A DNA stretch of 64,000 bases from Acidithiobacillus sp. (GCF_049965315.1 NZ_JBMFWL010000003.1:15716-79715), one strand, 5' to 3'; positions 1 through 64,000 are shown, numbered from the stretch's first letter. Program-made: numbers and translations. Notes: a model not told the origin generated them from the letters alone.

Positions 1-1104
1 GGGCGCGGCCTGGTGGCCAATCCGGGCTGGACGCAGTCCCTCATTCCCGGCGGAGCTGCGGGTACCGGGGGAGTCCCCCTCGGCGTGGACGACCCCTACG
101 CCATTTACAAAAACCTTTCGGCCCTTGGCAAATGGTCCAATCCCTGGATCAGCTATCCAGCGCGCCTCTTTCTCTTCAACGACCTGCTGGGGCACAAGGT
201 CCCCTTTGAGGACTTCGGGGAATTTGTCTCGCGTTCCGAGGCGGGCAATATCTCCAAGGCCATGAAAAGCCACCTGGCCACCGGTTTCCCCGGCTGGGAC
301 CGCATGATCCTCGACACCTATCGGGAGAAAATGGCCGAAAACTGGCTCAAGGCCCATCCCGGCGCCCGCTTCCCCCATTTCATCTACATTTGGCTGCCTG
401 ACGACCATACCGCCGGGCGCTCGGCGTGCTACTACAATCCCGACTATTACGTCGCCAACAACGACCATGCCACGGCCAAGTTCATCCACTACCTCTCCAC
501 CACCCCGGAATGGCGGCACATGGTGGTTTTCCTCACCGAGGACGATGCCCAGTCCGGCGCCGATCACATCAACGCCCATCGCACCTTCGCCCTGGCCATG
601 GGTCCCTGGGTGAAAAAAGGCTTCCTCGAAAGCAATCTCTATTCACAGGTCAATATCCTCAAGACCACCGAAGCCATCTTCGGCCTGCCGCCCCTGTCCC
701 AGTGGGATCAGAATGCCAGCGTGTTCTCGGGGATGTGGACCGACCATCCGGACTTCACGCCCACCAAGGTCCTTCCCATGCAGGTGCCCGTCACCTTCAA
801 TGCGGGAAAATGCACCCACTACACCCTGCTGCGCCGCGAGGCGGGAGTCACTGGGCATGCCCTGTCTCCAGACTGGTATCAGGCCCATCAAAGCAGCCAT
901 GGAGCCAGTTTGCCCGCTCCCCGCAAGACCCAGGCATACGCACCCACCACCCTGCTCAAGGTCCCCGGACCAGAGCAGATGAAACAGGAATGGATTGCGG
1001 CCAAAGGAACCAAGGCCTATGCGCGGGAGATGCGCTACCTGAAGGCCTATGCGCAGGCCCGACACGCCCCCATGGCCGCCTATCAGGCAGGGGAAGCGGA
1101 GTGA
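1..1104 (+). CDS. Phosphoesterase family protein (phospholipase C / AcpA-type), 5'-partial
   Basis: The frame is open from base 1 (GRGL precedes the GTG at 13). The translation contains IYIWLPDDHTAGRS and FLTEDDAQSGADHINAHRT, typical metal-site blocks of the phosphoesterase family. The N-terminus lies outside the window. Confidence 0.6.
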   Translation, partial: GRGLVANPGWTQSLIPGGAAGTGGVPLGVDDPYAIYKNLSALGKWSNPWISYPARLFLFNDLLGHKVPFEDFGEFVSRSEAGNISKAMKSHLATGFPGWDRMILDTYREKMAENWLKAHPGARFPHFIYIWLPDDHTAGRSACYYNPDYYVANNDHATAKFIHYLSTTPEWRHMVVFLTEDDAQSGADHINAHRTFALAMGPWVKKGFLESNLYSQVNILKTTEAIFGLPPLSQWDQNASVFSGMWTDHPDFTPTKVLPMQVPVTFNAGKCTHYTLLRREAGVTGHALSPDWYQAHQSSHGASLPAPRKTQAYAPTTLLKVPGPEQMKQEWIAAKGTKAYAREMRYLKAYAQARHAPMAAYQAGEAE

Positions 1105-1286
1105 TGCTGCCATGCCCTTTAACTGAAAAGCGGGGTTATATCGCAACAGGCTGCATGGAATGAACGGCAATGGCGGAAGATCATTCCCTACCAGCCTTCA
1201 TTCGCTGCAAACATAGTGCGTTGTCAATGCGGCTTTCGCCGCGAATACCTGAGAGACAGACAACACTGGGCAATGGCAGGCGCCTT

Positions 1287-3521
1287 TCACTTGCTCTTAC
1301 GGCTACGCCTCTTTTTCGGGCTCTCCGCGGTATCCGTCACCCGCTCGAAATCGATCTTGCGCTCATCCAGATTGACGTTCGCCACCCGGACGATGATGTC
1401 ATCGCCCAACTGGAAAGTCTCCCGGGTGCGCTCACCAAGGAGGCGGTAGTGCTGGGCGTCGAAATGGAAATAATCCTCGCCCAGGGTGGATATATGCACC
1501 AGCCCTTCCACATAGACCTCGCGCAGCGCCACGAACAGACCAAAGCCGGTCACACCGGTAATGATGCCCGTATAGACCTCGCCAACCTTGTCCAGCATGA
1601 ACTCGCATTTGAGCCAGTTCACCGCCTCCCGGCTGGCCTCGTCCGCCCGCCTTTCCGTCATGGAACAATGCTGGCCCAGGTCCTGTAGGGCCTTTTTGGG
1701 TATCCACCGGGATTGCTCCGTGCCCCCCTCCTCCAGCAAGGTCTGGATGCCGCGATGGACCAGGAGGTCCGGATAGCGGCGGATAGGCGAGGTAAAATGG
1801 GTATAAGCCGGAAAGGCCAGACCAAAATGCATCCCCGTATCCACCGTATAATAGGCTTGGGAAAGACTGCGCAGGACCACCGTCTGGATCAGGCTGGCAT
1901 CGCTGCGCTCCCGGGTCTGCTCCAGGATCTGGGCGAGATCCGCGCTGCGCGGGCGCTCGGGCAGACGCACCGGCACCCCCAGCTCACTCAGGAAGCGGCG
2001 CAGGTCTTCCAATTTGTCCACGGAGGGCTCGGGATGCACCCGGTAGAGCATGGGCATCTCATGGATGCGGAAAAACTGCGCCGCGCAGACATTGGCCGCC
2101 AGCATGCACTCTTCAATGATGCGGTGCGCCACATTGCGGGTCAGGGCCGCAATTCGCTCGATGCGCCCCTCCTCGTTGTAGATGATTTTGGTTTCCTGGG
2201 TATCGAATTCAATGGTACCCCGCCGCTCCCGCGCACGGGATAGGCTTCCATACAGGGCCCGCAAGGCCTCTATGTGGGGCACCATCTCCCGATCCTGCTC
2301 GCGCAATTGGGCATCGCCATCGAGAATGGCGGCCACTTCATCATAGGTGAAGCGCCGCCGCGAGCGCATGACTCCCCGTGCAAAGCGGAAGCGGAGCACC
2401 TCGCCATCCCTGCCCACGTCCATCTCGCAGACCATGCATAGGCGGTCCACATGGGGGTTGAGGGAACACAGGCCATTGGAGAGCACCTCCGGCAGCATCG
2501 GTATCACCCGCCGGGGAAAATAGACGGAATTCCCCCGCGCCTGGGCCTCCAGATCCAGCGCGCTCCCGGGGCGCACATAGGTCGCCACATCGGCAATGGC
2601 CACCGTCAGCCGGAAACCCTCGGAACTTTCCTCGGCATAGACGGCATCGTCAAAGTCCTTGGCATCGGCACCATCGATGGTGACCAGCGGCAGATGGCGA
2701 AAATCCCGACGGCCCTCTTTCATGGCCTCGGGAACCTCCGCGGAAAATTTCGCGCTTTCCGCCAGCACGGCCTCGGGCCATTGATGGGGCAAGCCGTAGT
2801 TGCGTACCGCGATCTCCACCTCCATGCCCGGCGCCATGTGTTCGCCCAGGACCTCCACCACCCTTCCCTGGGGCACATTGCGCCCTTCGGGGTAGTGGGT
2901 AATCTCCAGGATCACGATTTGCCCGTGGACCGCCCCGCCGCAGCCGCCTTCCACCACGGCAAATTCCTGGGCAATGCGCCGATCTTCGGGGATGACATGG
3001 TGCACCCCCTCCTCGCTGTAGAGGCGTCCCACCACCTGTTTCACCGCCCGTTCCAGGACTCGCACCACGGCACCTTCGGTGCGGCCGCGGCGGTCCTCGC
3101 CAATGGCCCGCCCGAGAATGATGTCCCCATGGAGGACCTTGCGCATTTCCCGCGGCGAAAGGAAGAGATCCTTGCCGCGCTCGTCGGGAATGAGAAAGCC
3201 GAAGCCGTCGGGATGGGCGCTGACCGTCCCGCGGATGAGTTCCATGGCTGCGACGATGCCATAGGCCCCGCGCCGATTACGGACAATCTGCCCGTCCCGC
3301 TCCATGGCGCGCAAGCGGCGGCGAAGCGCCTCCAGGTCATCTTCCACAACATCGAGATCGCCGGCGATGCTCTCCAGGGTCGCCGGTTTTCCGGCCTCCG
3401 CGAGATAGCTCAGGATGTATTCGCGGCTGACGATGGGGCGTTCGTATTTTTCTTTTTCCCGGCCGTACATCGGATCGCGTTCGCTGAGCGACGCGTCCTT
3501 GGGGTTCTGTGTTTCCGGCAT
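1287..3521 (-). CDS. rnr: Ribonuclease R
   Basis: The track ORF is 809 aa, but its first 65 codons run across tRNA-Leu on the other strand. I trimmed the start to ATG 3521 (MPETQNPKD...). It has an RNB core (IDGADAKDFDDAVYAE, HFGLAFPAYTHFTSPIRRYPDLLVHR), a C-terminal S1-like domain and a Lys/Arg-rich tail. Confidence 0.9.
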   Translation of the reverse strand: MPETQNPKDASLSERDPMYGREKEKYERPIVSREYILSYLAEAGKPATLESIAGDLDVVEDDLEALRRRLRAMERDGQIVRNRRGAYGIVAAMELIRGTVSAHPDGFGFLIPDERGKDLFLSPREMRKVLHGDIILGRAIGEDRRGRTEGAVVRVLERAVKQVVGRLYSEEGVHHVIPEDRRIAQEFAVVEGGCGGAVHGQIVILEITHYPEGRNVPQGRVVEVLGEHMAPGMEVEIAVRNYGLPHQWPEAVLAESAKFSAEVPEAMKEGRRDFRHLPLVTIDGADAKDFDDAVYAEESSEGFRLTVAIADVATYVRPGSALDLEAQARGNSVYFPRRVIPMLPEVLSNGLCSLNPHVDRLCMVCEMDVGRDGEVLRFRFARGVMRSRRRFTYDEVAAILDGDAQLREQDREMVPHIEALRALYGSLSRARERRGTIEFDTQETKIIYNEEGRIERIAALTRNVAHRIIEECMLAANVCAAQFFRIHEMPMLYRVHPEPSVDKLEDLRRFLSELGVPVRLPERPRSADLAQILEQTRERSDASLIQTVVLRSLSQAYYTVDTGMHFGLAFPAYTHFTSPIRRYPDLLVHRGIQTLLEEGGTEQSRWIPKKALQDLGQHCSMTERRADEASREAVNWLKCEFMLDKVGEVYTGIITGVTGFGLFVALREVYVEGLVHISTLGEDYFHFDAQHYRLLGERTRETFQLGDDIIVRVANVNLDERKIDFERVTDTAESPKKRRSRKSK

Positions 3522-3549
3522 TGACAAATGCTCCTCAATTGATGAAAAT
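3521..3549 (+). promoter_or_regulatory. Sigma70-like promoter for tRNA-Leu (TTGACA-N17-GAAAAT)
   Basis: TTGACA at 3521-3526, an exact 17-nt spacer, GAAAAT at 3544-3549, and the mature tRNA 5' end 9 nt downstream at 3559. The -35 element touches the rnr ATG on the opposite strand (3519-3521). Confidence 0.45.
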
Positions 3550-3558
3550 CCGTTCCAC

Positions 3559-3645
3559 GCCGAGGTGGCGGAATTGGTAGACGCGCTAGGTTCAGGTCCT
3601 AGTGGGCGAAAGCTTGTGCTGGTTCGAGTCCAGTCCTCGGTACCA
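3559..3645 (+). tRNA. tRNA-Leu(CAG), class II, CCA encoded
   Basis: GCCGAGG acceptor pairing with CCTCGGT, anticodon stem CTAGG/CCTAG around loop TTCAGGT (anticodon CAG), long variable arm, T arm GGTTCGAGTCC, discriminator A, CCA. Confidence 0.95.
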
Positions 3646-3654
3646 AAAAGTAAA

Positions 3655-3681
3655 GGGTAGGCGTAACGCCTGCCCTTTTTT
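3655..3681 (+). terminator. Rho-independent terminator after tRNA-Leu
   Basis: GGGTAGGCG-TAA-CGCCTGCCC hairpin (9 bp with one G.U) followed by TTTTTTAT. Confidence 0.6.
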
Positions 3682-3737
3682 ATGGGCGCTGCCGGAATGC
3701 GCGGTACAAGTCGCACACACTGCGCAACCCTCCATGA

Positions 3738-6270
<2,533 letters not shown>

Positions 6271-6274
<4 letters not shown>

Positions 6275-7146
6275 TTCCCCGCCGCCCCCAGGGTATGCCG
6301 GAAGTATTTGAAGAACGGCGAGTCGGGGTTGAGCACCAGGACATCTTTTCCGCCCAGACTCTGCCGATAGGCCTCCAGACTACGATAGAAGGAAAAGAAG
6401 GCCGGATTTTTACCGTAGGCCTGGCCGTAGATATTGCCCGCTTCCGCGTCGCCCTGACCTTTCAACTCCTCCACCTGACGATAGGCATCGGCCAGGATCT
6501 GGGTCTTCTCCTTGTCCGCCTGGGCACGAATCTCCGCTGCCGCTTCGGCGCCGCGGGAGCGATACTCATTGGCTTCCTGGGTACGTTCCGCCTCCATCCG
6601 CTTGTACACGGCCTGGAGGACTTCCGGCGGCAGACCTACCTGCAGGATGCGCACGTCCACCAGTTGGATGCCCAAGGCCTGGAGGCGCTGATTGGCGCTG
6701 GCGAGGACGGGGTCGATCATTTGCTTGCGATTGCCGGTAATGACCGCCTCCAGCGGCATCTTGCCCACCTCCCCGCGCAGGAAGGAGCGGACAATATCAC
6801 CGATGCGGGCCTGGGCAGTGGCGGCGTTACGCACGCTGGTATAAAAAACCAAAGGCTTGGTGATCCGCCATTCGGCATAAAAATCCACCAGGACCGGCTT
6901 CTTCTCCACGGTCAGATAAGACTCTGGCTGGGTGCTATAGCTGGCCAGGCGCTTATCCAGGAAGATCACGTCCTGAACCAGGGGCCACTTGAAATACAAA
7001 CCGGGTTGTTCCACCACGCGCACGGGCTTGCCAAACTCCAGCACCACCGCGCTCTGGGTCATGCGGACGGTATAAAAACTGGCGGACACCAGGAGCAGTA
7101 TGCCCAGGAGGACCAGCATGCCTACGCTCCAGCCGGCATTTTTCAT
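6271..7146 (-). CDS. hflC: Protease modulator HflC (SPFH/band-7)
   Basis: 291 aa with an N-terminal TM segment and an SPFH domain (YTVRMTQSAVVLEFGKP..., EAERTQEANEYRSRGAE). 4-nt overlap with the hflK stop. Confidence 0.9.
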
Positions 7147-8306
7147 GATGCACCCCCAGGCAATACCACGGGCGCGACGGCGCTCTGCGCCGGGGCGATG
7201 GGCAGGGGTTTTGCGGAAACGGTGGGCGCCGCGGCGCCGGCGGTACTGCTGGCTTCGTGCATCTGATTGCCGGCCATCGGCATATAAATCACAGGCTGCC
7301 CCTTGCCTTCAATAATGACCTTTTGCGTATGGCTGAGGATGTCCTGCATGGTCTGCAGGTACATGCGTTCACTCACGACCTTTGGATTCTTTTCATAAGC
7401 GCCCAGTATATCGAGGAAACGGGCGCTATCCCCTTTGGCGCGATCGACCACCTGCTGCTTGTAGGCTTCGGCGCCCGTCACCATGGCCGACGCCTCACCC
7501 CGGGCGCGGGGGACGATATTATTGGCATAGGCCTGCGCCTCGTTGCGCGCCCGCTCCAGGTCCTCCCGCGCGGCCGTCACATCCAGGAAGGCCGGCTGCA
7601 CCGCCTTGGGGGGGCCCACCTCCAGCAACTGCACGGCATCCACCGTGATGCCCGCATGGTAACGGTTGAGCAGGTCCTGCATGATGGTCATGGCCTGCTG
7701 CTCCACAGGCCCGCGCCCGGCGGTGAGGAGGCCGTCGATCTTGCTCCGCCCCACCACTTCGCGCATGGCCGATTCGGCCACGTAACGCACCAGTTGTTCC
7801 GGACTGGTGGTGGCGAAGAGATACTGGCTCGGGTTGCTGATCCGGTATTGCACGGCAAAACGGACATCGACCACATTTTCGTCCGCCGTCAGCATCATGC
7901 CCGGGTTGAGGGCGTCACCACTGCCCGTATAGCCCAGGACCAGGCGCAGGCTCTGGGTGACCTTGGGCGTGTAGACCTCCTCGATGGGATAGGGAAGATG
8001 ATAATGCAGCCCCGGTTCGACAATGTTGACTTCCTTGCCGAAGCGCAGCACCACGCCCTGCTCGTCGGGCCCTACGACGTAGATGCCCGAGGCAAGCCAC
8101 GTCAGCGCCACGACCCCGGCCACGATCATCGGCAATTTGTTCATCCATTCCCGCGACGCCCCGGGACCGCCCTTCCCCCCCAGAGCGCCGCCGAGACGGC
8201 GCAGTTCCGCGGTGATTTTTTTGATGTCGAAGGGTGGCTTTTGTTGATTGGGGCGCCGTCCCCAGGGATTATCATTCTTGTTCCCGCCCGGATCACTCCA
8301 CGGCAT
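7143..8306 (-). CDS. hflK: Protease modulator HflK (SPFH/band-7)
   Basis: Start trimmed to ATG 8306 (MPWSDPGGNKNDNPWG), preceded by GGAAGGAGAG. The longer track start would overlap hflX. SPFH domain and Ala/Pro-rich tail. Confidence 0.9.
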   Translation of the reverse strand: MPWSDPGGNKNDNPWGRRPNQQKPPFDIKKITAELRRLGGALGGKGGPGASREWMNKLPMIVAGVVALTWLASGIYVVGPDEQGVVLRFGKEVNIVEPGLHYHLPYPIEEVYTPKVTQSLRLVLGYTGSGDALNPGMMLTADENVVDVRFAVQYRISNPSQYLFATTSPEQLVRYVAESAMREVVGRSKIDGLLTAGRGPVEQQAMTIMQDLLNRYHAGITVDAVQLLEVGPPKAVQPAFLDVTAAREDLERARNEAQAYANNIVPRARGEASAMVTGAEAYKQQVVDRAKGDSARFLDILGAYEKNPKVVSERMYLQTMQDILSHTQKVIIEGKGQPVIYMPMAGNQMHEASSTAGAAAPTVSAKPLPIAPAQSAVAPVVLPGGAS

Positions 8307-8320
8307 GCCGCTCTCCTTCC

Positions 8321-9514
8321 TCAGTCCTGAACACGCATTGTAGGGGGCGTCTCTATGGCATGACAACCACTCAGGCGCCCGGCATGGCGGGCGCACAGCC
8401 GATGCCACGCCAGTTCATCCATATCCACCAAAAGATGGGAAGCACCCGCATCCGTGAAGGTTTCCTCCAGGACGGTCCCGAGCCGTTGCAAGCGCGCCCG
8501 CAGGGCACCCTCTTCGGGACCCAGGATAACTTCGGCGCGAACGCGCTTGCCCGCCAGTTGCTGGGCGATGACCGCCAGCAAAGCCGGCAAGCCCTCTCCC
8601 GTTAGCGCGCTGACACGAACCGCCGCCACTTCTCCCGAGGCCTGATATTCGATACCCGCCGCAGCGCCGGCGATATCCATCTTGTTGCGGACCAAAAGCC
8701 GCGGAATGGCCGCCGCCCCGATCTCTTCCAGCACCCCTTCCACTGCCGCAGCCTGTTGCTCCCAGCACGGATCGCTGGCATCCACGACATGGAGCAGCAA
8801 TTGCGCCTGGTTGACCTCTTCCAAAGTGGCCCGGAAGGCGGCAATGAGCTCATGGGGGAGTTCGCGCAGGAAACCGACGGTATCCGCCAGGAGCACGGTG
8901 CCACGGCCAGGCAGGGCCAAGCGGCGAATGGCCGGATCCAGGGTGGCGAAAAGCTGATCGGCCGTATAGCTTGAGCCATGGCTGAGGGCATTGAACAAGG
9001 AGGACTTGCCGGCATTGGTGTAACCCACCAGGGCCACGGTGGGCAGCGGCGCGCGCAGGCGGGCGCGCCGCTGGGTATCGCGGTTGCCCGCCACCTTGAG
9101 CAGTCGGGAACGCAACATGCGAATCCGATCGCCGATGAGTCTTCGGTCGGTTTCCAATTGGGTTTCGCCGGGTCCGCGCAGGCCGATACCACCCCGTTGG
9201 CGTTCCAGATGGGTCCACCCCCGCACCAGCCGGGTACGCAGATGGGAGAGCTGTGCCAGCTCAACCTGCAGTTTGCCTTCGTGGGTGCGTGCCCGGCGGG
9301 CGAAGATATCCAGGATCAAACCCACCCGATCGACTACCCGGCATCCCAGAGCCCGTTCCAGGTTGCGCTCCTGAACGGGACTCAGGATCCGATCGAAAAG
9401 CACCAGTTCCGCCCCCGAACCGGCCACGGCGGCCGCAAGCTCCGCCACCTTCCCGCTACCGATGAAGGTGGCGGGGTCGCGCCGATCGCGGCGCACCGTA
9501 AACATGGCCTCCAC
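8321..9514 (-). CDS. hflX: GTPase HflX (the real N-terminus probably extends to about 9646-9652)
   Basis: G1 GYTNAGKSSLFN, DTVGF, NKMD. The HflX N-domain block RARTHEGKLQVELAQL is present. The track start is the first in-frame GTG. About 44 more open codons upstream still look like HflX (see finding). Confidence 0.9.
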   Translation of the reverse strand: MEAMFTVRRDRRDPATFIGSGKVAELAAAVAGSGAELVLFDRILSPVQERNLERALGCRVVDRVGLILDIFARRARTHEGKLQVELAQLSHLRTRLVRGWTHLERQRGGIGLRGPGETQLETDRRLIGDRIRMLRSRLLKVAGNRDTQRRARLRAPLPTVALVGYTNAGKSSLFNALSHGSSYTADQLFATLDPAIRRLALPGRGTVLLADTVGFLRELPHELIAAFRATLEEVNQAQLLLHVVDASDPCWEQQAAAVEGVLEEIGAAAIPRLLVRNKMDIAGAAAGIEYQASGEVAAVRVSALTGEGLPALLAVIAQQLAGKRVRAEVILGPEEGALRARLQRLGTVLEETFTDAGASHLLVDMDELAWHRLCARHAGRLSGCHAIETPPTMRVQD

Positions 9515-9645
9515 GATGGCGCCACTGCCTTCCGCCAGATGACGGAATTCCTCGCCTTCATCCCCATCCGCCTCCCCACGCAGGAGTATGTGGACCAGAA
9601 TGACCTTCTCCCGTCCCCGCTGCTCCGGGACGGCCGGTTCGGTAA

Positions 9646-9918
9646 TCAGGATTCCGCCTCCACCTCGGTGCTTTCTTCGGGGCCGCGATCCGGCAGGGGC
9701 AGGCGTACATCCTTGCCCGGTACCACCGTGGAGATCGCATGCTTGTAGATCATCTGGCTGACATTGTTGCGCAGCAACACGACGAACTGATCGAAAGATT
9801 CAATGAACCCCTGCAGCTTGATGCCATTCACCAAATAAATGGCGACAGGGACATGCTCCTTGCGGAGAAGGTTGAGAAATGGATCCTGAAGGATCTGTCC
9901 CTTTTGTTGTCCGGCCAT
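9646..9918 (-). CDS. hfq: RNA chaperone Hfq
   Basis: [49 protein letters not shown] with the Sm1/Sm2 motifs. AAGGAG Shine-Dalgarno sequence upstream of the ATG. Confidence 0.95.
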
Positions 9919-10100
9919 TTTTATCTCCTTAGCTCAATTTATGGCGCTTCTTGGCGTAGCACTTCCGGACTTAGACTAGCTCAACGGGAGGGAAAACACC
10001 ATGACCCGTCAAAGCTGTCCGCCGAGCCCCGCGAGACTTGGGCGCCAGGATCTCCCGCGCCTTCCACCAGACCCTCTCCGCGGCTGCCGCACCGCCTTTC

Positions 10101-11051
10101 TCAATGGCCCCATGGCCGGAAATGCGGGTATCCGGCCATCGCCAGCCAGTCGCCCACGGCAACGCAGAGACTGTTTGCCGCCGTTTCCTCGCTGGGGTCG
10201 AGGGTGAGATCGCGGCTTTCCTGACGCAACCAGGTTTCCTGGCGCTTGGCCAATTGCCTGGTGGCCGCCGCCGCTGCGGCGAGGGCCTCGGGTAAGGGGC
10301 ACAGCCCTTCCAGATAGGGCATTAGCTGGCGATAACCCACGGCCCGCATGGCGGGGAGTTCTGGCGCATAGCGTTGCGCCTGCAAATGGCGCAGCTCGTC
10401 CAGCAAGCCCGCTGCGAGCATGGCCTCTAAGCGTTGCTCGATGCGCCGGTGCAGCCACCCGCGCGGTCCTTGCAGAATGATCTTGCGCAGGGCTCCGGGA
10501 AACTCTCCTTGCCACTGGCGTTGACCGGCCAGGGGCTTGCCGGTGAGGTGGATCAGCTCAAGAGCCCGCTGGATCCGTTGGCGGTCGTGGCTGGCTATCT
10601 GCGCGGCGGTAACCGGATCCAGGACCGCCAGGCGTTGATGCAAGGCTGGCCAGCCGAGGGCGGCACCCTCCTCGCTCAGACATTGGCGGAGCCGGTGGTC
10701 CGCCGCCGGCAGCGCCCCGATCCCCCGCTCCAGGGCGCGAAAATAGAGGCCACTCCCCCCTACCAGCAGGGGGATCCGGCCGCGCTGCCGCGCCGCGGCG
10801 ATCTCGGCCAGGGCATCCTGCCGAAAGCTGCCCGCCGAATACGGCTGATCGGGCTCCCGAATATCCACCAGGGCATGGGGATAGCGGGCGCGCAGCGCCG
10901 GATCCGGTTTGGCCGTGCCAATGTCGAAATGGCGGTACACCAGCACCGAGTCGACGCTGATGATGTCCACCGGAAAGGCATCGGCAAGGAGCAGGGCCAG
11001 GGCGGTCTTGCCACTGGCGGTAGGACCCATGAGGGCGATGGCGGGGATCAT
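10101..11051 (-). CDS. miaA: tRNA dimethylallyltransferase
   Basis: Start trimmed to ATG 11051 (MIPAIALMGPTASGKTALAL, P-loop), which forms an ATGA overlap with the mutL stop. The DSVLVYRHFDIGTAKP block is present. Confidence 0.9.
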   Translation of the reverse strand: MIPAIALMGPTASGKTALALLLADAFPVDIISVDSVLVYRHFDIGTAKPDPALRARYPHALVDIREPDQPYSAGSFRQDALAEIAAARQRGRIPLLVGGSGLYFRALERGIGALPAADHRLRQCLSEEGAALGWPALHQRLAVLDPVTAAQIASHDRQRIQRALELIHLTGKPLAGQRQWQGEFPGALRKIILQGPRGWLHRRIEQRLEAMLAAGLLDELRHLQAQRYAPELPAMRAVGYRQLMPYLEGLCPLPEALAAAAAATRQLAKRQETWLRQESRDLTLDPSEETAANSLCVAVGDWLAMAGYPHFRPWGH

Positions 11052-12817
11052 CGGCCGCGCAAAAAGAGCCGATCCAGCTCGCCAAGGCTCAGCTCGATGA
11101 CCGTCGGCCGGCCGTGGTTGCACTGGCCGGCACGGGGTGTTGCTTCCAGTTGGCGCAGCAACGCATTCATCTCACCCAAGGAAAGCTTGCGGTTCACCTT
11201 GATGGCCGCACGACAGGCGAGACTGGCCAGCACTTCGTCCTCATCCCCCCTTGCCCATGCCCCCTCTTCCGTCAACAGCCGGGCAATGGTCTGCCCATAA
11301 GACTCGGCATTCATCCCCACGGGGGCGGCGTGAACCGCAAGGGTACCCGGGCCGGCCACGGAGATCTCCAGCCCAGCCTTGCGCAGCATCATTTCGGCAT
11401 GCTCGAAGTGGGCCATCTGCGCAGGGCTCACATGCACATATTCAGGAATGATGAATTCTTGTATATCATTCTGTTGTCTTGATTTCTTCATCTTCTCGTA
11501 GAGGATGCGCTCATGGGCGGCGTGCTGATCGACCAGGACGATGCCCGCTGCATTTTGCGCGAGGATGAAGCGCTCGTGGATCTGCGCAAGGGCGTAACCC
11601 AGGGGCTGGTCGGCCTGCGCATCATCAGGCGGTGAAGGTGCCATTGGGCCCAGCCTTTCGGCCGGTGCCACCAATCGCTCCCAATAATCCCCCCGCCCTT
11701 CCTCCACCGCCGGCGCCCGCAATGACAGGGGGAGATTGGCGGGGCTTGGTGGTGCCGGCTGGCTGGATGGCGGCGGCGTGGTGGAGACGACCGTACCGGG
11801 ACGCTGTTCGGCGATCACCCGCTGCAGGCTGTGGAACAGGAAGTCGTGGACCAGGCGGGCGTCGCGAAAACGCACTTCGGCCTTGGCCGGGTGGACATTG
11901 ACGTCCACCAGTTCCGGGGCCAGATTCAGGTACAGTACAAAGAGCGGATGGCGTTCCTTGTACAGGACATCGGCATAGGCGGCCCGTACCGCGTGGGTGA
12001 TGACCGGGTCCCGCACCGGCCTTTGATTGACAAAGAAATACTGCTCATCGCCGCGGGCCCGGTTATGGGTGGGCAGGCCCAGCCAGCCGCTCAGGCGCAA
12101 GCCCTGATCTTCCAGCTCGAAATAGACCGCATGGCGCAAGAATTCCTCCCCCAGCACACCGCCCACGCGCTCCGCACGCCCTTGGGCATCCGTTGCGGCC
12201 GGGAACTGCAGCAGCGCCCGCGGGCCCTGGTACAGTTGGAAGGCGACGGGGAAATGGGCCAGGGCCGCCTGCCGCAGGACCTTTTGATTGCGGGCCAGTT
12301 CTGCCGGCGCGGCACGGAGGAATTTGCGCCGTGCCGGGACATTGAAAAAGAGCTCCGTGATCCGCACCGTGGTACCCGGGGCCCGGGCCGCCGCTTCGTG
12401 GATGATGGCTGTACCGCCGGCCACTTGTAGGCGGGCGGCCTGATTGCAGCCCGTGGCCCGGGACAGGATGTCCAGGCGCGCCACCGAGGCGATGGCGGGC
12501 AGGGCCTCGCCGCGGAAGCCCAGGGTGGCGATGGCATGGAGGTCCTGGACGCTGTGCAGTTTGCTGGTGGCGTGGCGCTCCAGGGCCAGGGGCAGGTCAT
12601 CGGGAAGGATGCCTATCCCGTCATCCTCCACCTGCAGCAGATCCAGGCCGCCTCCCTCCAGACGCACGGTAATCCGCCGCGCACCCGCGTCCAGGCTGTT
12701 CTCCAGGAGCTCCTTGAGAATGGACGCAGGCCTTTCCACCACCTCGCCGGCGGCGATCTGATTGGCCAGGGTGGCCGCCAGGCGGTGAATCCGGGGAGGC
12801 GCCTCAGCCGTCGTCAT
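11048..12817 (-). CDS. mutL: DNA mismatch repair protein MutL
   Basis: Start trimmed to ATG 12817 (MTTAEAPPRIHRLAATLANQIAAGEVVERPASILKELLENSLDAGA, GHKL ATPase N-terminus). C-terminal dimerisation/endonuclease region (QHAAHERILYE, CNHGRPT). Confidence 0.9.
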   Translation of the reverse strand: MTTAEAPPRIHRLAATLANQIAAGEVVERPASILKELLENSLDAGARRITVRLEGGGLDLLQVEDDGIGILPDDLPLALERHATSKLHSVQDLHAIATLGFRGEALPAIASVARLDILSRATGCNQAARLQVAGGTAIIHEAAARAPGTTVRITELFFNVPARRKFLRAAPAELARNQKVLRQAALAHFPVAFQLYQGPRALLQFPAATDAQGRAERVGGVLGEEFLRHAVYFELEDQGLRLSGWLGLPTHNRARGDEQYFFVNQRPVRDPVITHAVRAAYADVLYKERHPLFVLYLNLAPELVDVNVHPAKAEVRFRDARLVHDFLFHSLQRVIAEQRPGTVVSTTPPPSSQPAPPSPANLPLSLRAPAVEEGRGDYWERLVAPAERLGPMAPSPPDDAQADQPLGYALAQIHERFILAQNAAGIVLVDQHAAHERILYEKMKKSRQQNDIQEFIIPEYVHVSPAQMAHFEHAEMMLRKAGLEISVAGPGTLAVHAAPVGMNAESYGQTIARLLTEEGAWARGDEDEVLASLACRAAIKVNRKLSLGEMNALLRQLEATPRAGQCNHGRPTVIELSLGELDRLFLRGR

Positions 12818-13274
12818 GATTTTCTCCTGCGGGCGGAAGCCAGCTCGCCCCCCTGGCGGTGGCCAGGAGCACCTCCAGGCGATGCTGCCCGGGGCTGGCG
12901 ATGGAGAGGCGCAAACGCAGGTCGGGCTCCGGCAGGAAGCCGCTGCCGCGCTCCGGCCACTCGATGAGCCAGAGGGCCGCTTCATCCAAATAATCGCGGA
13001 TACCGAGAAACTCCAACTCCTCCCCATCACGCAAGCGATACAGATCCAGATGCAATGCTGGGCCGCGGGCGGTGGCATAGCTTTCGATCAGGGTATAGCT
13101 GGGGCTCTTGACCCGACCGGGAACGCCAAAACCCTGGAGCACCCCTTGCGCCAGAGTCGTTTTCCCCACCCCCAGATCGCCTTCCAGATAAATCACGGCG
13201 GGGATCGCGAGGGTCTCTCCCAAGCCCTTGCCCCAGGCATGGCAGGCTTCGGGATTCGGGAAGGACCAGCCCAT
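12804..13274 (-). CDS. tsaE: tRNA t6A biosynthesis ATPase TsaE (YjeE)
   Basis: Start trimmed to ATG 13274, just downstream of the CBS gene stop. GDLGVGKTTLAQG P-loop, SPSYTL and HLDLYRL motifs. Confidence 0.8.
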   Translation of the reverse strand: MGWSFPNPEACHAWGKGLGETLAIPAVIYLEGDLGVGKTTLAQGVLQGFGVPGRVKSPSYTLIESYATARGPALHLDLYRLRDGEELEFLGIRDYLDEAALWLIEWPERGSGFLPEPDLRLRLSIASPGQHRLEVLLATARGASWLPPAGENHDDG

Positions 13275-13278
13275 GGCC

Positions 13279-13734
13279 TCAGGGATTGAGGAGATTGCGC
13301 AGGACATCCGAGCGGGTGATGATGCCGACCACGCGCTTTTCGCCGTCCACCACCGGCACTGCATGGATATCCTTGCGCAGGAGCTTTTCGGCCACGGCAT
13401 CCGCATCTTCATCGGGCGCCGCCGTAACGACCTGGGTGCTGGCCAGTTGCGCGGCAGTGACCGCCGTCACCTTGCGCAATTCCTCCTTGTATTCATGCAT
13501 TCCGCCAAGGGGAATAAGGGCATCCAGGATGGTGACGAGGGTGGGCAGGTGCACGCGGCGATGGGCGTCGATGAGGTCGCGTTCGCCGATCATGCCCACC
13601 AGGCGGCCGTCCTTGTCCAGCACGGGCAGACTATGATGGCCCGACTCCAGCAGGACGCTGCCCACCTTCTCGACGGGGTCATCGGCCTGAACGGCCACGA
13701 ATGCAGTGGTCATCAACTCTCTGGCGCTTTTCAT
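13279..13734 (-). CDS. CBS domain pair protein
   Basis: Start trimmed to ATG 13734 (MKSARELMTTAFVAV), an ATGA overlap with the bioA stop. Two CBS repeats (...HSLPVLDKDGRLVGMIGERDL..., ...HAVPVVDGEKRVVGIITRSDVL). Confidence 0.7.
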   Translation of the reverse strand: MKSARELMTTAFVAVQADDPVEKVGSVLLESGHHSLPVLDKDGRLVGMIGERDLIDAHRRVHLPTLVTILDALIPLGGMHEYKEELRKVTAVTAAQLASTQVVTAAPDEDADAVAEKLLRKDIHAVPVVDGEKRVVGIITRSDVLRNLLNP

Positions 13735-15092
13735 GGATGGCTCCCTTGGGACATGGCGGTATGAAGGACCGTCAGAATAGTGTCTATTTCCTCCTCTGTC
13801 ACCGACAGAGGCGGGACGATGATGATGGCGTCGCCCAGAGGGCGCGTATAGACTCCCATTTCCCGGGCCCGCCGGCATACCTGGTATTCCACCCGCTCGC
13901 CATAGGAATAAGGCTGAGCGGTAACGGGATTCCGCAGTTCGATGGCGGCCATCAGGCCGAACTGCCGCACCGCCCCCGCCCAGGGCCGATCCCGGAAGGC
14001 GGTCAGGCCGTCCCGCAGCCGTGCAACCTTGGCGGCGAGCCGGGCCAGCACCTCCCCCTCACGGAAAATGGCCAGATTTTCCAGGGCGACGGCGCAGGCC
14101 AAGGGATTACCCGTGTAGGTATGGCCATGATAAAATTGCCGCGCTTCCCCAAAGGGGGCGAGGAAGGACCGGTAGACCGCCGCGGTCGCCAGGGTGGCGG
14201 CCAAGGGCAGGTAGCCGCCGGACAAGCCCTTGCCCAAGGCCATGAGGTCCGGCTCCACGTCTTCCCACTCGCAGGCAAAGAGTTTGCCGCTACGCCCAAA
14301 GCCGGTGGCCACCTCGTCGACGATGAGCAGGCAGTCGAAGCGCCGGCAGAGGGCCTGGGCACCCGCCAGGACACCGCGGGGGAAGGGCAGCAGGCCCGCC
14401 GCGCCCTGTATGCCGGCCTCCAGGATCAAGGCCGCGATTTCATGGCCACGCGCGGCCAGCAGGGCCTCCAGCTCCGCCAGCCAGGCGGCCGCCGCAGCGC
14501 TGCTGTCGCCGCTGGGGGCGGCAAAGCGTTCCCGCGCCAGGCCGTAGGGGCTGGGCAGGCGCAGGGTGGGAAAGAGCAGATGGCCGTAGACCTCGTGAAA
14601 GAGGGGAATTCCCCCCACGGAAACGGCCCCCACCGTATCGCCATGATAGGCATTTTCCAGGGTGACGAAGGTCCGCTTTTCGGGCCGGCCCACATTGCGC
14701 CAATAATGGACCGCCATCTTGACCGCGATTTCCACGGCCTCGGCGCCATCCTCGGAGAAAAAACAGTGTTCCAGACCGCTAGGAGTGATCTCCACCAGGG
14801 CTTTGGCCAGGAGGATGGCAGGCGGATTGGAGGCGCCCAGGGTGGTGCTGTGGGCGACCTTGCCCAGTTGCGCGGCCAGGGCCGCATCGAGGCGCGGATG
14901 ACGATGACCGTGGATGTTGCACCACAGGCTGGCGATGGCATCCAGACAGCGGCGGCCATCCAGGTCATAGACATAGTTGCCCTCGGCGTGGTCGATGATC
15001 CAGGGATCATCATCGCCAAAACATTGCATCTGGGTGAAGGGATGCCAGAAGTAGCGGCGATCCCATTCCTGCAACTGCTGCCGTTCATCCAT
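13731..15092 (-). CDS. bioA: Adenosylmethionine-8-amino-7-oxononanoate aminotransferase
   Basis: Start trimmed to ATG 15092 (MDERQQLQEWDRRYFWHPFTQM). Class-III aminotransferase with the LLIVDEVATGFGRSGKLFA and LGKGLSGGYLPLAAT (PLP lysine) blocks. Confidence 0.85.
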   Translation of the reverse strand: MDERQQLQEWDRRYFWHPFTQMQCFGDDDPWIIDHAEGNYVYDLDGRRCLDAIASLWCNIHGHRHPRLDAALAAQLGKVAHSTTLGASNPPAILLAKALVEITPSGLEHCFFSEDGAEAVEIAVKMAVHYWRNVGRPEKRTFVTLENAYHGDTVGAVSVGGIPLFHEVYGHLLFPTLRLPSPYGLARERFAAPSGDSSAAAAAWLAELEALLAARGHEIAALILEAGIQGAAGLLPFPRGVLAGAQALCRRFDCLLIVDEVATGFGRSGKLFACEWEDVEPDLMALGKGLSGGYLPLAATLATAAVYRSFLAPFGEARQFYHGHTYTGNPLACAVALENLAIFREGEVLARLAAKVARLRDGLTAFRDRPWAGAVRQFGLMAAIELRNPVTAQPYSYGERVEYQVCRRAREMGVYTRPLGDAIIIVPPLSVTEEEIDTILTVLHTAMSQGSHP

Positions 15093-15930
15093 GGCGGGGC
15101 AACTCCTGCAGGACGTCGGGAAGGGCACGCAGGATGTCCCCGGCCAGCATGCTTTCTTCCCCGAGCCGTGCCGCGGCGAGATCCCCGGCACGGGCATGGA
15201 GACAGACCCCGAGTTGGGCCGCTTCCCAGGGCGCCATGCCAATGGCCAGGAGTCCGGCCAGCAGGCCGGTCAGCACATCGCCGCTGCCCCCCGTGGCCAT
15301 CCCCGGGTTGCCGAGATCACAACGCCGCCGCCGAGCCGCATCGCCGACCAGGGTTCCCTGCCCCTTGAGCACCCAGATGCCCCCATAGCGGGCCAGCAAT
15401 TGCTCCAGGGCACTCTCCCGGTCCGCCTGCACGGCGGCGGCGGAAATGCCCAGCAAACGCCCGGCCTCGCCGGGATGGGGAGTGAAGATGCGTGGGGCAT
15501 CACTGCGCAGCAGCGCCGGGCCCAGGCGGGCGAGGATGTTGAGGGCATCGGCATCCCAGACCTGAGGTTGAGCCATGCTCCCGATCTCCTGGAGGAGATT
15601 GTGGGGCGCCAAGCCCTGGCCCAGACCCGGGCCCACCGCAAGTATCGCCGTCGCGGAGAGACAATCGGCAAAGCTGGCGGGCCAGTCGCGCCAGGTGGCC
15701 TCGGGCAACTGCGTCGCCAAGTAGATGGCGGCGCCGGGATGGCCGATGGCCGTCACCAGCCCGGCACCGGCGCGGTAGGCGGCACTGCAGGCCAAGGCCA
15801 GGGCTCCCCCCATCCCCGGCCCGCCTCCTAGCACGAAGACGTGACCAAAGTCGCCCTTGTGCGCCTCCCGCACCCGGAGGGGCGGGCCGCGCAGGCTATC
15901 CCAGTGGAGGAGCATCGCGGGCATCATCAT
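15085..15930 (-). CDS. nnrD: ADP-dependent NAD(P)H-hydrate dehydratase (YjeF C-terminal domain only)
   Basis: Start placed at the ATG triplet run 15930-15922, which overlaps the amt stop. HKGDFGHVFVLGGGPGMGGA and GGSGDVLTGLLAG motifs. No N-terminal epimerase domain is encoded. Confidence 0.8.
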   Translation of the reverse strand: MMMPAMLLHWDSLRGPPLRVREAHKGDFGHVFVLGGGPGMGGALALACSAAYRAGAGLVTAIGHPGAAIYLATQLPEATWRDWPASFADCLSATAILAVGPGLGQGLAPHNLLQEIGSMAQPQVWDADALNILARLGPALLRSDAPRIFTPHPGEAGRLLGISAAAVQADRESALEQLLARYGGIWVLKGQGTLVGDAARRRRCDLGNPGMATGGSGDVLTGLLAGLLAIGMAPWEAAQLGVCLHARAGDLAAARLGEESMLAGDILRALPDVLQELPRHG

Positions 15931-17147
15931 CCCGCCCGCTGGATATCTTCTTCGGGATAAGCGCTGACATGGTGCAGGCTGAGATCCGCTCCGGCGAATT
16001 CCGCTTCGGGATCGAGACGGATACCGATGAGGCGCTTCAGGGCGCCGTAGACCAGCCATCCCCCCAAGCTGGCCAGGGCAACGCCCATCACGGTCCCCAG
16101 CAGTTGCGACCAGATGCTGACGCCGCCGGCGCCGCCCAGAAAACGATGGCCGAAAATGCCCACGGCGATGCCGCCCCAGACCCCGCAGACCCCATGCAAA
16201 GGCCACACGCCCAGGACATCGTCGATGCGCAGGCGATGCTGCACGAAGGTGAAGAGATACACAAAAAGGACGCCCGCCAGGGCCCCGATGAGCAGGGCGC
16301 CCATGGGCTGCACCACGTCGGACCCGGCACAGATGGCCACCAGCCCCGCCAGGGCGCCGTTATGCACGAAGCCGGGATCCCCCCGCCCGGCGGCCAGGGC
16401 AGCGAGCATGCCGCCCACCATGGCCATGAGGGAATTCAGGGCCACCAAACCCTGCACCGCCTCCAGGCGTTGGGCGCTCATGACGTTGAAGCCGAACCAG
16501 CCAATGATCAATATCCACGAACCCAGGGCAAGGAAGGGAATGTTGGAGGGGGGCATGGGGTGGATCGTCCCATCCCGCCCGTAGCGGCCCTGCCGCGGCC
16601 CCAGTTGCCATACCGCCATGAGGGCAATCCAGCCGCCCATGGCATGGACCACGACGGAACCGGCAAAATCGTGGAAGGGTGCGCCAAAGTTCTGGGTAAA
16701 CCAGTTTTGCACGCCGTAGTGGTTATCCCAGACGATACCCTCGTAAAAGGGGTACACAAAACCCACCAACAATGCAGTGGCCAGCAATTGCGGATAAAAG
16801 CGGGCGCGTTCGGCTATCCCGCCGGAGATGATGGCCGGCACCGCGGCGGCAAAGGTCAGCAGGAAGAAAAAACGGACCATGGCAAAGCCGTGATCCTGGC
16901 TGGTCAGGGTGTTCACTCCGGTAAAAAAACTGATGCCGTAGGCGATATGGTAACCCACAAAAAAATAGGCCAGGGTGGAAACGCCAAAGTCGCTGAGGAT
17001 CTTGACCAGGGCGTTGACCTGGCTCTTGCGGCGCACCGTGCCCAACTCCAGAAAGGCGAATCCGCCATGCATGGACAAGACCAAAATGGCACCCATGAGG
17101 AGAAAAAACACATTTCCCCCATGCAGATGCGATGCAGGTTCGAGCAT
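15927..17147 (-). CDS. amt: Ammonium transporter
   Basis: Start trimmed to ATG 17147 (MLEPASHLHGGNVFFLLMGAILVLSMHGGFAFLELG). Amt signature blocks FAGSVVVHAMGGW and GVWGGIAVGIF. About 11 TM segments. Confidence 0.9.
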   Translation of the reverse strand: MLEPASHLHGGNVFFLLMGAILVLSMHGGFAFLELGTVRRKSQVNALVKILSDFGVSTLAYFFVGYHIAYGISFFTGVNTLTSQDHGFAMVRFFFLLTFAAAVPAIISGGIAERARFYPQLLATALLVGFVYPFYEGIVWDNHYGVQNWFTQNFGAPFHDFAGSVVVHAMGGWIALMAVWQLGPRQGRYGRDGTIHPMPPSNIPFLALGSWILIIGWFGFNVMSAQRLEAVQGLVALNSLMAMVGGMLAALAAGRGDPGFVHNGALAGLVAICAGSDVVQPMGALLIGALAGVLFVYLFTFVQHRLRIDDVLGVWPLHGVCGVWGGIAVGIFGHRFLGGAGGVSIWSQLLGTVMGVALASLGGWLVYGALKRLIGIRLDPEAEFAGADLSLHHVSAYPEEDIQRAG

Positions 17148-17160
17148 TCTCTGATTCCTT

Positions 17161-17763
17161 CTAATCTTCCAGGGCGCGCCGGCCACTCAAGGCCCGGCCG
17201 AGCGTGCCGCGATCCACATATTCCAGTTCACCGCCCACGGGTACCCCACGGGCGATGCGGCTCACCACCACTCCTTCCCGGTGCATCATTCCACCCAGGA
17301 AGTGGGCCGTAGCCTCCCCTTCCACGGTCGGATTGGTCGCCAGGATGACTTCGCGCAGGTCCGCCAGGGCGATGCGCTCGGCAAAGCGCTCCAGATGCAG
17401 CGCCTCGGGCCCGATGCCATCCAGGGGCGAGAGGTGTCCCATCAGGACGAAATAGTCGCCGTTATAAACCCCGGTAGCCTCAATGGCCAGGACATCCGCC
17501 GGCGACTCCACCACGCAGAGCACCCCATGATCGCGCCGCTCCGAGCGGCAAATGGCGCAAAGATCGGCATCGGCCAGATTGTTGCAGCGCTGGCAATGGC
17601 GGATCTCTCCATGCGCCCTCAGGAGAGCGGCCGCCAGCAGCGGCATCAGTTCGCGCTTGCGCACCAGCAGTTCAAAGCTGATCCGCTGCGCGGAGCGGGG
17701 CCCGATGCCGGGCAAGCGCCGCAGCAGGGATACCAAGTCGTCAACCGCCGCAATCCCGAACAT
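17161..17763 (-). CDS. recR: Recombination protein RecR
   Basis: 200 aa. LPGIGPRSAQRISFELL helix-hairpin-helix, CQRCNNL...CAIC zinc finger, Toprim domain. Confidence 0.95.
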   Translation of the reverse strand: MFGIAAVDDLVSLLRRLPGIGPRSAQRISFELLVRKRELMPLLAAALLRAHGEIRHCQRCNNLADADLCAICRSERRDHGVLCVVESPADVLAIEATGVYNGDYFVLMGHLSPLDGIGPEALHLERFAERIALADLREVILATNPTVEGEATAHFLGGMMHREGVVVSRIARGVPVGGELEYVDRGTLGRALSGRRALED

Positions 17764-17766
17764 TGC

Positions 17767-18090
17767 CTAGAACGGCAGATTCATGCCCGGTATCTGCAAT
17801 CCACCGGTCACCGCAGAAAGCCGCTCGGAGCTGGTTTTCTCCGCCTGCCGCACCGCGTCGTTGAAGGCCGCAGCCACCAGGTCTTCCAGCATCTCCCGAT
17901 CCCCTTCGGCCAGCAGGGAGGGATCTATGTGAACCCGGCGCACATCATGACGGCAGGTCATGGTGACCTGCACCAGATTGCCGCCGGCGTTGCCCTGGAC
18001 TTCCACTTGCGCCAGCTCTTCCTGGGCCTTTTGCAAGCGCTCCTGCAACTGTTGCGCTTGCTTCATGATATTGCCTAACCCGCCTTTCAT
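17767..18090 (-). CDS. ybaB: Nucleoid-associated protein YbaB/EbfC
   Basis: Start trimmed to ATG 18090 ([26 protein letters not shown]). 107 aa. Conserved dnaX-ybaB-recR order. Confidence 0.9.
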
Positions 18091-18149
18091 GGTCTCTCTT
18101 CTCCCCATCTCCGTAAAACTGCGCATTGTAACAGACGCCACTGGAACCG

Positions 18150-19736
18150 CTATGCCGTAGCGGGTCCCTGGCGCTCGCCATCCGCGTTGTCGCCGACGCT
18201 CTCGATACGGGCCGCGAAATGGTCCATGATGGCGCGCACGGTGGGATCAGCGGCCGCCTGCGCCTCCGCCTGCAACTGCCATGCGGCACGGGCGTTGGCT
18301 TCCTCCCGGACCAGGCTAACGCCCCCCGTTTCCGCCTCCAGGGTCCGAAAAGACAACGCCGGGGCATTGCCAAAGTGGCGGGTCAAGGCCCTTTGCAGGG
18401 CCTCCCGTCCCGCTTCGGCCATGGCCAGATAGGCGGGTTCCAGGGCGAGGATCACGGCCTCCCCGTCGCAGCGCTCGGCCCGACCATGGGCGAGGAAGGC
18501 GCGCAGAGATGCGGAAATGTCCAAGCCCCGCAGCACGCTTCCCCAGTCGCCCGAAGGGGGAGGGACAGGCGCTGCCGGTCGGGCCGGAACCGGGGCCGCG
18601 ATAACGGGCCCCGCCGCGGGCGGGGGCCGGCGCTGGTCCGGCGGCGTCGCGGCATCGCCCCGGCGAAAGCTCAACAGCCGCAAAAAGGCCATTTCCAGGG
18701 CCATGCGGGCATTGGGGTAGAGGGGAAAATCACGGCGCGCCGAAAGCAGCAGATAATACAAGGCCTGCATCTCCAGCGGCGGGATGCTTTGCGCCAGCGC
18801 CGCCATCCTTTCCCCGTCCACATCACCTGCCGCAACCGGCAGGAATTGCGCCAGACTGGCCCGGTGCACCCATTCGATCACCCCATCGAGGAGACCGGCG
18901 GCATCCATCCCCGCCGCTTGGGTGTCTTCCAGCAGGGCGAAAAGGCGTGGCGCGTCATCCGCCGCCAGAGCGGCAAGGAGATGGAAAAGGATTTCTCCGT
19001 TCGCCTGACCGAGCATTTCCACCACCGCGTCCAGGCGAACGCTGCCACCGCCATGGACGATGGCCTGATCGAGCAGGCTCAAGGCGTCGCGCAGGCTGCC
19101 GTCGGCAGCCCGAGCCAGATGCCGGAGGGCGGGGCCTTCGGCGGCGATGCCTTCGGCGCCCAGGATCTGCTCCAGCCGCCCCTGGATCTGCTCTAGGGAG
19201 AGACGCCGCAAGGTAAACTGGAGGCAGCGGGACAGGATGGTGATGGGTAATTTTTGCGGGTCCGTGGTGGCCAACAGGAACTTGACATGCTCCGGCGGCT
19301 CTTCCAGGGTTTTCAATAGGGCGTTGAAACTATGGGTGGAAAGCATGTGTACCTCGTCGATGAGGTACACCTTGTAGCGGCCGATGCTGGGCGCATACTG
19401 CACATTGTCCAGCAACTCCCGGGTTTCATCGACACGGGTGCGGCTGGCGGCATCCACCTCGATGAGATCCACGAAGTTCCCGGCGGCGATGCTGCGGCAG
19501 GCGCTGCATTCCCCGCAGGGGGTACTGCTCACGCCCTTCTCGCAATTGAGGCATTTGGCCAGCAATCGCGCCACGGTGGTTTTCCCCACGCCGCGCGTGC
19601 CGGTGAATAAAAAGGCGTGATGGATGCGCCCGGAATCGAGGGCATGGCGCAGGGCCGAAACCACCGGCTCCTGGCCGACAAAGTCGGCGAACTGCTGGGG
19701 GCGCCAGCGACGCGCCAAAGCCAGATAGGCGTTCAT
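18150..19736 (-). CDS. dnaX: DNA polymerase III subunit gamma/tau
   Basis: Start trimmed to ATG 19736 ([23 protein letters not shown]). [10 protein letters not shown]-loop, Zn module CGECSAC, DEVHMLS box. I found no A AAA AAG-type slippery site. Confidence 0.9.
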
Positions 19737-19752
19737 CGCTGGCGCAAAAGGG

Positions 19753-19866
19753 TGGCGACGCCAATCAGCCACACCCCGGCACCTGGATCGGTGGCTGCCG
19801 CTGCTCCCTTCCGGGCCTGACGGGGTTCACCACTTACCACTGCGAGGGGACCGATTATTGTCGCCA
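19753..19866 (-). ncRNA. ffs: Signal recognition particle RNA (4.5S-type)
   Basis: The minus strand contains GUCAGGCCCGGAAGGGAGCAGC, which corresponds to the conserved helix-8 GUCAGG...GGAA...AGCAGC motif. The closing helix is UGGCGAC / GUCGCCA plus AAUCGG / CUGAUU. The length is 114 nt, as in E. coli 4.5S. Typical position just upstream of dnaX. The ends are approximate. Confidence 0.75.
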
Positions 19867-20144
19867 TAGAGTTTTTCAAAGCGTGGAGCCCCATAATTTT
19901 TGCGGGCCATTTCCGACGGAGCGGGAAGGAATCACCAACCGAGAACAAAAGTTATGGATAATCAACCTGGTATCTTTATGATTCGCCCCAACCCCAGTCA
20001 CTTGGGGCATGGCCTGTCCATGCATTGGAGCCGCTACGATAACACAACAGAAAATTCGCGCAATCATGCATGATCTGGCGCTTCGGCCTCGGACCGAATG
20101 ACCGAATACCCACCACAATCCCAAGCGCGGGATTGCATGGAGAA

Positions 20145-20233
20145 TGGCGGAGAGGGTGGGATTCGAACCCACGTGGCGTTGCCGCCCATCCGATTTCGAG
20201 TCGGCGCCGTTATGGCCACTTCGGTACCTCTCC
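20145..20233 (-). tRNA. tRNA-Ser(CGA), class II, CCA encoded
   Basis: The minus strand reads GGAGAGG...GACTCGAAATC (loop CUCGAAA, anticodon CGA)...long variable arm...GGGTTCGAATCCCACCCTCTCCGCCA. Discriminator G. Confidence 0.9.
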
Positions 20234-20382
20234 GGGAGTGCATAAGGTAATCTTTCACCGGCCTGCCGGCAAGTGCCGGATAGGTCTTGCGTATCCGACG
20301 GGCTGCGGTCGTATGGGTAACCGGCAAATTTCACCCCGCCACTACATACCCCTGCAGCGTTTCCCGAACCTGCACCAAGGAC

Positions 20383-21333
20383 CTAAAGCCGCGCCCCGTC
20401 ATTACGGTCGCGCGCACCCAGGAATTGCCTTTTGAGGACATGCTCGCGCTTCAGACCCAGCCATAGGGCCACGGGGCTGGCGACGAAGATGGACGAGTAG
20501 GTGCCGACGACCACGCCGATCACCAGGGCCGTCGCAAAACCGTGGATGACCGGCCCGCCGAAGAGGAACAGGGCCAGGGCCACCATGAAGGTGATAAAGC
20601 TGGTGATCACCGTTCGCGACAAGGTCTCGTTGATAGCGATGTTGAAGACCTGCATCACGTTGGCGTTGCGCTCCGCGCGCAGGTCTTCGCGCATACGGTC
20701 GAAGACCACCACGGTGTCGTTGAGGGAATAACCCATGATCACCAGGAGGGCGGCGATGACGGTCAGGGAGAATTCCATGTGCGTGACGGCGAAAAAGCCC
20801 ACCACGAGGATGGGATCATGGAGCATGGCCACGACGCCGCCCACGGCGAAGCGCCACTCGAAGCGCAACCCCACATAAATGAGGATGCCCACCGTCACCA
20901 GCAGGAGAGCCATCATCCCCTTGTTGCGCAACTCCTTGCCCACCTCGGGCCCGACATACTCGGTGCGCCGCAACTGCACGCCGGGATAATCGGCACTGGC
21001 CTGCTGAAAGACATTGAGGATCTTCTGGCCCACGGCGCTGGTCTCCCCCGGCACCGTCCGCAGGCGGATGAGGAGGTCCCGGTCACCGCCGAAGGTCTGT
21101 ACGACGCCGTCGGAGAATCCGGCCTGCGCCAGAGTATTGCGCACGTCGCCCAGGGCCGGCGTTTTGCTGAAGGCCAGTTCCACCAGGGTGCCGCCGGTAA
21201 AGTCGATGCTGTAATTGAGGCCGCGCACGAGAAAAACGGCGATGGAGGCAAGGATCAGGAGACCCGAAACGCCCATGAAGATCCAGCGGCGTGACATGAA
21301 ATCCACATGGGTACGACGTTTAAAGAGTTCCAT
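20383..21333 (-). CDS. secF: Protein translocase subunit SecF
   Basis: 316 aa. MELFKRRTHVDFMSRRWIFMGVS N-terminus, six TM segments, DTVVVFDRMRE block. Confidence 0.9.
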   Translation of the reverse strand: MELFKRRTHVDFMSRRWIFMGVSGLLILASIAVFLVRGLNYSIDFTGGTLVELAFSKTPALGDVRNTLAQAGFSDGVVQTFGGDRDLLIRLRTVPGETSAVGQKILNVFQQASADYPGVQLRRTEYVGPEVGKELRNKGMMALLLVTVGILIYVGLRFEWRFAVGGVVAMLHDPILVVGFFAVTHMEFSLTVIAALLVIMGYSLNDTVVVFDRMREDLRAERNANVMQVFNIAINETLSRTVITSFITFMVALALFLFGGPVIHGFATALVIGVVVGTYSSIFVASPVALWLGLKREHVLKRQFLGARDRNDGARL

Positions 21334-21340
21334 GGCTTCC

Positions 21341-23125
21341 TCAGAGATACAGTTTCTGGACGCGCCGCTTGCCCAGCATGAGTTCGATGATGCCGTGGCT
21401 CATCATCGTGGCGGTAAACATGGAGGTGAGCACGCCAATGGTCAGGACCAGGGCAAAGCCCTTGATGGCGCCGGTGCCGAACTGAAAGAGCACCAGGGAG
21501 GCGATGAGCACGGTGACGTTGGAATCGACGATGGTGGCGAAGGCCTTTTTGAAGCCGGCATCAATGGCCGCCCGGGGGCTCATGCCCAGACGCAGCTCCT
21601 CCCGGATCCGTTCAAAGACCAGTACGTTGGCATCCACCGCCAGGCCGATCTTGAGCACGATACCGGCGATGCCCGGCAGGGTCAGGGTACCGCCCATGAT
21701 GGACAGAACCGCCAGGATCGCCAGGATGTTGACGAAAATGGCGAGGTCGGCGATGAGGCCGAAGGCCCGGTAATAGAAGGTCATGAACAGGACCACAAAG
21801 GCCATGCCGAAGATCACCGCCATCACCCCGTCATGGATGGAGTCCTGGCCCAGGGTGGGCCCCACCGTGCGTTCCTCGGAGACATTGACCGGCGCGGGCA
21901 AGGCCCCGGCGCGCAGCTCGATGGCGACATTGCTGGCCTCTTTGAGGTTGGCAAAGCCGTCGATCTGGGCGCGCCCGCCGGTGATGGCCTCACGGATCAC
22001 CGGCGCCGTGACCACCTTGTTGTCCAGGAGGATGGCCATGCGCTGGCCCACATGCTGGCTGGTGAGTTCACCGAAGATCCGTGTCCCCTCGCTGTCGAAG
22101 CTCACATCGACCACCGACTGACCAGTGTTGTTGTCGATGCCGCCGCTGGCGTTGCTCAGGTAACGGCCCGTCAGCACCGTCTGCTTTTCCAGGAGATAGG
22201 GCGTGCCGTTGCTCCCGTAGTAAATGGCGTCTCCCGGCGGCACATCCCCTTTCAGGGCCGCTGCCAGGTTATGTTGCTCGTCCACCATCTTGAACTCCAG
22301 TTGGGCGGTGGAGCCGATGATGGATTTGGCACGCTGGGTATCCTGCACGCCGGGCAGTTGGACGGCGATGTGATCCTGTCCCTGGCGCTGGATGACGGGT
22401 TCGGACACGCCCAACTGGTCGATCCGATTGCGGATGACCACAATGGCCTGCTGCAGGGCTTCGTCGGTCATGCGTGTGATGGCCTCGGGTTGCAGTCCCA
22501 CATCCAGGACGGCGCCATGGTCCACCTTGACCGCCAGATCGGGAAAGTGCTGGGTAATGGCCGCCTGGGCCTGGGTAGCTACGCCGGCATTCTCCATTTC
22601 CACCGTCAAGGCCTGGGGCCCGGTCTGATTGATGGCCAGGTATTGAAGGTTCTCATGGCGCAGGAAGGTGCGCAGGTCATTGCTGTCGCGTTCCACGGCG
22701 TGCTTGATCACCGCCCCGGTATCGACGCGCAAGAGCAGATAAACGCCACCGCGCAAGTCCAGGCCCAAATTGACGGGTTTGCCGCCGATGGCCGCCAGCC
22801 AGTCGGGCTGCGCCGAGACCTGCGACAGGATCACCTGCGCATTGGCGGGCAGTTTGCCCTGCAGCAGGGTTTCCGCCTGGCCCTGGGCGTTTTCATTGGG
22901 AAAGAAAAAAGTGCTGCCTTGGGCATCGCTCTTGACCCGCGTCACGCCGATTCCGGCGCCCTGCAGCCATTGCTCCATGGTCGCAACGGGCGGCAGGATG
23001 GTGCCCACCGGCGCCCGCACCTGCACTGCAGCGTGCCAGCCATAGAGATTGGGCAGCGCATAAAGCAGGGATGGCAGGACGACAGCCAGGATGATGAGAT
23101 ACTTCCAGAACGGATAGCGGGTCAT
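21341..23125 (-). CDS. secD: Protein translocase subunit SecD
   Basis: 594 aa. MTRYPFWKYLIILAVVL, LGLDLRGGVYLLL, periplasmic P1 domain, C-terminal six-TM bundle (GIAGIVLKIGLAVDANVLVFERIREE). Confidence 0.9.
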   Translation of the reverse strand: MTRYPFWKYLIILAVVLPSLLYALPNLYGWHAAVQVRAPVGTILPPVATMEQWLQGAGIGVTRVKSDAQGSTFFFPNENAQGQAETLLQGKLPANAQVILSQVSAQPDWLAAIGGKPVNLGLDLRGGVYLLLRVDTGAVIKHAVERDSNDLRTFLRHENLQYLAINQTGPQALTVEMENAGVATQAQAAITQHFPDLAVKVDHGAVLDVGLQPEAITRMTDEALQQAIVVIRNRIDQLGVSEPVIQRQGQDHIAVQLPGVQDTQRAKSIIGSTAQLEFKMVDEQHNLAAALKGDVPPGDAIYYGSNGTPYLLEKQTVLTGRYLSNASGGIDNNTGQSVVDVSFDSEGTRIFGELTSQHVGQRMAILLDNKVVTAPVIREAITGGRAQIDGFANLKEASNVAIELRAGALPAPVNVSEERTVGPTLGQDSIHDGVMAVIFGMAFVVLFMTFYYRAFGLIADLAIFVNILAILAVLSIMGGTLTLPGIAGIVLKIGLAVDANVLVFERIREELRLGMSPRAAIDAGFKKAFATIVDSNVTVLIASLVLFQFGTGAIKGFALVLTIGVLTSMFTATMMSHGIIELMLGKRRVQKLYL

Positions 23126-23134
23126 GACAAGCCT

Positions 23135-23476
23135 TTAGAGTTTCTTGATGGTCCCCTTGGGGAGCAGCAGGGTGACGGCCGCCTTCTGGATCTTGACCAC
23201 CACCCCTTCCGCCACTTCCAGGTGCAGATATTCATCCCCTACCTGCATGACCCGCCCCAACAGCCCACCCTGGGTCACCACTTCATCGCCCTTGGCGACG
23301 GAGGCGATGAGCTGCCGCTGCTCCTTGGCCTTTTTCATCTGGGGGCGGATCAGCAGAAAGTAAAAAATGGCAAAGATGACCAGCAGCGGGACAAACTGCA
23401 GCCAGACGGATTCCGGGCCGGCGGCCCCAGCAGGGGCGCCGGCAGCGAAGGCGCTGGTGATGGGCGAGAGATTCAT
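23135..23476 (-). CDS. yajC: Preprotein translocase subunit YajC
   Basis: Start trimmed to ATG 23476 (MNLSPITSAF...), because the longer track ORF overlaps tgt. FYFLLIRPQMKKAKEQRQL signature. 113 aa. Confidence 0.85.
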   Translation of the reverse strand: MNLSPITSAFAAGAPAGAAGPESVWLQFVPLLVIFAIFYFLLIRPQMKKAKEQRQLIASVAKGDEVVTQGGLLGRVMQVGDEYLHLEVAEGVVVKIQKAAVTLLLPKGTIKKL

Positions 23477-23516
23477 GGACGCTCCTGGATTCGGCAGAGG
23501 GCCGCCATTGTAGCCG

Positions 23517-25687
<2,171 letters not shown>

Positions 25688-25696
25688 AAAAACCTG

Positions 25697-27037
25697 CTAG
25701 CTGAACCATTCTTCGCCCGTCTGCTGCGGATGCGGCAGTACCTGCACCAACTGGATACGCGGGCCCTCGCGTTTGAGCACCAGCACATCAAAATCCGGAA
25801 AGACCACCCGCTCGCCCTCGTCGGGCAGGCGCTCCAGGCGGCGCATCAAGAGACCACCCACCGTATCCGCTTCGCTTTCCTCGATGGGAAAATCCAGCGC
25901 CCGTTCCAGCGAGTAGACGGACAAGCTGCCGGAACCGATCAGACTGCCATCGGCGCGGCGCTTCCAGTCGAACTTGTGATGCCGGAATTCATCCTGAATT
26001 TCGCCCAGCAATGCCTCCAGGACATGATCCAGGGTAACAAATCCGGTGATGGTACCCAAATCATCCACGACCAGCGCAAAATGCGGATGGCCACTGCGAA
26101 AATGCGCCAGGAGGTCCATGGCCGGAAGGTGCTTGGGCACCGCCGGCAAGGGCCGCAACAGGCGGCGCAAGTCCGGCTCGGCGTTGCGGCCGGCAAAGGC
26201 CGCAAAGGCGTCTTTGACGTGCAACAGGCCCACCACATGCTGGCGATCGCCGGCACAGACCGGGTAGCGGGTGAAACGATGGCGCTCCATGACCTGGCGA
26301 TTGGCCGCCGCCGAATCGTCCAGCAGCAGGCACACCATCTCGGCCGCCGGACGCATGAGATCCCCCGCCGTCAGTTCGGTAAATTCCAGCACCCGTTCCA
26401 GGATATCGCCGGTGCGTCGCCCCAGCGCCCCCTGGGCCTGACTCAAGGCCAGGATCATGCTGAGTTCGTCCCGGGTATGGGGCGCATCCTCTGCGGCACG
26501 CTGGCCGTTCAGGCGGAATAGCCGCAGAACCAGGCTGGACGCCCCGTTGAGCACCCGAATGGCCGGATAAAAAAGCCAATAAAAGGCATAAAGGGGCACC
26601 CCCGTCCACAGGGAAACCGCTTCCACCTTACGGATGGCCAGGGATTTCGGCACCAGCTCGCCCAGGACGATGTGGGTAAAAGAGATGAGCGCAAAGGCGA
26701 TGGTGAAGGACAGCGCCGCCCGCACTTCGCCATGCCCGATACCCCATGCCGCAAAGACCGGCTGGAACAGCCGCGCCACCACCGGCTCCCCCACCCAGCC
26801 CAGGGCCAGTGAGGCCAGGGTGATGCCGAGTTGGGTAGCGGAGAGGTAAACATCCAGATGACGGCTCATGGCCAGGAGGATGCGGCCCCGCAGTCCAAAG
26901 TCCTGAGCCATGGTCCGCGCCCGCGTCCCGCGCAGGCGAACCAGGGCAAACTCCGCGGCCACAAAAAAACCGTTGAGCAAAATGAGCAGGAGGGCTAGCA
27001 GCAGACCCAGGAGGTCATGCACCATCATCACCCGCAA
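25697..27037 (-). CDS. CNNM/HlyC-CorC family transporter (DUF21 + CBS pair + CorC_HlyC)
   Basis: 446 aa. N-terminal four-TM DUF21 domain (NGFFVAAEFALVRLR), a CBS pair, and a C-terminal transporter-associated domain (DGSLIGSGSLSVYSLERAL). Confidence 0.8.
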   Translation of the reverse strand: MRVMMVHDLLGLLLALLLILLNGFFVAAEFALVRLRGTRARTMAQDFGLRGRILLAMSRHLDVYLSATQLGITLASLALGWVGEPVVARLFQPVFAAWGIGHGEVRAALSFTIAFALISFTHIVLGELVPKSLAIRKVEAVSLWTGVPLYAFYWLFYPAIRVLNGASSLVLRLFRLNGQRAAEDAPHTRDELSMILALSQAQGALGRRTGDILERVLEFTELTAGDLMRPAAEMVCLLLDDSAAANRQVMERHRFTRYPVCAGDRQHVVGLLHVKDAFAAFAGRNAEPDLRRLLRPLPAVPKHLPAMDLLAHFRSGHPHFALVVDDLGTITGFVTLDHVLEALLGEIQDEFRHHKFDWKRRADGSLIGSGSLSVYSLERALDFPIEESEADTVGGLLMRRLERLPDEGERVVFPDFDVLVLKREGPRIQLVQVLPHPQQTGEEWFS

Positions 27038-27057
27038 AAAGAGAGGAAAGCCTCAGA

Positions 27058-27693
27058 TCAACTGGAACTAGCAAGGAGATGTTCCAGCTCCGCAAAACTC
27101 TGCACCACACCCGTCGATTGGATCTTGACCCCCAACTGTCGGCCGATCTGGCTGATGGAAAAGATCCCCCGGATCTGCGGCGGGTCACCGGCCTCCATGA
27201 CCAGAGCGTGCTGTCGTCCCGCCTCGCGCAGGGTGAGCACCACATCCCCGACGGTGGAGCGCTCCACCTCGGCGAGATCCAGGACCTCGATCTGGCCCTC
27301 CGGCACCATGATTTCTCCCACTTTCACGGCATCACGCGGGATCCGGTTTTCGGCGGCGAGCCGCACGGGTTTTTCGCCCATGATGTCACGGGCCGTAACC
27401 AGACCGACCACGGCGGCGTACTCCCCCAGCACCAGGAGCAAACGCACCCCGGCATGCATCATGCGCTGCATGGCCACATCAATGGCGCTATCGGCCGGAA
27501 TCGTCACGGCAGGCACCCGGCGCAGATCGGTCATCACCGCAAGGGCCGGATCGGTAATCTCCACCCGCGCCGGCAAGCCGCTATCGAAAGAGCAAATCAG
27601 CGTGCCGGGCAGGAGCCGGCTGCGATGTAAGGGGCGGAATCTGGTCATGTCATTGTCTCCATAAGTCGGTTTTTCGATAAACGGCCGCAGCAT
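27058..27693 (-). CDS. CBS domain-containing protein
   Basis: 211 aa (start could instead be ATG 27648). Two CBS repeats (...GVRLLLVLGEYAAVVGLVTARDI..., ...QHALVMEAGDPPQIRGIFSISQI). Confidence 0.65.
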   Translation of the reverse strand: MLRPFIEKPTYGDNDMTRFRPLHRSRLLPGTLICSFDSGLPARVEITDPALAVMTDLRRVPAVTIPADSAIDVAMQRMMHAGVRLLLVLGEYAAVVGLVTARDIMGEKPVRLAAENRIPRDAVKVGEIMVPEGQIEVLDLAEVERSTVGDVVLTLREAGRQHALVMEAGDPPQIRGIFSISQIGRQLGVKIQSTGVVQSFAELEHLLASSS

Positions 27694-27764
27694 TCATCGC
27701 GAATCGATTGCATCAGGGAAAAACAGGCCGAGCAGGGGATCCCATGCCTTCAGCATAGCGCAAA

Positions 27765-28964
27765 TCACGGCACGGCCATGGCGGCAAAGCCGCGCAGGAG
27801 ATCATCACGCAGGTCGTCGACATGTTCCAGACCCACGCTGATGCGCAGCAGGCCGTCCCCGATCCCCGCCGCCGCCCGCGCCTCGGGGCTGATCCGGCTA
27901 TGGGTGGTGCTGGCGGGATGGGTAACCGTGCTTTTCGTATCGCCCAGATTGGCGGTCAGGGACAGGAGACGCAGACCGTTGACGAAGCGCCAGGCCGCCG
28001 GCTGCCCCCCGCGCACGTCAAAAGAGAGTATTCCACCCGGCAGGCTTTGCTGTGCCGCCGCCAGGCTGCGCTGGGGGTGACTCGCCAGCCCCGGATAATA
28101 GACCCGCGCCACCTCCGGCCGCGCCTCCAGCCACTCCGCCAGCGCCTGGGCATTCTGGCAGTGCCGTTCCATGCGCAGGGCAAGGGTCTCCAGCCCCTTG
28201 AGCTGAACCCAGGCATTGAAGGGGCTCAAACTCGGGCCCGCCGTGCGCACGAAATTGCGCGGCCCGGTGAGCATCTCGGCGCTGCCGCAGATGGCCCCGC
28301 CCAGGGTTCGCCCCTGACCATCCAGGTATTTGGTCGCCGAATGCACCACCAGATCCGCCCCCAGGGAGAGGGGCCTTTGCAGGGCCGGGGTGCAAAAACA
28401 GTTATCCACCACCAGCCAAGCGCCATGCCCATGGGCGAGATCCGCCAGGGCGCGGATATCGCCGATCTCCGTCAGGGGATTGCTGGGCGTTTCCAGAAAG
28501 AGCATGCGGGTATTGGGGCGCAGCGCCGCCGCCCAGGCCGCCGGATCGGCAAGGGCCACAAAACTGGTCTCCACGCCAAAACGCCCCAGGATATTGCTCA
28601 GCAGTTGCACCGTGGTGCCAAAAATGGAACGGGAGGCAATGACATGGTCGCCCGCCTGCAGAAGGCCCATGAAGGTGGTCAGGCACGCCGCCATCCCCGA
28701 TGCCGTGGCCAAACCTGCCTCGGCGCCTTCCAGAGCCGCCAGCCGCTCCTCAAAGGTGCGCACGGTGGGATTGGTGAAACGCGCATAGATATTGCCCGGG
28801 CTGCGGCCCGCAAAGCGCGCCGCAGCCTCCTCCGCCGACTGGAAGACAAAACTGGAGGTAGGAAAAATCGGCTCGCTATGTTCCTGCTCTGCCGTGCGAT
28901 GGATCCCGGCACGGATGCCCAGGGTTTCGGGCCGCAGGCCCTCTTGCCAGTCTTGGGCGCTCAT
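27765..28964 (-). CDS. metZ: O-succinylhomoserine sulfhydrylase (Cys/Met-metabolism PLP enzyme)
   Basis: 399 aa. RPETLGIRAGIHRTAEQEHSEPIFPTSSFVF, NIYARFTNPTV, VHSATKYLDGQGR (PLP lysine). Confidence 0.8.
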   Translation of the reverse strand: MSAQDWQEGLRPETLGIRAGIHRTAEQEHSEPIFPTSSFVFQSAEEAAARFAGRSPGNIYARFTNPTVRTFEERLAALEGAEAGLATASGMAACLTTFMGLLQAGDHVIASRSIFGTTVQLLSNILGRFGVETSFVALADPAAWAAALRPNTRMLFLETPSNPLTEIGDIRALADLAHGHGAWLVVDNCFCTPALQRPLSLGADLVVHSATKYLDGQGRTLGGAICGSAEMLTGPRNFVRTAGPSLSPFNAWVQLKGLETLALRMERHCQNAQALAEWLEARPEVARVYYPGLASHPQRSLAAAQQSLPGGILSFDVRGGQPAAWRFVNGLRLLSLTANLGDTKSTVTHPASTTHSRISPEARAAAGIGDGLLRISVGLEHVDDLRDDLLRGFAAMAVP

Positions 28965-30430
28965 CGCACCTCCTGCATGAGATATAGTTGGCGAGGACCC
29001 TTCCCCTCGGGGGTCGGCAACGGGTAATCATCACTAAAACACGCGTCGCAGTACCCTTTCTCGCGCCCGCCTACGGCTTCATACAAGGCATCCAGGGTAA
29101 TATAGCCCAGGGTATCGGCGCCGATCATCTTGCGCACTTCCTCGATACTGTGCTGCGCGGCAATGAGCTGAGAGCGGTCCGGCGTATCGATGCCGTAGTA
29201 ACAAGGCCCAATGGTGGGCGGTGCGCTCACCACGAAATGCACCTCCCTGGCACCGGCCGCGCGGACCAGATTCACGATCTTGGCGCTGGTGGTACCGCGC
29301 ACGATGGAGTCATCCACCAGGATCACCCGTTTACCGCGCAGGATATGGGGCTGTGCGTTGAGTTTGACCTTTACGCCGAAATCGCGGCCCCGTTGCGCCG
29401 GCTGAATGAAGGTACGTCCCACATAGTGGTTACGGATGAGCCCCAGTTCGAAAGGCAGCCCCGACTGCTCCGCATAACCCAGGGCGGCGGCGACCCCGGA
29501 ATCGGGGACCGGCACCACCACGTCGGCATCGCGGGGATGCAGCTTGGCCAGGGCACGGCCGATCTGCTTGCGCGCCGAATAGACATGGATGCCATCCAGC
29601 ACGCTATCGGGACGAGCGAAGTAAATATACTCGAAAACGCACATGCGCCGCGCTTCCGCAGTAAAGGGGCGGCGGCTTTCGATACCCTCGCGGGAGATGA
29701 TGATCAGCTCCCCCGGCTCGATATCACGCACGAATTCGGCGCCCATCAGATCCAGGGCACAGGTCTCCGAGGCCAGAACAAAACCACCGGACTCAATCAG
29801 TCGCCCCAGCACCAAGGGACGGAAGCCCAGGGGATCGCGCACGCCAATGAGCCGCGTCTCCGTCAGACAGACCAGTGAATAAGCCCCGGAGACCTGCCGC
29901 AGCGCCGCCGCCAGACGTGATCCCGCATCATTGCCCGGCATCCGCGCCAGGAGATGCACGATCACTTCCGTATCCATGTCGGTATGGAAAATGGCGCCCT
30001 CCCGCTCCAATTGGGTGCGCAAGGCATCGGCATTCACCAGATTGCCGTTATGGCCGATGGCAAAGGCGCCATGCCGATAATTGATGAACACCGGCTGGGT
30101 ATTGCGCAGGACCGAATCTCCAGCCGTCGAGTAGCGCACATGGCCGATGGCCTGCTGACCCGGCAACTTGGCAATCTCTCCCGGCCCAAAGACCTCCGCT
30201 ACACGCCCCATCCCGCGCTGGGCGTAGAGCTTGCCCTCTTGCGCCGAGACGATGCCGGCGGACTCCTGGCCCCGATGCTGCAAGGCATAGAGGCCCAGAT
30301 AGGCGAGGTTTGCGGCCTCGGGGTGGCCAAAAACGCCGATGACCCCACACTCGTCGTGAAAGTGATCATCATCCTGCGTGGAATGGTAAAGGGCTTCATT
30401 TTGCAAGGGAACTTGACTCCAGCAGGGCAA
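28961..30430 (-). CDS. purF: Amidophosphoribosyltransferase (propeptide and [4Fe-4S] type)
   Basis: The catalytic Cys lies in ...HFHDE-CGVIGVFG and is preceded by a leader with no in-frame ATG (TTG starts at 30430 or 30406). PRTase loop VILVDDSIVRGTT. C-terminal CDAC cysteine pair. Confidence 0.9.
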   Translation of the reverse strand: MPCWSQVPLQNEALYHSTQDDDHFHDECGVIGVFGHPEAANLAYLGLYALQHRGQESAGIVSAQEGKLYAQRGMGRVAEVFGPGEIAKLPGQQAIGHVRYSTAGDSVLRNTQPVFINYRHGAFAIGHNGNLVNADALRTQLEREGAIFHTDMDTEVIVHLLARMPGNDAGSRLAAALRQVSGAYSLVCLTETRLIGVRDPLGFRPLVLGRLIESGGFVLASETCALDLMGAEFVRDIEPGELIIISREGIESRRPFTAEARRMCVFEYIYFARPDSVLDGIHVYSARKQIGRALAKLHPRDADVVVPVPDSGVAAALGYAEQSGLPFELGLIRNHYVGRTFIQPAQRGRDFGVKVKLNAQPHILRGKRVILVDDSIVRGTTSAKIVNLVRAAGAREVHFVVSAPPTIGPCYYGIDTPDRSQLIAAQHSIEEVRKMIGADTLGYITLDALYEAVGGREKGYCDACFSDDYPLPTPEGKGPRQLYLMQEVR

Positions 30431-30896
30431 CGGCGGGCCCTGTCACCGCGTGGGAGACCAAGACGACCCCGGCCTGGGCCAGCCAGGACTGTCGCCACCA
30501 GGAGGCCTGTGCCAGCGCCGAAGACTGCACGCCGAAGGCCAACACCGCAATCAACAGCACACCGCGCAAGACGCCAAAAAATGCCCCCAACAGTCGGTCA
30601 GGGCCGCCCAAGCCCACCCCGTAAAAGATCTTGCGAACGAGCAGGGCCAGCAGCGTACCAGCGATCACAAAGCCAAGGAAGATGAGCAGGTCGGCCAGGG
30701 GTATTCGCAGCCATTGGGGGACCACCGGCGGCAGGGCGGGCGCGAGTCCGTGGGGGCCGAAGCGCCAGGCCGCATAAAGACCCAGGACCCAGGCCAGCAG
30801 CGACAGCACTTCGCGAATCATCCCCCGCAATAGTCCGAACAGCGCCGAAACGACGACCACCCCCAACGCCATGCCATCGACCCAGAGCATAGGCAC
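30396..30896 (-). CDS. cvpA: Colicin V production protein CvpA
   Basis: 166 aa, four TM segments, with GLLRGMIREVLSLLAWVLGLYAAWRF. Conserved cvpA-purF pairing. Confidence 0.85.
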   Translation of the reverse strand: MPMLWVDGMALGVVVVSALFGLLRGMIREVLSLLAWVLGLYAAWRFGPHGLAPALPPVVPQWLRIPLADLLIFLGFVIAGTLLALLVRKIFYGVGLGGPDRLLGAFFGVLRGVLLIAVLAFGVQSSALAQASWWRQSWLAQAGVVLVSHAVTGPAVALLESSSLAK

Positions 30897-30899
30897 CTC

Positions 30900-31550
30900 C
30901 TAAGGCCAGTGCCGCGGGAAACCCGAGAGCCGGAGATCCTGCCGCAGCCGGGCCGTGACCGCCATGGCTGCGGCCCGATCCGGAAGCGGCCCGATCCATA
31001 CGTGTTGTAAAGCGCTATCCGGCAATACTGCCAGACGCCCACTAAACCCTCTGCTGCGCACTCGCTCCAAGAGTTGCCGAGCCGGTCGCAGCGTGCCAAA
31101 GGCGCCCACTTGCACATACCAGCCCGGGGCAGGACGCGCTGGTTCCGTTGCGGCCAGCGGCGGATGTCCGAGCGATGACGGAGACAGCGCCGCTGGATTC
31201 GTGATCGGGCTCGGCTGGCTTGCCGCGCGGCCTGGCCGCTCCACCATCGCCGTCTTTGACCCGGATGGCCATGCCTTGCGGGAAATGACGGGCGCCGCCG
31301 CTGCGGCCCGCGGGGAAAGCGGCTCTGCACGTATGGGGCTTGGGGGCGGCGGCGCGGAGGGAGCGGGCGCCATGGCGGCGGATTCCCCGTGCAAGGGCAA
31401 AAGCACGGTCGGCCCCGCGACGCGGGGCATCTCGGGAACCTGCCGATGCCCGAGATAAAAGGCCATCCCGACACCCAGGAGCAACACCGGGAGCGCGAGC
31501 ATCACCGCCCGCCAACCCCGCTGGCCGGTTGCGCCGCCATCCCCCGCCAT
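30900..31550 (-). CDS. SPOR domain protein (DedD-like)
   Basis: Start trimmed to ATG 31550 (TAATG junction with the folC stop). One TM segment, a Pro/Ala-rich linker, and a C-terminal SPOR domain (GWYVQVGAFGTLRPARQLLERVRSRGF...VWIGPLPDRAAA). Confidence 0.65.
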   Translation of the reverse strand: MAGDGGATGQRGWRAVMLALPVLLLGVGMAFYLGHRQVPEMPRVAGPTVLLPLHGESAAMAPAPSAPPPPSPIRAEPLSPRAAAAAPVISRKAWPSGSKTAMVERPGRAASQPSPITNPAALSPSSLGHPPLAATEPARPAPGWYVQVGAFGTLRPARQLLERVRSRGFSGRLAVLPDSALQHVWIGPLPDRAAAMAVTARLRQDLRLSGFPRHWP

Positions 31551-32836
31551 TATCCCTCCTCCACCAGCCACGCCGCCGGCAATTGGCTCACCGTATGAAA
31601 GGATCCAAAGACCAGCAAGCAATCCCCCTGACCCAAGCCCCGCCGCGCCGCGTCCACGGCCTCAGGCACTCCCGGATGCGCGGTGCCGGATCCCACGCCG
31701 AGAACCTGGAGCACCTGTATCAGCTCCCCGGCTGTGGCCGCACGCGTCGTATCGTTAATATTGACACAATGCCAGGCATCTACCAAGGGCAGCAAAGGGG
31801 TCAGGTTGCCGGCCAAGTCCTTGTCTTTCAACATGCCCACCACGGCATGGCAGCGGCCCCCTCCCTTCCGGGCGGCCAGAAAGGCGGCGAGCTGACGGAT
31901 CGCCTGGGGGTTGTGCGCCACATCGGCAAGCAGTATCGGTCCCGCCGGACCCCACGGCCGCAATTCCTGACAACGGCCCGGCAAGCGCAGCCGCTCCGTC
32001 CCCTGCGCCAAGGCTTGTACCGGCACCGGCAGACGCTTCTGCAGCAGTTGGACGCTCGCCCAGGCCACGGCGATGTTCGTCCACTGTCCTTCTCCGCAAA
32101 GGCGGGGAGGAGGCAAGGGAAGGCGCACGCCCCCCCATCCCTCCCAGACCCTTTTCCCGCCATGGCCGTCCACCCGGAAATCCCGCCCCAAGCGGTATAA
32201 GGGCGCATTTAGGACGCGGGCCTGGGCCTCCACACTGGGACAGGGATCCAGATCGCCATATACGGCCGGCACCTGCGGGCGCAGAATCCCGGCCTTTTCC
32301 CGGCCGATGGCCGCGCGGCTGGCTCCCAGCCAGGCCTGATGGTCGAGATCCACGGTTGTGACCACGCTGCAGTCGGGAGTAAAGGCATTGACCGCATCCA
32401 GGCGCCCGCCGAGGCCGACTTCGAGGATGGCGACATCCACCGCCGCCGCCGCGATCATGAGTACCGCCGCCAGGGTGGATATTTCAAAAAAAGTCAGCGG
32501 CGTAGCGGCGCTGGCGTCTTTCACTCGCCACAGATGGGTCTGCCACAACTCTGCCTTGGCGACACGCCCATCAAGGCGCAAGCGTTCCTCGAATCGCCAC
32601 AGATGCGGGCTGGTATAAGCGGCGGTATGGTAGCCCGCAGCGGCGTAGATGGCCTCCAGGGTCGCCACGGTGGAACCCTTGCCATTGGTACCCGCAACCA
32701 GAATGGTGGGCATGGGCAAGCGCGCCTGCAGGTCCAGGCGCGCCATCACCGCCTGCATACGCTCCAGGCCCATGACCATCCCTTCGGGCGGGCCGGCAAG
32801 GGCGCTGACCCAGGCGCTAAGGGGATCCATGCCCAT
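31550..32836 (-). CDS. folC: Bifunctional folylpolyglutamate synthase / dihydrofolate synthase
   Basis: Start trimmed to downstream of the accD stop (ATG 32836 or 32830). Mur-ligase P-loop VAGTNGKGST and HLWRFEERLRLDG. Confidence 0.85.
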   Translation of the reverse strand: MGMDPLSAWVSALAGPPEGMVMGLERMQAVMARLDLQARLPMPTILVAGTNGKGSTVATLEAIYAAAGYHTAAYTSPHLWRFEERLRLDGRVAKAELWQTHLWRVKDASAATPLTFFEISTLAAVLMIAAAAVDVAILEVGLGGRLDAVNAFTPDCSVVTTVDLDHQAWLGASRAAIGREKAGILRPQVPAVYGDLDPCPSVEAQARVLNAPLYRLGRDFRVDGHGGKRVWEGWGGVRLPLPPPRLCGEGQWTNIAVAWASVQLLQKRLPVPVQALAQGTERLRLPGRCQELRPWGPAGPILLADVAHNPQAIRQLAAFLAARKGGGRCHAVVGMLKDKDLAGNLTPLLPLVDAWHCVNINDTTRAATAGELIQVLQVLGVGSGTAHPGVPEAVDAARRGLGQGDCLLVFGSFHTVSQLPAAWLVEEG

Positions 32837-32843
32837 ACACCCT

Positions 32844-33728
32844 TCAGCCAGCAGTCTCGACCCCCCGCAGAATGCCCAGCATCTCCGCAATCACCGAGCG
32901 CAGTCGACGACGATCGACAATCTGGTCAATGGCCCCATGTTCCAGCAGGTATTCCGCGCGTTGGAAACCCTCGGGCAATTTTTCCCGGATGGTTTGCTCG
33001 ATGACGCGCGGGCCGGCAAAACCGATGAGGGACTGGGGTTCGGCAATGAGGATATCGCCGAGGGTCGCAAGGCTTGCGGAAACGCCGCCCATGGTGGGAT
33101 CCGTAAGCACCGATATATAGGGAATGCCGGCCTTGGCGAGCCGCTCCACGGCCGCTGCCGTCTTGGCCATCTGCATCAGGGAGAACAGACCCTCCTGCAT
33201 CCGTGCCCCACCGCTGGCGCTGAAGCATACCAGGGGACAACGTTCCCCCAGGGCCGTCTCGGCGGCCTTGGCGAAGCGGGCGCCCACCACCGACCCCATG
33301 CTGCCGCCCATGAACTCGAAGGCAAAGGCCGCCGCCACCAACGGCCGCCCCTGCAGCAGTCCACGCATCACCACCAGCGCATCCTTCTCGCCGGTCTTGG
33401 CCTGGGCCTCGGCCAGCCTTTCCTTGTAGCGCTTTTGATCCTTGAAGCGCAGGGGGTCGACGGGGAGATATTGCGCCGCGATCTCCAGGCGCGGCTCGGC
33501 GTCCAGGAAAAAATGCAGACGCTGCCGGGCGCTAATGCGCTGATGGTGGCCGCAATGGGGGCAGACATAGAGATTCTCTTCCAGTTCCGTACGATACAAG
33601 ACGGCCTGACAGGTCGGGCACTTGGACCACAGGCCTTCGGGAACCGAGCGCTTCCCCTCGGCGGCTTTTGCCGCCGGCATGGTGTTTTTTTTGATTTTCG
33701 GCGGCAGGATACGATCAAACCAGCTCAC
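32844..33728 (-). CDS. accD: Acetyl-CoA carboxylase carboxyltransferase beta subunit
   Basis: [14 protein letters not shown], zinc ribbon CPTCQAVLY...[20 protein letters not shown]. Confidence 0.95.
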
Positions 33729-34543
33729 GCGGATGCCCCCCCAGGCGCAGCAATCGCCTTGGCGAGGGGCGCCATGAAGGCCTGCGCCGCGGCGAGCACC
33801 TCGGCATCGGACGTACAGGCACTCAACCGCTCGACCAGCGCACTGCCCACCACCACGGCATCCGCGCCGGGGGCCACCAAAGCCACCGTCTGCGCATCGC
33901 GAATGCCAAAACCAATGGCCACCGGCATGGACAGGGTCTGGCGCAGGCTGGCCACCCGGTCCAGCACTTCCTGCCAGTCAGCCTGTGCTGCCCCGGTAAT
34001 GCCCCGCAAGGAAACATAATAGACAAAACCGCTACCAATGGCCTTTACCGCCGCCACCCGTTCCGCACCGCTGGTGGGGGCCAGCAGAAAAATGGGATCG
34101 ATTTGATGGTTTTTGAGCAGTTCCGCATAATCGCTGCCCTCTTCCGGCGGCAGATCCACGAGGATCACCCCATCCACCCCGGCGTCCTTGGCGGCCAGGG
34201 CAAAGGGCTCCGCCCCCATGGCCTCCACCGGATTCAGATAACCCATGAGAATGATGGGGGTGTGCTGATTATGCAGGCGAAACTCGCGCACCCACTCCAG
34301 GACCATGCGCATCTTGACGCCGCGCGCCAGGGCGCGCTCACTGGCGCGCTGGATCGTTGGGCCATCGGCCATGGGGTCGGAAAAAGGCACCCCCAGTTCG
34401 ATGGCATCGGCCCCCGCCGCCACCAGGGCGTGCAATAGGGGCACCATCACCGCCAAGGAGGGATCCCCCGCCGTTACAAAGGGAATGAGCGCCGCCCGCT
34501 CCTGCTTTCCCAAACCGGCAAAAAGACCGCTCAGACGGCTCAT
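33725..34543 (-). CDS. trpA: Tryptophan synthase alpha chain
   Basis: 272 aa. [41 protein letters not shown]. Confidence 0.95.
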
Positions 34544-35742
34544 AAACGGATCCCTTCCCGTGCCGCTACGGTATGAATATCCTTGTCGCCCCGGCCGGAC
34601 AGGTTGACCACGATGGTCTGCTCGGGGCGCATGCCCGGGGCCAGTTGAAAGGCATAGGCCAGGGCATGGGCCGATTCCAGCGCCGGAATGATCCCCTCGG
34701 TACGGCTTAGGCGATGGAAGGCCGCCAAGGCCTCCACATCCGTGGCAGCCACATATTCGGCCCGCCCGATATCCTTGAGATAGGCATGCTCCGGCCCGAC
34801 CCCGGGGTAGTCCAGCCCGGCGGAAATGGAGTGGGTAGCCAGGATCTGGCCGTCTTCGTCTTCCATGAGATAGGTACGGTTGCCGTGAAGCACCCCTGGC
34901 CGCCCTGCCGACAGGGGCGCCGCGTGCTGGCCGCTGGCCAAGCCCAGACCGCCCGCCTCCACACCAATCAGGCGCACCCCTTCATCCTCGATAAAGGGAT
35001 AAAAGAGACCCATGGCATTGCTGCCGCCGCCCACACAGGCAATGCAGCAGTCGGGCAAGCGGCCGGTCAGCTCCAGACATTGGGCCCGCGCCTCCTCGCC
35101 GATGACCCGATGAAAATCACGGACCATGACCGGGTAGGGATGGGGACCGGCCGCCGTGCCGATCACATAAAAGGTATCTTCCACATTGGTCACCCAGTCA
35201 CGCATCGCCTCATTGAGGGCGTCCTTCAGGGTGCGCGTCCCGCTGCTCACCGCCTCCACCCGCGCGCCCAGGAGTTTCATGCGGAATACGTTGATGGACT
35301 GGCGCTGAATGTCCTCTTCGCCCATGTAGATCACGCATTCCATGCCATTGCGCGTGGCCACCGTGGCCGTGGCCACCCCGTGCTGGCCGGCCCCCGTCTC
35401 GGCAATGATTCGCCGCTTGCCCATGCGGCGGGCCAGGAGCACCTGGCCGACGGCATTGTTGATCTTGTGGGCGCCGGTATGGTTGAGGTCTTCCCGCTTG
35501 AGATAGATCTGCGCTCCGCCCAGTTCTCGGGAGATGCGCTCGGCATGAAAGAGCGGATTGGGTCGGCCGACGAATTGCTTCAGTTCGCTGTGCAGCTCCG
35601 CAAGGAATTCCGGATCCTTCTGGGCCAGTGCATAAGCCCGATCCAGCTCCTCCAGGGCCGTGACCAGCGTTTCTGCCACGAAACGCCCGCCGTAGGGCCC
35701 AAAGTGTCCCAACTTGTCTGGTAAGGTATACGCTGCCATCAC
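34540..35742 (-). CDS. trpB: Tryptophan synthase beta chain
   Basis: 400 aa. [30 protein letters not shown] (PLP lysine), GGGSNAMG. Confidence 0.95.
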
Positions 35743-36368
35743 CCCTCCGCTCGCCGATCCGCTGCGCGAACACGCGCCACAAAGTCCCGCATTTTGCCAT
35801 GATCCTTGCGTCCCGGCGATGCCTCGACGCCACTGCTCACGTCCACTGCGTAGGGCCGGGTGACTGCGATGGCCTCCGCCACATTATCCGGCGACAGGCC
35901 CCCGGCCAGGATCAGCGGCTTGTCCAGCGTCGGCAAGGGCCACCAGGAAAAGGGCTCACCGGAGCCCCCCCACAAGCGGGGCGCCGCCCGATCCAGCAAA
36001 AAACCCCGGGCGTCGGGATGGGTTCGCAGCTTCGGCCGCAAATCCTCCTCGCCCAATACCCGCAGCGCCTTGATATAGGGCCGACCAAAGCCCGAGCAGT
36101 CCGCAGCAGTCTCATCGCCATGGAATTGCAGGAAATCGAGGGGGCAGGACTGCAGGACCTCCTCCACCCACGATCTCTGGGCATTCACAAAAAGGCCAAC
36201 CGTGCTCACAAAGGGCGGCAATGCCGCCAGGATGCCAGCAGCGGCCGCCACCCCGATGGCTCGGGGACTGGGCGGGTAAAAGACCAGACCAATGGCATCC
36301 GCTCCCGCCTCGGCGGCCGCCAGGGCGTCGTCCATTGTAGTGATACCGCAAATCTTGATTCGCACCAT
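35739..36368 (-). CDS. trpF: Phosphoribosylanthranilate isomerase
   Basis: 209 aa. [52 protein letters not shown]. Confidence 0.9.
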
Positions 36369-36430
36369 CAGGGGATTCTAACATCTGCGCCCTTGCGGGA
36401 ACATGGCCCGGCCCAGGGCTCCGCTCCGGG

Positions 36431-37246
36431 TCATCCGGCAAAGGGCAGCACCGGATCAATGGGCAAAGCAAAGGCGTCAGGATAACGCGGCGCCACGAAA
36501 TAAAGGCCGCCCGGGGGGGCAGTGGTGGCCGCCAGGCGCCGGTCCCGACTGCCGAGGACTTCCGCGGCCCAGGCGACGGGCCGCTCCCCGGCGCCGATGG
36601 CGATGAGCACACCGGCCAGATTGCGCACCATGTGATGCAAAAAGCCATCGGCTTCGGCATCGATGATCACCTGTTCACCCCGGCGACACACCTGTAACAG
36701 GCGCAGATCGCGAACCGGCTGCCGGGCCTGGCAGGCAGCGGCCCGAAAGGCGGAGAAATCATGGGTACCCAGCAACGATTGGGCCGCCGCCTGCATCCGC
36801 TCCACCTGCAGAGGCCGATACACCCAGGCATAATGCTGGCGAAACAGCGCCGGGCGCTGGCGGCGGTTGAGAATGACGTAACGGTAGCGGCGTGCCGTGG
36901 CCGAAAAGCGAGCGTGAAAATCCGTCCCCACCGACCGGGCCCAGCGGATGCTCACGGCCTCGGGCAAATATGCGCTCCCTCCCCGCACCCAGGCGCTTTC
37001 GGGCCGATCAACCGTCGTATCAAAATGCGCCACCTGACAGAGGGCGTGAACGCCCGTGTCGGTCCTGCCGGCCACCACCACTTCCACAGCTTGTCGGGCT
37101 ATTCGCGCCAAAGCCGTTTCGACGGCCCCCTGCACACTGGCCTGCCCCACCTGCCGCTGCCATCCGCAAAAGCCGCTGCCATCATACTCGATGCCCAAAG
37201 CCCAGCGAACGATGGACGTCTCCGCACGCGTGCTGCCAGCCGCCAT
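36431..37246 (-). CDS. truA: tRNA pseudouridine(38-40) synthase
   Basis: 271 aa. IEYDGSGFCGWQRQ, VVAGRTDTGVHA (catalytic Asp), RRYRYVI. Confidence 0.9.
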   Translation of the reverse strand: MAAGSTRAETSIVRWALGIEYDGSGFCGWQRQVGQASVQGAVETALARIARQAVEVVVAGRTDTGVHALCQVAHFDTTVDRPESAWVRGGSAYLPEAVSIRWARSVGTDFHARFSATARRYRYVILNRRQRPALFRQHYAWVYRPLQVERMQAAAQSLLGTHDFSAFRAAACQARQPVRDLRLLQVCRRGEQVIIDAEADGFLHHMVRNLAGVLIAIGAGERPVAWAAEVLGSRDRRLAATTAPPGGLYFVAPRYPDAFALPIDPVLPFAG

Positions 37247-37254
37247 CGGAGTAA

Positions 37255-39441
37255 CTAAAGGGCTGCCAGCAACTGCCGGGCTTCCCCCTGCTGCTCGCTG
37301 CCGCCTTCCTTGACGACCTCCTCAAGCAATTCCCGCGCCGACTCCCCATCGCCCATTTCCAGATAGGCCTTGGCGAGATCCAGTTTGGTTCCCACCGCGT
37401 CCCAGTCCAAGGCACTGGCTGCGCCAACGATCTCCTCCCCTTCGGCACCGGCCGGGGCGGAAACGGCTGCCGGCTCTGCGGCAAGGGCAAGCCCTGCGCT
37501 GCGCGCCGGCGCTTCATCCAAGGCGCGGAACTGCTCGTCGATGGAACGCAACAGGCGTTCCTTTTCCACCTCTGAAAAACGCAGGGCTTCTTCTTCGGCA
37601 GCCGCCTCCTCCACGGGAGGGGAAGTCGTTTCGGCAGGTTTTTCGCCAAAGGCCGCACCGAGGTCGAATTCGAGCACATCCGCAGCCAATGGAACGGATT
37701 CCGGCGCCGCGGCGGGATGTTCTGCCGCCTCCCCCTGGAAGGGTGCCGGGACCACTTCCGGAACAGTGGCGGCAATGGTGGCCTCTGCGGGAACGGCCGC
37801 GCCCCCGGAGGCCGCCGCCGCCTCTTCCGGTGCGGCGAAGAGGGCATTGCCCGGGAAGAGTTGCGCACCCTGCGCCGCGACCTCTTGCCAGGCGCTATTG
37901 TGCGGCCCGAAACGCCCGCGCATCCGCTCGGCCAGTTCCAGGTAATCGTCACGGCGATCCATGCCGGCATAGACGTCGAGCAGCTTTACATAGAGGTCCT
38001 TGCGCCGGGGTGCGTCCTCCAGGGCCTCGGAGAGAACGGCCGCCGCCTGCTCCGCTTTGCCATAGGTAAGATACATATCGGCCTGTTCCACCGGGTCCAC
38101 ATCCACGATCTCTTCCACCGGCTTTTCCACCGGGGTGGGCATGGGTGCCGGCGGCGCTACGGCCGGCGCCGCGGCGATGGACGCGGCAGGCGCTACGGCC
38201 ACCGGTATTGGCGTAGGTTTCGGCGCCGGCGCTGCGGCCGGGCTCGGAGCGGACGCCATGGTCATTATTTTCTGGGAAATTTCACGTTGCCGTTTTTCGT
38301 TCTGTTTCTGCCGCCCATACAGCCATAGGAAGAGCAGGAGCAGCAATACGTTGCCGCCCAAGGAGGCCCACAACAGCGGGTTATGCAAGGGATTCGCCGT
38401 CGCCCCCTGTTCTTTGGCCAGGGCGCCGAGTTGCGCTCCCTGACTGGCGATGAGCCGCTCTTCCGCAGCGAGCCGATTGCCCAGGGACTGCACCTGCGCC
38501 GCAAGGGCGCCATTTTCCTTCACCAGGGCGGCGGTCCGCTGCTGCAATTGGCCAAGGAGGTCCGCAGCGGCGCTGCCGGCCGAGGCCGTAGGGGCAAGAA
38601 CGGCCGTTGCCGGTGCGCTGGACAGCACCAGATGCGTGGCCGGCCCTGCCTTGCCAGCGGGCGCCGCAGCAGTGGGCTGGACAGCAGGCGTAGCGCGCTG
38701 TCCGGCGAGGAAGGCCGTTGCCTGAGCCGGCGCCATGCCCTGCACCTGACCCAGGGTGGGCACACGCAAGATGCTGCCAGCGTACAGATAGGATGGATTG
38801 CCGTTTTTGAAGGCCGCGGGGTTGGCCTTGATCAGCGCCGCCATGACCTGATCGAGGGTTACGGCATTGCTGCGGGTGATGGACTGGGCGATTTGAAAGA
38901 GGCTTTGGTTATTCCGCACCGGCCCGTATCGCCTTACCCCGGCCCAGCCGTAAACCAGGGGCGCAGCGGCTGCCGGGCGCGATGCGGGGGCCGCATACGC
39001 GGGAGCCCCTTGCGCGCTGGGGGTTTCGGCGCCAGACGGCGCGGCGGCGAGATAGCTGCCCAGGCTGCTCCGTGCCGTGTATTCGCGCACGATGCGCCCG
39101 CCGGACCAGTCGAGCTGAACGAGGAAGGACAGGCTGGGCGTGGGCAGGGGCACGGGGCTGGTAATCAGGACCGCCGGATGCTGGTCGGTACGGATCTGGA
39201 AATGCCAGTGCTCCAGCCCCTGGGCCACGGGCAGATGGATCATGGCAAAGGCGCTGCTGGACGCCAGGGATACCCGTACATCGCCGGCTTCCTGGGGCGT
39301 CAAGGAGCGGATGGGGATCTCGGCGCGGAAGGGTTCCCCTGGCGCAGACAGGACCTGCAGTTCTCCCAGCCCCACGGCCTGGGCCACTCCCGGCAGCAGG
39401 ATCCCCACCCCGAGCAGGGTACGCAACCATTTTTTATCCAT
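37255..39441 (-). CDS. fimV: FimV/HubP-family polar landmark protein (LysM, TM, acidic linker, C-terminal FimV motif)
   Basis: Start trimmed to ATG 39441 (MDKKWLRTLLGVGILLPGVAQA signal). LysM-like segment (YGPVRNNQSLFQIAQSI...YAGSILRVP), a central TM segment, a long Ala/Pro/Glu low-complexity region, and the C-terminal GTKLDLAKAYLEMGDGESARELLEEV motif. Conserved asd-fimV-truA position. Confidence 0.7.
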   Translation of the reverse strand: MDKKWLRTLLGVGILLPGVAQAVGLGELQVLSAPGEPFRAEIPIRSLTPQEAGDVRVSLASSSAFAMIHLPVAQGLEHWHFQIRTDQHPAVLITSPVPLPTPSLSFLVQLDWSGGRIVREYTARSSLGSYLAAAPSGAETPSAQGAPAYAAPASRPAAAAPLVYGWAGVRRYGPVRNNQSLFQIAQSITRSNAVTLDQVMAALIKANPAAFKNGNPSYLYAGSILRVPTLGQVQGMAPAQATAFLAGQRATPAVQPTAAAPAGKAGPATHLVLSSAPATAVLAPTASAGSAAADLLGQLQQRTAALVKENGALAAQVQSLGNRLAAEERLIASQGAQLGALAKEQGATANPLHNPLLWASLGGNVLLLLLFLWLYGRQKQNEKRQREISQKIMTMASAPSPAAAPAPKPTPIPVAVAPAASIAAAPAVAPPAPMPTPVEKPVEEIVDVDPVEQADMYLTYGKAEQAAAVLSEALEDAPRRKDLYVKLLDVYAGMDRRDDYLELAERMRGRFGPHNSAWQEVAAQGAQLFPGNALFAAPEEAAAASGGAAVPAEATIAATVPEVVPAPFQGEAAEHPAAAPESVPLAADVLEFDLGAAFGEKPAETTSPPVEEAAAEEEALRFSEVEKERLLRSIDEQFRALDEAPARSAGLALAAEPAAVSAPAGAEGEEIVGAASALDWDAVGTKLDLAKAYLEMGDGESARELLEEVVKEGGSEQQGEARQLLAAL

Positions 39442-39504
39442 ATTTCCTTCCTCTTTCGATGACGACCGCCCGATCAAGCCCTGGTTTCAGGTAACTCCGC
39501 AGCG

Positions 39505-40530
39505 CTATAAATAGTCGCGGATCAATATTTCCGCAATCTGCACACTGTTGAGGGCCGCACCCTTGCGAATATTGTCCGCCACCACCCAGAAATTGATCCC
39601 CCGCTCATGGGAACAATCCTCACGGATACGCCCGACGAAGGTGGCGTCGTGGGTGGCAGCGTCCAGGGCGGTGGGCCACAGGCCCGCCGCAGGATCATCC
39701 ATCACCGTCACCCCGGGGGCATCGGCAAGGAGGGCGCGCACGCTCGCAGCCGATATTTTTCCCTTGGTGACCACATTGACGGCCTCGGAGTGCCCATAGA
39801 AAACCGGCACGCGCACACAGGTAGCGGTCAGGGCAAGATCCGGTAATTCCATGATCTTGCGGGTTTCCCACAACATCTTCATTTCTTCCTTGGTATAACC
39901 GTTGTCCTGGAAGACATCGATTTGCGGCAGGCAGTTGAAGGCGATGCGTTGGGGAAAGACCTCGCAGACCGGTTCCTGATGCGTATAAATCGCCATGGTC
40001 TGCGCACCCAGCTCGTTGATGGCGCGGTGCCCGGCGCCGCTCACCGCCTGATAAGTGGCCACCACCACCCGTTCGATGCCTACGGCATCGGCGATGGGCT
40101 TGAGGACCAGCAGCATCTGGATGGTAGAACAGTTGGGGTTGGCAATGATGCCGTGGCGGCGATAATCGGCAATGCGCTGCGGGTTCACCTCCGGCACCAC
40201 CAGGGGGATCTCGTCGTCGTAGCGAAACTGCGAGGTATTGTCAATGACCACGCAGCCGGCCGCCGCGGCTTTGGGGGCATATTCGGCGCTAATCTTGGCC
40301 CCCGCCGAAAAAAGGCCGATGTCGACCTGCGACCAGTCGAAATCCGCCGCGTCCTGCACCGTATGATAGTGGCCGCGAAACAGCAGCTTGCTGCCGGCGG
40401 AGTGGCTGCTGGCCAAAAGGAAGAGTTGATCCACCGGGAATTGGCGTTCCTGGAGGATCTCCAGCATCGTTTCCCCGACGGCGCCGGTGGCGCCGAGAAT
40501 GGCAATGTTGTAATTTTGTTTTTTCATCAT
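39505..40530 (-). CDS. asd: Aspartate-semialdehyde dehydrogenase
   Basis: 341 aa. [25 protein letters not shown] (active-site Cys). Confidence 0.95.
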
Positions 40531-41615
40531 ATTCCTTCATCAATCTGCGCCAGTGCGGCGACGACTGCCTGGCCCATGGCCCGGGTCCCGAGCAGATGCG
40601 TTCCCGGGCTCGCAATATCTGCCGTCCGATAGCCGCTGTCGAGCACGCGCAGCACCGCCCGCTCCACCCGCTCGGCCCAGGCCTCGGCCCCCAGGGAATA
40701 ACGCAACATCATGGCCACCGAAAGGATGGTGGCCAGGGGATTGGCCTTGTCCTGGCCGGCGATGTCCGGCGCCGATCCATGGATGGGCTCGTACATGGCC
40801 CGTCCCTCCCCCAGGGAGGCCGACGGCAGCATGCCGATGGATCCCGTAAGTTGACTCGCCTCGTCGGAGAGAATATCGCCGAAGATATTGCCCGTAAGCA
40901 GCACGTCGAATTGCGCCGGGGCGCGGACCAGTTGCATGGCGGCGTTGTCCACATACATATGGCTCAGGGCCACATCGGGGTACTCCCGGGCCACCTCCGT
41001 AACGACCTCCCGCCAAAGACGGGTGGTTTCCAGGACATTGGCCTTGTCCACCGAGCACAACTGCTTGCGCCGCCCTTGGGCCGCCCGAAAGCCCACGTGG
41101 GCGATACGGCGAATCTCGGCTTCATCGTACACCATGGTGTTGAAGGCGCGACGCAAGCCGTCGGGACCCGTCTCACTGCCCCGCGGTTGGCCAAAATAGA
41201 TATCCCCGGTGAGTTCGCGCACCACCAGGATATCCACATCCCGGACCAATTCCGGCCGCAGCGGCGATGCGGCCAGGAGTTGGGGAAAGATCTGCACCGG
41301 CCGCAGATTGGCGTACAGATCCAATCCCTTGCGGAGACGCAGCAGACCCTGCTCCGGACGCTGGGCGGGCGGCAGGGCGTCCCATTGGGGCCCCCCCACG
41401 GCGCCGAGGAGGACCGCATCGGCCTCCAGGGCCATCCGCAGGGATTCCGGAGGCAGCGGGTCGCCGCACCGATCGATGGCCGCCCCTCCCACGGCTCCCT
41501 CCATACACTGCAGATGCAGGCCTGCGGCCGTATTGACCGCATCCAGTACCAGGCGAGCGCTGGCGACGATCTCCGGGCCAATGCCGTCGCCGGCAAAAAT
41601 GGCGATTTTCTTCAT
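40527..41615 (-). CDS. leuB: 3-isopropylmalate dehydrogenase
   Basis: 362 aa. [51 protein letters not shown]. Confidence 0.95.
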
Positions 41616-42169
41616 GCCAGATCCTTTTTCATGACAACGCGGATAATATAGGGATTTTCCTTTCCCGGCTCGGGATTTTCGGGGATATGGGTAAACGGGT
41701 AAACCCCGGCGCCCAGCCCAAAGTCATCGGCCTCGACAATGCGGCGCTGGGGCCCGGTGGCCTGTTCCGGATGGGTCAGGGAAAAGCTCACCCCGACCGC
41801 CCCTTCGCGCTGGCGTGCGGCCTCCAGATACATACGCCGGGTGATTTCCCCATGCAAGACCCGGAAAAAGCGCGCCACCGTATCCGCGGAAACGCCGAAA
41901 CGCGCTTCCAGCCCGGCCTCTGCCTCCAAGCGCTGGGCGCTGCGGCGCGGCAAATCGCGCAGGAAATCGCCCGCCCGCGCCGTCGCCAGGAGCAAGGCCC
42001 GCAACTCCGCGTTCTCGGCCAGCTCGCCGAAGCCGTTATAATGGGCAATAAACAAGGGCTCCGGCAAAGGCAGTTCGGCCACCCGTTCCTGTGGTGGTAT
42101 GCCCGCATCCACCAGTACGCCGGCCGGGGCCCGGGCCGGGTGATTTTTCCCGCGTAACCAATCCCACAT
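41612..42169 (-). CDS. Hypothetical protein with no family recognised, translationally coupled to leuB
   Basis: Start trimmed to ATG 42169 ([14 protein letters not shown]...). 185 aa. Its stop overlaps the leuB ATG by 4 nt. I could recognise no motif. Confidence 0.5.
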
Positions 42170-42288
42170 GGAGTTCTCCCAATTCCCAGCGGAACCTATT
42201 TGTGAAAGGATAACATGAACTCTTTTTTCACGGCAGAAGGGGGTGCCATGGCGGCTCCATTCACAGATTCCGCTGTGCCCGATGACCG

Positions 42289-42918
42289 ATGGTAACGAAA
42301 TTGGAAAGACAGCCATTGCCCGGCGCCGGGACCGAAGCAGCGGAACGGCGGCATCCCGTGACCGCCCCTTTGCCCATTACGGGTCTCATTCTGGCCGGCG
42401 GCGCCGGGCGGCGCATGGGCGGCGCAGACAAGGGCTGGCTGTCCTGGCACGGCCGGCCCTTGATCGATCAGGCCTTGCAACGCCTCAAAGGCCCCGTTGC
42501 GGAGATCGTCATCAGCGCCAACCGCAATCTGGATCGCTACGGCCAACTGGGCTATCCGGTGCTCACGGATCCTCAACCCGGTTTCCAGGGCCCCCTCCAG
42601 GGCCTCCTGGCGGGCCTGCAGGCGGCGCGGCAACCCTGGCTGCTGAGCCTCCCGGTGGATAGCCCTGCCCTTCCCGAAGATATCGCGGCGCGCTTTTGGG
42701 AGGCGCGGGGGCAAAGCGATATCGTGGTGGCGCGCAGCGAGACCCACTGGCAGGCGGTGCTCTGCCTGTGCCGGAGCGGGCTCGCCCCCCACCTGCTTCA
42801 TTATCTGGAAAGGGGTGGGCGGCGCGCCCAGGACTGGTTTCGCGATCTCGACTATCGCACCCTGACCCTGCCGGCAGAGAGTTTCCGCAACTGCAACCGT
42901 CCCGAGGACCTGGAATGA
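42289..42918 (+). CDS. mobA: Molybdenum cofactor guanylyltransferase
   Basis: ITGLILAGGAGRRMGGADKG nucleotide-binding N-terminus and GPLQGLLAGL. The start may be the internal GTG at 42358, because there is no clear Shine-Dalgarno sequence at 42289. Confidence 0.85.
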   Translation: MVTKLERQPLPGAGTEAAERRHPVTAPLPITGLILAGGAGRRMGGADKGWLSWHGRPLIDQALQRLKGPVAEIVISANRNLDRYGQLGYPVLTDPQPGFQGPLQGLLAGLQAARQPWLLSLPVDSPALPEDIAARFWEARGQSDIVVARSETHWQAVLCLCRSGLAPHLLHYLERGGRRAQDWFRDLDYRTLTLPAESFRNCNRPEDLE

Positions 42919-43433
42919 TCGCGCTTGGTATTGTAGGATATAGCGGTAGCGGTAAAACCACCCTGCTCTGCGCAATCCTGCCCCTGCTGCGGCAACGGGG
43001 CATGCGTCTGGCCGCGGTGAAAAGCACCCATCACGATGTGGAATGGGATCAGCCCGGCAAGGACAGTTACCGGCTGCGGGAAGCGGGTGCCGAGACCGTG
43101 CTCCTCACCGGTCCCCGGCGCTGGTTCATGGCCCGCCAGGCACCCGTTGCGGCAGGACTCGCGGAGTTGCTGGAGGCCCTGGACCCCGCGACGGATCTGG
43201 TGCTCGTGGAGGGGTGGAAGGCCCTGGCCATTCCCAAGATCGAGGTCCACCGTCCGGCCCAGGGCAAGGCCTTGCTGGCCCCGGACGATGCGCGGATCCT
43301 GGCGGTGGCCAGCGATGGGCCCATCCCCGGCCACCAGCCGCGGCTGGATCTCAATGCGCCCCGGGCGGTGGCCGAATTTATCTGGCATTGGTACTCAAAG
43401 GAGCAGACAAATGGCCCATTGCGGCAGCGATAA
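42915..43433 (+). CDS. mobB: Molybdopterin-guanine dinucleotide biosynthesis adaptor MobB
   Basis: Start at ATG 42915 (ATGA overlap with the mobA stop). MIALGIVGYSGSGKTTLL P-loop, LVEGWK. Confidence 0.85.
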   Translation: MIALGIVGYSGSGKTTLLCAILPLLRQRGMRLAAVKSTHHDVEWDQPGKDSYRLREAGAETVLLTGPRRWFMARQAPVAAGLAELLEALDPATDLVLVEGWKALAIPKIEVHRPAQGKALLAPDDARILAVASDGPIPGHQPRLDLNAPRAVAEFIWHWYSKEQTNGPLRQR

Positions 43434-44649
43434 CGAGCACGACCCCAACGCCCGGAGCGTTGCGGAAGCCACCACCGCCATCCTCGCCGCGAGCCTTCCG
43501 GTCCAGGATCGGGAGTCCCTCCCCCTCTACGCCGCCTTGGACCGGATTCTCGCCGAGGACGTTTTGGCCCCCGCAGATGTGCCTGCCTGGCCCAATTCCG
43601 CCATGGACGGCTATGCCCTCCGCAGCGGGGACCTGGGGTCGGCGCGCCGCGTCATCGGCAAGGCCTTTGCCGGCCATCCCTTCGCCGGTCGCGTGGGGCC
43701 CGGTGAATGCGTGCGCATCATGACCGGCGCCGTGCTTCCCGAGGGAGCCGATGCCGTACTGATTCAGGAGGAAGCCGAGATCCATGGCGACATGGTCACG
43801 CCCAGCGCCCCGGTGGCGGCGAAGGCCAACGTCCGCTTCGCCGGGGAAGACTTGCGCCAAGGCGCCCTCGCCTTCCCCGCCGGCACTCTGCTGCGTCCCG
43901 CCCGGCTGGGGGTCCTCGCCGCCCTCGGCGTGAGCGAAGTCTCCGTATATCGCCGTCTGCGCGTCGCCTTTTTCTCCACCGGCGACGAGTTGCGCTCTCT
44001 CGGAGCGACCCTGGGCAGCGGCCAGATCCATGACAGCAACCGCTATACCCTGCACGCCATGCTCAGGCGACTGGACTGCGAGGTCTTCGACTTGGGCCGC
44101 GTCGCCGATGACCCTGGGGCCCTGGAAGCCGCCCTCCAGCAGGCCGCCGGCATGGCCGACATGGTCATCACCACGGGCGGCGTCTCCGTGGGCGATGCCG
44201 ATTACATCTCGGGCCTGCTGCGCAGCCTGGGCCAGGTCAACTTCTGGAAAATCAACATGAAACCAGGACGGCCCCTGGCCTTCGGCCAGCTCGGCGCAGC
44301 CACCTTCTTCGGCTTGCCCGGCAATCCGGTATCCATGATCGTCACCTTTTACCAATTCGTCCGGCCAGCCATCCTCAAGCGCATGGGCAGCCTCGGTCCC
44401 TGGCTGCCCCTTACCCTACGCCTGCCCCTGGCCGAGGCCCTCCGGAAGAAACCCGGCCGCACCGATTTCCAGCGCGGCCGACTGCTCCGGAGCGAAACCG
44501 GTTTGCAGGTGGCCGGCGTCGGTGCCCAGTCCTCCCATATCCTGAGCGGCATGGCCCATGCCGACTGCTTCATCGTCCTCCCTGCCCAAAGCGCCGGGGC
44601 AGCGGCGGGCGAATGGGTGGACGTCCAGATCCTGGAGGGGCTGGTATAA
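43411..44649 (+). CDS. moeA: Molybdopterin molybdenumtransferase
   Basis: Start trimmed to ATG 43411 (MAHCGSDNEHD...). NSAMDGYAL, TGGVSVGDADY, PGNPVS blocks. Confidence 0.9.
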   Translation: MAHCGSDNEHDPNARSVAEATTAILAASLPVQDRESLPLYAALDRILAEDVLAPADVPAWPNSAMDGYALRSGDLGSARRVIGKAFAGHPFAGRVGPGECVRIMTGAVLPEGADAVLIQEEAEIHGDMVTPSAPVAAKANVRFAGEDLRQGALAFPAGTLLRPARLGVLAALGVSEVSVYRRLRVAFFSTGDELRSLGATLGSGQIHDSNRYTLHAMLRRLDCEVFDLGRVADDPGALEAALQQAAGMADMVITTGGVSVGDADYISGLLRSLGQVNFWKINMKPGRPLAFGQLGAATFFGLPGNPVSMIVTFYQFVRPAILKRMGSLGPWLPLTLRLPLAEALRKKPGRTDFQRGRLLRSETGLQVAGVGAQSSHILSGMAHADCFIVLPAQSAGAAAGEWVDVQILEGLV

Positions 44650-44712
44650 ACCTAAATCCGGCAGTTGGCAGGATCAGGGTGGCGGCAAGGCCATTCCGGC
44701 CAGCTTTGGCGT

Positions 44713-45345
44713 TCAATCCCGACCGTGGCGCGGCCGGTAGGGCGTTGCGTGGCCGAGGTGAAAACGGAAATTTTGCGCATAGAGTGCCGTCAGGGGAGGG
44801 TTGCCGCGCAAAATCAGGAGGTTCTCCGCGTTGGACTGCTCCGCCGCCCTGCTGAAATTGAAGCTGCCCGTGATGACCGTGCCCCCATCGATGATCATCA
44901 CCTTGTTGTGGGCGATGGCATGCTGGTCGTCGATGTAGACCGGCACTCCCTGATTGGCGAAAAAATCGGCCTCGGAATACTGCTGGGTACGCTGACTCTT
45001 GTCCAGCAGGACGGTCACCTGCACCCCGCGTTTCGCCGCCGCCAGCACCGCCTTGGCAATGGGCGCACTGGTGAAACTATAGGCCTGCACCCAAAGCCGC
45101 TGCCGCGCCTCTCCCAGCGCCGCAACGATGGCCGCCGTCGCGCCCCCTGACGGCGAAAAGGCCACCTGGATGCTGCCCACGGCAGGTACCGTGCTCGGTG
45201 AAGCCGGTAGATTGGCCGTCGCCGCCGACCAGCGCTCCGCCACCGCCGTCCTGGCCGTTGCCCACCAGTCTTCGGCCCGGGCCCATCCGGGCATCCCCAG
45301 GATGACCAGCGCCAGAGCAATGGCGCAGCGGCCATGGCCGCGCAT
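44713..45345 (-). CDS. Secreted phospholipase D-family protein (Nuc-like endonuclease, single HKD)
   Basis: Start trimmed to ATG 45345 (MRGHGRCAIALALVILGMPGWARA signal peptide). HKD motif AIAHNKVMIIDGGTVITGSFNFS. Confidence 0.75.
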   Translation of the reverse strand: MRGHGRCAIALALVILGMPGWARAEDWWATARTAVAERWSAATANLPASPSTVPAVGSIQVAFSPSGGATAAIVAALGEARQRLWVQAYSFTSAPIAKAVLAAAKRGVQVTVLLDKSQRTQQYSEADFFANQGVPVYIDDQHAIAHNKVMIIDGGTVITGSFNFSRAAEQSNAENLLILRGNPPLTALYAQNFRFHLGHATPYRPRHGRD

Positions 45346-45525
45346 CACCCGGCACCAGCCCGGATATGCAGCGCAAAAATCGCCCGCTGCCCATGACGAG
45401 GCCCCTGCATTGCCAATCCCCGGCGAGCCGAACCCCCATGGAGCGCTTTGCAAGCGCCAAGCATCTTACCCCGGTGGCGGGAGCGCAAATGGAGCAGCCG
45501 AAACGTTCGGATCACGGCACTCCCG

Positions 45526-45720
45526 CTAGGGGCGAGGCGGAAGGATCTCTCTGACCGGCAGCTTGGCGTTGGCCGGGTTGCTCCTGGCTGCCGCTACCGC
45601 CTCATCGCGGGTCGCATGCTTGGAGAAGCCGTAGATCACGCCGGCATCGCGGCTCACCCGGAACTTCCAGAGTGGCGCGCCGTTCATTTTGACCGGATAA
45701 ACTTCGATGCAGGATTCCAT
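45526..45720 (-). CDS. Small hypothetical protein, possibly a single YegP/DUF1508-like domain
   Basis: ATG 45720 is preceded by GAGAGGAAACC. 64 aa. WKFRVSRDAGVIYGFSKHATRDEAVAAARSN resembles the FRFxLKAxNGExI..S..Y.S...A..GI.SV..N repeat of YegP. This assignment is tentative. Confidence 0.4.
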   Translation of the reverse strand: MESCIEVYPVKMNGAPLWKFRVSRDAGVIYGFSKHATRDEAVAAARSNPANAKLPVREILPPRP

Positions 45721-45822
45721 GGTTTCCTCTCTATCGTGATCGTCGACTTTGACGCCGGATAAGACCAAAGACAAGCGTTGCGCAGAAACAGCAAACAACA
45801 TCAACAGGATACAACGAATGAA

Positions 45823-46121
45823 TGGCGGAGGCGGTGAGATTCGAACTCACGAGGGGCGCGAACCCCTGCCGGTTTTCCGTACCACTATGGCTTTCGCCAC
45901 CAGCCACGCTGTTTGCGGTCTGGATCATGCCTTCGCCATAGCCAATGGCCTTAGGCGGGAACCGTCTGATCTCTACACCTTCCGGCGGCGCCGGCTTGGC
46001 TCGGCGTTACCTCGCTGGTCCGCAGGGGCTTCGCCGAATTTGATTCCTGACACCCGGAGGGTTTCCCCCCCGGGGCTCGATGGGACAAGACCGGTGCAAT
46101 CAACCACTCTGCCACACCTCC
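45823..46121 (-). tRNA. tRNA-Ser(UGA), split gene: exon 1 at 46121..46087, group I intron, exon 2 at 45877..45823
   Basis: Exon 1 reads GGAGGTG-TG-GCAG-AGTGGTTGA-TTGC-A-CCGGT-CTT. Exon 2 reads GAAA-ACCGG-CAGGGGTTCGCGCCCCTC-GTGAG-TTCGAAT-CTCAC-CGCCTCC-G-CCA. Joined, they give a 90-nt class-II cloverleaf with anticodon loop CUUGAAA (UGA), a long variable arm and a G73 discriminator. Confidence 0.8.
45878..46086 (-). ncRNA. Group I self-splicing intron (IC3, Azoarcus-like), 209 nt, no ORF
   Basis: The internal guide GAG (intron nt 9-11) pairs with exon CUU, giving U.G at the 5' splice site, and the terminal nucleotide is G. P2 is CCCGGGGGG-GAAA-CCCTCCGGG, and P4 is UUCGGCG/CGCCGAG. The blocks CAAAUUCGGCGAA, AACGCCGAGCCAAGC, GAAGGUGUAGAGA, CCUAAGGC and GCUAUGG are identical to the Azoarcus tRNA-Ile intron as I recall it. 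There is an extra P9 extension, CUAUGGC...GGCGAAAGCC-AUAG. Confidence 0.85.
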
Positions 46122-46205
46122 GTTGACGTATTTTATCCGAACTTGGAGCGCGCAGATAGAACCCCGACGGCTTTTCCTGGTCTCATAGAGTCCGGGTTTC
46201 TGGCG

Positions 46206-46312
46206 TTTCCCGGCAGCCGTTATGCTATTGTTGAAGTTGATGGCTGCGGTAAGGGCTTTCGAAAATCTGTGCCTCCATTCCGGAAGTGGAGTGGGGATGT
46301 TTTCCCGGCAGC
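46206..46312 (+). repeat. 12-nt direct repeat TTTCCCGGCAGC (46206-46217 and 46301-46312)
   Basis: Exact 12-mer present twice, 95 bp apart, in the divergent region between the split tRNA-Ser and the membrane-protein gene. Confidence 0.5.
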
Positions 46313-46333
46313 GCGGACGGAAAGGGAGGTTTC

Positions 46334-47161
46334 GTGGGCAACGCCTTGAATCCGAAAACGGTAGAGCGCGGCTGGGGCCTGCGCTGGTTGCGCGAATCGC
46401 GGGATCTCCTCCGTGCCGGGCCGATTCCCTTCACGGTGCTTTACCTGGCGCTCGCGGCCATCAATATGACCTGGCAGCCTGCCCTGCTCAGTTTTCCCAT
46501 TGCCTGCGGCACCAGCGTACTGATCATGGGCTGCGCCATGGCGGTGCATGGGGGGATCACGGATCTGGCGGGAGTCTTGCGCGCCATTCGCGATCTCCCC
46601 TGGTTGGGTCTCCTGCGCCTGCTGGCCGAAATTACGGCGCTGATCCTCGCCATACTGATCCTCATGCTTCTGCTGCACCGCTTCCTGGGCAACATCCTCA
46701 GCCAGGACCACCTGTCCGCTGCGGCGAACCTGGGCCATGCCCGGGAGAGCCAATGGCTGGCCCTGCCCCTATGGATACGCTCCTGGATCAGCAACGCCCT
46801 GGGCAATACCCAGGAAACCGTCGGCAATGCCTTTTTGATCCTGTCCATCGGCATCATGCTGATGGGAGTCACTCGGCACGCCAGCATCGCATTCATTGCC
46901 GGTTTTTCCGGCGTATTACGCAATATCCGGGTGTGGATGGCTTTTTTGCTGGCATCCTTGCTGATCGAAGGCATGGCTACGGCGCTGTCGGGGATCATCG
47001 CCACCGTCAACGCGGCCATTTTGGCGGCTCTGCTCAGCAATGCCGTGCTGCTCTTTTCCGGCGTCTATGGCTGGTGCTTTGTGCAGGAGGTCTTTGGCGA
47101 ACCGGGTAAGCGGGTGGCGCTAAAGAAGGCGGCAAAGGCCGTGCGAACGGCGGCGGCATAA
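46334..47161 (+). CDS. Hypothetical polytopic inner-membrane protein
   Basis: GTG 46334 is preceded by AAAGGGAGG (the alternative GTG at 46286 has no Shine-Dalgarno sequence). 275 aa with about six hydrophobic segments and an N-terminal GWGLRWLRESRDLLRAGPIPFTVLYLAL. No family assigned. Confidence 0.6.
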   Translation: MGNALNPKTVERGWGLRWLRESRDLLRAGPIPFTVLYLALAAINMTWQPALLSFPIACGTSVLIMGCAMAVHGGITDLAGVLRAIRDLPWLGLLRLLAEITALILAILILMLLLHRFLGNILSQDHLSAAANLGHARESQWLALPLWIRSWISNALGNTQETVGNAFLILSIGIMLMGVTRHASIAFIAGFSGVLRNIRVWMAFLLASLLIEGMATALSGIIATVNAAILAALLSNAVLLFSGVYGWCFVQEVFGEPGKRVALKKAAKAVRTAAA

Positions 47162-47264
47162 GCAGGGAAGCGACGTTCAGGGTCGCGCCCACATCCGTTG
47201 TGTGCCGTCGATTTCGTTCTGCGGACGGCGCCCCTCCCCAGGAGGGGAGAGCGGATTCCAACCC

Positions 47265-47286
47265 CAGCATATAATCTTATATGCTG
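47265..47286. repeat. Perfect 22-bp palindrome CAGCATATAA-TC-TTATATGCTG
   Basis: 10-bp arms with no mismatches in an AT-rich intergenic patch, followed by ATTTTCTTCT. It is either a weak terminator for the upstream gene or a dimeric regulator site about 40 bp upstream of the next promoter's -35. Confidence 0.6.
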
Positions 47287-47325
47287 ATTTTCTTCTACTT
47301 TATAGCGCGATCAAAAAATACGCGC

Positions 47326-47354
47326 TTGGTAAGCCCTTACCCTCCCGATATACT
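47326..47354 (+). promoter_or_regulatory. Sigma70-like promoter TTGGTA-N17-TATACT
   Basis: TTGGTA at 47326-47331, a 17-nt spacer, and TATACT at 47349-47354, about 50 nt upstream of ATG 47407. The short hairpin GCCCG-TCAT-CGGGC lies in the predicted leader. Confidence 0.5.
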
Positions 47355-47406
47355 CCCAGCATGCCCGTCATCGGGCACATCAACAGCACACACAGAGGGA
47401 AAATCT

Positions 47407-47919
47407 ATGAACAAAAAGATCGCATTGGCTATGGTCATGGGGTTGAGTCTCGCAGGATCAACGGTCGCATTGGCTGACGTGCCGGTCTTCATGTCGCCGG
47501 TCTGGGCGCAGGAACTCTGCACGGCGTGGAACAGCAACGCGACCCTCACGGACAAGCTGGGCGGCAGTTGGATCAAGAACAACGGCGGCAAGGGTTACAA
47601 GATCATGGAGATCTCGGACTCCAACTACAAAAATGTACCCCCCGTCCAGTTGGAGATTGCCGCCAAAGACGGCAAGGCCCTATGCACCTATGGTGGTGCC
47701 GTCAAGGCAAAGGATCTCAACTACGATTACGACTACAAAATGTGGGCTACCACCCACGACTGGCATCACATGGGCTCTCCCATGACCGCCATGATGTTCG
47801 GACGCCTCAACTTCAAGGGTCCCAAGATGGAAGCCATGGAAAACATGGGCCCCTTCTCCGAATTCCTGAAGCTGGTCAAGGAAGTGCCCGGCAACGACAA
47901 GGTCGCTCCTGCTGCCTGA
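47407..47919 (+). CDS. Secreted SCP2 (sterol-carrier-like) domain protein
   Basis: ATG 47407 follows GAGGGA. Signal peptide MNKKIALAMVMGLSLAGSTVALA-DV. The layout is SCP2-like (W..ELC..WN.....L...G...I.....VQLEIA.DGKA.....A....DYDYKMWATTHDWHHMG.PMTAMMFGRLNFKGPKMEAMENMGPF.EFLKL). The assignment comes from pattern memory, not a search. Confidence 0.55.
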   Translation: MNKKIALAMVMGLSLAGSTVALADVPVFMSPVWAQELCTAWNSNATLTDKLGGSWIKNNGGKGYKIMEISDSNYKNVPPVQLEIAAKDGKALCTYGGAVKAKDLNYDYDYKMWATTHDWHHMGSPMTAMMFGRLNFKGPKMEAMENMGPFSEFLKLVKEVPGNDKVAPAA

Positions 47920-47939
47920 TTCCGCCCCGTAAGCCGCTA

Positions 47940-47976
47940 AAAAAAGGGAGAAGCAGGGCGCTGTTCAGCGCCCTGC
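47940..47976 (-). terminator. Rho-independent terminator ending gatCAB (hairpin shared by convergent genes)
   Basis: GCAGGGCGCT-GTTC-AGCGCCCTGC hairpin at 47953-47976. On the minus strand it is followed by TTCTCCCTTTTTT. Confidence 0.6.
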
Positions 47977-47986
47977 CCCTGCAAGA

Positions 47987-49414
47987 TCAAGCCTTCAGCT
48001 TTTCCCGCAACAAGGCATTGACTTGGTCGGGATTGGCCTTGCCCTTGCTGGCCTTCATGACCTGGCCCACAAAGAAGGCCAGGAGCTTGTCCTTGCCCCC
48101 CCGATAATCCGCCACCTGCTGCGGATTCGCTCCAATGATCTCGTCAATGAGACCGGCAATGGCCCCGCTATCGGTGATCTGCCGTAGACCACGGCTAGCG
48201 ATGATGGCGTCCACTTCGCCGCCCTCGGCAAAGATCATCTCAAACAGGTCCTTGGCGATCTTGCCGGAGATGGTTTGGTCGCCAATGCGTTGCAGCAAGG
48301 TACGGAGCTTTTCCGCCGCAACCGGACAGCTTTCCATCTCCAGGCCGGCCTTGTTCAGTGCCCCCAGCAAATCGCCCATGACCCAGTTGGCGGCCATCTT
48401 GGCATCTACCCCCATGGCCACCGTTTCGTAATAGTCGGCCACGGCGCGGCTGGCCGTCAGCACCTCGGCATCGTAGGCCGGCAGGCCATACTGCTGCATG
48501 AAGCGGTCGCGCTTGGCATCCGGCAATTCGGGTAACGACGCCCGTACCGATGCGATGCGCGCCTCGTCAAAAACCAGGGGCAGCAAGTCGGGGTCGGGGA
48601 AGTAGCGGTAATCGTTGGCCTCTTCCTTGCTGCGCATGGAGCGGGTTTCCCCCTTGTTGGCGTCGAAGAGGCGGGTTTCCTGAATGATCTTGCCGCCGCT
48701 TTCGAGGATGTCCCGCTGCCGCTCCATCTCGTATTCGATGGCTTTTTCCAGGAAGCGGAAGGAGTTGAGATTCTTGACCTCCGCACGGGTACCGAAGGGC
48801 GCGCCGGGACGGCGCAGGGAGACATTGGCATCGCAACGAAAGGAACCCTCCTGCATATTACCGTCGCAAATATCCAGATAGCGCACCAGGGCGTGGAGCT
48901 TCTTGAGGTAGGCAACCGCTTCCGCCGGGGAACGCATGTCGGGTTCCGAAACGATCTCCAGCAGCGGCGTACCGGCGCGATTGAGATCGATGCCCGTCTG
49001 CCCGGGAAAGGCCTCATGGAGGGATTTTCCGGCGTCTTCTTCCAGATGCGCGCGGGTAATGCCAACCACCTTTTCCCGACCATCCGCCAAGGCGATGGTC
49101 AACTGGCCCTGGCCGACGATGGGCAATTCATACTGGCTGATCTGATAGCCTTTGGGCAGGTCCGGATAGAAATAATTCTTGCGGGCGAAAACGCTGCGCC
49201 GGTTGATCTGGGCGTTCACCGCCAGACCCAGGGCAATGGCCTTGTCCACTGCCGCGGCGTTGAGCACCGGCAAGGCCCCCGGCAATGCCAGGCAAACGGG
49301 GCAGGTCTGCGTATTGGGCGCGGCGCCGAAGACCGTGGGGCAGGCACAAAAAATCTTGCTGGCCGTATTGAGTTGCGCATGCACCTCAAGGCCGATGACG
49401 ACTTCCCATTCCAT
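47987..49414 (-). CDS. gatB: Asp/Glu-tRNA amidotransferase subunit B
   Basis: Start trimmed to ATG 49414 ([17 protein letters not shown]). [10 protein letters not shown]-terminal YqeY-like tail. Confidence 0.95.
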
Positions 49415-49418
49415 AATG

Positions 49419-50891
49419 CTATTCCTTTGCCGGTGCCAGGGCCGGCCGTTGCCGGTGCCAGTCCGTTTCCTGCTGAAAACGATGGGCCACATTGAGCAGC
49501 AGGCCGTCGGTAAAATAATTGCCCATCAACTGCATGCCGATGGGCAATCCACCCGCGGTGAAACCGCAGGGAATGCTCATGGCCGGGATGCCCGCCAGAT
49601 TCACGGCGATGGTGTAGATATCCGCCAGATACATGGCGACGGGGTCCTGGGCCTTATCCCCCAGGGCAAAGGCCGCCGTCGGCGTGGTGGGCCCGACAAT
49701 GACATCCACCTCGGCAAAGGCCTGGCGGAAGTCCTCGCGAATGAGGCTGCGCACTTGCTGTGCCTTGAGATAATAGGCATCGTAGTAGCCCGCCGAGAGG
49801 ACATAGGTGCCGATGAGGATGCGCCGCCGCACCTCGGCACCAAAACCTTCATAGCGACTGCGCTGGTACAGATCGGTGAGGTCTTCCACGCCGGCGGCAC
49901 GATAGGTGTAGCGAACTCCGTCGAAACGCGCCAGATTGCTGGAGGCCTCGGCCGGCGCCAGGACATAATAGGTGCTCACGGCGTGGGCGTTGTTGGGCAG
50001 ATGGATGGATTTGATCACGGCACCCTGGGCCGCCAGGACGCGGATACCCGCCTCCACCGCGGCCGCCACTTCCGGATCCAGGCCGGCACCGAAAAATTCC
50101 TCCGGGACCCCCACCCGCAGGCCTTGGAGGGGCGCATCCAGGGTAGCCGCAAAGACCCCTGCGGCTTCGGGATGACTGGTCGCATCGCGTGGATCATGGC
50201 CCGCCATCGCTTCCAGCAGCAGCGCGCAGTCTTCCGCCGTCTTCGCCAGCGGACCGCCCTGGTCCAGGCTGGAAGCAAAGGCAATCATGCCGTAACGGGA
50301 CACCCGCCCGTAGGTGGGCTTGATGCCCGTCACCCCGCAAAGGGCCGCCGGCTGGCGGATGGACCCGCCGGTATCGGTTCCGGTGGCCGCCGGCACCAGC
50401 CGTGCGGCCACCGCCGCCGCCGAACCACCGGAGGAGCCCCCCGGCACCCGCTGCAGATCCCAGGGATTATGCACAGCGCCGAAATGGCTTGTTTCATTGG
50501 ACGAGCCCATGGCGAACTCGTCCATGTTGAGCTTGCCCAGCATGACCATGCCGGCAGCCTGCAAACGCTCCACGACGGTGGCATTGTATGGAGCGGTAAA
50601 TCGCTCCAGCATGCGCGAAGCGCAGGTGGTACGCACTCCTGCGGTACAAAAGATGTCCTTGTGCGCCATGGGGATCCCCAACAAGGCCCCCTCCTCCCCC
50701 GCCGCCAGGCGCCCGTCGGCCGCCGCCGCCGCGGCAAGGGCCGCGGCCTCGGTAACGGTGATGAAGGCATTGAGGGCGGGGTTATGGGCCGCCACACGAT
50801 CCAGATAAAAGCGAGCAAGCTCCTGCGCCGAAACCCGGCGGGAGCGCAAGGCGTCGCGGAGTTCCCGCAAGGAAGCTTCACTGAGATCCAC
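49419..50891 (-). CDS. gatA: Glu-tRNA(Gln) amidotransferase subunit A
   Basis: 490 aa. Amidase signature [13 protein letters not shown]...[12 protein letters not shown]. Confidence 0.95.
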
Positions 50892-50900
50892 GAAGGGCTC

Positions 50901-51188
50901 CTATTCGATTACTTTGGGCACGAGAAAAAGACCATCCCGGGCGGCGGGAGCGTTTTGCATCAGCGCCTCGCGACGGTCCGGATTCTGCGCAATATCAGGC
51001 CGCAGGGGCTGCTCCAGATCCAGGGGATGGGCCATGCTGTCCACCCCCTCGGTGGGGACGTTGCGCAAGGCTTCCACCATTTCCATGATGCGCTCCAGTT
51101 GCTCGGCCACGGCTGGCACCTCGGCCGTCGGCAAGGAGATACGCGCCAGATGCGCCGTTCGTATTACCGCTTCTGCATCAAAAGCCAT
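50901..51188 (-). CDS. gatC: Asp/Glu-tRNA amidotransferase subunit C
   Basis: 95 aa. Typical GatC size, placed directly upstream of gatA. AAGGAG Shine-Dalgarno sequence at 51195-51200. Confidence 0.9.
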   Translation of the reverse strand: MAFDAEAVIRTAHLARISLPTAEVPAVAEQLERIMEMVEALRNVPTEGVDSMAHPLDLEQPLRPDIAQNPDRREALMQNAPAARDGLFLVPKVIE

Positions 51189-51212
51189 CTCTTACTCCTT
51201 TTCCTGCGGACG

Positions 51213-52049
51213 TCACGGATGCGCCGGAGCGCGGGCGGACGTTGCCGGGGCCGTATCGGCACCGCTTGCCGCTGGCGATGTCGCCGCAGCGGGCTCCGGC
51301 AAAGGTCCCAGCCCCTCCAGAAGCTGACTCTTGCTGACCTCCCCGCCGTTGATCAGGTACTGCTCATGCTGTTCCCAGGCATTGCGCATGAATACATAGG
51401 GGTTGACGGCCTCCTGCACCATGCGAATGCTCTCACGCTCGGTGTAGCCGGTATCTACCACCCCCATGCCCGACAGGGCGTACTGCGCGGTGCTGCTGCT
51501 GATGTAATACGCGGGTCCGGTGAAGATGCTCATGGCAATGCCCGGCAGATTGCGTACGGAACTGGGTCCGTAAAAAGGGAGGACCAGGTAGGGCCCTTGC
51601 GGTACGCCCCACACTCCCAAGGTCACCCCAAAGCCGTTGTCGTGGGGGGGCAGGTCGAGCTTGTTGGCCACGTCAAAGAGACCGCCCAGACCGAAAATGG
51701 TGTTCACCAGAAAACGGCTGAGGTCTTCCATGCCCTGTCGGCCACGCCCCTGCAGGAAGTCATTGATGAAAATATAGGGGGTGCCCACATTGCTGAAGAC
51801 ATTGCTCACCCCTTCCCGAAACACTTCCGGAGTCACGGCGCGGTAGCCCTCCGTCACCGGGTGCAGCACATAGTCCCAGAGGCCCATGTTGAAATGAAAA
51901 ATAGGCCGGTTAACGGGTTCCAGCGGATCCGAACTGTCCGCCACGACAGAACCATGCGTCCCTTGACCGGGGGTATCAGCCGCCGCGCAGGCTGAGAGGC
52001 CGACACTCATGGCCAGAATGCCGGCGCACAGGATCACTCCTCGCCTCAT
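51213..52049 (-). CDS. MlaA/VacJ-family outer-membrane lipoprotein
   Basis: Start trimmed to ATG 52049 (ATGA overlap with the upstream stop). Lipobox LSAC in MRRGVILCAGILAMSVGLSACAA. DPLEPVNRPIFHFN and GPYLVLPFYGPSSVRN blocks. Confidence 0.8.
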   Translation of the reverse strand: MRRGVILCAGILAMSVGLSACAAADTPGQGTHGSVVADSSDPLEPVNRPIFHFNMGLWDYVLHPVTEGYRAVTPEVFREGVSNVFSNVGTPYIFINDFLQGRGRQGMEDLSRFLVNTIFGLGGLFDVANKLDLPPHDNGFGVTLGVWGVPQGPYLVLPFYGPSSVRNLPGIAMSIFTGPAYYISSSTAQYALSGMGVVDTGYTERESIRMVQEAVNPYVFMRNAWEQHEQYLINGGEVSKSQLLEGLGPLPEPAAATSPAASGADTAPATSARAPAHP

Positions 52050-52711
52050 TGCCCGCCCTCCCTGGCATATCCGTCGATCTGCTTGCGCAGATGCGCCACC
52101 AAGGCCTGGAATCCCTTGCTCTTCATGGTATCCGTATACTCCGCACGCTTCATGGAGAGATCGCTCACCCCATCGGCCACCACATTGACAATGCGCCATT
52201 GCTGGCCGGTCTGCTGCAGAAGATAGTCAAAACGATGGACCTTGCCGTTGTGTTCCGTGAAGGTGGTGAATACCCCCATGGTACCCGGCTGCAGCATCTG
52301 GCTGCTGGTGATGGCAAAACGCTCGCCATCGTAGCGGTCAAAGCGCGCTGCGTAGGTGGCCGCCGTGTACTCGGCGAGTACCGCCATGAACTCTTTTTGC
52401 TGAGCGCCGTGGAGTTGTGGCCAGTAGGGCCCCATGGTCAGGCTGGCGATTTTCTCGAAATCAAAAAGCTGCTGCACCACCGGAAAGACGATCCGGTAAC
52501 GCCCCGCATAGCCCAGGGCCTTGCCTCCCTTCATGGCCTCCAGCAAGGCGTTGTCCAAGGCGGCAACAGCCCCCTGGGGAGACGTGGCAGATGGAGTCGA
52601 GGCCGTGGCGGCAACGGGTGCGGCATCCGCCCACGCCGGCGCAGCGCTCAAGGGCAGCAGCAGGGACAAAGCCACCGCGCCCACCCCGATCATGCGTTTT
52701 TTATTGGTCAC
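52046..52711 (-). CDS. hpnM: MlaC/Ttg2D-family periplasmic lipid-binding protein (HpnM-like)
   Basis: Signal peptide MTNKKRMIGVGAVALSLLLPLSAAPAWA. About 195-aa mature toluene-tolerance (Ttg2D) type domain (FDFEKIASLTMGPYW, WRIVNVVADGVSDL). Adjacent to hpnH. Confidence 0.7.
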   Translation of the reverse strand: MTNKKRMIGVGAVALSLLLPLSAAPAWADAAPVAATASTPSATSPQGAVAALDNALLEAMKGGKALGYAGRYRIVFPVVQQLFDFEKIASLTMGPYWPQLHGAQQKEFMAVLAEYTAATYAARFDRYDGERFAITSSQMLQPGTMGVFTTFTEHNGKVHRFDYLLQQTGQQWRIVNVVADGVSDLSMKRAEYTDTMKSKGFQALVAHLRKQIDGYAREGGQ

Positions 52712-52740
52712 GATACGCTCCTGACAACGGGACAGTAAAT

Positions 52741-53844
52741 TTAACGCTCGACGCGCAACGGGAACACCGGGTGCTCCGCCCCCGCCGACGGGGGGGTGGA
52801 CGGCAGATCCGGCGCCATCGGGCCCGCGGTGCGGGGTCCCAGCAACGCCACTTTCAAAGCCTTGATGGGATGGGCGAAGGTGTCGTTCACCGCCGTCGGT
52901 TCAAAACCCGAATGCACCTGGCACTGATCGCACTTGGCATGATTGCCGACGCCGTATTTCTCCCAGGGAGTATCATCCAGCAACTCCCGGAAGGTTTTGG
53001 CATATCCCTCCGTCACCAGAAGGTAACAGGGTTTTTGCCAGCCGAAAATATTCCGGGTGGGATTGCCCCAGGGGGTGCATTGATAGGTCTGGTTGCCGGC
53101 CAGAAAGTCGAGAAAGAGGCTGGACTGGTTAAACCGCCAGCGCGATTGCCGTTCCTTGCCCAGGCGGAAGATATCGCGGAACAACTGCCGCGAGCCCTGA
53201 CGCTTGAGGAAGACCTCCTGCTGCGGGGCCCGCTCGTAATTGAATCCGGGCGAAATGGTGACGCCCTCCACACCGAGCTCTTTGCAGTCGTCCAGGAAGT
53301 CCGCCACCTCCGCCGCGCTTTCCCCCTGGAAGAGCGTGCAGTTCACGGTTACCCGAAAGCCCTTCTCTACGGCCTCGCGTACGGCTGCCGTGGCGCGCTG
53401 ATAGGTCCCGGGCTGGCAGACGGAATCATCATGGCGCCTTTCGTTGCCATCGAGATGGATGGAAAAGGTGAGATAGGGAGAAGGGGTATAGTCCTCCATC
53501 CGCTTTTTCAGGAGCAGCGCATTGGTGCAGAGATAAACGAAGCGCTTGCGTTCCACCAGGCCCCGCACAATGGCCGGCATGTCCTTGTGAATCAGCGGTT
53601 CGCCGCCGGCGATGGAAACAATGGGCGCGCCACACTCCTCCGCGGCGCCGATGCACTCCTCCACGGACAGGCGCTGGTCCAGCACATCGTCGGGGTAGTC
53701 GATCTTGCCGCAGCCGGAACAGGCCAGATTGCAGCGGAACAGCGGTTCCAGCATCAGCACCAGGGGATAACGTTTACGCCCCCGCAACTTTTGCGCGAGG
53801 ATATACCGTCCTACCCGATAGCTTTGGATTAGTGGAACGCCCAT
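52741..53844 (-). CDS. hpnH: Adenosyl-hopene transferase (radical SAM)
   Basis: Start trimmed to ATG 53844 (MGVPLIQSYRVGRYILAQKL). CNLACSGC radical-SAM cluster motif. Full-length resemblance to HpnH, with the C-terminal KCDQCQVHSGFEP block. Confidence 0.9.
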   Translation of the reverse strand: MGVPLIQSYRVGRYILAQKLRGRKRYPLVLMLEPLFRCNLACSGCGKIDYPDDVLDQRLSVEECIGAAEECGAPIVSIAGGEPLIHKDMPAIVRGLVERKRFVYLCTNALLLKKRMEDYTPSPYLTFSIHLDGNERRHDDSVCQPGTYQRATAAVREAVEKGFRVTVNCTLFQGESAAEVADFLDDCKELGVEGVTISPGFNYERAPQQEVFLKRQGSRQLFRDIFRLGKERQSRWRFNQSSLFLDFLAGNQTYQCTPWGNPTRNIFGWQKPCYLLVTEGYAKTFRELLDDTPWEKYGVGNHAKCDQCQVHSGFEPTAVNDTFAHPIKALKVALLGPRTAGPMAPDLPSTPPSAGAEHPVFPLRVER

Positions 53845-53952
53845 ACCTGGTTTCTCCTGTGTTTTTGCCGACTGAACAGGCAACGCGATGGCTGACAAAT
53901 TCATTTAGTATAACATACCAAACGGTCTATAGGACAAGCGCCCAGCGGCGCA

Positions 53953-54795
53953 TCAAGCCGCCTTCGCTCGGGACAAGAAAAAAAACAGCACTCCGGCAAT
54001 GCGCGGAGCCAGCTTCGGCCGCAGCAAACGCGGGTCATAGGGGGCAAAGCGCCTTTCATTTTCGCTTCGGCACAGCGCCAGGAGCTCCCGCAGGCTGATG
54101 TCGTTGCTGATCTCCTTGTGCCCCGTCAAGGTGAAGTTTTCTTCCCGACTCTCGTTGAGACCGCGTGCCGTCCGGATTCGCGCCCAGGCCTGCATGGCAA
54201 TGACCTGGACCCGCTGCAGTTCCAGCCCCATGCGCTTCCACCATGGCAGGCGGCTGCGGTGCCATGCCAGCCAGTTGATAAAGAAGATGATATGGCGTGC
54301 CTCTTCCTGCATGATGGGGTCAAAGATGGCCACCAGCGCAGGCGGGAAAAAGCCCGAATCACGGGCCAGGGCAAAAAGGCCGAAGGCAAAATAGGAATCC
54401 AGGCACTCGCCGTAACCGGTGTAGAGAAACTCCCAATAGGGATCCCGCACGGCCGGTGCCGCAGGCAAGGGCGGAATCCTGATCCCATAGTGCTCCACCA
54501 GGGCGCGCAGCAAATCCGCGTGGCGCTGCTCTTCCAGGCCGTCCAGGGCCACCGCCGAGCGCACGACCGGGTCGGGCTCCTGTTCGCCCATGCTCTGCAC
54601 CATGCGCGCGGTAACGCTCTCGGTGGCCACCGCCTCCCCCCAGAAAGGCAAGGCAACCAGGCGCCGATAGGCGTCTTCGTCCAGCTTGGGCCAGTCGATC
54701 TGCTGCGGATCAAAACGGATATGCGTGTCGTGAAAAAACTGGCAAAAAAGGTCGCGATGCTCGTTGGACCCCATCTCCAGGATGGCCGCCGTCAT
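53953..54795 (-). CDS. Ferritin-like diiron-carboxylate protein of unknown function, embedded in the hopanoid locus
   Basis: Start trimmed to ATG 54795 (ATGA overlap with the upstream hpnL-like stop). 280 aa. Ligand pattern WGEAVATE ... EEQRH ... GYGECLDS ... QEEARH, that is E/EXXH twice. Confidence 0.6.
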
Positions 54796-55847
54796 GATGC
54801 TTCTCCTTTGGGTGTTTGGGCCTGCCGCCATTTTCGGTGTAAATGATGCCCTTCCAGGGCTTGCCATGACAAGAGTACGGGCCCGCCCAAGACCAGTTCC
54901 CGGAAGCGGCGCGCCAGGGAAAAGGCCAGCGCCAGATCCGGGCCGATGCCCGCCGCGGCGCCGAAAAGCACAAAACCGCCTTCCTGAATGCCGATGCCGC
55001 CCGGCACCAGAAAGGCCGCGCTACGCAGGGCCTGACCGAGGCTTTCCATCAGGACGGCCGCCCACAGGGGGACGGGATGGCCCAGAATCCAGAAAGTGAA
55101 CCACACCTCCAGGGCCCCCGCCAGCAGGCCCATGCACTGCCAGAAAACGGGGATCACCAGGGCCCAGCGCTGGCCATACAGGGTACGGATTTCCGCGTCC
55201 AGGAGGGCCGGATCCTCCAGACGCAGGAGCAGGTCCTTGCCGCCCAGCAGCATTTTCATGAGCCGCTGGAGGATCTGGAAAAACCCCCAGCGATGCTGCA
55301 CCCAGAGAAAGCCGAGCATGACGGGCACCATGAAGGCCAAAGCCAGGAGCACGGCCAGTTCCATGGCGTGGTCGCTGATGGCATAGACCAGGATGACCAG
55401 GCCCAGCAAGGTAAAAAGAAACTGGCTCACCAGGGTCAGGGTGATCTCCACCATGATGCTGGCGCCACCCAGATAGCCGGGAACGCCGTGGCGGGACAAC
55501 AGCCGCGCACCAACCACTTCCCCGCCCACCCGTGCGACGGGCAGGAGGCCGTTCACGGATTCGCGTACCGCCGCGACCCAGAGCAGATACCAAAAACCCG
55601 CGCGGTCTTCCCCGCGCAGCAGCCATTTCCAGCTCAGGACATCCAGGCCCAGCGGCAGGAAATGGAAAGGCAGCAACCATAACAGGGCCCAGCCGCTGTG
55701 AGCCAGAATCTGCAGGATGCTGCGGGCGCCCTCATGCAGCACCAGCACCAGGGCCAGCAGGAGCCCCAGCAAGCCGCTGGCATAAACCAGCATGTGGCCC
55801 GTTGGCAGCGTGCGGCCCGTGGACCGCTCTCCCTCAGCGGCCTTCAT
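54792..55847 (-). CDS. hpnL: UPF0104 / lysyl-PG-synthase-TM-like flippase-type membrane protein (HpnL-like)
   Basis: 351 aa, about eight TM segments, with a C-terminal [39 protein letters not shown] block typical of the family. The start may be ATG 55793. Confidence 0.65.
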
Positions 55848-58533
55848 CCTGGGCGATACCCTGTTCGCGGGGAGAATGGGTGAACAGCAGGAGCAATGCC
55901 GGCAATACCACGAGAATGCACAAGAGCACCATGGCCAGCGCCAGGCTCAGGGTCTTGCCCAAACTCGCCATGCCCGGATCAAGGGATATGGCCATGCTCC
56001 CAAAGGCGCTCAAGGTGGTGATCCCGCTGAAAAACACCGCAAAGGGCGTACTGGTCTGGAGCATGTGGGCGACATCGGTTCCGCCGCGCCAACGCGCCAC
56101 GATATAGATGGCAAAGGCCACGCCCAGCCCGATCAGCAGGGGCAGGACGATGATGTTGCCGAGGTTGAAGGAAAGCCCCAGGTAACTCATGCTCGCCACG
56201 GTGAAAAGCGCCGCCAACAACAGGGGCACCATCACCAGCAGGGTATCGCGCCAGCAACGCAGGACCAGGAAGAGCAGCAGGGAAATGCTGACCATGGCAA
56301 TGACCGTGGCCTCCTGGAAGGCCGCCAGCACCGCCTCGCCGCCTTCCACCAGCATCACCGGTGCCCCCGCGGCCTGCGGCGCCACCTGCTGGACATTGCG
56401 GACAAACGCCAGCATGGCGGCGTTGCTGCTGAGATTGGCCCGGGGAAAGACTTCGATCCGGGCCTGACCCTGGGGCGTGACATAACGCGTACGCAAATCT
56501 TCCGGGAGGCTCTGCAAGGTCACGGGGGCGGCCGTCAGGGCCATCCCCAAGCGTTGCAGTTCGGGGGGCAAGCCGCCCATGATCCGCTCCTGCAAGGCCT
56601 TGATGGCCTGCGGATCATCGCCGTAGCGATGGTGGAAACGCTGCAGGGCGCTTTGCAATTGCATGGCCGCCCGTCCGGTCGGACTGCCTTGCCCCTCGGC
56701 CATGCTCAAGGCCACCAGCCGGCCGGCGAAATGGGTCAGCACGGCGCCCGTATCCGCCGCCGGCGGCTGTAGCGCGGCCGGCATCAGGAGCGAAAAAGGC
56801 GGCACCAGGATTTGCAGATTTTGCAGGATGGCCAGTTTCTCGCTCTGCCCTGCGGGGATATAACTGGAAAGAGTCACGGCCTGGGACACGTCAGGCAGCT
56901 TGTCCAGGCGTGCCGCCAGGGCGTTGGCGGACGAGAGGTCAGGGGCGACAATCTCGATCCGGTAGGGCGATATACCCGGCTCGGCCAGGAGCTGACGAAA
57001 GACCCGCACCCCCTCGGCGTGGGGGTCGATGAGACTCAGGGGATTGAAATCGAAAGACGCACGCAGGACCGCCGGAACCGCCAGGACAGCGAGCACCATC
57101 ACCATCGCCAGAACCCCATAGGCATAGCGATGAATGGGATAACGGACCAGGGCCGGCGTCAGGCGCGGATGAGGAAGGCTATGCACCGGCAGCCGCTGGC
57201 GCGCCGGCCACAGGGTGAGAAAGGCCGGCAGCAGCGTCAGGGTCATCAGCAAGGCGATCAGCATGCTCGTACCGGATATCAGGCCCAGATCGACGATACC
57301 CGCATAGCTGGTGGGCACAAAGGCGTAAAAGCTCAGGGCGGCGGCCAGCGCCGCCAGGCTCAAGGCAGCACCCAGGCCGCGGGCGACGCGGCGCAGCGCC
57401 TCGGGATGAGGCGCCCCGCTAAAGACCTCTTCCCGATAACGCATGCAAAACTGGATGCCGAAATCCACGCCCAGGCCGATAAACAGGATCGCAAAGGCTA
57501 CGGAGATCAAATTGAAGGGACCGATCACCAGGAGGGCGCCCGCCGTGGTCAGGATCATGCCGACGATCAGGCCGAGCAGGACCCCCGACACCATGCGCAG
57601 GGAACGCAGCGCCACCACCAGGAGGAGGATCTCCACGGCGAAAGTAAGGCCCAGGGACACCCCCGCCCCGGCCGCCACCGTTTTGAGCTGTTCGGAGTCC
57701 AGTACCGCTTCGCCCGTTATGCCCAGATCCAGGCCATGGGCCTGGTCCAGATGCAGGTTCGCGATCCCCGCCCGCAAGGTCTGCAGGGCCTGGGCGGCCG
57801 GCTCCAAAGAGTGATAGTCGAGCACCGGCCGGATGATGACGAAGCGCTGCCGGCCCGCTGCGGCCGTCGCACCGCCTCCCATCAGGCTTCCCCAGGGAAC
57901 CTGATAGAATTGCCCCGCCATCTGCGCGTCCACGGCCTTGCGCATTTCCATAAAAATGCTCTCCAGGCCCGGCAGGCTGGCGCCGCCCTGCAGACGCTGA
58001 TCGATGGCTTGGTTCATCAGGCCCAGCAATCCCGAGAGGCTGGGATCCTGGGAGAGCTTGGCGATGAGCGGTTGCGCATCGGTAACCCGGTTGGCGAAGG
58101 ACTGCAGCTCCTGCCGGGAAAGATAAAGGATGCCATTGCGCTCGAAGAAGCTGCCGCCCCCAGGGATATAGACGTTCTCAAACTGCCGGGGATGGGCGCG
58201 CAGCCATTGAGTCAGACGATCCACCGCCCGCCCGGCCAAGGCCGAATCCTTGCCCTTGATGACCACGATGATGGTGTTTTTTTCCTGGGGAAAGGCCCGT
58301 TGATAGGCATGCTCCAGCTTTTGAAAAGGGAGATCCCGGGAAAGGGCGTTACTGGTGTCGGTATCAACGGAAAAATGCGTTGCCGTATAAACAAGCCCCA
58401 GCAGCGCCAGGGCCAGCAGCGTCCCGAGGACCACGCGGGCATGCCGCTGGGAGATGTCCACCAGGCGGATGAGGGCGCCCAGATACACCTTACCAACCCG
58501 CTGGAGAAAATGGTTAATGGACGACCAGATCAC
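55834..58533 (-). CDS. hpnN: RND/MMPL-family hopanoid transporter
   Basis: 899 aa with 12 TM segments arranged 1+5 / 1+5 and two large periplasmic loops. Located in the hpn locus. Confidence 0.85.
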   Translation of the reverse strand: MIWSSINHFLQRVGKVYLGALIRLVDISQRHARVVLGTLLALALLGLVYTATHFSVDTDTSNALSRDLPFQKLEHAYQRAFPQEKNTIIVVIKGKDSALAGRAVDRLTQWLRAHPRQFENVYIPGGGSFFERNGILYLSRQELQSFANRVTDAQPLIAKLSQDPSLSGLLGLMNQAIDQRLQGGASLPGLESIFMEMRKAVDAQMAGQFYQVPWGSLMGGGATAAAGRQRFVIIRPVLDYHSLEPAAQALQTLRAGIANLHLDQAHGLDLGITGEAVLDSEQLKTVAAGAGVSLGLTFAVEILLLVVALRSLRMVSGVLLGLIVGMILTTAGALLVIGPFNLISVAFAILFIGLGVDFGIQFCMRYREEVFSGAPHPEALRRVARGLGAALSLAALAAALSFYAFVPTSYAGIVDLGLISGTSMLIALLMTLTLLPAFLTLWPARQRLPVHSLPHPRLTPALVRYPIHRYAYGVLAMVMVLAVLAVPAVLRASFDFNPLSLIDPHAEGVRVFRQLLAEPGISPYRIEIVAPDLSSANALAARLDKLPDVSQAVTLSSYIPAGQSEKLAILQNLQILVPPFSLLMPAALQPPAADTGAVLTHFAGRLVALSMAEGQGSPTGRAAMQLQSALQRFHHRYGDDPQAIKALQERIMGGLPPELQRLGMALTAAPVTLQSLPEDLRTRYVTPQGQARIEVFPRANLSSNAAMLAFVRNVQQVAPQAAGAPVMLVEGGEAVLAAFQEATVIAMVSISLLLFLVLRCWRDTLLVMVPLLLAALFTVASMSYLGLSFNLGNIIVLPLLIGLGVAFAIYIVARWRGGTDVAHMLQTSTPFAVFFSGITTLSAFGSMAISLDPGMASLGKTLSLALAMVLLCILVVLPALLLLFTHSPREQGIAQDEGR

Positions 58534-59386
58534 TGAAGTGCACCTTTTGAATATGCTGGGCTTGCAGGTATTCGGCTATTTCCGGACTGCACAGGGCCGC
58601 CCATTCTGCATCGTGCCGATAGCCGGGCATCAAGGTCTGCAAAAGCGCGCTGCGGGTCAAGGCCGGATGAAAGTAAATCTCGCTCGCGCCCTCGGGAATG
58701 CAGGCCAGCGCCCGCAACAATGCCGCTTTATCCATGACACCCGTGGACGTCAAGCCGAAGAGCGCATCGTTGTGGGCCATGCCGAAGCGGCGCAGGCGCC
58801 GGCGCATGAGACGCAGCCAGGGACTGAGAAAGAATGACCACAGGGCTGGCGCCAACCCCTTCGCACCCCCGCAACGGGCAGCGGCGAGGGGCTCCCAAGG
58901 CAGCCGCACAGCGCGCAGACCGAATTCCCGGCCAATGCGCAGCATCAGCGACAGGACCGTGGGATGCAGGTGCAAGTGCTTGTGGGCATTGGCATGGTCC
59001 AGAAGCAGACCGGTTGCCTGGAAAGCGGCAAACTGGGCACGGATCTCCGCGGCCAATTGCCGGCGTACCCGCGGGATAAAAAAATAACGCACCCCCCGCC
59101 ACCAAAGATCGGCGGCAAAATGCCCACTGCTGTCCACCAGGTCCGGCACCTGCTGCGCCGGCAAGACCGGACACCCGTCCACCAGAGTCAGATGCAGCCC
59201 CACATGCAATTCCGGCATGGTTCTGGCGCGCGCCACGGCATCGGCCGCGGCGGAAGCCCCGACCATGAGGCTGGCAGTGTTGAGTACGCCATCCCGATGG
59301 GCCGATTCCACTGCGGCATTGACCGCCGGATCCAAACCAAAATCATCGGCGGTAAAGATCACCCGCCGATTCCCCCTACTGGTCAC
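58514..59386 (-). CDS. hpnK: ChbG/YdjC-family deacetylase HpnK
   Basis: 290 aa. VIFTADDFGLDPAVNAAVESAHRDGVLNTASLMV, the YdjC N-terminal metal-site motif. Confidence 0.85.
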   Translation of the reverse strand: MTSRGNRRVIFTADDFGLDPAVNAAVESAHRDGVLNTASLMVGASAAADAVARARTMPELHVGLHLTLVDGCPVLPAQQVPDLVDSSGHFAADLWWRGVRYFFIPRVRRQLAAEIRAQFAAFQATGLLLDHANAHKHLHLHPTVLSLMLRIGREFGLRAVRLPWEPLAAARCGGAKGLAPALWSFFLSPWLRLMRRRLRRFGMAHNDALFGLTSTGVMDKAALLRALACIPEGASEIYFHPALTRSALLQTLMPGYRHDAEWAALCSPEIAEYLQAQHIQKVHFSDLVVH

Positions 59387-59387
59387 C

Positions 59388-60815
59388 TCAGCCGTGGCGC
59401 TGGCGCAGGAAGCGCACGAACTCGACCCCTTCCCGCAGGCGCCTTTTCATCATCTGCGTACTCTTGATCATTTCCCCGGTGATCTCGGCGATCTTTCCGG
59501 CACGGAAGTAGAAACGCTTGTACATGGTCTCCACCGAGTCAAAAATCTCGGTGTGATTGAGATGGGGATAACTCAAGGGACTGATCTGCACCCCGCGGTC
59601 ATTCACCAGATGGGCCTCGGAATCCTCCGTCAGCCAGCCTTCCTTCTTGGCCTGATCATAAAGGAAGGTGCCCGGATAGGGAGCGGCGATGGACACCTGG
59701 ATGGTGTGCGGATTGATCTCCTTGGCAAAGCGGATGGTCTCCTGGATGGTTTCCCGGGTCTCTCCCGGCAAGCCGAGGATGAAGGTGCCATGAATGACGA
59801 TGCCCAACTCGTGGCAGTCGGCGGTGAACTTGCGCGCCGCCTCCACCTTGAGGCCTTTCTTGATGTTGTTGAGGATCTGCTGATCCCCCGACTCATAACC
59901 CACCAGGAGGAGGCGCAGGCCGTTTTCCTTGAGGATCTTCAATGTCTCATAGGGGACATTGGCCTTGGCGTTGCATGACCAGGTGACCCCGAGCCTGCCC
60001 AGCCCCCGGGCGATCTCCTCGGCGCGGGGGCGGTCATCGGTAAAGGTGTCGTCGTCGAAAAAGATCTCCTTGACCTGCGGGAAATTCTTCTGAATGTAGC
60101 GGATCTCTTCCAGGACGTTTTCCGCGCTGCGCGTGCGATAGCGGTGCCCGCCCACGGTCTGGGGCCAGAGGCAGAAGGTACACTTGGAGCGGCAGCCGCG
60201 GCCCGTATACAGGGAAATGTAGGGGTGCTTGAGATAGCCGATGAAGTAGTCTTCGATATGCAGATCGCGCTTATAAACCTCGGAGACAAAGGGCAGGGAG
60301 TCCATATCCTCCAGGACTGCCCGGTCCGGCGTATGGACAATGGTGCCATTGGCCGAGCGATAGCTGACCCCATCCACTTCCGCCAGGGGACGGCCTTCGG
60401 CAATTTCCTTGAGGGTGAAGTCGAACTCCTCGCGGGCGACGAAATCAATGGCCGCCGAGGCCTGCAGGGATTCCTCGGGCTCCACCGCCACCTTGGCTCC
60501 CACCATGCCGATCATCAGCCTGGGGTGCGCCTCCTTGAGGGCCTCGGCCATGCGCACGTCGGAGGGGAAAGACGGGGTGCTGGTATGGATGATGCACAGC
60601 TCGTAGCCGCCGGCGATGCGCAGGGTCTCTTCGACGCTGACATCGGCAGGCGGCGCATCCAGCAGGCGGCTGCCCGGAATCATGGCCGCCGGCTGGGCCA
60701 GCCAGGTGGGATACCAGAAGGAACGAATCTCGCGCTTGGCCTGATAACGCGATCCAGCACCACCGTCGAAGCCTTCAAAGGAGGGCGCTTGCAGAAATAG
60801 GGTCTTCATCGTCAT
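59388..60815 (-). CDS. hpnJ: B12-binding radical SAM protein HpnJ
   Basis: Start at ATG 60815 (ATGA overlap with the hpnI stop). MTMKTLFLQAPSFEGFDGGAGSRYQ, radical-SAM motif CRSKCTFC. Confidence 0.85.
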   Translation of the reverse strand: MTMKTLFLQAPSFEGFDGGAGSRYQAKREIRSFWYPTWLAQPAAMIPGSRLLDAPPADVSVEETLRIAGGYELCIIHTSTPSFPSDVRMAEALKEAHPRLMIGMVGAKVAVEPEESLQASAAIDFVAREEFDFTLKEIAEGRPLAEVDGVSYRSANGTIVHTPDRAVLEDMDSLPFVSEVYKRDLHIEDYFIGYLKHPYISLYTGRGCRSKCTFCLWPQTVGGHRYRTRSAENVLEEIRYIQKNFPQVKEIFFDDDTFTDDRPRAEEIARGLGRLGVTWSCNAKANVPYETLKILKENGLRLLLVGYESGDQQILNNIKKGLKVEAARKFTADCHELGIVIHGTFILGLPGETRETIQETIRFAKEINPHTIQVSIAAPYPGTFLYDQAKKEGWLTEDSEAHLVNDRGVQISPLSYPHLNHTEIFDSVETMYKRFYFRAGKIAEITGEMIKSTQMMKRRLREGVEFVRFLRQRHG

Positions 60816-62029
60816 TGCTGTGCTCCGTCGTGCCCGCCCATGCGCCCCTTGGGGTCGATGGCGAAGCGGTCTCCCCGCCAGCGGATCCGTCTGGCAAAAA
60901 GGGCATGAAACCATATTAGCAGGCCCATACCGTCGGCGAGGAAGGCATCGAGCACTCCCTCGGAATTGGTGATCCGCAGTTTTTTCAAGATCGCGTAATG
61001 GTACACGAGGCGCAAGCCCAGGACCACCACTAAAAACACCAGCCCGGGTCCGCCGGCCCCAGGGGCGAGCAGGGCCACGACGGGCAAGGGATAGCTGATG
61101 AAGGCCAGTGTATGGCCCACGGGCTGCACCACCCGCGTGGTCCGCGACCAGCGTAGGGCATGTTGATAAAATGATGAGAAATCAAGCTCATGGACCATGG
61201 TATCCACCACATAGGTAGAAAGCAGGGTGCGCTTTCCCCGGGCACGGCTCAGGGCGCCCAACCGATAGTCATCGGCAAGATGCGCCCCCAGGGCGGCCCA
61301 GCCGCCAATCCCTTCCAGGGTGCCGCGGCGCAGGGCCATGGTCGCCCCGCCGCAGTAAATGGTGGGCCCCAGGCGCGCGGCGACGAGGACCGAGGGCAGG
61401 AAGGACTCGTTGATCTGGGCCGCCAGGATCCATGACCAGAAGCCGGCGACGGGGATGCCCCGGTAGAGGCAGGTCACCACCCCCACCCCATCGTCTTGCA
61501 AAGGCCGACAAATCTCACGCAGGTAATCGCTGCCCACGCGAATGTCGGCGTCGCTGATGACCAGATAATCGTGGCGGCACAAAGCAAGGATGCCGGCGAG
61601 GTTGTTGACCTTGGGATTGCTGCCCACCTTTGCGGCGCTGATGCTTAGGGCGATGCGGAGATCCGGATATTCCCGCCGCAGGCGCTCCACCACCGCGATG
61701 GCCGGGTCCGCCGGATCCTGGACGCCGAAGACGATCTCATAGCAGGGATAATCCTGAGAGCAGAAGCTGCGCAGGTTGTCGTAGAGTCCGGACTCCAGAC
61801 CATGCAAGGGCTTGAGGAGGCTCACGGCCGGCCAGTCTTTATCCGTCTCTCGCTGTGGGGAGGCGGAACGCTGGTCCGAGAGATACGTGTCCACCAGCCG
61901 TGGCCGCCAGCGGGCCAACGCCCACAGGGCGAAGGCCAGATAAGCCAGGGCAGCGGCGCATAGCAACCAAGCCAGCCAATGCCACCAGGGGATCAGTGCC
62001 GTCACAGATAATGATGCTCCCGGAACCAT
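60812..62029 (-). CDS. hpnI: GT2 glycosyltransferase HpnI
   Basis: 405 aa. N-terminal TM segment, VSLLKPLHG, ISDADIRV (DxD), C-terminal TM segments. The start may be GTG 62005 (GTGA overlap with the hpnA stop). Confidence 0.8.
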   Translation of the reverse strand: MVPGASLSVTALIPWWHWLAWLLCAAALAYLAFALWALARWRPRLVDTYLSDQRSASPQRETDKDWPAVSLLKPLHGLESGLYDNLRSFCSQDYPCYEIVFGVQDPADPAIAVVERLRREYPDLRIALSISAAKVGSNPKVNNLAGILALCRHDYLVISDADIRVGSDYLREICRPLQDDGVGVVTCLYRGIPVAGFWSWILAAQINESFLPSVLVAARLGPTIYCGGATMALRRGTLEGIGGWAALGAHLADDYRLGALSRARGKRTLLSTYVVDTMVHELDFSSFYQHALRWSRTTRVVQPVGHTLAFISYPLPVVALLAPGAGGPGLVFLVVVLGLRLVYHYAILKKLRITNSEGVLDAFLADGMGLLIWFHALFARRIRWRGDRFAIDPKGRMGGHDGAQQ

Positions 62030-62991
62030 TGCACGGCGTCCCGCAGGGCCTCTTCGGCGGGGCGATGGCGGTAGCCCAGGCAGTTTTCGGCCTTTTCCGA
62101 GGAGAAATACATCTTGTGGGCCGCCATGCGCAGTTCGTCCCTGGTCACCAGGGGAATACCCCGCCCGCGCAGGCGCACCCAGGCTTCGGCACCCCAGGCC
62201 AGGGGATAGAGGGCGCGACGGGGCAGGCGCAACCGCGGTGAGCGGTGGCCGGTGAGGCCGGCAATGCGGGTCAGCATGGCCCCCAGGGGGAGATTGTCTC
62301 CACCGAGAATGTAGCGTTCGCCTAGCACACCTTGCCCAAAGGCCTGCCAGTGCCCCGTGGCCACGTCATCCACATGGACCACATTGAGACCCGTATCGAT
62401 GTAGGCCGGCATCCGCCCCGCCGCAGCGTCCCGCACCATGCGGCCCGTGGGGGTCGGCTTGCGGTCGGCGGGGCCGATGGGGGTGGAGGGGTTGACGATC
62501 ACCGCCGGCAAGCCTTCGGTCGTGCAGAGATTCCGCACCACCTCTTCGGCAAGGAATTTGGAGCGTTTGTAATGGCCGATCATGGTAGCGAGGCTGGAGG
62601 GGGCATTTTCGTCGGCGATCCGCCCATCCGCATAAAAGCCCAGGACCGCCACACTGCTGGTATAAACGATGCGCTCCACTCCGGCCTCCAGGGCAGCGCG
62701 CATGAGACGCTCCGTACCGCCGACATTGGCCGCATACATGGGAGCGGGATCGGGCACCCAAAGGCGATAATCGGCGGCCACATGGAAAAGCCCCTGACAT
62801 CCGGCCACCGCCTGGCCCAGGGATTCCCCATCGCGCAGATCGCCATGCACGACTTCTACATCCATGTCCTCCCAATTGGCGGTATCCGCATCGCGGCGGG
62901 CGAGGACGCGCACTTCCACCCCTTCCGCCAAAAGCCGGCGCAGGACCGCCCCTCCGACAAAGCCCGATGCGCCGGTCAGTAGCGCCTTCAT
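62002..62991 (-). CDS. hpnA: Hopanoid-associated NAD-dependent sugar epimerase/dehydratase
   Basis: The 616-aa track ORF is mostly a spurious extension over hpnG. The real start is ATG 62991 (MKALLTGASGFVGGAVLRRL Rossmann fold). YKRSK catalytic motif. 329 aa. Confidence 0.8.
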   Translation of the reverse strand: MKALLTGASGFVGGAVLRRLLAEGVEVRVLARRDADTANWEDMDVEVVHGDLRDGESLGQAVAGCQGLFHVAADYRLWVPDPAPMYAANVGGTERLMRAALEAGVERIVYTSSVAVLGFYADGRIADENAPSSLATMIGHYKRSKFLAEEVVRNLCTTEGLPAVIVNPSTPIGPADRKPTPTGRMVRDAAAGRMPAYIDTGLNVVHVDDVATGHWQAFGQGVLGERYILGGDNLPLGAMLTRIAGLTGHRSPRLRLPRRALYPLAWGAEAWVRLRGRGIPLVTRDELRMAAHKMYFSSEKAENCLGYRHRPAEEALRDAVQWFREHHYL

Positions 62992-63686
62992 GGCGCGATC
63001 CCCACGGGGCCGATCCGCCGCCATGCAGAGCGCAAGGATTGCAGGGCCGCACTCATCTCCCGTCCGAGGCGCAGCAGGGCGGCGATCTCCCAGGGCCGCC
63101 GCGCCAAGGCCGCCAGGAGGGCGAAAGGGCGCAGGCGACCATAGGCATCGACAGCCACCAGGGCACTCCGGGGCAGGTCGCGCTCCACCGGATCCACCAG
63201 CGCCCGCAGTGCCAAAAAAGGCTTGTCGGCGGCCGCGGCCACCGCCGCGACGGCGCCGCTTTCCATATCTACCGCCACAGCGCCACTGCGCGCGTGCAAA
63301 GCCCGTTTCTCCGCGGACCGGGCGCAGGCCATGGCGGCCGTCAGCAGGGGACCGGAGACCACCTCCCCATGGATCTGCGCGGCCACGCGGCTGCGCCAGG
63401 GGGTGGCGACGGCATAGTCCCTGCCGGAGAAGAGCACACGCTCCGGCAAGAGCAGGGTGCCGGGACGCAAGGCAGGAGCCAGGGCCCCCGCCGTTCCAAA
63501 GGCCAGCAAGGCCCCGGCGCCCTCGGCCAACAGCGCCTCCGCCGCTTGCGCTGCCGCCTCCGGTCCCATGCCACATAGGCGCAAGCGCAGGCCTGGGGCA
63601 ATGTCGATCCCCTCCCCCGCCAGCGGCACCGTTTCCGTCAATACCCGCGCCTCCGCCGCCAGGGCTACCACGATCCCTAACGACAT
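62988..63686 (-). CDS. hpnG: Hopanoid-associated phosphorylase (PNP/UDP-1 family)
   Basis: 232 aa. MSLGIVVALAAEARVL, FGTAGALAP, AVAVDMESGAVA. ATGA overlap with the hpnA start. Confidence 0.8.
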   Translation of the reverse strand: MSLGIVVALAAEARVLTETVPLAGEGIDIAPGLRLRLCGMGPEAAAQAAEALLAEGAGALLAFGTAGALAPALRPGTLLLPERVLFSGRDYAVATPWRSRVAAQIHGEVVSGPLLTAAMACARSAEKRALHARSGAVAVDMESGAVAAVAAAADKPFLALRALVDPVERDLPRSALVAVDAYGRLRPFALLAALARRPWEIAALLRLGREMSAALQSLRSAWRRIGPVGIAP

Positions 63687-64000
63687 GCGCCAAGCCCCAG
63701 ACGCCGGTAGCGGGCCAGCGCCCAGAGCGGAAAATAGAGGCGGTAACCGTGGTAGGTGAGGTAAAACACCCGTGGAAAGCCGGGCGCGTTAAAATAAGGG
63801 TCCTGCCAACGCCCATCGTCCCCCTGCTGCTCTTCCAGCCAGCGGATGCCACGGCAGAGGGCCGCGCTACCCTGATCCCCCGCTGCCATCAGGGCGAGGC
63901 AGGCCCAGGCGGTCTGCGCCGCCGTGGACGGCTGGCCCAGCCCCGCCAGGCCCGCATCGACGTAGGAGTCGTTGCTTTCTCCCCAACCACCATCGGCCTG
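63677..64000 (-). CDS. shc: Squalene-hopene cyclase, 3'-terminal fragment (continues beyond the window)
   Basis: The frame is open to base 64000. It encodes ...ADGGWGESNDSYVDAGLAG...GDDGRWQDPYFNAPGFPRVFYLTYHGYRLYFPLWALARY, the QW-motif C-terminus of SHC. Confidence 0.85.
   Translation of the reverse strand, partial: QADGGWGESNDSYVDAGLAGLGQPSTAAQTAWACLALMAAGDQGSAALCRGIRWLEEQQGDDGRWQDPYFNAPGFPRVFYLTYHGYRLYFPLWALARYRRLGLGACR

Follow-up and report, generated by a model that had tools for sequence, protein, structure and literature searches.

The 64,000-nucleotide stretch of DNA analysed here (the window) very probably contains a tRNA-Ser(UGA) gene of an Acidithiobacillus in which a 209-nt IC3 (Azoarcus-like) group I intron without an ORF separates U34 from G35. 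This reading was adopted because the exon prediction, an independent covariance model, covariation among related introns, the match between the P10 guide and the host anticodon, synteny and an intron-less allele all support it. The features are listed in Table 1.

Once the intron is removed, the sequence gives a cloverleaf whose variable arm is long, whose anticodon is UGA and in which position 73 is G, the features of a class II tRNA-Ser. The initial annotation of the locus had placed the two tRNA halves and predicted that they join into a 90-nt class II tRNA-Ser(UGA); these coordinates and this anatomy agree with the sequence and with ARAGORN. When introns were allowed, ARAGORN reported tRNA-Ser(tga) and placed an intron of 209 nt at position 36; the 90-mer spliced in silico, which the initial annotation had put forward for the same check, was called as tRNA-Ser(tga). 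The predicted spliced junction reads ...CCGGUCUU/GAAAACCGG..., i.e. CUU/GAAA (the slash marks the splice site). Run over the window with default settings, ARAGORN missed the split tRNA-Ser(UGA) and called only tRNA-Leu(CAG) and tRNA-Ser(CGA). This blindness of annotation tools had been foreseen, and the authors of tRNAscan-SE 2.0 also state that their tool was not designed for group I introns, so that tRNAs seem to be missing (PMC8450103). In Acidithiobacillus, this split tRNA-Ser(UGA) gene is missed by default tRNA finders as well as by Rfam. The A. ferrivorans record instead annotates a 74-aa ORF that runs across the split tRNA on the opposite strand. Upstream of the gene, a -10-like hexamer is a candidate promoter element; in the Ser-type loci listed, TAAAAT, TAAACT, TAGACT or TACACT lies a few nucleotides upstream of +1, and a strict sigma-70 scan returned no full or consensus promoter.

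Table 1. Features of the split tRNA-Ser(UGA) gene and its intron, in window coordinates.
Feature	Position	Strand	Description
-10-like hexamer TAAAAT	46130..46135	-	Ends 9 nt upstream of tRNA position 1; putative promoter element
tRNA-Ser(UGA) gene with intron	45823..46121	-	Complete; 299 nt precursor body; CCA encoded at 45823-45825
Exon 1	46087..46121	-	35 nt; tRNA nt 1-34; acceptor, D arm, anticodon stem 5' strand CCGGU, C32 U33 U34
Exon 2	45823..45877	-	55 nt; G35 A36 A37 A38, anticodon stem 3' strand ACCGG, 18-nt variable arm, T arm; at its 3' end the acceptor 3' strand, G73 and encoded CCA
Group I intron (IC3, Azoarcus-like)	45878..46086	-	209 nt; first and last base G; no ORF
Internal guide UCGAG	46076..46080	-	GAG (46078-46076) pairs with C32 U33 U34 in P1, including the U34-G wobble
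Guide C	46079	-	Partner is intron G+1 in the P1 extension and afterwards G35 in P10
Guide U	46080	-	Pairs with A36 in P10
P2 hairpin	46053..46074	-	9 bp; L2 GAAA tetraloop 46065-46062; 8/9 pairs with compensatory changes
P3 5' strand GGAAUC	46042..46047	-	Partner 45958-45963; 4/6 pairs changed on both sides; 98.9% paired
P3 3' strand GGUUCC	45958..45963	-	From the covariation analysis
P4	46037-46032 / 46006-46001 (span 46001..46037)	-	Encloses the P5 hairpin
P5 hairpin	46029-46009	-	Conserved internal loop CCCCUG...CGAGG; motif common to Mun3.Ser.3Ug
P6	GCC 46000-45998 / GGU 45979-45977 (span 45977..46000)	-	Encloses P6a; GCG/CGU covariation in Mun3
P6a hairpin	45994-45982	-	4/4 pairs compensatory
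J6/7 and P7 5' strand GAGAUCA, bulged A	45967..45976	-	Presumed G-binding helix; partner 45922-45927
P8 hairpin	45935..45956	-	11-nt tetraloop-receptor motif CCUAAG...UAUGG; outer and inner helices covary
J8/7 (GAAGGCA) and P7 3' strand (UGAUCC)	45922..45934	-	From the core covariance model and covariation
P9 domain	45881..45919	-	P9 = 45919-45915 / 45885-45881; all three helices compensatory
P9a small hairpin	45910-45902	-	Sole real addition relative to Azoarcus
P9b hairpin	45900-45887	-	GAAA loop 45895-45892
Omega-G, last intron nucleotide	45878	-	G in 17/17 Ser-type introns

On sequence comparison, the source organism is assigned to Acidithiobacillus, close to A. sulfuriphilus. The genus is widely used as a bioleaching model. 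GatB, whose gene lies about 1.9 kb from that of the tRNA, matches a protein of a MAG labelled 'Acidithiobacillus sp.' at 100% identity; its identity is 98% with the A. sulfuriphilus protein and 82-83% with those of A. ferrooxidans, A. ferrivorans, A. thiooxidans and others. The true start of GatB lies later than that of the 501-aa ORF and gives a protein of 475 aa. The order gatB, orf212, tRNA-Ser::intron was found in eight metagenome contigs, in which GatB is 71-99% identical. As the initial annotation had suggested, related genomes were searched for the same or an empty site, and both were found. At the syntenic, gatCAB-linked locus of A. sulfuriphilus (CP127527.1) there is a 210-nt intron, with 97.7% identity over the gene, and at the same gatCAB-linked locus of A. 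ferrivorans (LT841305.1) there is a 220-nt intron. The syntenic position in A. thiooxidans (AZMO01000035.1) holds an intron-less tRNA-Ser(UGA) reading ...CCGGTCTT/GAAAACCGG..., to which the predicted spliced product is identical at 87 of 90 positions. This allele carries exactly the predicted junction and confirms the exon boundaries. The A. ferrooxidans contig that was compared stops short of the tRNA locus. Synteny and the divergence of GatB together indicate that exons and intron have stayed intact over considerable divergence, and intact exons around a covarying intron argue for a gene that is spliced and functional. The allele pair at one locus (A. sulfuriphilus and A. ferrivorans with the intron, A. 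thiooxidans without it) could be used to study gain or loss of the intron and any fitness cost.

A comparison with the Rfam group I model RF00028 (Intron_gpI) had been fixed beforehand as a check that could tell against the intron, and formally it was negative. cmscan with Rfam 15 over the whole window at the gathering score gave no match to RF00028, and at E <= 10 over 45700-46250 group I models were again without a match; the one match there was partial and tmRNA-like, to the 3' half of the tRNA. Related introns were scored with the same model as a control; against a cutoff of 50 bits, Azoarcus-type introns in CAU tRNAs reached 47-64 bits, Leu(UAA)-type introns 45-46 bits and Arg(CCU)-type introns 24 bits. 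According to Williams 2020 (bioRxiv 10.1101/2020.01.27.920355), none of the RF00028 seeds is bacterial. Because related introns also score below or near the cutoff and the seeds lack bacteria, the miss is a failure of sensitivity of the model towards this subgroup and not evidence against the intron.

A core covariance model (R1; P3 to P7', 133 positions, 24 bp) was then built from 38 introns hosted by Leu, Arg, CAU, Thr and Lys tRNAs, with Ser-hosted sequences left out. In the 64-kb window it had a single match, which spans the whole model and lies at 45922-46048 (minus strand; 101.7 bits, E=3.4e-24). This score is in part obtained by construction, since the motif used to collect the training introns came in part from the window itself. 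The minimum free energy of the intron alone has a z-score of -2.49, which is modest and uninformative because MFE folding cannot recover the pseudoknotted core.

Metagenomes were scanned with a Ser-specific pattern, which yielded 16 loci. All 16 are class II tRNA-Ser(UGA) genes with an intron of 206-225 nt at site 34/35, and at least four different tRNA-Ser backbones occur among them. For the covariation analysis, 15 distinct Ser-type introns were aligned and the P1-P9 fold was assigned by homology; the published consensus structure then served to refine it. Standard pairs occupy 94.6% of cells in this fold, against 27-46% in a control in which the partners were slid by 1-3 columns. Both sides changed in 38 of 63 pairs, and none of 500 shuffles reached any of the observed measures. 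Compensatory changes were found in each of P2, P3, P4, P5, P6a, P7, P8, P9, P9a and P9b; two-sided changes are lacking in the near-invariant P1, whose pairs C-G, U-A and U-G are the same in 15/15 sequences, and in the outer stem of P6, which varies on one side. P7, which forms a pseudoknot with P3, is 100% paired and has compensatory changes in 3/6 pairs, so that the core helices P3-P8 and the P3/P7 pseudoknot are kept by compensatory substitution. Because 12 of the 15 aligned introns come from a single clade (Acidithiobacillus-type), there were fewer independent events than the cell counts suggest; the same relatedness is present in the slid-partner control, which is still decisive.

Two readings in which the locus is not a working split gene were weighed against these results. 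In the first, two unrelated tRNA-like fragments happen to flank a structured, GC-rich spacer. The modest z-score and the lack of an Rfam match would fit such a mosaic, but the single covariance-model match, the 16 further Ser(UGA) loci of the same architecture, the exact empty-site allele in A. thiooxidans and the covariation refute it. In the second, the tRNA is disabled, its intron has lost splicing and is decaying, and UCN codons are read by another copy of tRNA-Ser(UGA). Failure of the Rfam model to recognize the intron could be taken in its favour. Against it, taxa with GatB proteins of only 71-83% identity have kept both exons and intron, with compensatory substitutions; either no change or covarying change is seen in P1, the P10 guide, omega-G and the P7/J8/7 core; and the spliced product is only 3/90 off an intron-less ortholog that looks functional. 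A decaying element would not give such a pattern of conservation, and we regard decay as very improbable.

Within the intron, the claims that a GAG guide begins 8 nt in, that P2 is a 9-bp helix with a GAAA loop and that the last nucleotide is G all proved correct (GAG occupies intron nucleotides 9-11), as did the claim that no protein is encoded. P4 had been given as 7 bp; it has 6 bp, and the supposed seventh pair belongs to P6 (GCC/GGU). This seventh P4 pair and a P5 pair G64-U84 were discarded on comparison with the published consensus structure. The helix CUAUGGC/GCCAUAG proposed in the initial annotation was also rejected: it shows no covariation, 415 of 500 shuffles reach its observed pairing, it has a single double change, and it would destroy both P8, with its conserved CCUAAG...UAUGG receptor, and P9b. 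Archaeal BHB introns and group II introns were briefly considered and set aside, given the insertion site, 34/35, and a group I core that is complete. The L2 GAAA loop, the P8 11-nt receptor, the L9b GAAA loop and the homology to the Azoarcus intron place the element in IC3.

The guide follows the host anticodon. In 17/17 Ser-type introns GAG is preceded by UC, which is complementary to G35 A36, and in Leu(UAA) introns it is mostly preceded by UU. Across hosts, the guide dinucleotide is UU in Leu(UAA), where anticodon nucleotides 35-36 are AA; UC in Ser(UGA), where they are GA; AC in Thr(UGU), where they are GU; and AG in three Lys(UUU) loci, where they are UU (G-U and A-U pairs). These dinucleotides were obtained by a simple count and by direct reading, as an automated locator anchored on P2 was too strict and left many cases unresolved. 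The two-position covariation of guide and anticodon is a prediction of a functional P10. The way the dinucleotide tracks nucleotides 35-36 in four host tRNAs illustrates with how few changes a group I intron is retargeted.

The chemical steps of splicing can be proposed by homology. The precursor would be transcribed, and the two tRNA halves would pair, including the 5-bp anticodon stem, and bring the splice sites together. The intron would fold into its P3-P8 and P4-P6 core, with the L2 GAAA loop expected to dock on the P8 11-nt receptor and the L9b GAAA loop peripheral. The guide GAG would pair with C32-U33-U34 to give the U34-G wobble at the 5' splice site, after which free guanosine bound in P7 would attack after U34. 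Omega-G would then enter the G site and the guide UC would pair with G35-A36 (P10), and the 3'-OH of U34 would attack after omega-G, which would ligate CUU/GAAA and release the mature 90-nt class II tRNA-Ser(UGA). We infer splicing and catalysis of the window intron by homology; the exon and intron anatomy, the homology to functional introns, the structure-preserving evolution, the host-matched guide and the vertical persistence at one locus are supported directly by the results above.

The closest experimental reference is the IC3 intron of tRNA-Ile(CAU) from Azoarcus olearius BH72, which is 205 nt long and for which self-splicing was shown experimentally (PMC13168695). Its sequence was taken from the seed alignment of Williams 2020. 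The two introns are similar in length (205 and 209 nt), share one architecture, lie in the anticodon loop, lack an ORF and are 67.7% identical globally. The five blocks that the initial annotation gave as identical to the Azoarcus intron are all exact matches to the BH72 sequence; the identical regions are the J3/4-P4, P4'-P6, J6/7-P7, P8-receptor and J8/7 blocks, and the L2 and L9 GAAA tetraloops are also the same. The Azoarcus intron interrupts tRNA-Ile2(CAU) at 36/37, after a 5' exon ending in ...CAU and with the guide GUG, whereas the window intron interrupts tRNA-Ser(UGA) at 34/35, after ...CUU and with the guide GAG. The 3' ends are ...AAACCGG in Azoarcus and ...GGUACG in the window. Compensatory differences are seen in P3 (GGAAUC/GGUUCC in the window, GGUGUC/GGCACC in Azoarcus) and in P7 (GAUCA/UGAUC and GACUA/UAGUC, respectively). 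Downstream of GCUAUGG, Azoarcus has 42 nt, UGAAGGCAUAGUCCAGGGAGUGGCGAAAGUCACACAAACCGG, and the window has 58 nt; J8/7, the P7 3' strand and P9 with its GAAA loop are homologous in these stretches. The P9 extension of roughly 58 nt described by the initial annotation is therefore mostly the normal J8/7-P7-P9 region; the real difference is about 16 nt, the P9a hairpin, which also occurs in introns of the Leu and Arg types.

The P5 of Azoarcus contains an 11-nt receptor that is used for docking of L9 and is absent from P5 of the window intron. This difference bears on a third reading, in which a genuine intron is excised in vivo only with the help of a protein cofactor or chaperone or under special intracellular conditions. 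Many group I introns require protein help in vivo, and with a CCCCUG/CGAGG loop in P5 in place of the receptor the tertiary stabilization of the window intron may differ. On the other side, this compact, GC-rich intron has retained the two GAAA tetraloops as well as the P8 receptor and is 67.7% identical to the robustly self-splicing Azoarcus ribozyme; neither the intron nor the adjoining sequence encodes a candidate maturase. Host-dependent splicing is judged unlikely, if somewhat less so than decay.

To find relatives, one genome per GTDB species was scanned for the core motif, and hosts were assigned by the U(-1)/omega-G rule. At least 120 loci were found. Among the matches listed, most loci are in Leu(UAA) (site 34/35); the others include Arg(CCU), Arg(UCU) and Thr(GGU) (all 36/37), CAU tRNAs (36/37 or 33/34) and probably Lys(UUU) (34/35), and no Ser host appears among them. 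In the conserved core columns, Acidithiobacillus-type Ser introns are at least 90% identical to one another, and their nearest non-Ser relatives among the matches listed are Burkholderia Leu(UAA) introns, at about 78%. A Ser-hosted intron of another lineage (L137) is 82% identical to Leu- or Lys-hosted introns and 71% identical to other Ser-hosted ones. As L137 lies closer to the Leu- and Lys-hosted introns, these values, which are simple identities and not a phylogeny, suggest that tRNA-Ser(UGA) may have been colonized more than once from the Leu(UAA) pool.

The Leu(UAA) introns ('Leu.3Ug') share with the window intron the site CUU/N35, the GAG guide, the organization of P9 and a 3' end of the form ...GGUAYG; use of the 34/35 site by Leu(UAA) introns had been claimed and was found. 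Known from cyanobacteria and plastids, they have many relatives in proteobacteria and acidobacteria and on plasmids and viral contigs. They differ in the host anticodon (UAA), in a 3' exon that starts from A35, in the P10 guide (UU, against UC in the window) and in the tRNA body. The anticodon loops of tRNA-Ser(UGA) and tRNA-Leu(UAA) differ at position 35 alone (CUU/GAAA and CUU/AAAA). A tentative scenario, which we think possible but would not favour, is that Ser(UGA) introns arose more than once from Leu(UAA) introns by ectopic insertion (e.g. by reverse splicing) followed by a single U-to-C change in the P10 guide that fixed them, and that the sole tRNA-Ser(UGA) gene of intron-bearing Acidithiobacillus depends on the ribozyme. 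If so, splicing would be a potential control point for UCN decoding, and A. thiooxidans, with its intron-less allele, would offer an isogenic comparison from nature.

The classical bacterial tRNA hosts of group I introns are Leu-UAA, fMet, Ile-CAU and Arg-CCU, and the initial annotation had implied that a Ser host was new. Literature searches found nothing that links Acidithiobacillus with group I introns; a topic search on tRNA-Ser, group I introns and bacteria gave nothing relevant, and a string search with an intron block gave only irrelevant primer matches. The implied novelty does not stand, however, as Williams 2020, a computational preprint that reports 80,413 bacterial genomes scanned and 21 types of host and site, already catalogues Ser.3Ug. 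Among its seed sequences is Mun3.Ser.3Ug, from a tRNA-Ser that is interrupted after nucleotide 3 of the loop and has U(-1) and omega-G, so that the Ser host and the site are on record, computationally and in preprint form only. With the loop CUU/GAAA, U(-1) and G(omega), the window intron falls into this class. The Acidithiobacillus intron is thus a genuine but ordinary, under-annotated IC3 element of a kind already known, and knowledge of group I introns as such is unchanged by it. Mun3.Ser.3Ug comes from another organism and has a diverged sequence, for example GCG/CGU in P6 where the window has GCC/GGU, and for this reason it was not matched by the search patterns. Like the window intron, it has a tRNA-Ser host, the 34/35 site, U at -1, G at omega and a guide ...UCGAG, and the two share the unusual P5 motif CCCCUG...CGAGGUAA and the GAAA loops in P2 and P9.

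The bacterial tRNA group I introns are a systematic blind spot of the Rfam group I intron model (RF00028, Intron_gpI). Introns at loci outside the window (L002, L007, L014, L064, L066, L073, L077 and L101) were compared under RF00028 with the Ser-type intron of the window (45878-46086). The Leu-type introns scored slightly below the gathering score and the Arg(CCU)-type intron scored far below it; no RF00028 match was reported for the Ser-type intron of the window.

A tRNA-Leu(UAA) gene carrying an Azoarcus-like group I intron at position 34/35 was found, unannotated, on about 1265 plasmids in PLSDB. These plasmids are mostly conjugative and come from E. coli, Klebsiella and Salmonella; the copy on pCTX-M3 is located in the table below. 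The split gene adjoins aac(3)-IId, an AAA-ATPase gene, IS26 and ISCfr1, and in pLAO68 (L003) its 3' exon has been removed by IS26. The split gene may be a passenger from the donor genome of this resistance module.

Among the matches listed for GTDB species representatives, which cover at least 120 species (L004-L123), Azoarcus-like introns occur in Thr(GGU), Arg(UCU) and probably Lys(UUU) tRNAs, and in CAU tRNAs at two different insertion sites, in addition to the Leu(UAA) and Arg(CCU) hosts known classically. This spread of hosts fits the 21 host/site types catalogued by Williams (2020; bioRxiv 10.1101/2020.01.27.920355). A Coriobacteriia MAG (L035) appears to have C instead of U at position -1, resembling the Leu.3Cg class of the same catalogue.

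The same intron lineage occurs in tRNA genes on IMG/VR contigs of viral or proviral origin; at least 120 of these contigs carry it (L140-L259), a set that may include host tRNAs at provirus borders. Among these listed matches Leu(UAA) is split at 34/35 in 68, and CAU, Lys(UUU) and Thr(UGU) tRNAs are further hosts. A 2014 review placed every phage intron in a protein-coding gene (PMC3984707). One contig (L250; IMGVR_UViG_3300035698_012970) carries a tRNA-like gene with anticodon UGA, called by ARAGORN as SeC(tca) with a length of 95 nt; its identity and boundaries are tentative, and the intron appears to lie at 33/34, not 34/35.

In A. ferrivorans LT841305.1 (L261), a 74-aa ORF is called antisense to the split tRNA-Ser and is probably a spurious gene call in an apparent gap. 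The mechanically derived GatB ORF of the window (501 aa) starts upstream of the 475-aa database proteins.

Locations of the features discussed and of other RNA genes in the window
Feature	Sequence	Position	Strand	Remark
Split tRNA-Leu(UAA)	pCTX-M3 (L001)	2881-3179		NC_004464.2, about 61823-62121
74-aa ORF	L261 (LT841305.1)	6282-6506		
Split tRNA-Ser	L261 (LT841305.1)	6294-6603		
GatB ORF	window	47987-49492	-	
Bacterial small SRP RNA	window	19760-19856	-	ordinary
tRNA-Ser(CGA)	window	20145-20233	-	ordinary
tRNA-Leu(CAG)	window	3559-3645	+	ordinary
P5	window	46009-46029	-	internal loop

The P5 internal loop CCCCUG...CGAGG is conserved and common to the Acidithiobacillus-type Ser introns and Mun3 (seed sequence Mun3.Ser.3Ug of Williams, 2020). 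This internal loop may offer the GAAA loop of L9b an alternative receptor; in Azoarcus, P5 instead has an 11-nt tetraloop receptor at this place.
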